Assembly: GCF_003072485.1 (NCBI RefSeq)
Contig: NZ_CP025989.1
Span: 150,001 to 182,000, forward strand
Length of the DNA: 32,000 bases
Direction: 5' to 3'
Origin: Candidatus Fokinia solitaria
Lineage (GTDB): Bacteria; Pseudomonadota; Alphaproteobacteria; Rickettsiales; Midichloriaceae
Part shown: positions 1-32,000 of the stretch, piece by piece
Position numbering within the stretch: the stretch's first letter is position 1
How the letters are laid out: each line of letters begins with the position of its first letter
The notes under the pieces: generated by a model
The model's input: the letters and a program-made list of their open reading frames with translations, nothing else
What the model was told of the DNA's origin: nothing
The model's database searches: none
Program-made: the position numbers and the translations under genes

Positions 1-34
1 GCAATACTAAACGCAGAAGGTAGTTAGAAAGAAG

Positions 35-493
35 ATGTTCGGAAATTTATTGATGTTCTTGAAGTTTATTCTTCTATATGATGTAGTAAAGGGCATAGCA
101 ATAGGTGTACTTTATTGCTTCAAGCCTAAAGTTACGATTCGATATCCGTTCGAAAGAAATCCAGTCGGCACGAAGATGAGAGGAGAGCACATGTTGCTGT
201 TATATGATAACGGAGAAGAGAGATGCATAGGCTGTAAATTGTGTGAAGCCATATGTCCAGCACAGGCAATTACAATGGCCACGACTCAACTCAGTAATGG
301 CACCAGATGTGCAACGCACTACGATATAGACATGACAAAGTGTATATATTGCGGATTATGCCAAGAAGCATGTCCTGTGTATGCAATAGTGGAAGGGCCA
401 AACTATGATTTCGCTAAGGAAACTCACGTAGAGTTGGTATATACAAAATCTAAGTTGTTAGATAATGGAAAGAGGTGGGAGAGAGTTCTGTAG
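35..493 (+). CDS. nuoI: NADH-quinone oxidoreductase subunit I (2x[4Fe-4S])
   Basis: 152-aa ORF with two CxxCxxCxxxCP clusters ([24 protein letters not shown]). NuoI-like N-terminal region (IRYPFE...RGEH). Purine-rich stretch lies just upstream of the ATG. Confidence 0.9.
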
Positions 494-1454
494 AAACAGG
501 ATAATTGCGGTAGTAACTGTGAATTCTTGCGAGTAATTTAGGATAGATGCATTCAAAATAAGCTTTACACGCGATCTGAAATTTGTACCAATCGCTGTTT
601 TGAAATTGAGAGATATCTTGCACAAATATCGTGTCATCAATGATTTCATGGTTGCTTATCTTTTTTATCCATTTCATTTCGTCGAAGTATTGTAGCTTTT
701 TACTATAGGTAAGTTCTATATATTTACGATATTCTTGTATTCTATATTTTATATTTGGTATTTGAAATGTACTACCAAGAAATTGCTGCAGCTGTCTCTT
801 GCTTTGTATATAATTAACTTTAGAGTGTTGTCTGAATTTCATATAATGCTTCAGAAGATATATTGCTGCTTCTATGAAAATAGCGTTATTATCCACGAGA
901 GGGTTCTTTAGCCTCGTATCATACCACACGGTATTTATCGAATCCGGAAGAGTAAATGCATCTAGATGCCCTATTTGAAGGTAAGATCGCGGAGGGTATA
1001 ATGCATTTATCTCATCTATTACTCCTGAAAAATTTTGATGTGCCCATGTATCAGCGTAAGCATGCGATGCTATGCCTATGTAGTAAGGATCTTTAGTCTC
1101 TAATCCTTTTATTAGCATTTTTTTTGCTAAGTTGGCATTCTTGGTAGTGCATAAAAAATTTTTCACTTGATCGCTTCTATTTATCGCTACTATCTGCGGA
1201 TTTCCAGGTACGAAGTGAAATGCAAGATATAATATAAGAGGCAATTGAGAAGGATTCATTATATTATTACTGCAGCTTACATGATTTGTGAAAAGCTTGA
1301 TATTTTTTCCTGCTTTTGCCAAGTAAACATTGTATTGAGTATGATTGTGATCAACATACTGTGCGCTATACGCTATTTTACAAGCATCTTTGAATGTGAA
1401 GCCTGCGGTAATAGCGACAATAAAGTTGACGTAGTAGTGAAATTCAAAATTCAT
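450..1454 (-). CDS. conserved-looking hypothetical protein with His-rich (metal-site-like) motifs
   Basis: 334-aa ORF with no signal peptide. Motifs: FHYY near the N-terminus, [27 protein letters not shown] cannot assign a family with certainty. Its 3-prime end overlaps the nuoI 3-prime end by 44 nt (convergent). Confidence 0.6.
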
Positions 1455-1523
1455 TTTCGATTTTAGCGTTTCCAGCTGTATGCATACATGCGTATTGTAA
1501 TCTGCGGAAGATGATCGACGATT

Positions 1524-2129
1524 TTATCGCTTCATCGCGATGTGTAGAAGTTGCGCCACGCTTATGCATATCAGTTTATGTTCTGATGCAAACTGAAACA
1601 CATCATTTCCTGCTAGTGGAAAGCCTTTTGCGTCCAGTACTTCACATCCTGCGCCTGCTTCATGCATATTTGCTAGCTGCATCAGAAAAACAATAGACTC
1701 TGTATGTCCTTTTCTCGTCTTTAGTCCTCCATCTCTAGCGATAATTGGAAAAATGTGTCCCGGAGTTTTAAATGAATGCGCGATAGATGTAGGATCTGCT
1801 AGTGCGTTGATAGTTTTAGCTCTTTCCATCGTAGAAATACCAGTAGTAGAGTCTATATGATCCACTGACATCGTAAAAGCAGTAAAATCATTGCTTCCTC
1901 TTACATCTTGTAACTTCAAGGAAAGTTTTGTTGCTATAGAGGCTGAAATTGCTACATATACAAGACCTCTACAATGAGTTACCATAAAATTGACGATTTC
2001 TGCTGTCGCCGCTTGTGCAGCTACTACAACATCGCATTCATTCTCTTTTTCAGCATCGTATAAGAGAATTGGTAGTCCATTTTGAAGTGCTTCTACAGCT
2101 TCCTTCACTTCATGATAGTCATGCTTCAT
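1524..2129 (-). CDS. ribB: 3,4-dihydroxy-2-butanone 4-phosphate synthase (monofunctional)
   Basis: 201 aa. DHBP-synthase signatures LPILLYDAEKENECDVV, TGISTMERA, PGHIFPI, GGLKTRKGHTE. The length leaves no room for a RibA domain. Confidence 0.88.
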   Translation of the reverse strand: MKHDYHEVKEAVEALQNGLPILLYDAEKENECDVVVAAQAATAEIVNFMVTHCRGLVYVAISASIATKLSLKLQDVRGSNDFTAFTMSVDHIDSTTGISTMERAKTINALADPTSIAHSFKTPGHIFPIIARDGGLKTRKGHTESIVFLMQLANMHEAGAGCEVLDAKGFPLAGNDVFQFASEHKLICISVAQLLHIAMKR

Positions 2130-2297
2130 TGTCGTACTACGTAGAATAATCTGTCGGTAGAGTGGTACATGCTATAATGAAAGTCAATCTAAACTTGAAA
2201 TGAATTAAAGTCCTATTTGCATAGGCCTCTCTTTTGCATCTGTTGATTTAGATTTATCGTATATTTTTACTTTTGAAGTGCTACAAAATTGACTAGA

Positions 2298-4130
2298 TCA
2301 TTGACATACATCACATTCATCATTGGTTGTATTTTTACGTGTTCCGATATTCATCTCGAGTTGCGTCATGCTGCTATTTTGCTCTGCATGAGAGATCTTC
2401 ACATTTTGAAGTGACCGAGATCTCAAATAGTAGAGAGATTTAATACCTAATTCCCATGCTCTTTTATGAAGGTTATGAAGGTAAGTTTTATCTACATCAG
2501 GTGGTAAGAAGAGATTTAAAGACTGCGCTTGACATATATATTGCTGTCTTTCTGCCGCTTGTTCTATCAAGCACATTTGATCTATTTCAAATGCAGTTTT
2601 GAAAATCTCTTTTTCTTCTTGTGATAGAAACGACAAATGCGCTACTGATCCATTATTTGCCATAATGGAAGTCCATACTTCCGGAAGATTCTGATCTTTT
2701 TCCTGTAATAATTTCGTAAGATTCTTATTCTGCACGTAGTGCGTACCGGATAATGTTTTATGCGCTATACAATTGGCTTGCCATGGCTCTATGCATGGTG
2801 ACGTATTACCGTTGAGGATAGAGATAGAAGCGGTAGGAGCTATGCCAGTGACGTGTACAAATCTTTTCATTACGCCAGCTTTTTGCGCATCAGGACAAGC
2901 GCCTCTCTGTTTAGCAATTTCCGTCGAAGCAATATCAGCTTTCTTTTTTATGTGAGAAAAGATTTCTTGATTGTATTTTTTAGCGAGTTCTGAGTTAAAA
3001 GGAATCCCCTTTTGTTGAAGAAAATCATGCCATCCCATTACTCCAAGGCTGAGACTGCGTTCTTGAGTAGCGGCATAGACAGCGTTTTTATGCCACTGAG
3101 AACCTTTGGCTGAGCCTATAAAATCCTCTACTACATTGTCGAGGAATAGTAATATGTCGTATATGAATCTGTCGTTGTCTTTCCATTTTTCATAATCTGC
3201 TAAATTCACAGAAGATAAGATACATACTGCAGTTCTTATTCTTTCATTGTAATCTTCACCTGTTGCAAGAACTATTTCGGTACATAAGTTTGAAAGCTTC
3301 ACTTCTAGTTGTAACTTCTTATAAATGTCAGGACGTTGCTTATTTACGTTATCTATGAAAATGATATACGGTACTCCTGTTTCTAGTCTACTTATAAGCA
3401 ATTGTATCCATATTTCGCGCGCTTTGACAGTTCGGATAATTTCTCCAGTGGCAGGGCTTCTAAGATGCCAGTCATCTCCGTTAATCATCGCTTTCATAAA
3501 AGCATCTGTTAACAGTACACCGTGGTAGAGATTGATAAATTTTCTGTGCAAATCTCCACTTCCTACTAATTTCTTCGCATCGATAAATTCTCTAATTTCC
3601 GGATGTGAATCTTGTAGATATGCTGCTGCGCTTCCTCTTCTAAGACTTCCTTGTGATACAGCAAGCACCGCTGAATCTGACATCTTTAAAAATGGCATTA
3701 TACCAGAAGTACGGCCTTTCCCGCTAATTCTTTCACCTATAGAACGGACATTACCCCAGTAAGTACCTATTCCTCCTCCTGCTGCTGAAAGCTTACCGTT
3801 CTCATGTATTGTATCGAGTATTCCATCTAAGCTATCCGGGACTTCATTTAGAAAGCATGAAACAGGATATCCTCTTGTAGTACCGCCGCTGGATAGTACG
3901 GGTGTAGGTGGAGAGAAATATCCTAAACTCATGTAATCGTATAATCTTTGCGCATGTTCGCTATCGGATGCGTAGTATGATGCGACTCTTGAATATAAAT
4001 CCTGTGGCGTTTCATTACCTATTAAATACCTATCTTTCATCACTGTACGGGAGAATTCTTGTAACCTCTCGTTACGTCGTAAGTCTATGCTGACATGAAA
4101 CTTGCGTTGCTTGAAAATGATATCGCTCAT
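2298..4130 (-). CDS. nrdA: ribonucleoside-diphosphate reductase alpha subunit (class I, short form)
   Basis: 610 aa. Motifs VSCFL, AAGGGIG, catalytic SNLCTEI, C-terminal Cys pair CDVCQ. No nrdB is adjacent in this window. Confidence 0.9.
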   Translation of the reverse strand: MSDIIFKQRKFHVSIDLRRNERLQEFSRTVMKDRYLIGNETPQDLYSRVASYYASDSEHAQRLYDYMSLGYFSPPTPVLSSGGTTRGYPVSCFLNEVPDSLDGILDTIHENGKLSAAGGGIGTYWGNVRSIGERISGKGRTSGIMPFLKMSDSAVLAVSQGSLRRGSAAAYLQDSHPEIREFIDAKKLVGSGDLHRKFINLYHGVLLTDAFMKAMINGDDWHLRSPATGEIIRTVKAREIWIQLLISRLETGVPYIIFIDNVNKQRPDIYKKLQLEVKLSNLCTEIVLATGEDYNERIRTAVCILSSVNLADYEKWKDNDRFIYDILLFLDNVVEDFIGSAKGSQWHKNAVYAATQERSLSLGVMGWHDFLQQKGIPFNSELAKKYNQEIFSHIKKKADIASTEIAKQRGACPDAQKAGVMKRFVHVTGIAPTASISILNGNTSPCIEPWQANCIAHKTLSGTHYVQNKNLTKLLQEKDQNLPEVWTSIMANNGSVAHLSFLSQEEKEIFKTAFEIDQMCLIEQAAERQQYICQAQSLNLFLPPDVDKTYLHNLHKRAWELGIKSLYYLRSRSLQNVKISHAEQNSSMTQLEMNIGTRKNTTNDECDVCQ

Positions 4131-4319
4131 GTGAAAGTTTCTCGGTAAATGTGTTGGAAGTATAGAGATGCGTCACAAAAAAAATACAAATAAAAACATA
4201 AATTTCAATGCGAAAAGATGCACTATAAAAAACACACAAATAAACACATACATTTATCATTGCTCGTGAGAGGCGTAATATCAGTTCTTAGTAGAGAAGT
4301 GTGATTTGAAGGAAGTTTA

Positions 4320-4396
<77 letters not shown>

Positions 4397-4481
4397 TAGC
4401 TGCACATCAAGAAGGATCATGCAGCGTAATACCTTGATTGTTACCTTATACTAATATAGATGTCAAGAAAGTGTGCGGAAG

Positions 4482-5690
4482 CTAAAATTTTTGATTTATG
4501 TCTTTTTCTGCCATAGGCTCTAATCCAAGCATTGCTCTTTTCTCATTAATAGTAATAAAGGTAGCTTTTTCTAATCTTTCCCATGTTGAATGCACTCTAT
4601 CTGCCATTGCACTTAAGAGAGTTGCATCATGCTTGAGTTGAAAGTTAGTAGTTTTCTTAATTAACCATTTGTTGAGGTGATGTACAGTATGCTGTACCAG
4701 CGGTATTACCGTTTGCTCGAGGAAAGAGATTCTAGCTTGTTCGAAATTATTATATTTATTTTCGCCCGGAAGTCCGAGTAACTGAGGAGGTACACCTAAT
4801 CCTATTGCAATTTCCCTTGCACTGCACATTTTAGATTCAAGAAAATCCATGTCTTGAGGAGAAAATCCAAGACTCTTTAATTCTAGTCCTCCTTCTAGTA
4901 GCAGCAATCTGCCAGCATTATCAGGACTTGTAAATGCATTTCGAATAGATTCTTGCAGTCTTTCAAATTCTTCTTGATTAACGTAATTTTGCAGTGTGAG
5001 TACAGCACTAGGGCGCGCACCATTTTGCAGTAGCGATTGATTCCAAATACTTGCTTGATTATGTTGATCGACACTGATAGCAATGGATTCAATAGATGAG
5101 AGTCCATACCAGTTAGATAATGGATTAAAGTTTTTGATATGTAGGATGTTAGACGTACCATCTTCTGCAACTGCATAGTCGCAGTATGAATTACCGATTG
5201 TGTGTCTGTACCCTGCACGTTTACCATCTTTTCCAGCTAAAACGTTAATCGCACTTGGACAAAGAAGTTCTAATGTCTGAAAATTCATGTTCTGATCATC
5301 GCTTTGTTTTCCAAGAACGAATGCATTTCCGCTAATAAGGCGGTAAGTATACAACGATTCTAGAAAATCTGTGCCGCTTTGTTCTGAGTTAGGATTTCTA
5401 AGTAATTCGAGAATTGGATGATTATGCAATAATATATCACCTTTATTTGATGCTTGATAAAGTTTTATTGGTATACTCGCTGCCGTATTTGCAATCATCT
5501 TGATTGCTCTATGTACTATTACGTTTTCTGTATATGCTTTTGCGAATTCTTCATATCGTCTGTTACTCCATACAGGCTTACCAAGCTGATATATATAAGA
5601 GGAGCCAGAAGGTTTAACATCGGATTTCATGTGTAACATTTTTGATATTCTTGACAGCATCGTATTTGTAGTTAAATTATTCTTGGACAC
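4482..5690 (-). CDS. phage portal protein, HK97 / GTA-like family (orphan)
   Basis: 402 aa. Portal-type core PLSNWYGLSSIESIAISVDQHNQASIWNQSLLQNGARPSAVLTL, FSPQDMDFLESK, and ENKYNNFEQARISFLEQTVIPL. No other phage-like gene is in the window. The exact start is uncertain (alternative Met codons at aa 11, 18, 21). Confidence 0.8.
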   Translation of the reverse strand: MSKNNLTTNTMLSRISKMLHMKSDVKPSGSSYIYQLGKPVWSNRRYEEFAKAYTENVIVHRAIKMIANTAASIPIKLYQASNKGDILLHNHPILELLRNPNSEQSGTDFLESLYTYRLISGNAFVLGKQSDDQNMNFQTLELLCPSAINVLAGKDGKRAGYRHTIGNSYCDYAVAEDGTSNILHIKNFNPLSNWYGLSSIESIAISVDQHNQASIWNQSLLQNGARPSAVLTLQNYVNQEEFERLQESIRNAFTSPDNAGRLLLLEGGLELKSLGFSPQDMDFLESKMCSAREIAIGLGVPPQLLGLPGENKYNNFEQARISFLEQTVIPLVQHTVHHLNKWLIKKTTNFQLKHDATLLSAMADRVHSTWERLEKATFITINEKRAMLGLEPMAEKDINQKF

Positions 5691-5762
5691 TCAGACTATG
5701 CTACAGGTGTGTAATGCGTGGTAGTAGCTTAGTTATGAAATATTATTTTTATTCGCAAAAAC

Positions 5763-6224
5763 ATGGAAAATAGCGATAAAGCAACCTCTTCCTTAGAGGG
5801 ACAACAGGTACCAGTGTTGGAAGTGCAATTTCAATTCTTAAAGGATTTATCATTTGAGAGTAATGGACACTACATTTCTTCTGAATCACCTATACAGCAG
5901 GATATTAGAGTATCATTTGATGTAAATGTAGTCGTGTTTGACGTTCGCAATACATATGACGTGGTGCTGAACTGTAAAGTAGAATCAATGTTCAAGGAGC
6001 AGTTAGTTTTCGTCGTGGAGTTGCAGTATTGCGCGAGAATTACGATAGCAGAGCACGTATCTGAGCAGGATAGAGAAATTATGTTATTCGTTACAACTCC
6101 TACTTTGTTATTTCCGTATGTGAGAAACATCGTTTCTGATGTTGCATGTCTTGGCTCTTATCCAGTGCTATTGTTAGCGCCGTTTGATTTCGCAGCATTA
6201 TATGCGCGAAAAAAGTCAGAATGA
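5763..6224 (+). CDS. secB: protein-export chaperone SecB
   Basis: 153 aa. Motifs LKDLSFE, VVELQYCARITI, and LLFPYVRNIVSDVACLGSYPVLLLAPFDFAALY, which is typical of the SecB C-terminal region. Confidence 0.88.
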   Translation: MENSDKATSSLEGQQVPVLEVQFQFLKDLSFESNGHYISSESPIQQDIRVSFDVNVVVFDVRNTYDVVLNCKVESMFKEQLVFVVELQYCARITIAEHVSEQDREIMLFVTTPTLLFPYVRNIVSDVACLGSYPVLLLAPFDFAALYARKKSE

Positions 6225-6234
6225 TGGCGCTATT

Positions 6235-6951
6235 ATGAATTTTGTCAGAACTTGCGTATTTTACTTTACACTATCCGTATGGACGTTTTTTATTACGGTG
6301 ATTTTCTCTCCAGTCTTCATTTCTACCGTTATTAGAAGAATAGTAAAACGGAAGATCGCTGTTATATGGGCGTTTGGAGTGATGATTCTTTTAAGGATAA
6401 TTTGCGGGGTAAGGTATCGTGTATTATGCGATAATGCTTCCGTAATCAGCGAAAAAAGAGTGCTTATTGCTTCAAAGCACGAATCGCCATGGGAGACGAT
6501 ATTTTTTTTCACTTTGTTCAAAGGACTATCATTTGTTGTAAAAGAGGAGTTACTTAAGATTCCATTCTATGGATGGTACTTAAAAGTGCTAGATATGGTG
6601 CCAATAAAGAGAAATGCAGGCATGGAAGCATTGCGAAAGATAGTAAAAAGTGCAGAAGGAAATTTAAAAGAAAGTGGAAGTTTTCTAATCTTTCCGGAAG
6701 GTACAAGAGTATCTCATGGCGTTGTTGCCGAGTGTAAACACGGTATATATGCGGTATATAAAAACATCACAGAAAAATTTGGAGACGTTCCATTGATACC
6801 AGTAGCTTTAGATTCAGGTAAGTTGTGGAAAAAAGAACGATTTAGTATCGAATCTGGTCTTATTACTGTGAGAGTGCATGATAAATTACCACAAAATCTA
6901 TCAAAAGAAGAATTTATGAAGACTTTACAAAGTAAAATAAATTCAATTTAA
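6235..6951 (+). CDS. plsC: 1-acyl-sn-glycerol-3-phosphate acyltransferase
   Basis: N-terminal TM helices, acyltransferase box KHESPWET, and FPEGTR. I moved the start to ATG 6235, just after the secB TGA at 6222-6224. The ORF-track start at 6184 would overlap secB by 41 nt. Confidence 0.82.
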   Translation: MNFVRTCVFYFTLSVWTFFITVIFSPVFISTVIRRIVKRKIAVIWAFGVMILLRIICGVRYRVLCDNASVISEKRVLIASKHESPWETIFFFTLFKGLSFVVKEELLKIPFYGWYLKVLDMVPIKRNAGMEALRKIVKSAEGNLKESGSFLIFPEGTRVSHGVVAECKHGIYAVYKNITEKFGDVPLIPVALDSGKLWKKERFSIESGLITVRVHDKLPQNLSKEEFMKTLQSKINSI

Positions 6952-7000
6952 TGTTCGATTTTCAGTAGATATATCATGCACTTCATATTGTTACTTCATG

Positions 7001-7378
7001 TTACTTACCTGATTTCGAATAAAGTGCAATCGCATTTCCCTCGCTATCTGTAATTATTGCTCTGAAGCCATAATCTCCGATACTTTCTATAGGTTTTAGA
7101 AGAGTGGAATCACTCTTTAACGCAGCTGCTACTGCTTCATTGAGAAAACCTTCAACATTTAAATATATTAATGCTCCATTCTTTGAAGGTTTTCTATCTT
7201 CCATTACAGCTAAACATCCAGAAACGTTGTCATTCACGTGAGGTAATAAGCCAAATTCTAAACCGTGTTCTGAAATTTTCTGAACTTTCTGATTTAAAAC
7301 TGCACTATAGAATGCAATTGCACGTTCGAGATTTTCGACTGGTATATCAATCCAGCATATAGTATGTTTTTCAGTCAT
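7001..7378 (-). CDS. VOC (glyoxalase/bleomycin-resistance/dioxygenase) family protein
   Basis: 125 aa. VOC-like layout: ICWIDIPVENLERAIAFYSAVL at the N-terminus and GFRAIITDSEGNAIALYS at the C-terminus. Confidence 0.7.
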   Translation of the reverse strand: MTEKHTICWIDIPVENLERAIAFYSAVLNQKVQKISEHGLEFGLLPHVNDNVSGCLAVMEDRKPSKNGALIYLNVEGFLNEAVAAALKSDSTLLKPIESIGDYGFRAIITDSEGNAIALYSKSGK

Positions 7379-7541
7379 ATATTGTAAAAAATGATATCAG
7401 TACAGTATTCTTTCCTTGTGTCAATGACAGAAACTCCTTTGCGGATACTTTATTTTGTATGCTACTATCTGTTAATACTGTCGTATTGTTTATGCACTGA
7501 AATCGGTATGACATTAGCAATTTTTTGATATAAAATTCATC

Positions 7542-8621
7542 ATGAGTATAAAGCGTATTACTTTGAAAGGGACGAAATACGAAATGGGATTTCAGTATGG
7601 CGCAGTATTGCAAGCTGAATTAAAAACCTCTCTTGGTATTATCAAAGAGTTTTTTATCGGTAAGCACCATTTCTCTAACGATGCGCTGTTAAACAAAACA
7701 AATGCATTTTATGAGAGATATCCGAGTTCGTTTCAAGATTTCATAAAAGGTGTTGCTAATGGTGCAGATCTCACTTTAGGCGATGCGAAGATATTGAATG
7801 GTATGGAAACTCTCAATTCTCTGATAGCTAACAGAAGCGAAATAAGCGCTTGTGCTTTTGTGGCAATACCTCCATTTAAAACTGGAGACTCTGTAATTAT
7901 AGGAAGAAATTATGATTTTCCTGCACCTTTTTCAAAGCTAGCGAAGTATTTACTTATCACAATCTTGCTAGAAGAGAATGCAATACCAACTGCCTTTATA
8001 GGAATGCCAGGTCAGATATACTGCTCTACTTGTATTAATCAAAATTCACTATTTGTAGAGTTTAATAATGCGACTCCATCTGGTGGAAAAGCTGTAAATC
8101 AAGAGAGAGAATCTTTACTTATAAGTCTGTTAAGCACGCTTCAGAGTAGCAGAAACTTGCTAGAATTGGATAGTAAGCTTCAGCAATTAGAATCTGACTA
8201 CTCTCTTGTTGTAAATGTGGCTGATAAAAAGTATGTCAGAGCGTATGAATATTCTTCATATTATGGAATGAAATCTTTTACTCCGGAGGAAAATAGTGTG
8301 TACGCCTCAACTAATTTCTATCTAAATAAGACATGGAATAGATCTGTCATTTCAGATGAAAATACTTGGTATGGTGTAACTAGAATGAATAATTTGTTGA
8401 ATCTTGCAAAAACTGCCGTTTCTGTATCTGATGTAATGAATATGCTGGATAGAAAATTATCCGATGGAGGTGCTACATGGAATTTGACTATATATCAGAT
8501 AATTTATGATGCTGGTGCATATAATCTACATATTAAAAGAACGCTAGAAGATGAAGAATGGGAATGTATCGATATGCATGAGTTGTTCGCTGATGTACCG
8601 CTTCATACTCAAGAATTATAA
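7542..8621 (+). CDS. C45-family peptidase / acyl-CoA:6-APA acyltransferase-like Ntn hydrolase
   Basis: 359 aa. N-terminal LKGTKYEMGFQYG. Candidate self-processing nucleophile Cys104 (EISA/CAFVA), at the position of the Gly-Cys cleavage site in isopenicillin-N acyltransferases. GRNYDF motif follows. Confidence 0.65.
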   Translation: MSIKRITLKGTKYEMGFQYGAVLQAELKTSLGIIKEFFIGKHHFSNDALLNKTNAFYERYPSSFQDFIKGVANGADLTLGDAKILNGMETLNSLIANRSEISACAFVAIPPFKTGDSVIIGRNYDFPAPFSKLAKYLLITILLEENAIPTAFIGMPGQIYCSTCINQNSLFVEFNNATPSGGKAVNQERESLLISLLSTLQSSRNLLELDSKLQQLESDYSLVVNVADKKYVRAYEYSSYYGMKSFTPEENSVYASTNFYLNKTWNRSVISDENTWYGVTRMNNLLNLAKTAVSVSDVMNMLDRKLSDGGATWNLTIYQIIYDAGAYNLHIKRTLEDEEWECIDMHELFADVPLHTQEL

Positions 8622-8634
8622 TTTGAAATTTATT

Positions 8635-9831
8635 ATGAGTATTAGAGTAATATTAGGCATTACGGGAAGTATTGCGGCTTATAAAGCTATAGATCTTGCT
8701 AAAATACTATGTCGTAGTTCTTGTGATGTACGAATAGTGCTATCGAAAACAGCGCATAATTTTGTTTCGATTTTAACGTTAAAATCTCTCTTTCCGAAAA
8801 AAGTATACGAGTATAGTGATACTATCGAGAATGGCGAGATGTTACACATATCACTTGCTAAAACATCCGATGTTGTGCTGATAGCGCCGGCTTCTGCGAA
8901 TACTATTTCCAAATTAGCAAATGGTGTCGCAGATTGCTTGCTTTCTACTTTATGTTTAGCTTCACGAAGCGCGATTGTGTGTGTACCCGCGATGAATGAA
9001 GGAATGTGGAAAAATGCCTTTGTGCAGAGAAATGTAGAGATATTGCAAAAAAATGGAGTTCACATATTAGGACCAGTCGATGGAGAGCAAGCATGCGGTA
9101 GCACAGGGATCGGTCGTATGGCTGACATTTCAGACATAGCGAGTTATATCATTCAATTACAGACTCCAAAGCTACTATTAAGTAAAAAAGTTGTTATAAC
9201 GGCAGGGCCTACAAGAGAAAAAATCGATCCAGTGCGCTTCTTGAGTAACTACAGTTCTGGTAAAATGGGGTATGCAATTGCAGAGGTAGCGCGAAATATG
9301 GGCGCAGATGTTACGTTAATTAGCGGCGTTACTTCATTAAATACACCACTTGGTATCAATTTTATTTCTGTAGATAGTGCTTCCGATATGTTAAATGCTG
9401 TAGATAAGGAAGTGCATAAAGCAGATATATACATTGGAGTTGCCGCAGTATCGGATTACAAGCCTGAATCATATTCAGCGCAAAAAATAAAGAAACAGGA
9501 TAATACGGATGTGATGAAGCTAAATTTGGAAAAAAACGTCGATATTATAAGATATATCAAAGAGAAATATCCAAAAATCTTCTGTGTAGGATTTGCAGCG
9601 GAAACGAATGATTTTGAAAAGTATGGTCTACAAAAGATAAAAAGCAAACATTTGGACGTTGTTGCTATTAATGATGTGTCGGATAATAAAGTCTTCAACA
9701 GTGATTGCAATGAGATACTATTACTCACGAAGAACGGACAGTCCTTTCACATACCGCATGCTACAAAAGATATTGTAGCTGCTGCATTATTGAAATATAT
9801 TAGTGCGCTTTCTGAGTTTTCTGCTCCGTAA
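8635..9831 (+). CDS. coaBC: bifunctional phosphopantothenoylcysteine decarboxylase / phosphopantothenate-cysteine ligase
   Basis: Start set at ATG 8635 (MSIRVILGITGSIAAYK), 13 nt after the upstream TAA. CoaC motifs GITGSIAAYK and PAMN. CoaB region ITAGPTREKIDPVRFLSNYSSGKMG. The ORF-track extension to 8551 overlaps the previous gene. Confidence 0.9.
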   Translation: MSIRVILGITGSIAAYKAIDLAKILCRSSCDVRIVLSKTAHNFVSILTLKSLFPKKVYEYSDTIENGEMLHISLAKTSDVVLIAPASANTISKLANGVADCLLSTLCLASRSAIVCVPAMNEGMWKNAFVQRNVEILQKNGVHILGPVDGEQACGSTGIGRMADISDIASYIIQLQTPKLLLSKKVVITAGPTREKIDPVRFLSNYSSGKMGYAIAEVARNMGADVTLISGVTSLNTPLGINFISVDSASDMLNAVDKEVHKADIYIGVAAVSDYKPESYSAQKIKKQDNTDVMKLNLEKNVDIIRYIKEKYPKIFCVGFAAETNDFEKYGLQKIKSKHLDVVAINDVSDNKVFNSDCNEILLLTKNGQSFHIPHATKDIVAAALLKYISALSEFSAP

Positions 9832-10696
9832 GTTTCTTTATTACTCTAAGCATTGTTATGTTGATACATATTAGTATTCCCGCGGCAAGTAGATAGTATG
9901 GTCGAGGCGGAGTACCAAGTAATACAAAACTCCAAAACGTCATTAATGGTAACTTTAAATAAGATACCGGAGTGAGAAAATTCAAGGTTGCTAGCTTTAT
10001 TGCTAAGAATAGCAGTATCACGTTTGTTATTCTCAGAACGCTTATAACAAGGAGTGATGATATATCGCTTGCAGTAAAGGCGGATATCTTTTTAACAGAG
10101 AAAAATAGAAGGAAAAGTGCGGTAAAAGCAAAAGTATAAAATACCTGTACTATAAAATGTTCTGTCGTAGTTTGTTTTTTACATACTACTTCGTAAAATG
10201 CCCAGGAGAATGATGAAATTACGGCCATAACAAAGCCATAAACTGAAACTTCAATATGAGTTTTAAGAGTGAAAAAAATTACCGCGTAGCACAATATACC
10301 GGCAATAAAGGATATCCATCGCAGTTTTTCATTTTTAGTAAGGGAAGCGATAGAGACGGTAAGTATAGGAGTGATATAATTTACTAATATAGCTTGCGCA
10401 CTACCAAAGTGCTTTACAGCTTCTATCCAAGTTACCATGCCCGCTATGCTTAGCACAGAACGTAACACGTATGGCATCATCTTCGCTTCTTGTAACTCCT
10501 TCCTGTAGAATAAGCTTACAAATGGCAGTAATATCGCTGTGCCTAGTATGCATACTACTCCGAATTGTTCTAACGGTCCTATGCTACTGTTTCGAAATTT
10601 TTCAAATCCAAGAGAAAGCAAGCAAAAGCAAGAAAGTGCTAATACCTTACATAGTACTCCAACGATATATCTTCTATAATCTGTAGACATTAACAT
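9800..10696 (-). CDS. DMT/EamA-family permease
   Basis: 298 aa and highly hydrophobic, about 10 TM segments in two similar halves. Overlaps the coaBC 3-prime end by 32 nt (convergent). Substrate unknown. EamA-family S-adenosylmethionine importers exist in Rickettsia, but that is only an analogy. Confidence 0.7.
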   Translation of the reverse strand: MLMSTDYRRYIVGVLCKVLALSCFCLLSLGFEKFRNSSIGPLEQFGVVCILGTAILLPFVSLFYRKELQEAKMMPYVLRSVLSIAGMVTWIEAVKHFGSAQAILVNYITPILTVSIASLTKNEKLRWISFIAGILCYAVIFFTLKTHIEVSVYGFVMAVISSFSWAFYEVVCKKQTTTEHFIVQVFYTFAFTALFLLFFSVKKISAFTASDISSLLVISVLRITNVILLFLAIKLATLNFLTPVSYLKLPLMTFWSFVLLGTPPRPYYLLAAGILICINITMLRVIKKLTEQKTQKAH

Positions 10697-10825
10697 ATGA
10701 TTTGACGGTAATAGTGAGATTATCGAGTAGCGATCTTCTAAATTATGATAACAAAAGCAATATGGAGATCAATATGTGCACTATACGAAGATTGCGCAGT
10801 TAGATTATGGTGTTGTTTTTCTGTT

Positions 10826-12034
10826 TTATTTAGGCAATTTTGACGTATTTCTTTTTAAAACTTTGAGATATATTCTATCGAAAATAATAGCAAAGAGATT
10901 ATTTCCTATTACATTTCCAGCAGTACCTATGCTGTCCATTACGATATAGATTGCCGTCATAATGCCTAGTGCTTCAGGTGTAAAATGTAGATATTCTCCT
11001 AACATTGGCGCAATGATAAAAATCCCTCCGCTTGGAATACCACTTCCGGAGAATTTTGCGATATTTACTATTAATAAAAGCATTAATATTTCATATGTGG
11101 AAAGTGACACAGATGCGCTTTGATGAACTAAGATAGCAAGAAATGGAATTAATATACTTTCTCCTATTGTATGTACTGTAGTAGCTATGGTAATTGCCGC
11201 TTTTCCGTTTTCCTTATTTAGCACATTTTGCTCTACCGCTTCAATAGATAAAGGCAATGCAATTGTACTGGACATTGTGCTAAAGCCTGTAATGGTAGGC
11301 TTAATCAAAGTGATTGCGATTTGTTTTGCAGAGCGATTAGTTGCTGCAAGTGCAGCGATTATGAACATTATTCCTAGATATATAAACATCAGGCAAATAC
11401 TGATAGTAAGATTTACGGGATACGAGCGAAGTGTATTTTGTAATCCTTTGTCTTGCAGTATTTTAAATATGAATCCCGCTATGAAAATTGGTATTAAGGG
11501 AAGTATTACATAGTTGATTAGAAATTTTACCGCTATCCTTATGACGCTGGCAATCTTATCTACCGTGTAGCGATAGCAGCTATCATGTATGTTAATGATA
11601 AGTCCAAGAAATGCGGAGAATACGAAGACTACAACGTTTAAGTATAAAGGGAATGTAGGTATACCTAATACGAAGAGTTGTTTTATTGTTTTATCTGATA
11701 TGGAAATCTGACTATCACAGCAAGTTATAGCGGTAAATTTCAATGCAATTGCAGATGTAAAAACTGAGGTAAATATGGATAAAAAATTCGATAGAATTAT
11801 GCAAAGTAGCAGGAGAGTAATAAATCGTATTCCTTCCTTGCTATCGAGTTTTCTGAAGCAAAAATATACGGAGTGAAAGATGATAAATGGTACGCATACT
11901 CTCATTATATCTTTTAAGAGGAGGCTTATAGAATATATAAAAGATTGTATGCGAGATGAAATATACTCATGAAAAAATAGCACAGATATTATAGCTAAAA
12001 TAATTCTAAATGAAGAAGATTTCAAAAAAGACAT
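10826..12034 (-). CDS. dicarboxylate/amino acid:cation symporter (DAACS / GltP-like)
   Basis: 402-aa polytopic protein. Family motifs SSTIALPL, GSGIPSGGIFIIAPML, and DSIGTAGNVIGNNLFAIIFD. Confidence 0.8.
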   Translation of the reverse strand: MSFLKSSSFRIILAIISVLFFHEYISSRIQSFIYSISLLLKDIMRVCVPFIIFHSVYFCFRKLDSKEGIRFITLLLLCIILSNFLSIFTSVFTSAIALKFTAITCCDSQISISDKTIKQLFVLGIPTFPLYLNVVVFVFSAFLGLIINIHDSCYRYTVDKIASVIRIAVKFLINYVILPLIPIFIAGFIFKILQDKGLQNTLRSYPVNLTISICLMFIYLGIMFIIAALAATNRSAKQIAITLIKPTITGFSTMSSTIALPLSIEAVEQNVLNKENGKAAITIATTVHTIGESILIPFLAILVHQSASVSLSTYEILMLLLIVNIAKFSGSGIPSGGIFIIAPMLGEYLHFTPEALGIMTAIYIVMDSIGTAGNVIGNNLFAIIFDRIYLKVLKRNTSKLPK

Positions 12035-12052
12035 TTTAATATATGTAATTCG

Positions 12053-13216
12053 TTATAGCATTTTTTGTATACTATCGTGGTATTCTATGACATCTTGAAA
12101 TGACTGAATATTGGTATTCTTACTGTATTTTTCAAATTTGTTTTCGATACTATTAATCATTTCGTAGAATGATACTTTACCATCTAAGAATTGCTGAACA
12201 TAAAATTCGTTTAATGCATTTAATGCGATAATAGACGAGTGCGTCATGTTTATTCTTGCAAGTTTAAATAATGGAAATAGATCCGTATCAATATCGTAAA
12301 ATTCAAACGTTCTGTTTCTTATTAATTCACACTCTTGTTGTAAATTTTGCGCTTTGTGTACGTCATATTTCTGTGGATATAGTATTGCGGCTATAATAGG
12401 AGAGAACATTGTAGGTGTACCGCAGTGCATGATAGATGTACCGTCTTTATATTGAACGATCCCATGTACTGTGGCAGTAGGGTGAAGTAGTGCATCAACA
12501 TTCTGCATCGGAATATTGAAAAGAATTGACGCTTCATGCATCTCAAATACTTTATTCATCATAGATGCAGAATTGACTGTAATGACGTTCCCCATCTTCC
12601 AAATCGGATGCGTAAGAATATCATCTTTACTAGCATTTTTAGGTAGTATCTTATTTTTCCATATAGTACTACCTGTAGCGGTGAGTATAAGTTTTTTCAC
12701 ATTGGTAGTATTACATGTGTTTGTAGTATTATTAAGTGTAAGTATGCTATGTATCGCATGATGCTCTGAATCTATCGGAATTATTTCTACTTTAAGTTTT
12801 GTCGCGTGTTCTATAAATAATTTATTGCCGCATATTATAGCTTCTTTATTAGCGATAATCAGTTTTTTGCATGAGTACATTGTTAGAATAGTTGGAATAA
12901 GACCAGCTATGCCACTAATTGCACTGATGCATATATCATGTTTTTCGTGTTGTAAAAAATCGTGTATCTCTTTCGTTTCGTGAAGTATGCGTACTTTCCT
13001 GTCGAAGTTAGTATTTCCAATTTGCGCAATGGCGTTTTTATTTGCAACTATTACGTTTGCGATGTTGAAAGCCTTTACTATCTTTTCGAGTTTCTGAATA
13101 TCGGAACCTCTTACCATAATGCTTTTCACTTTATGAGTATCACGAAGCGTGTAAAGTGCCTCAAGTGCTGTAAGTCCAACGCTTCCTGTCGCGCCAAGTA
13201 TTATAATGCTTTTCAT
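12053..13216 (-). CDS. dxr: 1-deoxy-D-xylulose 5-phosphate reductoisomerase
   Basis: Start chosen at MKSIIILGATGSVG (NADPH-binding motif). ANKEAIICG and IPIDSEHHAI motifs present. Its ATG overlaps the rnhB TGA in an ATGA junction (13213-13216). Confidence 0.88.
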   Translation of the reverse strand: MKSIIILGATGSVGLTALEALYTLRDTHKVKSIMVRGSDIQKLEKIVKAFNIANVIVANKNAIAQIGNTNFDRKVRILHETKEIHDFLQHEKHDICISAISGIAGLIPTILTMYSCKKLIIANKEAIICGNKLFIEHATKLKVEIIPIDSEHHAIHSILTLNNTTNTCNTTNVKKLILTATGSTIWKNKILPKNASKDDILTHPIWKMGNVITVNSASMMNKVFEMHEASILFNIPMQNVDALLHPTATVHGIVQYKDGTSIMHCGTPTMFSPIIAAILYPQKYDVHKAQNLQQECELIRNRTFEFYDIDTDLFPLFKLARINMTHSSIIALNALNEFYVQQFLDGKVSFYEMINSIENKFEKYSKNTNIQSFQDVIEYHDSIQKML

Positions 13217-13818
13217 GTATAGCAAAGAACTTTCTTTAACATGCATTTTCTATGGTATTGTGTAGATCCATTTCGTCGGAGAGCATCTATATGATATTTT
13301 GTTGCATAACCCATGTTTTGCTCAAGTTTATATCCGCTATATCTACTACTCATATGCTGTATGATGGTATCTCGTGTCACTTTTGCAATGATCGAAGCTG
13401 CGGCGATTGTGACTGATTTAGTATCGCCTTTAACTATAGGAATAACAGTAGCATCGAGTACCTCGATTGTCCTATTTCCATCTATAAGCGTGACGCAATT
13501 TGGAGATTGAAGCATTTTTATTGCACGCTGCATGCTTAATTTGGCAGCATTCAAGATGTTTAATTTCTCTATTTCATCGATGCTTGCCGCACCTACAGCA
13601 TATTCTACTTCTAAATTCATTAGTGCTTCATAAATGACTTCCCTCTTTTTAGCTGATAGCTTTTTAGAATCATTAATGCTAAGTGATAATAAACGTTCAT
13701 CATATACGACTGCTGCGCTTACAACAGGCCCTACTAACGAACCTACTCCGCATTCATCGGCACCAATGACAGTCCTTGTTTTATATTGCCTCTCTATCTC
13801 GTTATTTGGTAATATCAT
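13213..13818 (-). CDS. rnhB: ribonuclease HII
   Basis: 201 aa. GADECGVGSLVGPVVSAAV (the DEAGRG-type active-site region) and DSKKLS motifs. 4-nt overlap with dxr suggests coupled expression. Confidence 0.85.
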   Translation of the reverse strand: MILPNNEIERQYKTRTVIGADECGVGSLVGPVVSAAVVYDERLLSLSINDSKKLSAKKREVIYEALMNLEVEYAVGAASIDEIEKLNILNAAKLSMQRAIKMLQSPNCVTLIDGNRTIEVLDATVIPIVKGDTKSVTIAAASIIAKVTRDTIIQHMSSRYSGYKLEQNMGYATKYHIDALRRNGSTQYHRKCMLKKVLCYT

Positions 13819-13844
13819 TACGATTTTCTTATCCGAATTTAATT

Positions 13845-15269
13845 ATGACTGAAATCAAGAAGAATGTTGTAGTTGGTATAGACTTTGGCACTACGAATTC
13901 ACTTATAGCATTCGTGAATGAGGATAGCAAAGTGATTGTTGTGCCAATTAATGAAGATGCTGATTATGCTACTTTATTGCCGTCTGTAGTGCGCTATGAA
14001 TCTGCAGAGAAGATTATAGAAGTTATTTCTATAAAAAGATTAATAAACAATAGCGTAAAAGGAGATTTAATCGATTATTTTAGCGCTGAAAGTCTTGATT
14101 TGAAAAAAGACGCAATAAGTATGGCGGCGCAAATTTTTCAAAATCTTAAAGATAAAGCAGAAGAGTACACTAAATCTACTATTACCGACGCTGTAGTAAC
14201 AGTGCCTGCGCACTTTAATGATTTCGCGAGAATGAATATTAAAGCTGCGGCAGAATCTGCAGGATTCAATGTAATTAGAATGATAAATGAGCCTACAGCA
14301 GCTGCGATAGCGCATTGTATGCTTGATAATTCAAGTGATAGAAGCATCGTGGTATATGATTTAGGAGGAGGTACCTTTGATGTTTCTATTCTCCAGGTTA
14401 AAGATGGAATATTTAGAGTAATCTCTACTAATGGTGATAGTACTCTAGGCGGTGATGATTTTGATATTGCACTTGCGGAGCTGCTAGATGCAAAATGCGG
14501 CTTTGATGGAGAGATTATTACAAGTGATGCTATTTTATGCGCGAGAAAAATAAAGGAAAGATTAAGTTTGAATGAGAATTATACAGGTTTTTGGAAGGGA
14601 AATGAGATAAGTTGTACCCGTGATGAATTTGAAGCAGCTACTGAAGCTTTAGTAGATAAAACTTTTGACGTAATGCGTGCTGCATTAGATGATGCTGAAT
14701 TAACATTAAATGATATAGATGAAGTCATCTTTGTAGGAGGAGCAACCAAAATGCCGATAATTAAGAAAAAAGCGAGGCAATATATGCACAGAACTGATAT
14801 TTTAGGAAATGATATACTTCCAGAAGAAGCTGTAGTAATAGGTGCTGCAATGCATGCTAATTCTATTACTCAAAGCGCAAATCATCTTTTATTGGATGTT
14901 ATTCCACTAAGTATTGGTATAGAGGTATTTGGTGGTGCTGTTGAATGCATTATTCCTCGTAATACTCCTATACCAATTATGGCAAGAAGTGTTTTTACAA
15001 ATTCTCATGAAAAACAAGCTTCCTTTGATATACATGTTATTCAAGGCGATGGAGAACGTGTAGCACAGTGCAAGACTTTGGCACGTTTCAAAGTGCCAAT
15101 TGCGGATAAAATAAAGAGACAAGAAGCAAAACTTGAGGTTTTGTTTTGCGTAGACGTAAACGGTATATTGAGTATTACCGCTGTCGAAAAAGCAGGAGGT
15201 ACTACGAGAGATATAATCGTTCAGCCTCAGTACGATTTATCGGAGGAAGATATTACACCATCCTTGTAA
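13845..15269 (+). CDS. hscA: Hsp70-family chaperone, HscA-like, lacking the C-terminal helical lid
   Basis: Start at ATG 13845 ([20 protein letters not shown]). Motifs [30 protein letters not shown]. HscA-type beta-sandwich [13 protein letters not shown]...IPRNTPIP. The ORF stops right after [10 protein letters not shown], at 474 aa. Confidence 0.8.
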
Positions 15270-15380
15270 AGGAAAGTGAAACTTAATGTAAGATAAGACA
15301 ATGATTTTTACGTGTAGTGGTATTGATTATCGTACATTATGTGTTGTAACATCTCCATGTTAAGAATAAAAATATAGTTG

Positions 15381-16553
15381 ATGATGAAGAAGAGGTTATA
15401 TCTATGTATTCTATGTGTCTTTTTTCTTGGTGTCTTATATGTAGCAGAGTCTAAGGCGTCCGAGTTAAGTAGAAAGGGAGATTATTTTACCTTTATGGCT
15501 TTGACCTCTGAGATAGTGCCACAAGTGAAATTACAGCAGTATCTCGAGCGTGGAGTCGGCGCTGAAGTGACGGGCACTGATGTAAAGAGTATTACAAATG
15601 GTACTGTACTTGTGCCTGGTTTTATATTTGGAGGAGGTTACATGTTTCGTGATATTGCTTTGAGTGCTTATTTTAGCCATTCTGCGAGAAAGCTTTCTCA
15701 GAGTGCATTGCAGTTCTCAAATGAGATGAAGATAGTTGGCAATTCAGTAGGACTTTCGGTGGTAAGGTACATTTCTGATATGAAGGTGCGCCCTTTTCTT
15801 GGAGTTACAGTGGATGTTTTGAGCTTGCAGTACACTTTATCTGGCATTAGAGCGTTTGATGCAAGTGGCGCACTCGCGGATAGTGATGTAGTGCGAGTAA
15901 GTGGCGCGTTGAAGAATAGAAGTGATGTGGTGTTTTCTCCTCTTTCAACAGAGGTAGAGTATAAGACAATATGTCTTGCTGCGAATGATGAGAATTATAC
16001 TTGCGTTCAGAATGATGTGCCTTCAGTGTCGTATGCTGCACTGCCTAAAGATGTGCTGTCGTTGCTTGCTTTCAATAGCGAGTTAAAAGCCACTAATAAG
16101 ACGAAATTAGGATTTTCCTTCACGGGAGGATTGTCATTTAGAGTAGATAATATAGTAATAGAAGGATTTGCGGCAGCGAACTTGAGGTCTAAATTGACTT
16201 TTGGTAATGAAAAAGCAGTATACGTAAATCGTAGTGCGCTGAATACTGTAGTGTCCGATGGTGTGCCGTATGATGATGTAAAGAGTGTATTAAATGGTAA
16301 GTATGTGTATCTTCAACAGAATGGCGTGTGTGATATGACGGTAGTGCAAAATCAAGACTGTCAAAATAGTGGTATGATGACTGGACAGGAAGCTATAGAT
16401 AGTATAGTTGTTGACGGTAAAAAAGGAGGAGATTTAGCATCTTACGTTTATACTGATGCCACTACTTATAAGGATTTCAGAACCTATATTCCGCAGGAAA
16501 TTGAGGGTACGCCAACTTATACTTTAGGAATCAGAGTACTTCTATTGTTTTAA
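15381..16553 (+). CDS. putative outer-membrane beta-barrel / surface protein
   Basis: Signal peptide MMKKRLYLCILCVFFLGVLYVAESKA/SE. Alternating beta-strand-like segments. C-terminal aromatic signature TYTLGIRVLLLF. The ORF-track start at 15378 is TTG; the first ATG is 15381. Family not assignable by eye. Confidence 0.65.
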   Translation: MMKKRLYLCILCVFFLGVLYVAESKASELSRKGDYFTFMALTSEIVPQVKLQQYLERGVGAEVTGTDVKSITNGTVLVPGFIFGGGYMFRDIALSAYFSHSARKLSQSALQFSNEMKIVGNSVGLSVVRYISDMKVRPFLGVTVDVLSLQYTLSGIRAFDASGALADSDVVRVSGALKNRSDVVFSPLSTEVEYKTICLAANDENYTCVQNDVPSVSYAALPKDVLSLLAFNSELKATNKTKLGFSFTGGLSFRVDNIVIEGFAAANLRSKLTFGNEKAVYVNRSALNTVVSDGVPYDDVKSVLNGKYVYLQQNGVCDMTVVQNQDCQNSGMMTGQEAIDSIVVDGKKGGDLASYVYTDATTYKDFRTYIPQEIEGTPTYTLGIRVLLLF

Positions 16554-16561
16554 AGGAAGTG

Positions 16562-16744
16562 ATGAAAATTGATATTACAAAATTACTGTTGTTGCTGATT
16601 GTCGCTTACATCATCGTTGGATGTGCTGGCTCCGTTAAGCGTAAGATGGGTGTGTTACCTTCTCTTCCTAATGAGAATGCCGTTCTGCATAATACCGTAC
16701 CACCGTCTAAAAGCACAAAAGAGCTGATTATACCTCCTGCATAG
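16562..16744 (+). CDS. small putative lipoprotein (about 40-aa mature peptide)
   Basis: Starts 8 nt after the OMP stop, with AAGGA upstream. Lipobox-like IIVG/C (LLLLLIVAYIIVGCAG). The mature part is Pro-rich (LPSLPNENAVLHNTVPPSKSTKELIIPPA). Short ORF, so moderate confidence. Confidence 0.5.
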   Translation: MKIDITKLLLLLIVAYIIVGCAGSVKRKMGVLPSLPNENAVLHNTVPPSKSTKELIIPPA

Positions 16745-16900
16745 GATTATTATTATGCATCTGATGGTAATTTCTTTATTTATGTTATATTAATATTTAC
16801 ACTATAAAATCGAATCATTATTGATAAAAGTTCTTTGCCTTAAGTAAGGATAATGATATCATCCTGGCATATATGAGTTTATAGAGTTTAAAATATTGAT

Positions 16901-17803
16901 ATGAAAGTTGCTACGTATGATATACAGCTTTCTGATACTTATATGATAGAGGAGTTCGTAAACTCTTTTGCTAGGTATAATGAGCATTTTTCACCTTCGT
17001 ATCCTTATTGGAGCTATAGAGCTGTACCGATGATGTATCTTGAAGATGAAGCGATTGAAACAGCGATACGAAGGTATTTTTCGCAAAATGTACTATTTGA
17101 GGTATATTTTGAAGAGCTATATAGCGTTGCGAGGTTGATGTATGTTTTGGATGCGAGAAAAATCTGTAGTGCTGCAAATTCTTTCAAGATATCTCTTAGT
17201 TTACTGGAAGGTTTATTCAATGAAAGTATCAAGAAGAGAGATTTTTGGATGCAAATGGTAGCTTTAGAGTCGAAAATAAACGAAAGCTTTACACGACATG
17301 GAGGTACTGGTTTACCGTTTTCATCAGCTAATATGCTCAATACGATAAATGATGATATACAGAGTAATAACAAAGAGAAGGTAGTAGCAAGTGAGAAGCT
17401 ACAAAAAGAAGAAAAAAGTAAAGCAGAAGTAGGATGTGTGAACAAAGTGGAAGAGTACTTTAAGAGAATATGCGAGGAGGATGAGCTGCAGAATTTAGAA
17501 GATAAGAGGAAGAAAGGAGATGATAAAGTGGCAAAGGTAGTGCAAGAAGTGGTGAAGGTAGTGCAAGAAGTGGTGAAGGAAGAAGAGCCGGTAGTGCAAG
17601 AAGGTAAGGAGGAAGAAGAGCCGGTAGTGCCAGTAGGTAAGGAGGAAGAAGAGCCGGTAGTGCCAGTAGGTAAGGAGGAAGAAGAGCCGGTAGTGCCAGT
17701 AGGTAAGGAAAGAAGAGAAGGTAGTGCAAGAAGTGGTGAAGGAAGAGGAGAAGGTAGTGCAAGAAGTGGTGAAGGAAGAGGAGAAGGTAGTGCCAGTAGG
17801 TAA
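16901..17803 (+). CDS. acidic tandem-repeat protein, N-terminal fragment (frame 2), runs out of frame inside the repeats
   Basis: 300-aa ORF with no signal peptide. From about aa 213 it has VVQEVVK x2, then GKEEEEPVVPV x3. After about 17710 the translation degenerates to EGSARSGEGRG and stops. Confidence 0.7.
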   Translation: MKVATYDIQLSDTYMIEEFVNSFARYNEHFSPSYPYWSYRAVPMMYLEDEAIETAIRRYFSQNVLFEVYFEELYSVARLMYVLDARKICSAANSFKISLSLLEGLFNESIKKRDFWMQMVALESKINESFTRHGGTGLPFSSANMLNTINDDIQSNNKEKVVASEKLQKEEKSKAEVGCVNKVEEYFKRICEEDELQNLEDKRKKGDDKVAKVVQEVVKVVQEVVKEEEPVVQEGKEEEEPVVPVGKEEEEPVVPVGKEEEEPVVPVGKERREGSARSGEGRGEGSARSGEGRGEGSASR

Positions 17804-17816
17804 GGAGGGAGAAGAG
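17537..17816 (+). repeat. in-gene tandem repeats: 21 nt x2, 33 nt x3, then 33 nt x2.8 variant units
   Basis: gtagtgcaagaagtggtgaag at 17537 and 17558. ggtaaggaggaagaagagccggtagtgccagta at 17603, 17636 and 17669. A fourth unit at 17702 is 2 nt short (ggtaagga-aagaagag). gaaggtagtgcaagaagtggtgaaggaagagga at 17717 and 17750, with a partial unit at 17783. Confidence 0.9.
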
Positions 17817-18830
17817 AAGAGGAGAGAAAGATGGGAAGGATTAAGTGAGGAGCAGAAGAAGGAAATGGAGAAGCTGCAGATTTCAGAAGAGAGAATAAAA
17901 AATATTATAGAGATACGACAAAAAGAGATTGATATATATCAGGGAAAAGATTACGACGACAAGATGATACTCATTCGAAAAAAGCTAAGTGAGAAATCGC
18001 TTCAATATGGACTACTAGCAAATCAGATAGAACAGAAGAAGTTGCTAGGAGAGTTAGATTCTATTCTGGAAATGGAAAAACAAAAGAATGAGAGAGAGTA
18101 TGAGCAATGGGTAATAAGAGAAGAGAGAGATCATGAGAAGTTGAAACATGTACAAGAGCAGGAATTGCCAAAGTTTATAATCACTGAAAACGATAGAAGA
18201 GCAGTTATAATAAAAGAGATGAGTGAGAAATCGCTTCAAGCGAACATAATAGCGGATCAAGCGTGGCAAATGGAATTAAAAGGAGATGTAGGAGGAGCTG
18301 CTGCACTTCGAAAGCAGTATCACTCTCCTCTTAGAGATGATGCTTATAAGATCAGCATGAAATTACACGATCTATACAGTATTGCTCCGTTTGCTCCTGC
18401 TAGATTAGAAGATAAAGATGTTGTGATGAAAGGAGGTACGAGAACAGATTACAGGACTTATACCTCTCCTAATAATCCAAATGTGTTATTCACTCACAGT
18501 TCAAAGAAGTTTTATAATGCATTTAAGGACGTTATACATAAGATACACTTCTGTAAACCTATGAAAGTAGGAGACTTCAATCCTTCTATATTCGAAGGTG
18601 ATAGAAAAAAGGAAATAATGGTCGCTCCTATGTGTACTTCTCCTCATTGTTGTCCAGGAACATCAGAGTTAACTCCTAGAGAGTTTTTCGTCGCAGATGA
18701 TCATTACAACAATGCCGATGTATTTACCCTCTCTACCAATGATATGTTATACACTACATACGACGGTGTAGTTCATCACAATGGCGGCATCGATTCCTCC
18801 ATACTTCATACAGATAGCGTTATATCTTAG
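17703..18830 (+). CDS. acidic tandem-repeat protein, C-terminal fragment (frame 0)
   Basis: Frame 0 opens at 17703, right after a TAG. It immediately continues the same peptide repeat (EEKVVQEVVKEEEKVVQEVVKEEEKVVPVGKE). A coiled-coil-like E/K-rich region and a Cys/His-containing C-terminal domain follow. There is no ATG until about aa 47 of the ORF-track product (its 'M' is GTG 17724), so it is most simply the continuation of 16901..17710. Confidence 0.7.
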   Translation, partial: VRKEEKVVQEVVKEEEKVVQEVVKEEEKVVPVGKEGEEKRRERWEGLSEEQKKEMEKLQISEERIKNIIEIRQKEIDIYQGKDYDDKMILIRKKLSEKSLQYGLLANQIEQKKLLGELDSILEMEKQKNEREYEQWVIREERDHEKLKHVQEQELPKFIITENDRRAVIIKEMSEKSLQANIIADQAWQMELKGDVGGAAALRKQYHSPLRDDAYKISMKLHDLYSIAPFAPARLEDKDVVMKGGTRTDYRTYTSPNNPNVLFTHSSKKFYNAFKDVIHKIHFCKPMKVGDFNPSIFEGDRKKEIMVAPMCTSPHCCPGTSELTPREFFVADDHYNNADVFTLSTNDMLYTTYDGVVHHNGGIDSSILHTDSVIS

Positions 18831-18929
18831 TTCGTCCTCGCTTCCAAGTACAGCAGCACGTATTTGGAAGCTTTCCATCTTACTTCTTCTTAGCTCCTGT
18901 TTTCCCTCTCATACTCCATTTATAGAACA

Positions 18930-20219
18930 ATGTTCTTTTCTCTTCTACCTCTTATACTCTTCTTACTATTATTTCTCTCTTCTGGCTTATACTTCTCTAT
19001 AAATGCCGTTCAGAATCCTTTCTACCAACTCTCTCCTTTACTCATAATCCTTCCTTGCATCGCTTTAAGCTGGATTCTCCATAATGGTACTTCGAAAACT
19101 AAACAATCCTCTTTCTTAAATGGCATCGCTAATCATGACATCCTCATGATGTGTATCATCTTCCTTTTAGCCGGTGCATTTAGTGAGATAATGAGTAAAA
19201 TAGGTGCAGTCTCTTCCATCGTAAATCTTCTGCTTACATTCATTCCTTCAAATCTACTATTACTTGGACTTTTCATCACCGGCGCCTTCATTTCTACCTC
19301 AATAGGCACTTCTATGGGCACTATCGCTACTCTGATGCCTTTAGCAACTGCTTTGAGTGCGAAAAGCGGGTTACAGATTGAACTAATTTCGGGCACAATA
19401 CTTGGTAGTGCAATGTTTGGCGATAATCTCTCTCTGATTTCCGATACTACAATAGCTGCTGTTTCTTCGCAAAACGCAGATCCACGAAAAAAATTCTACA
19501 TCAATGCTAAACTGGCTTTCTATTCTGCTGTAATCGTCGCAATAGTATTGCTATTTCTAGGTTTTGCAAAAGCAAATGAAATTATAGCGGTAGAAAAATA
19601 TTCTTTGCCTCTGATTATACCGTATGTTCTACTACTTACACTATCAATGTCTGGTGTAGGTATTTTTTGCAGTTTGATACTAAGTATTTTAGCAGCAGGA
19701 ATTATAGGAATTATCGCAAATCCTACTTATCACTTTTTGAATTTTACAAGCGATATCATAGCTGGATTTTACACTATGAATGAAATTATGCTTTTATCTC
19801 TCATGATTGGCGGCTTATCAGGTTTAATGGGAAATTCACTCAGTGTACTAGGTAAAAAACTTACCATTGTATTGGCAAAAAAGATGCACAATAAAAAAGC
19901 ATGCTCTTTTGCAATCGCTGTGATCGTTACGATATTCGATGTGCTTTTAGCTAATAATACAATAGCTATCATAGTAAGCGGTAAAGCAGTAAAAGATGTA
20001 GCGATCGAAAATGGCCTCCCTCCACATTATACTGCAGCAATTCTTGATGTCTTCTCATGCATCTTCCAAGGACTTATCCCTTATGGCGCTCAAGTCTTAC
20101 TTGTAAGCAGCTTTACAGGCCTTTCACCATTCATAATCCCTCAGTATGTATATTACTGCCACATCTTGCTCCTCATCTCATCTTACTTCCTTATCTCACT
20201 TCCTAAAAAGATGTCTTAA
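18930..20219 (+). CDS. nhaC: Na+/H+ antiporter, NhaC family
   Basis: 429-aa polytopic membrane protein with NhaC-like organisation (GAFISTSIGTSMGTIATLMPL, GDNLSLISDTTI). Confidence 0.72.
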   Translation: MFFSLLPLILFLLLFLSSGLYFSINAVQNPFYQLSPLLIILPCIALSWILHNGTSKTKQSSFLNGIANHDILMMCIIFLLAGAFSEIMSKIGAVSSIVNLLLTFIPSNLLLLGLFITGAFISTSIGTSMGTIATLMPLATALSAKSGLQIELISGTILGSAMFGDNLSLISDTTIAAVSSQNADPRKKFYINAKLAFYSAVIVAIVLLFLGFAKANEIIAVEKYSLPLIIPYVLLLTLSMSGVGIFCSLILSILAAGIIGIIANPTYHFLNFTSDIIAGFYTMNEIMLLSLMIGGLSGLMGNSLSVLGKKLTIVLAKKMHNKKACSFAIAVIVTIFDVLLANNTIAIIVSGKAVKDVAIENGLPPHYTAAILDVFSCIFQGLIPYGAQVLLVSSFTGLSPFIIPQYVYYCHILLLISSYFLISLPKKMS

Positions 20220-20248
20220 TATCTTCCGTAAAAGACGATTATTGTAGC

Positions 20249-20277
20249 TTCAAGTGTAATGTATATTTTCTTATAAT
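20249..20277 (+). promoter_or_regulatory. candidate sigma70-type promoter for tuf-fdxA (TTCAAG-17 nt-TATAAT)
   Basis: ttcaag at 20249-20254 and tataat at 20272-20277, with a 17-nt spacer, about 118 nt upstream of the tuf ATG. Such hexamers are frequent in AT-rich DNA. Confidence 0.3.
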
Positions 20278-20394
20278 TTATATTAAGCTGTTGATCTTAA
20301 CAGGCTCTTGCTGTAAGTTTTGAAATTATAAGTGCAGTGTGTGACGAGAGTTACATACTCATGCGGTAAATCAAATTTAAATTTGCGTAAGATA

Positions 20395-21576
20395 ATGAAG
20401 AAATTCGAACGTACCAAGCCACACGTAAACATCGGAACAATAGGCCATGTTGATCATGGTAAAACAACTCTTACTGCTGCTATTACAAAGTATTTCAGTG
20501 AGTCATTTGTTGCATACGATAAGATAGACAAAGCGCCAGAAGAAAGACAGCGTGGTATTACAATCAATACTGCGCACGTGGAGTATGAAACGAAGAATAG
20601 GCACTATGCGCACGTTGATTGCCCTGGACACGCGGACTACGTGAAAAATATGATTACTGGTGCTGCGCAGATGGATGGTGCGATACTTGTAGTAGCAGCA
20701 ACTGACGGTCCTATGCCTCAAACTAGAGAGCACATACTACTTGCGCGCCAGGTTGGTGTACCGTCAATAGTGGTATTTATGAATAAGATGGACCAAGTAA
20801 CGGATCCAGAACTTGCAATGCTTGTTGAAGAGGAAATAAGAGATTTACTTACGAAATATGGCTTTCCTGGAAAAGATATACCAATTATAAAAGGATCGGC
20901 TTTGAAAGCTTTGGAAGCTGCTTCATCTGATGCTTCAACTGGCGATGGTGCATGCATAGGGGAGCTTCTTGCAGCGGTAGATTCGTATATTCCTACTCCT
21001 CAAAGAGAACTCGATCTACCTTTCTTAATGCCTGTTGAAGATGTGTTTTCGATTTCGGGTCGTGGTACCGTTGTAACGGGACGTATTGAGAGAGGTATCG
21101 TGAAAGTTGGCGCAGAAGTTGAGATTGTAGGCTTCGGATATAGACACAAGACTGTTTGTACTGGTGTGGAGATGTTTAAGAAGATGCTTGATCAAGGACA
21201 AGCTGGAGATAATGTCGGTCTTTTATTGCGCGGCATAGCAAAAGAGGATGTGGAAAGAGGATGTGTTGTTGCAGCGCTGAACACGATAAATCCTCATACT
21301 AATTTTGAAGCGCAGTTGTATGCGCTAAGTAAAGAGGAAGGTGGACGTCATACAGCGTTTTTGAATGGCTATAGACCACAATTTTTCGTGAGAACTACCG
21401 ACGTTACTGGTACTATTCAACTTCCTGAAGGAACTGAGATGGTGATGCCAGGTGACAATGTAACGATTAATGTAGAGCTGATAGCGCCTATTGCGATGGA
21501 TGAAGGACAAAGATTTGCAATTCGCGAAGGTGGTAGAACAGTAGGTGCAGGAGTAGTATCTAAGATTATCAAATAG
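20395..21576 (+). CDS. tuf: elongation factor Tu
   Basis: 393 aa starting [26 protein letters not shown]. Motifs DCPGHADY and NKMD. The ORF-track 5-prime extension (20332) adds 21 non-conserved residues. Confidence 0.97.
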
Positions 21577-21582
21577 CTTTAT

Positions 21583-21906
21583 ATGACTCATGTAGTAACT
21601 GATAAATGTATAAGATGTAAGTATACGGATTGTGTAGAAGTATGCCCTGTTGAATGTTTTCATGAAGCGAAGAACATGCTTGTGATAAATCCTGATGAGT
21701 GCATTGATTGCGGCGTATGTGTAGCTGAATGTCCTATAGGAGCTATTCAATCTGAAATAGATGCTGAGCCTATATGGCTGGAGATAAACTCAAAATATGC
21801 TAAGAAGTTTCCTCGCATTCTCGAGAAGAAGATGCCTATGGCGGAAGCAGAGGTTTATAAGGACGTTGTAAATAAGGAAAAGTTTCTTAACGAAAATGAT
21901 GAGTAA
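21583..21906 (+). CDS. fdxA: 7Fe ferredoxin (3Fe-4S + 4Fe-4S), FdxA type
   Basis: 107 aa. [27 protein letters not shown] and [14 protein letters not shown]. Its last ~100 nt are homologous to the tail of the downstream 278-bp repeat unit. Confidence 0.93.
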
Positions 21907-22708
21907 CTTTGTAAAGATCGTTTAGATAGATTCGCAAAGATTGCTTAGATAAATGATAAGTGATTTTTACAAGGACTTCTTGAGAAAATGACTGTGTTTC
22001 TGCGAGTTTCTCGAGAAGCCGAAAGAAATTTCTGTAATAGCTTTTCCATGTGTTTATAGAGCTTCTACAATAGAGGCGCTTTATCTGTTTATAGAAAGGA
22101 TGTTACTGATGAATCGATGGTGCTGCTTTTCTCATGATGCGGTGATTTGATTACTGCGAAGTTCTTAGTGAAGATGATGAGTAACTTTGTAAAGATCGTT
22201 TAGATAGATTCGTAAAGATTGCTTGGATAAATGATAAGTGATTTTTACAAGGACTTCTTGAGCAAATGACTATGTTTCTGCGAGTTTCTCGAGAAGCCGA
22301 AAGAAACTTCTGTAATAGCTTTTCTATGTGTTTATAGAGCTTCTGTAATAGAGGCGTCCTATCTGTTTATAGAAGAGATGTTACCGATGAATCGATGGTG
22401 CTGCTTTCTTCATGATGCGGTGATTTGATTACTGCGAAGTTCTTAGTGAAAATGATGAGTAACTTCATAAAGATCGTTTAGATAGATTCGCAAAGATTGC
22501 TTAGATAAATGATAAGTGATTTTTACAAGGACTTCTTGAGAAAATGACTGTGTTTCGAGTTTCTTGGAAAAGTTACAGAAACTTCTGTAATAGCGCTTTT
22601 CTATGTGTTTATAGAGCTTTCTGTAATAGAGGTATCTTATCTGTTTATAAAAGAGATGTTACTGATGAATCGATGGTGCTGCTTTCTTCATGATGCGGTG
22701 ATGTTTGA
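21896..22708. repeat. 278-bp tandem repeat, about 2.9 copies, non-coding
   Basis: The unit start 'atgatgagtaac' recurs at 21896, 22174 and 22452, an exact 278-nt spacing. Copies 1 and 2 differ by roughly 15-20 substitutions by eye. Copy 3 has small indels and ends near 22703-22708. No ORF of 60 aa or more in any frame. Confidence 0.95.
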
Positions 22709-23022
22709 AATGGTATCTATATCTTCACAATACTGTTATTTCAAGATGTAAAGTTCAAGTTCAGACTATGTAAGAAAAACGTAGTAGATATGTTATATAT
22801 CAGTCTTATTACAGCAAAACGATGCTATATCGCAGAGCTAAGGCTATTGTTACTACTATTATGTCGCTTCTTACGATAAATATATTTGCGCGAAAACGAT
22901 AAGTAGTAAATATTGCTATCTCATTATCATCCCTTGCTTAGTTTCAAGAGATGTGCGTATATCTTTTTCTTCTATGATAAAAAAGTTATTCAAAGCTTCT
23001 GAAATTTTTCCGACTTATGAAA

Positions 23023-23060
23023 GCGACTCTGATGCGGAGTCGTACTCTTCTTTTTATTTT
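23023..23060 (+). terminator. orphan terminator-like hairpin plus T-rich tail
   Basis: gcgactc (23023-23029), loop tgatgcg, gagtcgt (23037-23043, 7 bp including one G-U), followed by actcttctttttatttt. No intact gene lies upstream, so it could be the ancestral tuf-fdxA terminator. Confidence 0.3.
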
Positions 23061-23473
23061 GAATAAATATATTTAATTATTTTTGAAGATATTAATGCTA
23101 TTTCATAATTTCGTTAGATGCTTATACATTACTTTTCTGATGATTGATGCTTTTTATCCTATGCTTTTTGCATGATTGGAAAATCTTTACAGTACCTTCA
23201 ATGCTATCATAAAGTGTGATGAGTAATAACACACTCTCTTTATGAATATATGGTAAATCATTTCTGCTATTTTATAGATTTCCAGCGTATTGTCACTGTA
23301 GTTTCTTCATCATTTGAAGATTACTTTATATGTCTTATAGTATGAAAAATGACAATATGTAATGAAAAATTTGTGAATATAAAAGAGTATAAGAAAGTAT
23401 AAGAGAATATAAGACAGTTTAAGCTGAACGAGAGCTAAGATTATGTAGAGCTTTAGGCAAAATCTTACATCGC

Positions 23474-23950
23474 ATGAAGACGTAATTGTTAGAGATTTAT
23501 TTATTGTTTACTCAAATTTGAGAAGATATTCGCTTCATAAGATATCATCTAACTTCAAATAGAAGTCCTTTTTAAGTTAAGGACAATTTTTGATACTTCA
23601 CTATGCGCTTCGAAAAAGAATATAGAACAAAACACTTTTTTGAACTTACTCAATGCATAGATAAAGCATATTAAAATGCATTTTTAATACTTGTATAAAA
23701 TATATCAGTGATAAAATTACGAATGTAAGAAAAGGATTTTTCTAGATATTTCTGCGCTTTTTATATATTTTTGCGTGAAGGATAGCGAGAAGCGCTATAG
23801 TTTCTACTCTTCAAAGAAGGGTATGCCACTTTTTTGATATCTGTTGAGGATGTATCTTCGATTTCGCATCGAGAGAAACGTTATCAAAGCTGAAGTAGAA
23901 GTTGAGATTTAAAGATATTCTTCAAAACAAGACATAACCATCACTAAGCT
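23474..23950 (+). pseudogene. tuf: eroded partial copy of tuf (relic), truncated at tRNA-Thr
   Basis: Colinear nucleotide matches to intact tuf, with many stops and deletions. 23840 tctgttgaggatgtatcttcgatttcgca matches 21031 cctgttgaagatgtgttttcgatttcggg. 23869 atcgagaga...aaagctgaagtagaagttgagattt matches 21085 attgagaga...aaagttggcgcagaagttgagattg. 23795 ttctactcttcaaagaagg matches 20990 tcctactcctcaaagagaa. 23711 gataaaattacgaatgtaag matches 20841 gatttacttacgaaatatgg. 23474 atgaaga/cgtaa matches the tuf start atgaaga...cgtaa. About 790 nt of tuf is compressed to about 480 nt. Confidence 0.65.
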
Positions 23951-23956
23951 TCTATT

Positions 23957-24031
23957 TGGTGCCGTTAGTGAGAATCGAACTCACGACCTCTTCATTACCA
24001 ATGAAGTGCACTACCACTGTGCTATAACGGC
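23957..24031 (-). tRNA. tRNA-Thr (anticodon GGT), CCA encoded
   Basis: Hand-folded cloverleaf. Acceptor GCCGTTA/TAACGGC, D stem GCAC/GTGC, anticodon stem CTTCA/TGAAG with loop TTGGTAA, T arm GTGAG-TTCGATT-CTCAC, then A-CCA. 75 nt. Its 5-prime end lies 5 nt after the atpD stop. Confidence 0.93.
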
Positions 24032-24036
24032 TACTA

Positions 24037-25464
<1,428 letters not shown>

Positions 25465-25485
25465 TTACTTAGAAATTCTTTATCT

Positions 25486-26055
25486 CTATTTCTTTGATGA
25501 AGTTTCTGATTCCAATTTTGCACGTGCTTCATCAAAATCCAACTTCACGTAAGGGACTTTTTCATTGAGTTTAGCTATCAATTTATCTGTTACATCTACT
25601 TCTGGTGCAGACCATAATGGTCCTGCAACTATAACTTTCTTCTTCTCTTTCGAAGCTACCTCTTTCAAAGCTTCATCCCATGCTTTTTGCATCGTACCCA
25701 TACCCTTTTTAAAAGCGTAATCTATTATCCTACTATTTTTTACAAGCGTATTTTCATTTGCGCTTATTTTCTCTGAAAGCTTTGCTATTTTAGCGTCATT
25801 TTTAGAATCACCTGCTACTTTTGATTTATTCAAAGATTCTCTTTCTTTGGATAGATTCTGTATTGATTCTTTTATCTTAGCATTTAATTCTTTGTCTTTT
25901 TCTTCCATTTGACTGATAATTGCCTTGTATCCACTGGATGATTGAAATATTTTTGATGGATCTGCAACGGCCACACTAGAATCTTCAGAAAAGGCAAGTG
26001 CAGGTTGAACTGCGAGGAAGCAAACAGTTATAACACCTAAGAATTTGTTTTTCAT
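25486..26055 (-). CDS. skp: OmpH/Skp-family periplasmic chaperone
   Basis: 189 aa. Signal peptide MKNKFLGVITVCFLAVQPALA/FS, then a long K/E-rich helical region typical of Skp. Confidence 0.75.
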   Translation of the reverse strand: MKNKFLGVITVCFLAVQPALAFSEDSSVAVADPSKIFQSSSGYKAIISQMEEKDKELNAKIKESIQNLSKERESLNKSKVAGDSKNDAKIAKLSEKISANENTLVKNSRIIDYAFKKGMGTMQKAWDEALKEVASKEKKKVIVAGPLWSAPEVDVTDKLIAKLNEKVPYVKLDFDEARAKLESETSSKK

Positions 26056-26139
26056 GTTTTTATATAGAAGATATATATGTGCAAAGGCTATATATTTTCC
26101 GTTTGAAGTTCAAGCTAAATGATTTACATTACGTGTTTA

Positions 26140-26667
26140 TTAATAGAATTTTGGAAAACCGAGCGTACTCATAATGGTATCTTCGGTTGATTCCATTTTA
26201 TCAGCATCATTTTGATTATCATGATCGTAACCTATAGTATGCAATATTCCATGCACGACTAATTGAGTAAATCTATGCAGAAATGTCATATTTAACTCAT
26301 GTATCTCTTCCTCAATTGACTTATAGCATATGTATATATCTCCTACGATTTCATCGCTATTTTCATCATTTTTTATTACTTGCGAGAACGATAGTATATT
26401 TGTACTTTTATCGAGATTTCTATACGTCTTGTTTAAAGCGTGCATCTTCCTTGTACCGCACAGCACTATCGCTAATCGTAATTGATGATGATGCGTACTG
26501 ATGCTGTTTAAGTGTTTGAAGGCGAAATTTACTACCTCATAGGTATATCTCTTAATGTCGCTGAAGCCCGTACTAGAAAGTTGTAAGTTCTGAAAATCCT
26601 CCGATTTAAGTATAACTTTCTTACGCCATGCGCAGCACGTGACATGTACGTCGATTTCTTTTAGCAT
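26140..26667 (-). CDS. ybeY: rRNA maturation endoribonuclease YbeY
   Basis: Zinc motif HGILHTIGYDH. Start set at MLKEIDVHV (ATG 26665-26667), because the ORF-track start at 26688 overlaps the 3-prime end of tRNA-Arg. Confidence 0.85.
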   Translation of the reverse strand: MLKEIDVHVTCCAWRKKVILKSEDFQNLQLSSTGFSDIKRYTYEVVNFAFKHLNSISTHHHQLRLAIVLCGTRKMHALNKTYRNLDKSTNILSFSQVIKNDENSDEIVGDIYICYKSIEEEIHELNMTFLHRFTQLVVHGILHTIGYDHDNQNDADKMESTEDTIMSTLGFPKFY

Positions 26668-26682
26668 ATGACTTAAAATTCG

Positions 26683-26758
26683 TGGCACGCCTGAAAGGAT
26701 TTGAACCCATGACCTTTAGATCCGTAGTCTAACGCTCTATCCACTGAGCTACAGGCGC
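26683..26758 (-). tRNA. tRNA-Arg (anticodon ACG), CCA encoded
   Basis: Hand-folded cloverleaf. Acceptor GCGCCTG/CAGGCGT (G1-U72), D stem GCTC/GAGC, anticodon stem TTAGA/TCTAA with loop CTACGGA, T arm ATGGG-TTCAAAT-CCTTT (one U-U mismatch), then G-CCA. 76 nt. Confidence 0.85.
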
Positions 26759-26866
26759 TACATACAAGAAGCGAATCGAAACTTGATTTCACCGTAACAT
26801 AGTATTACGCTCTGCGATGTTAAAGTAAAGAGTGATAAGTATTGTATTTGAAGTTTTGAAAAGTTG

Positions 26867-28609
26867 ATGAATTTGATACTGATTGATAGTGCTTCAGAGC
26901 ACGAGTGTAGAGTTGCTGTATGCAAAAAAAGCGGAACTGAAATGGTACTTGAGGCTTTATATCAGCAAAATACTCGAATCCAAAACATAAAAGGCAATAT
27001 ATACTTAGCGAAAGTAGTACGAGTAGAGAACGCACTGCAAGCAGTTTTTGTGGATTATGGAGGGCAGTATAATGCTTTTCTGCCTTTGTCTAATGTGAGT
27101 AATGAGTACAAGACAAGAAGTGCGCACAATAAGCATCTGAAAAAGGATCAGTTGCTAATAATACAAATTGTGAAAGAGCAGAAGGATGAAAAATGTCCGC
27201 TAGCAACGACTTATATTACGTTAACTGGTCGTTTTATATCTGTGATATCGCACTCTTCTCAAGAAAGAATAAGGTTCATGAGAAAAATTGGCAGTGATAA
27301 AGAGAGATTGAAAAATATAGGCAATGAGCTATTGAATAGCGTAAAGAAGAATGATCGAGGACTGTCGATAGTATTCAAGAATGAGTCTGAAGGAAGAACG
27401 AAAATTGAGTTAAAGAGAGATTTTCAATATCTTGTAAAGTTGTTGGATAGTACTTTACAGCACTCAGAGAATAAAAAAAGTCCTGTCTTTCTGCATGCTG
27501 AAGGGAGTTTTGTCGAATGCGTTATTAGAGATACATATAATAACGATATCAAATCGATTATTGTAGAAGGAAAAGAAAAGTACAAGCAAGGACTAGCATT
27601 TATGAAAATGTTTTTGCCGACGCACGTAGATAAGATAGAACAGTATGATCGTAGTACTCCAATCTTTAAGTACTATGATATAGAGGAGAAAGTGACAGCG
27701 TTATATAGTAATAAGGTACTTTTACCTTCTGGAGGTTCGATTGTCATATCGTATACGGAAGCAATGATTACCATAGATGTGAACTCAGGAAAGAACATCA
27801 GCGAAAGTAATGTAGAAAATACTTCTCTCAAAACGAATTTAGAAGCGATTAAGGAAATTATTATTCAGATAAAGCTACGTGGTTTATCCGGTACTATTGC
27901 AATAGATTTTATAGATTTGGAGTCTACCAAAAATAGAGATCTGCTTTTTAAAGAAGCGCTTCAGCTTGGCAAAGATTACAATTTATCTCTTAGAATATTG
28001 CCACTGAATGAGCTTAGTATAATGCATATTACAAGGCAAAAGACACATAACTCTTTTTGTGAAATCAATTTGACAAAGTGCGATAACTGTAGTGGTACGG
28101 GATATATTAGAGCGGAGCATGCTACCATAAGCGCTATATGCAGAGCGGTGAAACAAGAGATATCTAAGAATGCTGAATTAACTAATATCACTGTTGTTGT
28201 AGGTGCGAAGCTAGCAACTCAGATCTTGAATTATACTGCTGTGTATGACGATATTATCAGAAAAACCTCTGATCATGATATTACTTTTCGTTTTATGATA
28301 GATTTATCAGTACCGGAAACGATGTTCTCACTTACTGCTTCTTCTGAGGTACGGCAACTTGCAAATGCGGTAGTGCCATTTTCCAAGCTGGAAGAGCAGT
28401 CGTATTTTGATGAAGAGAATGGCAGTACTGCAGTACGTGCAGAAAGTACTGAAAATGTTGTATCTAGAAATAAGAAGCGTTTCAGTAAATTTGGAAAGAA
28501 AAAAGCGAAAATTTCTGCAAAGGATTCTATAAAAGAAGAGGCTACTAGTGGATTACGTACAGTTATGCGAAGAATTTCTTCTCTTATAAAATCAAAGAGT
28601 TCAAATTAG
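26867..28609 (+). CDS. rne: ribonuclease E/G family endoribonuclease
   Basis: S1 domain GNIYLAKVVRVENALQAVFVDYG. Catalytic motifs ITIDVNSGK and IAIDFIDL. Zn-link CDNCSGTGYI. Basic K/R/S-rich tail. The ORF-track start at 26864 is TTG; the ATG is at 26867. At 580 aa it is between typical RNase G and RNase E sizes. Confidence 0.85.
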   Translation: MNLILIDSASEHECRVAVCKKSGTEMVLEALYQQNTRIQNIKGNIYLAKVVRVENALQAVFVDYGGQYNAFLPLSNVSNEYKTRSAHNKHLKKDQLLIIQIVKEQKDEKCPLATTYITLTGRFISVISHSSQERIRFMRKIGSDKERLKNIGNELLNSVKKNDRGLSIVFKNESEGRTKIELKRDFQYLVKLLDSTLQHSENKKSPVFLHAEGSFVECVIRDTYNNDIKSIIVEGKEKYKQGLAFMKMFLPTHVDKIEQYDRSTPIFKYYDIEEKVTALYSNKVLLPSGGSIVISYTEAMITIDVNSGKNISESNVENTSLKTNLEAIKEIIIQIKLRGLSGTIAIDFIDLESTKNRDLLFKEALQLGKDYNLSLRILPLNELSIMHITRQKTHNSFCEINLTKCDNCSGTGYIRAEHATISAICRAVKQEISKNAELTNITVVVGAKLATQILNYTAVYDDIIRKTSDHDITFRFMIDLSVPETMFSLTASSEVRQLANAVVPFSKLEEQSYFDEENGSTAVRAESTENVVSRNKKRFSKFGKKKAKISAKDSIKEEATSGLRTVMRRISSLIKSKSSN

Positions 28610-28648
28610 CTTTGTTGTCGTTTTTTTATGATATTTATGTGAATTGAT

Positions 28649-28996
28649 ATGCTAAAGATCACTGATAAGGCTATAAGCAGGATAAATGAGCTTATAGAGT
28701 GCGAGGAGCGTAAAGATGGTACGCAGAGCTATTCTTTTAGAGTAGAAGTGATTGGAGGTGGATGTTCTGGCTATCAATATAAATTTAGTATTGAAGGCAG
28801 AGAGCGAGATATGGCAATAGATGAAGGAGATTTTACGCATCAAGAATGCCATGCTTTGATAATGGATAGCGCATCGATGAAAATGTTAGATGGCAGTACT
28901 ATGGATTTTATAGATGAGCTTGGAGGAGCGTATTTTACGATTAGTAATCCTAACGTAAAGGCAAAATGTGGATGCGGTAATTCTTTTTCTATTTAA
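28649..28996 (+). CDS. erpA: HesB/IscA-family iron-sulfur cluster insertion protein
   Basis: 115 aa. GGGCSGYQY and the C-terminal CGCGNSF motif. Confidence 0.85.
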   Translation: MLKITDKAISRINELIECEERKDGTQSYSFRVEVIGGGCSGYQYKFSIEGRERDMAIDEGDFTHQECHALIMDSASMKMLDGSTMDFIDELGGAYFTISNPNVKAKCGCGNSFSI

Positions 28997-29162
28997 GTTC
29001 GCTATAATAAGAAGCGATGCTATTGTAAAAGAAAAATGACTTAAAGAGAGTTTCTCTTTTTGACGATTTCGTCTCAAGTATTTATATTGATCAATTTTAC
29101 GCTTGCGGATAGAGTAAAGTCTGATGTTATTAGCATTCAGTTATAAACTTATCTAAGTACGA

Positions 29163-30245
29163 ATGTCACTTGATTCAGCTGCGATTGAGATAGAGAAGAG
29201 GTACGAGCATATATCAGCTTCATTAATGCAATCTTCTTTGCTGCCGATTGATGAAATGGTGAAGTTAAATCAAGAATATGCCACCTTAGAACCTGTAGTA
29301 GCAGTAATCAGAGAAAGAAGAAATTTGCAGAGGATGAATGAAGAGATCGATGCTGAGTTATCTGTTACAAATGATTCTGAATTTAAAGAAGCTTTGCAAA
29401 GTGAAAAAGCTTTGCTATCGCAGAAGCTAGAGAAAATAGAACATGACTTCATGCTACTTCTCATCCCGAAAGATACTGATGATGAGAAGGGAGTTATTAT
29501 GGAGATCAGAGCTGCTGCAGGTGGTGCGGAAGCTGCGCTATTTGCATATGATTTGATGAGGATGTATTGTAGATATGCAGAGCGTCAAAGTTGGAAGGTG
29601 GAAATATTATCTATGAGTTCAACTGGAATAGATGGAGTAAAAGAATGCGCAATATGTATAAGTGGACGCGGTGCTTTTGCAAGACTCAAGTTCGAAGCAG
29701 GAGTACATAGAGTGCAAAGAGTGCCAGATACGGAAAATAATGGCAGGATTCATACTTCTACTGTTACTGTAGCTGTGCTACCTGAGATACAAGAAGTAGA
29801 TATCAATATTAAGGAAGAAGATCTGAAAATAGATGTATATAGAGCAAGTGGCGCAGGAGGGCAGCATGTCAATAAAACGGAGAGTGCAGTGAGGATAGTG
29901 CATATTCCTACCGGAATAACAGTCTGTCAGCAGGACGATAAATCACAGCATCGAAACAAAGATAAAGCAATGAGGATATTAAGTGCAAGACTCTACGAGT
30001 TAGAAAAGAGTAAAAAAGAATCTGAACGTTCTCAGAACAGAAAAGCACAAGTAGGTACCGGAGAACGTTCAGAAAAAGTAAGAACTTACAATTATCCTCA
30101 AAGTAGAGTGACAGATCATAGAATCGGAGTAACGATACATAATATTTTAGATGTAATGGATGGTAATATACAGAATTTCATCGATCATCTAATATCTCTT
30201 CATAATGCAGAAAAGTTAGCGAATTTTTCGGAAAAAGAGTTATGA
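29163..30245 (+). CDS. prfA: peptide chain release factor 1
   Basis: 360 aa. GGQHVNKTESAVRI (the GGQ motif) and RIHTSTVTVAVLPE, an RF1-type region. Confidence 0.95.
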   Translation: MSLDSAAIEIEKRYEHISASLMQSSLLPIDEMVKLNQEYATLEPVVAVIRERRNLQRMNEEIDAELSVTNDSEFKEALQSEKALLSQKLEKIEHDFMLLLIPKDTDDEKGVIMEIRAAAGGAEAALFAYDLMRMYCRYAERQSWKVEILSMSSTGIDGVKECAICISGRGAFARLKFEAGVHRVQRVPDTENNGRIHTSTVTVAVLPEIQEVDINIKEEDLKIDVYRASGAGGQHVNKTESAVRIVHIPTGITVCQQDDKSQHRNKDKAMRILSARLYELEKSKKESERSQNRKAQVGTGERSEKVRTYNYPQSRVTDHRIGVTIHNILDVMDGNIQNFIDHLISLHNAEKLANFSEKEL

Positions 30246-31295
30246 TGCGTTGTCATCTTTAGCAAGTTGAAATAAGTGCTTTTTCTCCTCCATATCGCTG
30301 CAAATTTTGGTATTTAACTCGTACTTAGCTAATCTATAAGCTACGCTTAGTGCATTAGTTATCCCTTCTATATCAGCACCACTATGACTCTTGACCACGA
30401 TACCATTCAATCCTATTAGCATAGCGCCATTGCATCGAGATGGATTGATAGTTCTAAAGACTTTTTTCAGATGTGAACGTAATAAAAAGCTGCCTATTTT
30501 ACCTAATAAGCCTGCTTCGATCACAGTCTTTTTCATGATCTTTCCGATAAATTTTGCAGTACCTTCGGCTGATTTTAGAAAAATATTACCTGAAAATCCG
30601 TCTGTTACTACCACATCGACATCGCCATTAATTACTTGATGAGGTTCTATAAATCCACAATAATTGATGTTTGAATTTTTCAGCAATATATGTCCTTTTC
30701 TCTCAATAGTACGTCCTTTATTATCTTCATTACCTACATTAAGCATACCTATTCTTGGAGATTTAATGCCATACTCTATTTTTGAGTAAGAGCTTCCCAT
30801 AATTGCAAATTGTAATATTATCTGTTCATTAATCTCAGTATTTGCGCCAAGATCTAGTATTACAATATCGTTCTTATATGTAGGGAATGGTGCTATTATT
30901 GCGGGTCTATTGATGAAATTCAGCGTATGTAGCAACATCTTTCCAGTTACCATAAGTGCACCAGTATTACCGCATGATAAAGCCGCATTGGCATTATTCT
31001 TTTGCACTTCTTCTATTGCTAATCTCATGCTTGAATTCTTCTTAGCTCTAAAAGCATGAATAGGATCATCATCATTTTTCACTGATTCACCAGAATACAC
31101 GATATTCACAATATGTTGAGATAGAAGTGGATATCGAGATAATAAAGGAGATATTTCCTCTTTAATACCGCACAGTATGAAGCGAATTTCCGAATTTTGC
31201 TTTGCATACTCGTTCATAGCACTAATCACAAAGTGTGGTGCGTTATCACCTCCCATAGCGTCTACACTAATTACTACGTGATTTCTGCTGTTCAT
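30240..31295 (-). CDS. plsX: phosphate acyltransferase PlsX
   Basis: 351 aa. ISVDAMGGDNAP and DGFSGNI motifs. Overlaps the prfA 3-prime end by 6 nt (convergent). No rpmF lies upstream. Confidence 0.92.
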   Translation of the reverse strand: MNSRNHVVISVDAMGGDNAPHFVISAMNEYAKQNSEIRFILCGIKEEISPLLSRYPLLSQHIVNIVYSGESVKNDDDPIHAFRAKKNSSMRLAIEEVQKNNANAALSCGNTGALMVTGKMLLHTLNFINRPAIIAPFPTYKNDIVILDLGANTEINEQIILQFAIMGSSYSKIEYGIKSPRIGMLNVGNEDNKGRTIERKGHILLKNSNINYCGFIEPHQVINGDVDVVVTDGFSGNIFLKSAEGTAKFIGKIMKKTVIEAGLLGKIGSFLLRSHLKKVFRTINPSRCNGAMLIGLNGIVVKSHSGADIEGITNALSVAYRLAKYELNTKICSDMEEKKHLFQLAKDDNAS

Positions 31296-31381
31296 TATCT
31301 CATCCTATGTTTTTCTTAGTAACTAGATGATAATATGATAAAGCTGTCAGTTAGTACAAATAAAATTTCTGCGTATATCAC

Positions 31382-32000
31382 CTACTTTTTATTGGATGAA
31401 TTTGAAAGTATTGTAATGGCTTCTTTTATTGAATTCATATTTAGATCTTTTTGTTCGATTAAATATATATTGCCGTGATGTGCTTTGATATATCTTGCAT
31501 TTAGAAGCTGATGTTCGTCTGTCGAATTCGGCAATGGCACAAGTATGGCTTTTTTATTTAATGTTAAAATTTCTCCTATGGTAGAGGAACCTGCCCGTGA
31601 TATTATGATATCTGATTGTGCCATTATGCTGCAGCAATCAGCGAAAAAATGCCTAATATCGCAAGATTGAATCGCTTTATTTTTAGCGTATAGTGCTTTG
31701 ATAGTTTCGACATCATTATACTTTGATATTTGCTGATATACGCGAATATCGGTATCAATATGAAGTTTCGATATTATTTCCGCCAATGTCATTGTGAGAG
31801 TAGCTGCGCCCTGACTGCCGCCGAGCATGAATAATCGTAAGCAGTCATCGAGCTTCGAGTGCGTTGTTTCCTTATAATGTTTAAATTCTTCACGTACTAT
31901 GAATCCGAGATGTACTACTGGTACATTGGTACGCGGTAGCACGATGTCTTTGTAAGTAGTGAGCAATGTAGTATTTGGAAGGTAATTTGCAAATACTCGA
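31382..32000 (-). CDS. murG: undecaprenyldiphospho-muramoylpentapeptide beta-N-acetylglucosaminyltransferase, C-terminal part (5-prime end beyond window)
   Basis: GGSQGA motif, SRAGSSTIGEI, and EHQLLNARY. The reading frame stays open to the window edge. The ORF-track 'M' at 31966 is an internal TTG. Confidence 0.85.
   Translation of the reverse strand, partial: RVFANYLPNTTLLTTYKDIVLPRTNVPVVHLGFIVREEFKHYKETTHSKLDDCLRLFMLGGSQGAATLTMTLAEIISKLHIDTDIRVYQQISKYNDVETIKALYAKNKAIQSCDIRHFFADCCSIMAQSDIIISRAGSSTIGEILTLNKKAILVPLPNSTDEHQLLNARYIKAHHGNIYLIEQKDLNMNSIKEAITILSNSSNKK

Follow-up and report, generated by a model that had tools for sequence, protein, structure and literature searches.

Split and interrupted genes are known in Rickettsiales undergoing genome reduction, as seen in the comparison of Rickettsia conorii with Rickettsia prowazekii and in the fragmented sca genes that encode surface proteins. 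Tandem-repeat proteins (TRPs) are known in the Anaplasmataceae, where they include TRP32, TRP47, TRP75 and TRP120 of Ehrlichia and MSP1a of Anaplasma marginale. In this study, we analyzed a 32-kb stretch of DNA (the window) from "Candidatus Fokinia solitaria," an endosymbiont of Paramecium, in which a tandem-repeat gene is divided between two reading frames. The locus resembles the Rickettsia split genes in several respects: it belongs to a Rickettsiales endosymbiont with a small genome, its consecutive same-strand open reading frames (ORFs) are cut by a small indel, the pieces are annotated as hypothetical, and the orthologue in a sister species is independently broken at another site. Unlike in the Rickettsia examples, the Fokinia lesion lies in the gene's own tandem repeat, and the gene is one of an orphan family that is restricted to the genus and includes intact paralogues elsewhere in the genome. 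With the Anaplasmataceae proteins it shares acidic tandem peptide repeats whose number and sequence vary among paralogues and species, as well as fast evolution, and by analogy its host association points to a function at the surface or as an effector. We found no sequence or family relationship to these proteins in Pfam or NCBIfam. The Fokinia repeat is rich in E, V, K and P rather than in Ser and Asp, and the protein carries a conserved Cys-containing C-terminal domain, which the TRPs are without. Membership among the Ehrlichia-type TRP effectors was considered and rejected, as no Pfam or NCBIfam family matched and homologues were confined to Fokinia. We propose, with a probability of about 0.6, that the two Fokinia ORFs are halves of one ancestral gene separated by a genuine and recent 2-bp deletion, which would make this copy of a redundant and fast-evolving orphan family a pseudogene or split gene.

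The features of the locus are listed in Table 1. ORF1 consists of an N-terminal domain, the family linker and about 4.5 repeat units, followed by a 30-codon out-of-frame tail that ends at the TAA at 17801-17803. The TAG at 17700-17702 belongs to the ORF2 frame. This frame covers roughly 3.5 repeat units, the K/E-rich and presumably helical region, and the C-terminal domain. The annotated start of ORF2 is either GTG 17757 (Fsol_00162, 357 aa), which has a GAGGAG 8 nt upstream, or GTG 17724 (WP_233485218.1, 368 aa), and both GenBank and RefSeq enter Fsol_00161 and Fsol_00162 as two genes. The two open frames overlap by 98 nt (17703-17800). The promoter-like site ahead of ORF1 is weak evidence, because such sites are no more numerous in the region than in shuffled sequences. 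The first-pass annotation had described ORFs at 16901..17803 and 17724..18830 that overlap within a repeat array, with a TAG just ahead of the second frame; these coordinates (300 and 368 aa) and the frame layout were confirmed.

Table 1. Features of the split tandem-repeat gene of F. solitaria, in window coordinates
Feature	Position	Strand	Description
Promoter-like site	16835..16862	+	TTGCCT, 16-nt spacer, TG, TATCAT; 39 nt upstream of ORF1 start (consensus scan)
ORF1	16901..17803	+	300 aa; annotated Fsol_00161 (AWD32968.1 / WP_108673011.1)
N-terminal domain	17051..17320	+	ORF1 aa 51-140; blastp against syntenic F. cryptica protein, 32% over 89-90 aa, E = 1e-14
Pre-repeat linker	17420..17524	+	KAEVGCVNKVEEYFKRICEEDELQNLEDKRKKGDD; ORF1 frame; tblastn 88.6% identity over 35 aa
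Tandem array	17525..17819	+	33-nt (11-aa) units, E/V/K-rich; P-type block, then K-type block
Defective fifth unit	17690..17720	+	31 nt instead of 33; frame-change point
ORF2 reading frame	17703..18830	+	Open directly after TAG 17700-17702
ORF1 out-of-frame tail	17711..17803	+	RREGSARSGEGRGEGSARSGEGRGEGSASR, then TAA; wrong-frame reading of repeat units
K/E-rich region	17820..18218	+	Between repeats and C-terminal domain; presumed helical/coiled-coil linker, from composition
Conserved C-terminal domain	18219..18827	+	About 200 aa; begins with helices; invariant FCKP…PMCT…CCPG motifs

The frame changes inside the array. Tandem Repeats Finder detected a period of 33 at 17577-17819 (7.4 copies, 88% matches, score 283), and the in-register units start at 17558, 17591, 17624, 17657, 17690, 17721, 17754 and 17787. 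The P-type block encodes VVPVGKEEEEP, with identical units at 17624 and 17657, and the K-type block encodes VVQEVVKEEEK, with identical units at 17721 and 17754. An earlier description of three perfect units at 17603, 17636 and 17669 refers to the same array in another register and holds in part: units 17624 and 17657 are identical, but unit 17690 matches them only over its first 20 nt. The short unit, which in register is the fifth, is indeed 2 nt under length, as had been proposed. It reads GTAGTGCCAGTAGGTAAGGA-AAGAAGAGAAG where adjacent units have ...GGTAAGGAGGAAGAAGAG..., so that GG is absent between 17709 and 17710 (GGTAAGGA^AAGAAGAG); the same change can be written as one extra A in the AAA at 17709-17711. 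The lesion is located at the boundary of the P-type and K-type blocks, and the only run in its local context, GGTAAGGAAAGAAGAG (17702-17717), is A3. The window contains the junction sequence a single time, with 0 occurrences expected. Reversal of this indel, which is not divisible by three, restores a single ORF. The joined protein is 643 aa long when GG is added and 642 aa long when one A is removed, in line with the earlier estimate of about 640 aa, and in either repair the peptide repeat runs unbroken across the junction (...VVPVGKEEEKVVQEVVKEEEK...). The window copy of the gene carries no other lesion, and no second copy of the ORF1/ORF2 gene was found elsewhere in the window.

Intact homologues cross the break in one frame. 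In the F. solitaria paralogues Fsol_00636 and Fsol_00686 (proteins P0001, 503 aa, and P0003, 449 aa), the linker, repeats and C-terminal domain all lie in a single frame. Homology to both begins abruptly at the linker, where the alignment opens with KAEVGCVN (nt 17420, ORF1 frame), and continues unbroken into the ORF2 frame as far as 18827. ORF1 and ORF2 therefore share ancestry as parts of one gene, and the deposited sequence carries a frameshift between them. The proposal that the second frame carries on the peptide repeat of the first is upheld by the paralogues, which join both frames, and by the continuity of the repaired peptide; the broader proposal of one tandem-repeat gene split by a net +1/-2 frame change in its own repeats gains further support from a syntenic orthologue. 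We estimate that a random frame at the local base composition would stay open for 376 codons with p ~1e-11. The two long overlapping frames are thus not due to chance, and homologues that join both frames also exist. The ORF1 N-terminal domain is missing from the F. solitaria paralogues, whose N terminus is a TM-like helix. We checked for this helix upstream of 17420 in another frame, where additional frameshifts could have concealed it, and it is absent. The last ~160 residues of ORF2 are virtually identical to the paralogues. The intactness of ORF2 and this near-identity are what an error would leave and also what would follow from a mutation of very recent date, from retained function or from gene conversion, and they do not discriminate among these.

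A lesion within a tandem repeat could reflect phase variation, in which reversible slipped-strand mispairing in the repeat toggles production of the full-length protein. The contingency loci of Neisseria, Haemophilus and Campylobacter offer a parallel, as here too a putative surface or effector repeat gene has its frame broken in repetitive DNA. Repeat copy number differs among the paralogues (~8.5, 6 and 1.5 units), which indicates that the array is unstable, and loss of unit 5 by unequal recombination could bring the frame back. Unlike at contingency loci, however, the indel lies outside any homopolymer or short-unit tract, and the Fokinia unit of 33 nt is divisible by three, so that gain or loss of whole units never shifts the frame. 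The lesion falls in GGA^AAG, near which are only A3 and GGAGGA, with no homopolymer of ≥7 nt and no tract of 1- to 8-nt repeats, and nothing similar is present in the paralogues or the orthologue. Slipped-strand on/off switching, one of the explanations first suggested for the locus, is very improbable on these grounds.

Programmed +1 (or -2) ribosomal frameshifting, which would make full-length protein from the sequence as deposited, is harder still to credit. The locus is like prfB in having overlapping frames that need a net +1 shift and purine-rich SD-like sequences nearby. The frames would be joined by a shift at any point of the overlap, and the repeats probably act as a tolerant spacer. 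The lesion is followed by AGA AGA, and the AGG-TAA at the end of ORF1 has SD-like sequences near it. However, AGA is the commonest Arg codon (20.6 per 1000), which leaves no hungry codon, and none of the overlap codons (GGT AAG GAA AGA AGA GAA GGT AGT GCA…AGG TAA) re-pairs at +1. The shift point has no rare or stop codon in the A site, and the distance from the final sense codon of ORF1 (AGG-TAA) to the closest SD-like GAGGAG, which lies upstream, is 14 nt, compared with 3 nt in prfB. In contrast to prfB, the Fokinia gene lacks a slippery codon of the CUU-U type, an in-frame stop where the shift would occur and an SD-like element at 3-nt spacing. Neither the two paralogues nor the orthologue requires a shift at the lesion site, so conservation, which is a hallmark of programmed sites, is missing as well. 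Neither programmed frameshifting nor phase variation is supported, because there is no slippery site, hungry codon or short-unit tract and the position is not conserved. Thus, two of the four explanations in the first-pass annotation, phase switching and +1 frameshifting, find no support, while pseudogenization (or fission) is favored and assembly error is a less likely alternative.

The syntenic locus in F. cryptica (L001) has the same gene order as the window: a gene for a 391-aa OMP-like protein, a small ORF, the repeat gene, a Na+/H+ antiporter gene and the gene for EF-Tu. The F. solitaria split gene accordingly sits between the OMP-like gene and the antiporter/tuf genes. The F. cryptica product has a homologous N-terminal domain (E = 1e-14), repeats of its own, a helical region and the C-terminal domain. 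This copy is also split into two ORFs (CP110343.1 260341-262328). The possibility that relatives carry two separately initiated, conserved genes here, raised at first pass, holds to the extent that F. cryptica does have two ORFs. However, its copy is without a break at the position of the F. solitaria lesion; its own break lies ~170 codons further downstream (window equivalent 18219, …IIKE|MSEK…) and is a deletion of 1 nt when compared with the F. cryptica paralogue at L002, whose frame crosses that site. Because the break sites differ and the L002 paralogue reads through, the two-ORF state is derived, and each species acquired it independently. According to its published description, the F. 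cryptica genome was sequenced with Illumina reads and finished by PCR and Sanger sequencing, and the disruption of its locus is therefore unlikely to be a long-read homopolymer artifact. That this copy is also disrupted shows that the copy at this locus tolerates disruption. For the F. cryptica syntenic copy compared with its paralogue, dN/dS is 0.87 downstream of the split (7 synonymous and 25 nonsynonymous substitutions) and 0.45 upstream; these values rest on few substitutions and concern the F. cryptica copies, not the window gene, but the high ratio fits relaxed constraint. Judged by protein identity to F. cryptica, the split gene is the fastest evolving in its neighborhood, at 32 to 40% versus 46 to 97% for the neighboring genes.

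An assembly or polishing artifact would mean that the true fifth unit is 33 nt (or 30 nt) long and that the locus holds one ORF of ~643 aa. The 2-nt loss (or a 1-nt gain in AAA) would have come from PacBio bridging or from mis-polishing of a repeat common to three paralogues. We regard both the artifact and this route to it as unlikely, although several observations speak for them. The tandem repeat that bears the lesion is also present in two paralogues, the downstream sequence is wholly intact and nearly identical to them, and a family member in F. cryptica contains an unresolved 400-N gap with duplicated flanks, which shows that genes of this family are hard to assemble. On the other hand, residual errors of Illumina or PacBio sequencing do not typically take the form of a 2-nt deletion away from long homopolymers, and a single read is longer than the perfectly periodic stretch, with ~110 nt between distinguishing positions compared with a read length of 150 nt. 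The other syntenic genes in the window are unbroken and have the same lengths as in F. cryptica, which indicates that the assembly is not riddled with indels. Disruption of the orthologue in a genome based on Illumina and Sanger data also makes disruption at this locus biologically plausible. A search of JGI metagenomes for junction variants (pattern with N{0,4}) gave zero matches. According to the published genome paper, F. solitaria was sequenced with 100-1000x Illumina coverage plus PacBio and assembled with Unicycler; the depth of Illumina coverage argues against an artifact, whereas the hybrid assembly with manual bioinformatic joins would leave room for one.

We infer that the lesion is real. 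Under the deletion model, the fifth 33-nt unit of the F. solitaria syntenic copy would have lost 2 nt recently in evolutionary terms, probably when the purine-rich repeats slipped or recombined out of register. This origin is probable because the lesion is exactly at the junction of two recently amplified blocks. Ribosomes that start at 16901 would then make a 300-aa product in which the N-terminal domain and 4.5 repeats are followed by 30 nonsense residues. Detached from this product, the C-terminal domain would be expressed, if at all, only where translation happens to start internally, as it might at GTG 17757, which has GAGGAG ahead of it. Such a loss may be tolerated because the intact Fsol_00636 and Fsol_00686 carry the same C-terminal domain.

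A real mutation could also have resulted in functional gene fission, in which each piece is expressed and serves as a protein of its own, one with the N-terminal domain and repeats and the other, started at GTG 17757 or 17724, with repeats, helical region and C-terminal domain. The syntenic copy consists of two long, otherwise intact ORFs in both species, and in F. cryptica these overlap by ATGA, a typical coupling arrangement; yet the break points are ~170 codons apart, which implies that there is no conserved two-protein architecture. The SD-like motif ahead of GTG 17757 would suit a second start, but an SD-like motif and a GTG occur in every K-type unit and are therefore incidental. Similarly, conservation of the ORF2 C-terminal domain and the listing of two genes in GenBank and RefSeq agree with fission, whereas the nonsense tail at the end of ORF1 and a dN/dS near 1 in the downstream piece of F. 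cryptica do not. Both the fission itself and this division of its products strike us as distinctly improbable. Selection or compensation of the two-ORF state in both Fokinia species is a more speculative proposal that we hold to be a long shot. It would involve adaptive uncoupling of the N-terminal domain and repeats from the C-terminal domain, or low-level recoding that yields some full-length protein. The F. cryptica break reads …GAA AAA TGA with an overlapping ATG, and from this sequence a -1 slip of tRNA-Lys on A-AAA at the "shifty stop" could restore the paralogue's …SEK-MNEK… exactly. The present analysis does not support a new regulatory mechanism, and the most likely account is not a regulated switch but the ordinary decay or fission of a gene whose family is redundant.

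The family to which the gene belongs appears, from sequence comparisons, to be a multicopy, fast-evolving orphan family restricted to Fokinia. Searches of 5.8 billion proteins and 1.84 billion cluster representatives found homologues only in Fokinia, and the C-terminal domain gave zero matches in JGI metagenomes. A search of the 5.8 billion proteins with the N-terminal domain returned only the self match, and its F. cryptica orthologue was identified via synteny. Profile searches on the domains gave a best Pfam hit to DUF7667 below threshold (E = 0.085), no meaningful match in NCBIfam and a best E value of 0.46 in PDB. AlphaFold2 reached a pLDDT of 36 with a single sequence and of 56 with a 4-sequence alignment; the models begin at 18162 and show long helices, at low confidence, only at ~18186-18374. 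Foldseek found nothing under E = 1 in PDB, and its top matches reflect the helical hairpin only. The three F. solitaria copies have almost the same C-terminal domain, which shares 40% identity with F. cryptica WPX97741.1 and Fokcrypt_00025. As predicted from the sequences, the family layout comprises a variable N-terminal module that may be soluble or membrane anchored, acidic E/V/K repeats of variable number, a helical region and the C-terminal domain.

For annotation, these results mean that Fsol_00161 and Fsol_00162 are best regarded as one disrupted gene of the same family as Fsol_00636 and Fsol_00686 and that the F. cryptica pair is best regarded likewise. The copy at a conserved locus has thus been disrupted independently in two Fokinia species. 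With its variable N terminus, acidic repeats and conserved Cys-rich C-terminal domain, the family is a reasonable candidate for a role in host interaction in an endosymbiont of Paramecium.

The relationship between the two overlapping ORFs, ORF1 and ORF2, turns on a single aberrant unit in the tandem-repeat array that they share. Although annotated as two separate hypothetical proteins, Fsol_00161 and Fsol_00162, they meet within a period-33 array at 17577-17819 (7.4 copies, 88% matches, score 283; Tandem Repeats Finder), whose in-register units start at 17558, 17591, 17624, 17657, 17690, 17721, 17754, and 17787. The unit at 17690, GTAGTGCCAGTAGGTAAGGA^AAGAAGAGAAG, is 31 nt long where 33 are expected: the GG of GGTAAGGAGGAAGAAGAG is missing, which affects the frame as one extra A in the AAA at 17709-17711 would. 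A TAG at 17700-17702 shuts the ORF2 frame directly upstream of the lesion, and ORF1 stops at a TAA at 17801-17803. In silico, the ORF becomes 642 aa long when one A is removed and 643 aa long when GG is inserted, and after either repair the peptide repeat is unbroken across the junction. The ORF coordinates, the array, and the 31-nt unit were all reproduced, so that the first-pass annotation described the split ORFs accurately.

Features of the split gene, its paralogues, and its F. cryptica orthologue (window coordinates unless L001, the syntenic F. cryptica locus, is named)
Feature	Position	Strand	Length	Remarks
ORF1	16901..17803	+	300 aa	Fsol_00161
ORF2	17724..18830	same as ORF1	368 aa from GTG 17724 (RefSeq); 357 aa from GTG 17757	Fsol_00162 is the 357-aa form
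P-type repeat units	17624, 17657			identical; VVPVGKEEEEP
K-type repeat units	17721, 17754			identical; VVQEVVKEEEK
Paralogue P0001			503 aa	Fsol_00636
Paralogue P0003			449/453 aa	Fsol_00686
F. cryptica upstream ORF	L001 8619..10004		461 aa	N-domain, repeat, helical region
F. cryptica downstream ORF	L001 10001..10606		201 aa	C-domain, 40% identity to that of the window

A homologue search with the repaired protein returned three proteins and no others; each belongs to "Candidatus Fokinia solitaria" (Rickettsiales, Midichloriaceae), a Paramecium endosymbiont with an 837,348-bp genome. Alignment of the paralogues P0001 and P0003 to the ORF1 frame begins abruptly at KAEVGCVN (nt 17420), and both pass through their own repeats into the ORF2 frame, unbroken to the final residue. 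Judged from these alignments, ORF1 and ORF2 are halves of one gene. The window copy carries about 8.5 repeat units, compared with about 6 in P0001 and about 1.5 in P0003. The paralogues start with a short, hydrophobic TM-like helix (Kyte-Doolittle mean of 1.93 over 19 residues), and ORF1 with a 173-residue module that lacks such a helix and has no further homologue among 5.8 billion proteins. Over window positions 17420-18830, differences among the three F. solitaria copies cluster in the helical region and spare the last ~160 residues, which hardly vary; this mosaic pattern suggests that gene conversion may have occurred between paralogues.

An exhaustive HMMER search of 1.84 billion cluster representatives with the C-terminal 222 residues recovered only the F. 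solitaria cluster and one 201-aa protein from "Ca. Fokinia cryptica/crypta." That protein is encoded at L001 (CP110343.1:251723-272328), a locus in synteny with the window; both have the order 391-aa OMP-like gene, small ORF, gene of interest, Na+/H+ antiporter, EF-Tu, ferredoxin, and atpD. The N-domain of the upstream F. cryptica ORF matches ORF1 residues 51-140 (32% identity, E = 1e-14), and its repeat differs from that of the window, being E/K/S-rich with a period of 102-117 nt. Because the L001 ORF pair encodes all four parts, in both species the N-domain, repeats, helical region, and C-domain form one unit at this locus. The F. cryptica break (L001 9996-10007) reads …TCC GAA AAA TGA, with an ATG overlapping as ATGA. 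A paralogue with a TM-like N-terminus, Fokcrypt_00025 at a second locus, L002 (CP110343.1:15823-28581), crosses the equivalent position in one frame (…KERMTLLAHKMNESF…), and DNA alignment of the two copies places a single 1-nt gap in the L001 copy. Since the break sites differ and this paralogue reads straight through, the two-ORF state is derived and arose independently in each species. The first-pass annotation had considered that two separately initiated, conserved genes might lie here; two ORFs are indeed found in F. cryptica as well, but the two-gene architecture is not conserved, with the split at window-equivalent 18219, some 170 codons past the point where the F. solitaria gene is broken. 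The A-AAA-TGA of L001 could possibly act as a "shifty stop," at which a -1 slip of tRNA-Lys would restore the …SEK-MNEK… of the paralogue exactly. Fokcrypt_00025 itself contains a 400-N gap (L002 5601-6000), and RefSeq labels the piece downstream of it "partial." About 215 nt of identical sequence is present on either side of the gap, a sign that an assembly join was left unresolved.

We favor a real mutation, a 2-nt deletion inside the repeat array, as the cause of the frame change in F. solitaria. The lesion sits exactly where the P-type block, which is window-specific and recently amplified, meets the K-type block, and this position suggests that the purine-rich repeats may have slipped out of register or recombined, with the 2-nt loss as a by-product. 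An assembly error is unlikely. In favor of an error, Unicycler combined Illumina (100-1000x) and PacBio Sequel reads into the genome with some joins made manually, the lesion lies in repetitive sequence that the paralogues share, and it is a family member that contains the gap in the F. cryptica assembly. Against it, the loss of 2 nt does not fall in a long homopolymer, a 150-nt read is longer than the perfectly periodic stretch, all other syntenic genes in the 32-kb window match their F. cryptica counterparts in length, and the orthologue is disrupted too, in an Illumina/Sanger genome. Recent pseudogenization, as the first-pass annotation had proposed among other options, agrees with such a real mutation, with the two intact paralogues, which supply redundancy, and with the independent break in F. 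cryptica. There, comparison of the syntenic copy with its paralogue gives a dN/dS of 0.87 for the part after the split and 0.45 for the part before it, values that are based on few substitutions and fit relaxed constraint. Each K-type unit happens to carry GAGGAG with a GTG 8 nt on, at which ORF2 might still be initiated.

The other two proposals, translational +1 frameshifting and slipped-strand on/off switching, are not supported. Programmed joining of ORF1 and ORF2 would have to occur in the overlap at 17703-17800, which has no codon able to re-pair at +1; AGA, present twice after the lesion, is the most used Arg codon of the window (20.6 per 1000). The nearest SD-like GAGGAG lies 14 nt upstream of the ORF1 stop (AGG TAA), unlike the 3-nt spacing in prfB. 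No homologue, whether paralogue or F. cryptica orthologue, has a shift at this site. As for phase variation, a gain or loss of whole units leaves the frame intact because the unit is 33 nt, and the lesion, GGA^AAG, offers a run of only three A residues, although unequal recombination removing unit 5 could in principle revert it. We see no sign in the sequence of a regulated or recoding mechanism.

Pfam and NCBIfam searches with both ORFs gave no family match, nor did a PDB sequence search give a match; AlphaFold2 models were of low confidence (pLDDT of 36 and 56), and Foldseek against PDB returned nothing under E = 1. Interspecies identity, 32-40% for the split gene, rises to 46% in the OMP-like gene, 72% in the small ORF, 76% in the antiporter, and 97% in EF-Tu; the split gene evolves much faster than these neighbors. 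The first two of these neighbors lie directly upstream of ORF1 (15378-16744); the 391-aa OMP-like ORF has a signal-peptide-like N-terminus, the 61-aa ORF resembles a lipoprotein (…LLLLIVAYIIVGCAG…), and neither was assigned to a family in Pfam or NCBIfam searches. Farther downstream, about 2 kb (21906-23957) between ferredoxin (21583..21906) and tRNA-Thr/atpD has no ORF of at least 50 aa and no Rfam match; a 278-nt tandem repeat (21884-22702; 2.9 copies, 91% matches) occurs there along with a TATAAGAGAG repeat (23378-23423), and the corresponding F. cryptica interval measures no more than about 150 nt (L001 13852-14006).

By resemblance to tandem-repeat proteins of other Rickettsiales, a surface or host-interaction role would fit three features of the family: its variable acidic repeats, its N-terminal variants, either membrane-anchored or soluble, and its C-domain with conserved Cys residues (FCKP…PMCT…CCPG). 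For an endosymbiont undergoing reductive evolution, such an interruption of a repeat gene is nothing unusual. Of mild note are the definition of a new Fokinia-specific orphan family and the finding that the same syntenic copy has been disrupted independently in the sister species.

Follow-up and report, generated by a model that had tools for sequence, protein, structure and literature searches.

'Candidatus Fokinia solitaria' is a Paramecium endosymbiont of the Midichloriaceae with a genome of 837,348 bp (PMC5905368). The window analyzed here, a stretch of 32 kb taken as a whole, is tightly packed, with spacers that are mostly < 200 nt and a second largest one of 348 nt. The largest is a non-coding gap of 2,050 nt between fdxA and a tRNA-Thr gene, at which the tuf-fdxA pair meets the convergent tRNA-Thr and atpD genes. 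The following genes and features were located:

20395..21576, + strand: tuf (EF-Tu), leading the tuf-fdxA pair, 97.7% amino acid identity to F. crypta EF-Tu
21583..21906, + strand: fdxA, 107-aa 7Fe-type ferredoxin (ORF list), 82% identity to F. crypta FdxA
21884..22702, + strand: 278-nt tandem array (Tandem Repeats Finder, repeat search and alignment)
22703..23799, no strand: rest of the spacer, A+T-rich (GC 25-33%), non-coding, no ORF > 50 aa
23023..23060, + strand: first canonical intrinsic-terminator-like site after fdxA, 9-bp G+C-rich stem and T-run (dG -13.4 kcal/mol, z -2.4)
23378..23423, no strand: 10-nt microsatellite TATAAGAGAG, 4.6 copies (Tandem Repeats Finder)
23800..23911, + strand: pseudo-tuf scrap, 112 nt, homologous to tuf 20989-21128 (EF-Tu residues ~210-245; blastn and nhmmer)
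23957..24031, - strand: tRNA-Thr(GGU), right edge of the 2,050-nt spacer (Rfam/tRNA match)
24037-25449, - strand: atpD, next to tRNA-Thr (ORF list)

For tuf, the listed ORF begins with a GTG at 20332, and the likely start is the ATG at 20395 (MKKFERTK).

The locus was compared with that of the sister species F. crypta, where fdxA lies 72 nt from tRNA-Thr in fully syntenic surroundings. The two genomes are colinear over ~20 kb, and the coordinate offset between them jumps, by 1,975 nt, solely at the fdxA/tRNA-Thr junction. No array is present at the F. crypta locus. Among the loci compared, the tuf-fdxA-atpD arrangement was common to F. crypta alone, so there is no outgroup by which insertion could be told from deletion. 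Exact-protein look-ups with FdxA and AtpD gave no record for other isolates, and the collections searched held no second F. solitaria sequence, the only close FdxA being that of F. crypta. When genome contigs were searched with FdxA, the matches listed comprised generic alphaproteobacterial ferredoxins (best 64% identity) and no Fokinia. An invariant 22-mer of the unit gave 0 matches in metagenomes.

The original prediction, which named Tandem Repeats Finder as a check, had described three units at an exact 278-nt period. That program found one tandem array at 21884-22702 (period 278, 2.9 copies, 91% matches, score 1371), the sole large one within the window, and the period is borne out by GATGAGTAA at 21898, 22176 and 22454. 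The array has the following parts:

21884-22161, 22162-22439 and 22440-~22702, + strand: array units 1, 2 and 3 (alignment)
21902..21977, + strand: predicted long imperfect hairpin from the fdxA stop, ~22 pairs, A-U/G-U rich, without a T-run (dG -18.7 kcal/mol, z -2.4)
22008..22057, + strand: candidate inverted copy of fdxA 21783-21827, seeded on TTCTCGAGAA; in unit 2 at 22286-22335 (reverse-complement alignment)
22027..22095, + strand: nested ~35-nt tandem duplication, 2 copies (CTTCTGTAATAG...TGTTTATAGA); also at 22305-22373 and 22582-22652
22162..22184, + strand: dead fdxA tail at the head of unit 2, last 23 nt with stop, 3 mismatches
22440..22462, + strand: dead fdxA tail at the head of unit 3, last 23 nt with stop, 2 mismatches

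The array starts with the last 23 nt of fdxA (21884-21906), its only overlap with a coding sequence; the rest is non-coding. The units do open with the end of the gene and its stop, as had been predicted: units 2 and 3 begin TTCTTAGTGAA(G/A)ATGATGAGTAA, copying those 23 nt. Because the left breakpoint lies within the last 8 codons of fdxA, copy 1 leaves the gene intact and the later copies are dead tails with a stop. Two smaller motifs of the prediction were also recovered. The palindrome TTCTCGAGAA occurs in units 1 and 2 (22008 and 22286), as well as inside fdxA (21818), and is absent from the rest of the 32 kb. The GTTTATAGA sub-repeat pair is present in every unit at a measured spacing of 35 nt, its motifs being part of the nested ~35-nt tandem duplication. 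A short imperfect direct repeat, as read from the sequence, flanks the array (GACGTTGTAAAT at 21862, GATGTTTGAAAT at 22700). The G+C content of the array is 35-37%, against 25-33% in the remaining spacer, and its GC skew is positive and coding-like. Pairwise identities between the units are 92.8, 90.4 and 92.3%, which amounts to 7-10% divergence, with 19-25 substitutions between units in addition to indels. Unit 3 is the most decayed of the three and carries 3 small indels in the alignment.

The prediction had also claimed that ~100 nt of fdxA were re-copied in expanded form, the gene end being in effect a 'unit 0'. This did not hold up: in a formal direct-orientation alignment, the test that the prediction itself had put forward, the similarity was at background level. 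Units 1 and 2 were aligned by Smith-Waterman with the part of fdxA that precedes the shared 23 nt under four scoring schemes, with 1,324 real segments of the window as background. In three of the schemes, 0.44-0.72 of the background segments scored at least as high; in the strictest, the fraction was 0.065-0.08. Comparison with dinucleotide shuffles gave p = 0.04-0.7, and the translated comparison gave p = 0.04-0.9. Neither nhmmer nor blastn found a + strand match of the unit body to fdxA, and tblastn of FdxA against the window saw only the terminal LSENDE in the array. In reverse complement, units 1 and 2 matched fdxA above all 1,324 background segments in two schemes and within the top 0.2-1.6% in the other two. 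For this match, nhmmer gave E = 0.049 over the whole window, and the palindrome-anchored flanks gave p = 0.006 and 0.089. After removal of the nested 35-nt duplication, the match was reduced to a ~45-50-nt core of lower rank; the GC skew of the segment is opposite in sign to that expected of an inverted copy, and the segment is lost in unit 3. The weak match points to a possible, unproven inverted scrap of the fdxA 3' region in the unit.

Beyond the array, no homologue was detectable for 22703..23799, and its longest stop-free stretch (74 aa) had no matches. The pseudo-tuf scrap lies 45 nt from tRNA-Thr and carries a 26-nt deletion and a stop, its translation reading FLISVEDVSSISHR / RIERNVIKAEVEVEI*. 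It was found by blastn (70.8% over 89 nt, E 3e-7) and nhmmer (E 7.8e-7 and 2.8e-7). By diagnostic sites (6 vs 5), the scrap is about as distant from the F. solitaria tuf gene as from that of F. crypta, and thus bears no sign of recent conversion. A tblastn match of the ORF at 16901-17803 to 23190-23429 on the - strand (95 aa, 27%, E 0.002 in a tiny database) was rejected as not significant given ~2,700 queries. That the spacer marks an origin or terminus of replication was likewise rejected, as the GC skew is positive throughout the window and follows gene orientation.

The age of the array was judged against fourfold-degenerate sites. Identity between F. solitaria and F. crypta is only 45-49% at these sites, as opposed to 90-93% between the units, indicating that the array arose well after the species split, though not recently. 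With copies that have drifted 7-10% apart and a third unit that has acquired indels, the array has the character of a decaying fossil, and no sign of current activity was seen. We therefore think it probable that the array is a decaying, non-coding fossil of slippage or illegitimate recombination, lying in a spacer that collects local duplication products. Bacterial tandem segmental duplications arise by slipped-strand mispairing or illegitimate recombination at short direct repeats, and are usually unstable and soon lost. The array resembles such duplications in its integer-like copy number, its breakpoint in a gene end with the first copy intact, its nested duplications at several scales, and the short direct repeat at both ends. 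Unlike most of them, it has persisted long enough for 7-10% divergence.

As the data comprise 32 kb of genome and one relative, we infer both the mechanism and the neutrality of the array. A 278-nt segment whose left breakpoint lies 23 nt inside fdxA would have been triplicated head to tail through replication slippage or illegitimate/unequal recombination between short similar sequences. The 35-nt duplication would be older than the 278-nt unit that encloses it. The copies would then have drifted apart, unit 3 gaining its indels. The array is probably a passive part of a long 3' UTR in a tuf-fdxA transcript that would be read through to the terminator-like hairpin at 23023-23060. Several points speak against such a fossil. 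Its + strand folding (z -2.5) and the stop hairpin (z -2.4) leave a structural RNA role possible, and its G+C content and GC skew could reflect constraint or a coding origin. Under strong deletion bias, the survival of 2 kb of non-coding DNA in a genome that is among the smallest of the Rickettsiales is also unexpected.

Truncated pieces of nearby genes reportedly accompany the tandem repeats of Ehrlichia ruminantium, an observation attributed to Collins et al. 2005. Non-coding tandem repeats in E. ruminantium genomes undergo expansion and contraction (PMC10710844; PMC7343930), and the original prediction had seen the same process here. The likeness stands as to the kind, a large intergenic tandem duplication that overlaps a gene end; it fails as to the organism, which is a Fokinia of the Midichloriaceae and not an Ehrlichia. 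As in the E. ruminantium repeats (Collins et al. 2005; Frutos et al. 2006; via PMC10710844, PMC7343930), the units are arranged head to tail with a period of hundreds of bases, in a long intergenic region of an obligately intracellular bacterium of the Rickettsiales. Gene fragments lie alongside the F. solitaria array too (two dead fdxA tails and the 112-nt tuf scrap). E. ruminantium belongs to the Anaplasmataceae, whereas F. solitaria is a member of the Midichloriaceae with a very compact genome. An active repeat of the E. ruminantium type would be expected to have near-identical copies and to occur in many arrays over a genome of low coding fraction; the units of F. solitaria are 7-10% diverged, and its 32 kb contain a single array. 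E. ruminantium also has a partial inverted duplicate of ntrX beside its parent, which is long, well conserved and engaged in gene conversion with the parent (PMC9937504). The scraps of F. solitaria are similar in that a partial copy lies near an intact parent (the tuf scrap and the possible inverted fdxA scrap) and is presumably non-expressed, like the ntrX duplicate (PMC9937504). They differ from it in being ~50-112 nt long and ~65-71% identical, and the tuf scrap shows no sign of recent conversion.

An active repeat of the E. ruminantium type, which would vary in copy number and re-copy the gene end with ~100 nt of fdxA as 'unit 0', is in our judgement unlikely. The large-period intergenic repeat that overlaps a gene end and the truncated gene scraps close by would fit such activity, and a single spacer with duplications nested at three scales suggests that the site is prone to slippage. 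The divergence of the units and the indels of unit 3 argue against recent homogenization, and point to an old, decaying array rather than an actively variable copy number. Moreover, in direct orientation the unit resembles the final ~100 nt of fdxA no more than background does, the organism belongs to a different family, the 32 kb contain only one large array and the F. crypta locus none, and such repeats are unmentioned in the genome paper (PMC5905368).

A further, unlikely reading is that the convergent junction of the highly expressed tuf-fdxA pair with tRNA-Thr/atpD is a persistent, scrap-fed hotspot of template switching or slippage, or else that the hairpin triplet has taken on a role in the 3' UTR of the operon. 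The products named for this hotspot are the tuf scrap, the fdxA tails, the nested 35-nt and 278-nt duplications, and the decamer array.

It was also considered whether the array is a functional cis-acting RNA, in which a triplicated hairpin module in the tuf-fdxA 3' UTR would serve in transcript stabilization, in termination or attenuation, or as insulation from the convergent tRNA-Thr/atpD genes. The predicted stop-codon hairpin (z -2.4) recurs in units 2 and 3, and folding of the unit relative to shuffles is strand-specific, with z -2.5 on the + strand and z +0.3 on the - strand. No canonical + strand terminator lies between fdxA and 23023, whereas F. crypta has a terminator-like site 40 nt past fdxA; the G+C content above that of the surrounding spacer would also suit an RNA element. 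Against this, consensus folding of the three units revealed compensatory changes at 0/80 predicted pairs, and unit 3 disrupts several of the pairs; in its copy of the stop-codon hairpin, two pairs are broken. Rfam gave only tRNAs at the gathering score and, when 21550-24050 was searched with E up to 1, only tRNA-Thr. Since the array is also wholly absent from F. crypta and the z-scores are modest for a G/U-rich sequence, we regard an RNA element as distinctly improbable.

The coding-like G+C content and GC skew, the weak match to the 3' region of fdxA in reverse complement and a repeat-rich protein gene 4 kb upstream (detected by Tandem Repeats Finder) would be consistent with the remnant of a former gene, either a decayed repeat-protein gene or a second fdxA placed tail to tail. 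The period is not a multiple of 3 (278 = 3 × 92 + 2) and, as the prediction had noted, no frame is open: every unit has stops in all six frames, and the longest ORF is 49 aa. Pfam returned nothing on six-frame translations of the entire spacer. A phmmer search with the 57-aa unit ORF region against 1.84 billion representatives gave two matches (E ~3e-4), which were dismissed as periodic-on-periodic artefacts of a 12-aa CNHGFL repeat protein against the nested 35-nt sub-repeat. With tblastn of FdxA detecting just the terminal residues in the array, and an inverted match that is only ~45-50 nt without the nested duplication and wrong in the sign of its GC skew, a gene remnant is very improbable. 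Although tandem repeats that exceed the Illumina read length are classic sites of misassembly, inflation of a single copy to three is barely credible, as the 19-25 substitutions and the indels between copies are beyond an assembler's invention and the assembly is a hybrid of PacBio and Illumina reads (PMC5905368). Two further candidates were rejected: a CRISPR array, because the entire 278-nt unit is repeated and unique spacers are absent, and a dispersed repeat or mobile element (REP, MITE or IS remnant), which had no further copy in the window and no plasmid or phage similarity.

Annotators should take neither the fdxA-like tails nor the EF-Tu-like scrap for genes. The array appears analogous to a known kind, the large non-coding tandem repeats of E. 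ruminantium, and by itself opens no new biological question. If its copy number varies, it may serve as a VNTR-like strain-typing marker for Fokinia. Were the junction a hotspot, spacer growth like that of E. ruminantium would occur even in a genome that ranks among the most reduced of the Rickettsiales. If the array is a decaying fossil, a streamlined 837-kb endosymbiont genome keeps a 2-kb pocket of junk DNA made from pieces of the neighbouring genes, which would be a small natural record of how non-coding DNA is created by slippage or illegitimate recombination and then slowly purged.

The 278-nt tandem repeat overlapping the 3' end of the ferredoxin gene fdxA is real. Tandem Repeats Finder revealed a single large array in the window (21884-22702; period 278, 2.9 copies, 91% matches, 1% indels, score 1371), the same three copies were recovered by a second, separate repeat search, and MAFFT alignment of the three units agreed, with a mean column identity of 93%. 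Over aligned bases, identity was 92.8% between units 1 and 2, 90.4% between units 1 and 3, and 92.3% between units 2 and 3. The greatest changes are in unit 3: a deletion of 3 nt, insertions of 2 nt and 1 nt, and scrambling of the block that reads TTCTCGAGAAGCCGAAAG in units 1 and 2. The predicted distance of 278 nt between unit starts was borne out by GATGAGTAA, which occurs at 21898, 22176 and 22454 at a spacing of exactly 278 nt. As predicted, the units also begin with the last codons and stop of fdxA: the ORF spans 21583-21906, the array starts 23 nt before the end of the stop codon, and a copy of these 23 nt heads units 2 and 3 with three and two mismatches, respectively. The palindrome TTCTCGAGAA, expected in units 1 and 2, was confirmed there and is otherwise present only in fdxA within 32 kb. 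Two copies of GTTTATAGA were found per unit, as proposed, spaced 35 nt apart; they form part of a nested ~35-nt tandem duplication, the copies of which are ~75-80% identical. The array was correctly described as lacking an open frame, since stops close all six frames, and its period is not divisible by three. An assembly artefact was rejected, as the copies are distinct from one another and the assembly had long-read support; the 837,348-bp chromosome was sequenced with PacBio Sequel and Illumina and assembled with Unicycler (PMC5905368). The genome paper uses "repeat" for an ankyrin-repeat protein only (PMC5905368).

The original prediction also regarded the unit tail as derived from the last ~100 nt of fdxA, copied in direct orientation but diverged and expanded, making the gene end a "unit 0". 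This did not withstand formal alignment. On the plus strand, neither nhmmer with a three-unit profile nor permissive blastn matched any part of fdxA lying 5' of the shared 23 nt. The unit body was compared with fdxA 21700-21883 in direct orientation by Smith-Waterman alignment, using 1,324 real 184-nt segments from the same window as background and four scoring schemes. Scores were ordinary (p = 0.04-0.7 against dinucleotide shuffles, depending on the scoring); 44-70% of the background segments scored equally well under three schemes and ~7-8% under the strictest. Translation of the unit body in the three plus-strand frames gave p = 0.04-0.9 against fdxA, and the 11-mer TTCTCGAGAAG is the sole solid element common to both.

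Unexpectedly, the reverse complement outscored the direct orientation. Units 1 and 2 beat all background segments under two scoring schemes and fell in the top 0.2-1.6% under two further schemes; the nhmmer match had E = 0.049 across the whole window. With the palindrome used as an unscored anchor, the flanks gave p = 0.006 and 0.089. Both 35-nt repeats of the nested duplication lie within the colinear match, and removal of either leaves a core of ~45-50 nt (reverse complement of fdxA 21783-21827 versus 22008-22057), the rank of which varies with the scoring scheme. Unit 3 gave no such signal in the background-segment comparison, and for an inverted copy, GC skew in the segment should be of the opposite sign. 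The signal is fragile, and an inverted fdxA scrap within units 1 and 2 is possible.

The window is from Candidatus Fokinia solitaria, a member of the Midichloriaceae endosymbiotic in Paramecium, and not from Ehrlichia; its G+C content is 36.6%. In a protein search, the closest named relative of its FdxA was the ferredoxin FdxA of Candidatus Fokinia crypta (82% identity; others ≤69%). Gene order is common to the window and the F. crypta locus (L081, CP110343) over ~20 kb: Na+/H+ antiporter, tuf, fdxA, tRNA-Thr(GGU) on the opposite strand, atpD, ompH, ybeY, rne, and onward. The only large length difference in this synteny is the gap between fdxA and tRNA-Thr, which measures 2,050 nt in the window (21907-23956) versus 72 nt in F. 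crypta (L081 10328-10399); the array accounts for 796 nt of it, and the second-longest spacer in the window has 348 nt. By tblastx, the coordinate offset between the two loci (window minus L081) changes abruptly, by 1,975 nt, at this junction alone; elsewhere it shifts by tens of bases, with drift of as much as ~135 nt confined to a variable repeat-protein gene region at 16.7-18.9 kb. As the tuf-fdxA-atpD arrangement was found in none of the 80 other loci compared, the difference could be either a gain here or a loss in F. crypta.

The region at 16901-18830 (plus strand; L081 5094-7081) is E/K-rich and looks like a fast-evolving repeat protein. Here, a 33-nt coding repeat (17577-17819, 7.4 copies) runs across two ORFs, of 300 and 368 aa, that overlap in different frames, and a frameshift may lie inside the repeat of the window copy; in the orthologous region of F. 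crypta (461 + 201 aa) the repeats are of 102/117 nt and quite unlike these. The 348-nt "spacer" separating ORF 15378-16553 from ORF 16901-17803 probably holds a small conserved gene below the 100-aa ORF cut-off, since 16576-16750 matches a 55-aa F. crypta gene (L081 4750-4917).

Beyond the array, the fdxA/tRNA-Thr spacer contains the following features:

23378-23423: decamer microsatellite, 4.6 copies of TATAAGAGAG, in the A+T-rich part of the spacer (Tandem Repeats Finder)
23800-23911, plus strand: pseudo-tuf scrap, 112 nt, 45 nt from tRNA-Thr and 2.2 kb downstream of intact tuf

The microsatellite represents a third scale of slippage at the spacer. The scrap matches tuf on the same strand (blastn, 70.8% over 89 nt, E 3e-7; nhmmer, E 7.8e-7 and 2.8e-7), and its translation, FLISVEDVSSISHR and RIERNVIKAEVEVEI*, is equivalent to EF-Tu residues ~210-245; 26 nt are deleted and a stop is present. 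At sites where the tuf genes of the two species differ, it agrees with F. solitaria at six and F. crypta at five, indicating that it is old and that no recent conversion has maintained its similarity. The remainder, 22703-23799, has a G+C content of 25-33%. It gave no match in Rfam, in Pfam on six-frame translations, or against plasmid and phage DNA; it showed no similarity to window DNA and nothing beyond chance against the ORFs of the window and all fetched loci, and a protein homologue search with its longest stop-free stretch was empty.

Tandem segmental duplication via slippage or illegitimate recombination is the simplest account of the array. The left breakpoint lies within the last eight codons of fdxA, so that the first copy keeps the gene and later copies bear dead tails. 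Similar 12-mers were read directly at the array ends (GACGTTGTAAAT at 21862 and GATGTTTGAAAT at 22700; 838 nt apart, ~3 × 278), which fits recombination between short direct repeats. The 15 nt immediately left of the Tandem Repeats Finder boundary align poorly with the unit junctions, and the exact breakpoints are therefore uncertain.

Between the two Fokinia species, identity at the fourfold-degenerate sites of tuf and atpD is only 45-49%, near saturation. With units 90-93% identical, the array must therefore be a late arrival in the F. solitaria lineage; our crude saturation-corrected estimate places its origin in about the most recent tenth of the period after the species split. The units are 7-10% diverged and carry indels, which argues against current homogenisation or turnover. 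Judged by identity, the nested 35-nt duplication (~75-80%) and the tuf scrap (~71%) are older than the array, and the spacer thus preserves traces of several duplications that differed in date and scale.

There is no indication of function for the array. Folding of the unit (z = -2.5 on the plus strand, +0.3 on the minus strand) and of a long A-U/G-U hairpin from the fdxA stop (z = -2.4) gave mild signals; none of the 80 predicted pairs showed compensatory change across the three units, and several were broken. No Rfam family was found for the array, and remote protein matches of the longest unit ORF region were dismissed as periodic-sequence artefacts. As the first canonical terminator-like site 3' of fdxA on the plus strand lies at 23023-23060, the tuf-fdxA transcript would extend through the array as a long 3' tail. 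The F. crypta gap carries a canonical, bidirectional-looking terminator hairpin (GAGGAGG...CCTCTC and a T7 run). In the window, further downstream, a palindromic hairpin at 23565-23584 (both strands; GTCCTTTTTAAGTTAAGGAC, z -2.4), flanked by T-runs on either strand, could be a bidirectional terminator of the convergent transcription units. A sub-threshold Rfam match to the Plastid-ycf2 5'UTR (23959-24031, plus strand, antisense to tRNA-Thr; 35.7 bits versus a gathering score of 65.7) is almost certainly spurious, produced by tRNA-like structure. An origin or terminus at the spacer was rejected, as GC skew is positive window-wide and tracks gene orientation.

The Fokinia locus resembles in kind the large non-coding tandem repeats of Ehrlichia ruminantium, the nearest phenomenon described. 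The original comparison with Ehrlichia stands as an analogy only, the organism being another. Near-identical, actively turning-over copies are one defining feature of the E. ruminantium repeats, alongside strain variation and genome-wide abundance; the Fokinia copies, 7-10% diverged, lack the first of these. The locus is also similar in kind to E. ruminantium ntrX, where a partial inverted duplicate adjoins the parent gene (PMC9937504). Judged by copy divergence in one isolate, we do not place the array in the "actively variable" repeat class, and we classify it as a tandem duplication of fossil character, accompanied by gene scraps, in a further lineage of the Rickettsiales. As such, it neatly illustrates how junk DNA forms in a tiny genome and might serve as a typing marker.

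Follow-up and report, generated by a model that had tools for sequence, protein, structure and literature searches.

The spacer between fdxA and tRNA-Thr in Candidatus Fokinia solitaria contains a short tuf-derived fragment (23796–23912, plus strand) which is dead, with very little room for doubt, and which encodes nothing. The preferred reading, held at a probability of about 0.62 with its proposed history included, is that the fragment is a partial copy of tuf that was placed in a spacer of the F. solitaria lineage and has been decaying neutrally; that the copy was partial from the start is considered probable, though far from assured. Ca. Fokinia solitaria, a member of the Midichloriaceae (Rickettsiales), lives as an endosymbiont in Paramecium; its genome of 837 kb is reported as the smallest among Rickettsiales, and the paper describing this genome does not discuss pseudogenes, repeats or tuf (PMC5905368). 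The window, which is the whole stretch of 32,000 nucleotides analysed, has the following layout around the fragment:

18930–20219, plus strand: antiporter-like ORF
20395–21576, plus strand: intact tuf (EF-Tu, 393 aa), 100% identical to Ca. Fokinia solitaria WP_108673014.1
20986–21129, plus strand: segment of tuf matched by the fragment (codons 198–245)
21583–21906, plus strand: fdxA (ferredoxin, 107 aa), 100% identical to F. solitaria Ferredoxin-2
21884–22702, plus strand: tandem array, 278 bp × 2.9 copies
21907–23956: spacer from fdxA to tRNA-Thr, 2,050 bp, lineage-specific
22703–23795: AT-rich ORF-free DNA (~30% GC, ~1.1 kb)
23796–23912, plus strand: tuf-derived pseudogene fragment (z 8–10)
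23957–24031, minus strand: tRNA-Thr (GGU), its 3' end facing the fragment at a distance of 45 nt
24037–25449, minus strand: atpD

The intact tuf gene scores 710 bits against NCBIfam EF-Tu; within the protein collection, the EF-Tu of Ca. Fokinia cryptica comes nearest to it (98%). The fragment lies about 2.8 kb downstream of the intact gene on the same strand, and is followed on the minus strand by tRNA-Thr, atpD, an OmpH-like gene and ybeY. In both Fokinia species the only tuf gene is located between the antiporter-like gene and fdxA, and not in a str or tufB operon, while atpD is followed by tRNA-Thr(GGU) instead of atpC and preceded by the OmpH-like gene instead of atpG. Further upstream, the region 16884–18959 (ORFs 16901–17803 and 17724–18830) is purine-rich coding DNA with internal tandem repeats of 21, 33 and 130 nt (17526–17840); it gives no DNA-level alignment to its 2.3-kb counterpart in F. 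cryptica and no match to any NCBIfam family, and appears to encode a putative fast-evolving repeat protein. The plus strand opposite tRNA-Thr (23959–24031) shows a sub-threshold Rfam match to the Plastid-ycf2 5'UTR (35.7 bits; gathering score 65.7), which is almost certainly an artefact of the tRNA antisense sequence.

The homology of the fragment to tuf is established by several alignments. In a Smith-Waterman comparison of 23200–23956 with the tuf locus, the best match pairs 23796–23866 with 20986–21057 at a score of 46, as against 24.4 ± 2.6 in 300 dinucleotide shuffles (z 8.4, 0/300). The global comparison of 23796–23912 with 20986–21129 yields z 9.7 against shuffles, the values over the shuffle tests ranging from 8.4 to 10.5, and none of 500 random real segments of the window aligns as well (z 8.45). 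The blocks at 23790–23910, singled out as the best by the first-pass annotation, are thus real, with z of 8–10 against shuffles and random real segments alike. A repeat finder independently detects two colinear pieces, 21020–21062/23829–23871 (43 nt, 79%) and 21082–21126/23865–23909 (45 nt, 71%), whose offsets of 2809 and 2783 indicate a 26-nt deletion in the fragment, in agreement with the internal deletion of about 27 nt noticed earlier by eye. At the protein level, tblastn matches FLISVEDVSSISHR and RIERNVIKAEVEVEI*, which lie in two different frames, to EF-Tu residues 210–223 and 230–244, respectively, and the RIERNVIKAEVEVEI* half runs into a stop codon. Small indels accompany the 26-nt deletion, and identity to tuf is 69% over 114 aligned nt and 75% over 23830–23909.

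The fragment covers tuf codons 198–245, at the start of EF-Tu domain 2, so that the recognisable remnant amounts to about 48 of 393 codons (12%), far from the 5' two-thirds of the gene that had been described as recognisable. Past 23912 the identity to tuf falls to 34%, and the detectable homology therefore ends about 45 nt before tRNA-Thr instead of continuing up to it as first described.

The presence of dead tuf-derived sequence, with frameshifted halves, stops and indels, is consistent with the original description, as is the ORF-free character of the surrounding DNA, since no ORF of at least 40 aa occurs in 22752–24036. A Pfam search of all six frames of 22800–23956 at E <= 10 returns no match, the EF-Tu domains GTP_EFTU, D2 and D3 being undetected. 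A functional EF-Tu gene is expected to have an uninterrupted frame of about 390–400 codons, the EF-Tu domains and changes concentrated at third codon positions, none of which is found in the fragment; what is found is the set of features of a duplicate-derived pseudogene, namely similarity to a parent in the same genome, disabling lesions and no counterpart in the F. cryptica spacer. Rfam, folding, the substitution pattern and the sister species give no sign of a regulatory role.

The source of the fragment was sought among 83 tuf genes listed from an EF-Tu search of genome contigs, where the matches listed are those of unrelated bacteria at 70–75% identity. Among these 83, the own tuf of F. 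solitaria is the best match to the fragment, with a score of 51 as against 43 and 42 for the next two, which supports the local origin originally proposed.

The first-pass annotation further described a duplicated promoter and leader and a series of 5' coding matches upstream of the block, and recommended a pairwise alignment against shuffled controls. While 23796–23912 stands far above such controls, the leader and the 5' coding region remain at background in the alignment tests. For the leader, 23320–23476 against 20263–20397 has a z of −0.15, or −0.19 when the offset is kept constant; the supposed relic leader also fails to align with the region upstream of tuf that is conserved between the two Fokinia species. 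With the leader match at chance level, the argument for a segmental duplication that was drawn from it loses its basis. A part of the 'tataag' leader matches is due to a 10-nt microsatellite (TATAAGAGAG × 4.6) at 23378–23423 in the AT-rich spacer. As for the 5' coding region, the exact words do exist and are colinear with tuf (ATAAGATA, CACTATGCGC and TTACGAA), but the alignment tests are at chance: a semi-global alignment of 23287–23795 with 20240–20985 gives z −0.75 (231/300 shuffles at least as good), 23286–23795 against 20499–20985 reaches z 1.35 relative to shuffles and −0.30 relative to random real segments, band-restricted Smith-Waterman alignments upstream of the block are equalled or exceeded by 56/120 and 70/120 shuffles, and along the expected diagonals the share of windows above the 95% background level is close to the chance expectation. 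Colinear k-mer chains give a marginal signal upstream (p about 0.05–0.09), the best one reaching 72 as against 58.8 ± 9.1 at k = 7 (26/300 shuffles) and 51 as against 32.7 ± 9.2 at k = 8 (15/300 shuffles). The exact-word cluster at 23537–23695 (offset ~3000) does not rise above random real segments (76/500). A 36-nt P-loop-like match (codons 21–35) at 23250–23285 to 20456–20498, with offsets of 2794/2787 and z 3.7–4.8, was rejected as a second fragment, being a post hoc selection that does not reach significance when the search is band-restricted.

The tuf 5' leader itself (20300–20394; F. cryptica locus L081, 9960–10051) is conserved between the two species despite a synonymous divergence of about 1 per site. 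A long stem that closes immediately before the start codon is common to the folds of the two leaders (z −3.4 and −2.3), and the apical hairpin differs in sequence while its pairing is kept in both species (GUGUGUGAC-GAGA-GUUACAUAC versus AGCAUGC...GCAUGCU), so that the predicted fold may represent a structured regulatory or processing leader.

The spacer also contains the 278-bp array, with 91% matches between its copies, whose unit begins with the last 23 nt of fdxA, and copies 2 and 3 consequently carry dead fdxA stop regions. The array is young, is absent from F. cryptica, and has left no degenerate copies of its unit downstream or elsewhere in the window. This array, which starts inside fdxA, attests local duplication activity, and the spacer is demonstrably prone to duplication. 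The tuf fragment lies 1.1 kb from the array, neither inside nor directly adjoining it. The DNA between the two (22703–23795) shows no significant similarity to tuf, the 278-bp unit, any other sequence of the window or the F. cryptica locus, and tblastx of the spacer (21907–23956) against the window and the F. cryptica locus finds no relics of other genes. No Rfam family is found in the spacer, tRNA being the sole RNA found. In mid-spacer, a GC-rich hairpin of 9 bp with a T-rich run after it (23023–23043, plus strand; fold z −2.5) is terminator-like and may be a stranded terminator, judging from its predicted fold.

Comparison with the F. cryptica locus (CP110343) shows an identical gene order over 21 kb (antiporter, tuf, fdxA, tRNA-Thr, atpD), whereas the spacer from fdxA to tRNA-Thr measures 72 bp in F. 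cryptica as against 2,050 bp in F. solitaria. This is the only large length difference in the 21 kb of colinear DNA, with 2,054 unaligned nt in F. solitaria and 79 in F. cryptica. The 72-bp spacer holds a terminator-like hairpin and no tuf-like sequence, and EF-Tu is encoded at a single site in the F. cryptica genome, so that the intact second tuf which might have been expected at the locus of a relative is absent from this species. Judging from this alignment, the array, the AT-rich DNA and the tuf fragment would be either jointly specific to F. solitaria or jointly lost from F. cryptica. In Ca. Bandiella euplotis, the nearest outgroup examined, fdxA stands in an unrelated context, with no synteny by which a gain or loss of the spacer could be polarised, and searches with OmpH-like protein and antiporter alignments found no other Fokinia in metagenomes. 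Two high-scoring EF-Tu matches (P0002 and P0003) and one fdxA match (P0126) proved to be unrelated metagenome contigs.

The differences between the fragment and tuf are spread evenly over codon positions 1, 2 and 3 (11, 9 and 15 of 38 each; chi-square p 0.32), as against 13, 3 and 174 between the functional tuf genes of F. solitaria and F. cryptica, and the substitutions are AT-biased (GC→AT at 11/36 sites, AT→GC at 10/62). This even spread and the AT bias point to neutral decay. At four-fold sites the tuf genes of the two species differ by 55% (Jukes-Cantor distance 0.99), and neutral DNA shared since the split should thus be close to unrecognisable. The fragment, however, differs from tuf at only 20 of 76 sites at codon positions 1 and 2 (26%; Jukes-Cantor distance 0.32), which suggests that selection on the copy ceased around the time of the split or later. 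Of the 16 aligned positions that distinguish the tuf genes of the two species, the fragment agrees with F. solitaria at 6, with F. cryptica at 5 and with neither at 5. The fragment is equidistant from both tuf genes and thus not recent, and origins dating from the last 30% of the interval since the split are disfavoured (p < 0.02, for the youngest fractions tested); the same 6:5:5 ratio is also compatible with an origin at or before the split.

The following history is proposed. A piece of about 145 bp from the interior of tuf (codons ~198–245) would alone have been placed in the spacer, the tuf gene 2–3 kb away on the same strand serving as template. Insertion may have occurred by partial duplication or by templated break repair in this duplication-prone spacer, in the lineage of F. 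solitaria at about the time it separated from F. cryptica or later, the DNA presumably having been gained in F. solitaria rather than lost in F. cryptica. The 26-nt deletion, the small indels and about 0.3 substitutions per site would have followed.

Among the rival explanations, a duplication of the local tuf region as a whole, from the promoter and leader to at least the end of the 5' two-thirds of the gene, now decaying in place with the block as its best-preserved part, is considered unlikely, and a longer tuf copy whose remainder was deleted and overwritten is about equally so. Both draw on the colinear upstream k-mer chain, which at k = 8 is marginally above shuffles, and on the P-loop-like match, whose offsets are near the 2809/2783 of the block although it was picked post hoc. 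The whole-region duplicate should, however, have left a leader alignable to the conserved real one and 5' coding DNA above background, neither of which is seen (z −0.15 for the leader; −0.75, −0.30 and 1.35 for the coding region); the band-restricted alignments, which have multiple testing built in, are not significant, and the densest word cluster does not stand out from random real DNA. A block that is 69–79% identical predicts similar recognisability throughout, unless the rest was deleted and replaced, and with the upstream DNA at background a uniform in-situ decay of a longer copy cannot explain the pattern. Chance similarity in AT-rich DNA, which does account for the leader and 5' coding 'matches', has a practically negligible probability as the source of 23796–23912 and is ruled out there by the 0/300 shuffles and 0/500 real segments that reach its score, with two adjacent colinear matches at the protein level pointing the same way.

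An ancestral second tuf (of tufB type or an older Fokinia duplicate), erased in F. cryptica and nearly so in F. solitaria, is distinctly less likely still than the two longer-copy explanations. It would fit the equidistance of the fragment from both species' tuf genes (6:5:5) and the adjoining tRNA-Thr(GGU), and elsewhere tuf duplication is described as ancient and differential loss as frequent in the part of PMC8046335 that refers to Lathe and Bork 2001, while an Ehrlichia (Rickettsiales) gene named Tuf-2 implies a second copy (PMC5693922). The tRNA-Thr is, however, single, downstream and convergent, unlike in the tufB operon, and no secE/nusG follows the fragment, where a tufB operon would have secE-nusG-rplK, which agrees with the earlier statement that the relic is not an ancient tufB paralogue. 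Three events would be needed (one ancestral duplication and two independent losses), and death before the split predicts about 1 substitution per site, which exceeds the observed 0.32 at codon positions 1 and 2. The 3' end of a tRNA is a classical integration site, and that of tRNA-Thr borders directly on the extra DNA; yet a foreign element that inserted there and brought the tuf fragment of another bacterium is very improbable. A moderately AT-rich unrelated tuf (L029) does score 43, as against 42 for the F. cryptica tuf, but the own tuf is the best of the 83 listed at 51, no second 3' part of tRNA-Thr (an att-like repeat) occurs in the window at <=3 mismatches, six-frame translation of 22800–23956 gives no integrase or other Pfam signal, and tblastx finds nothing else across the spacer. 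Scarcely any weight is given to a functional element, such as an antisense RNA to tuf mRNA produced by read-through from tRNA-Thr/atpD or another tuf regulator: the minus-strand orientation of tRNA-Thr/atpD permits antisense transcription and folding of the minus strand gives slightly greater stability than in shuffles (z −2.1, 7/200), but the fragment has accumulated substitutions in a neutral pattern, is missing from F. cryptica and matches no Rfam family, the plus-strand fold is not significant (z −1.1), and with indels and 70% identity the fragment would pair poorly as an antisense RNA.

The partial, neutrally decaying copy of the preferred reading is a small marker of the turnover of non-coding DNA in a reduced endosymbiont genome, of little wider import, and opens no long-standing question. 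One spacer combines a young tandem duplication with an older gene fragment, and the fragment is usable as a neutral-rate yardstick or strain marker, while annotators should be cautioned that there is no second tuf in the region. A speculation given long odds is that the spacer may record active DNA gain by local duplication or template switching in what is reported as the smallest Rickettsiales genome, in which case reductive genomes would still create new sequence at hot spots; alternatively, the fragment might be expressed as an antisense RNA to tuf mRNA.

With regard to known systems, the duplicates tufA and tufB are described as subject to gene conversion and differential loss in those parts of PMC8046335 that refer to Lathe and Bork 2001 and Abdulkarim and Hughes 1996, and in the tufB operon a tRNA cluster (Thr-Tyr-Gly-Thr) stands directly ahead of tuf in the same orientation (PMC8046335). 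The Fokinia locus resembles this system in having a second tuf-related sequence in one genome, the loss of one copy being a common outcome. It differs in that the fragment is no gene, has no same-strand upstream tRNA cluster, fusA or secE/nusG, and is 69–79% identical to tuf instead of near 100%, with no sign of ongoing homogenisation, and even the intact Fokinia tuf lies in a non-canonical context (antiporter, tuf, fdxA). Relics of a tufA pseudogene are reported for cycad plastid genomes (PMC6964695). Both cases show a dead tuf remnant persisting in a reduced genome of endosymbiotic origin, but the cycad relic is reportedly what remained of the original single-copy gene after its transfer to the nucleus, whereas the fragment is an extra partial copy with a functional tuf 2.8 kb away. 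There is also a likeness to the intergenic debris of Rickettsiales. Pseudogene decay in Rickettsia has reportedly been described by Andersson and Andersson, and truncated gene duplicates beside tandem repeats in Ehrlichia ruminantium are said to have been described by Collins et al. 2005 and Frutos et al. 2006. The likeness lies in the obligate intracellular life of a member of Rickettsiales, in the long AT-rich non-coding spacer absent from a close relative, and in a truncated, frameshifted copy of an own functional gene near a young array that starts inside fdxA; the differences are that only about 117 nt of an essential translation gene are involved and that the fragment is 1.1 kb from the array. 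As pseudogene debris in a lineage-specific junk spacer, the fragment is ordinary and of a known kind.
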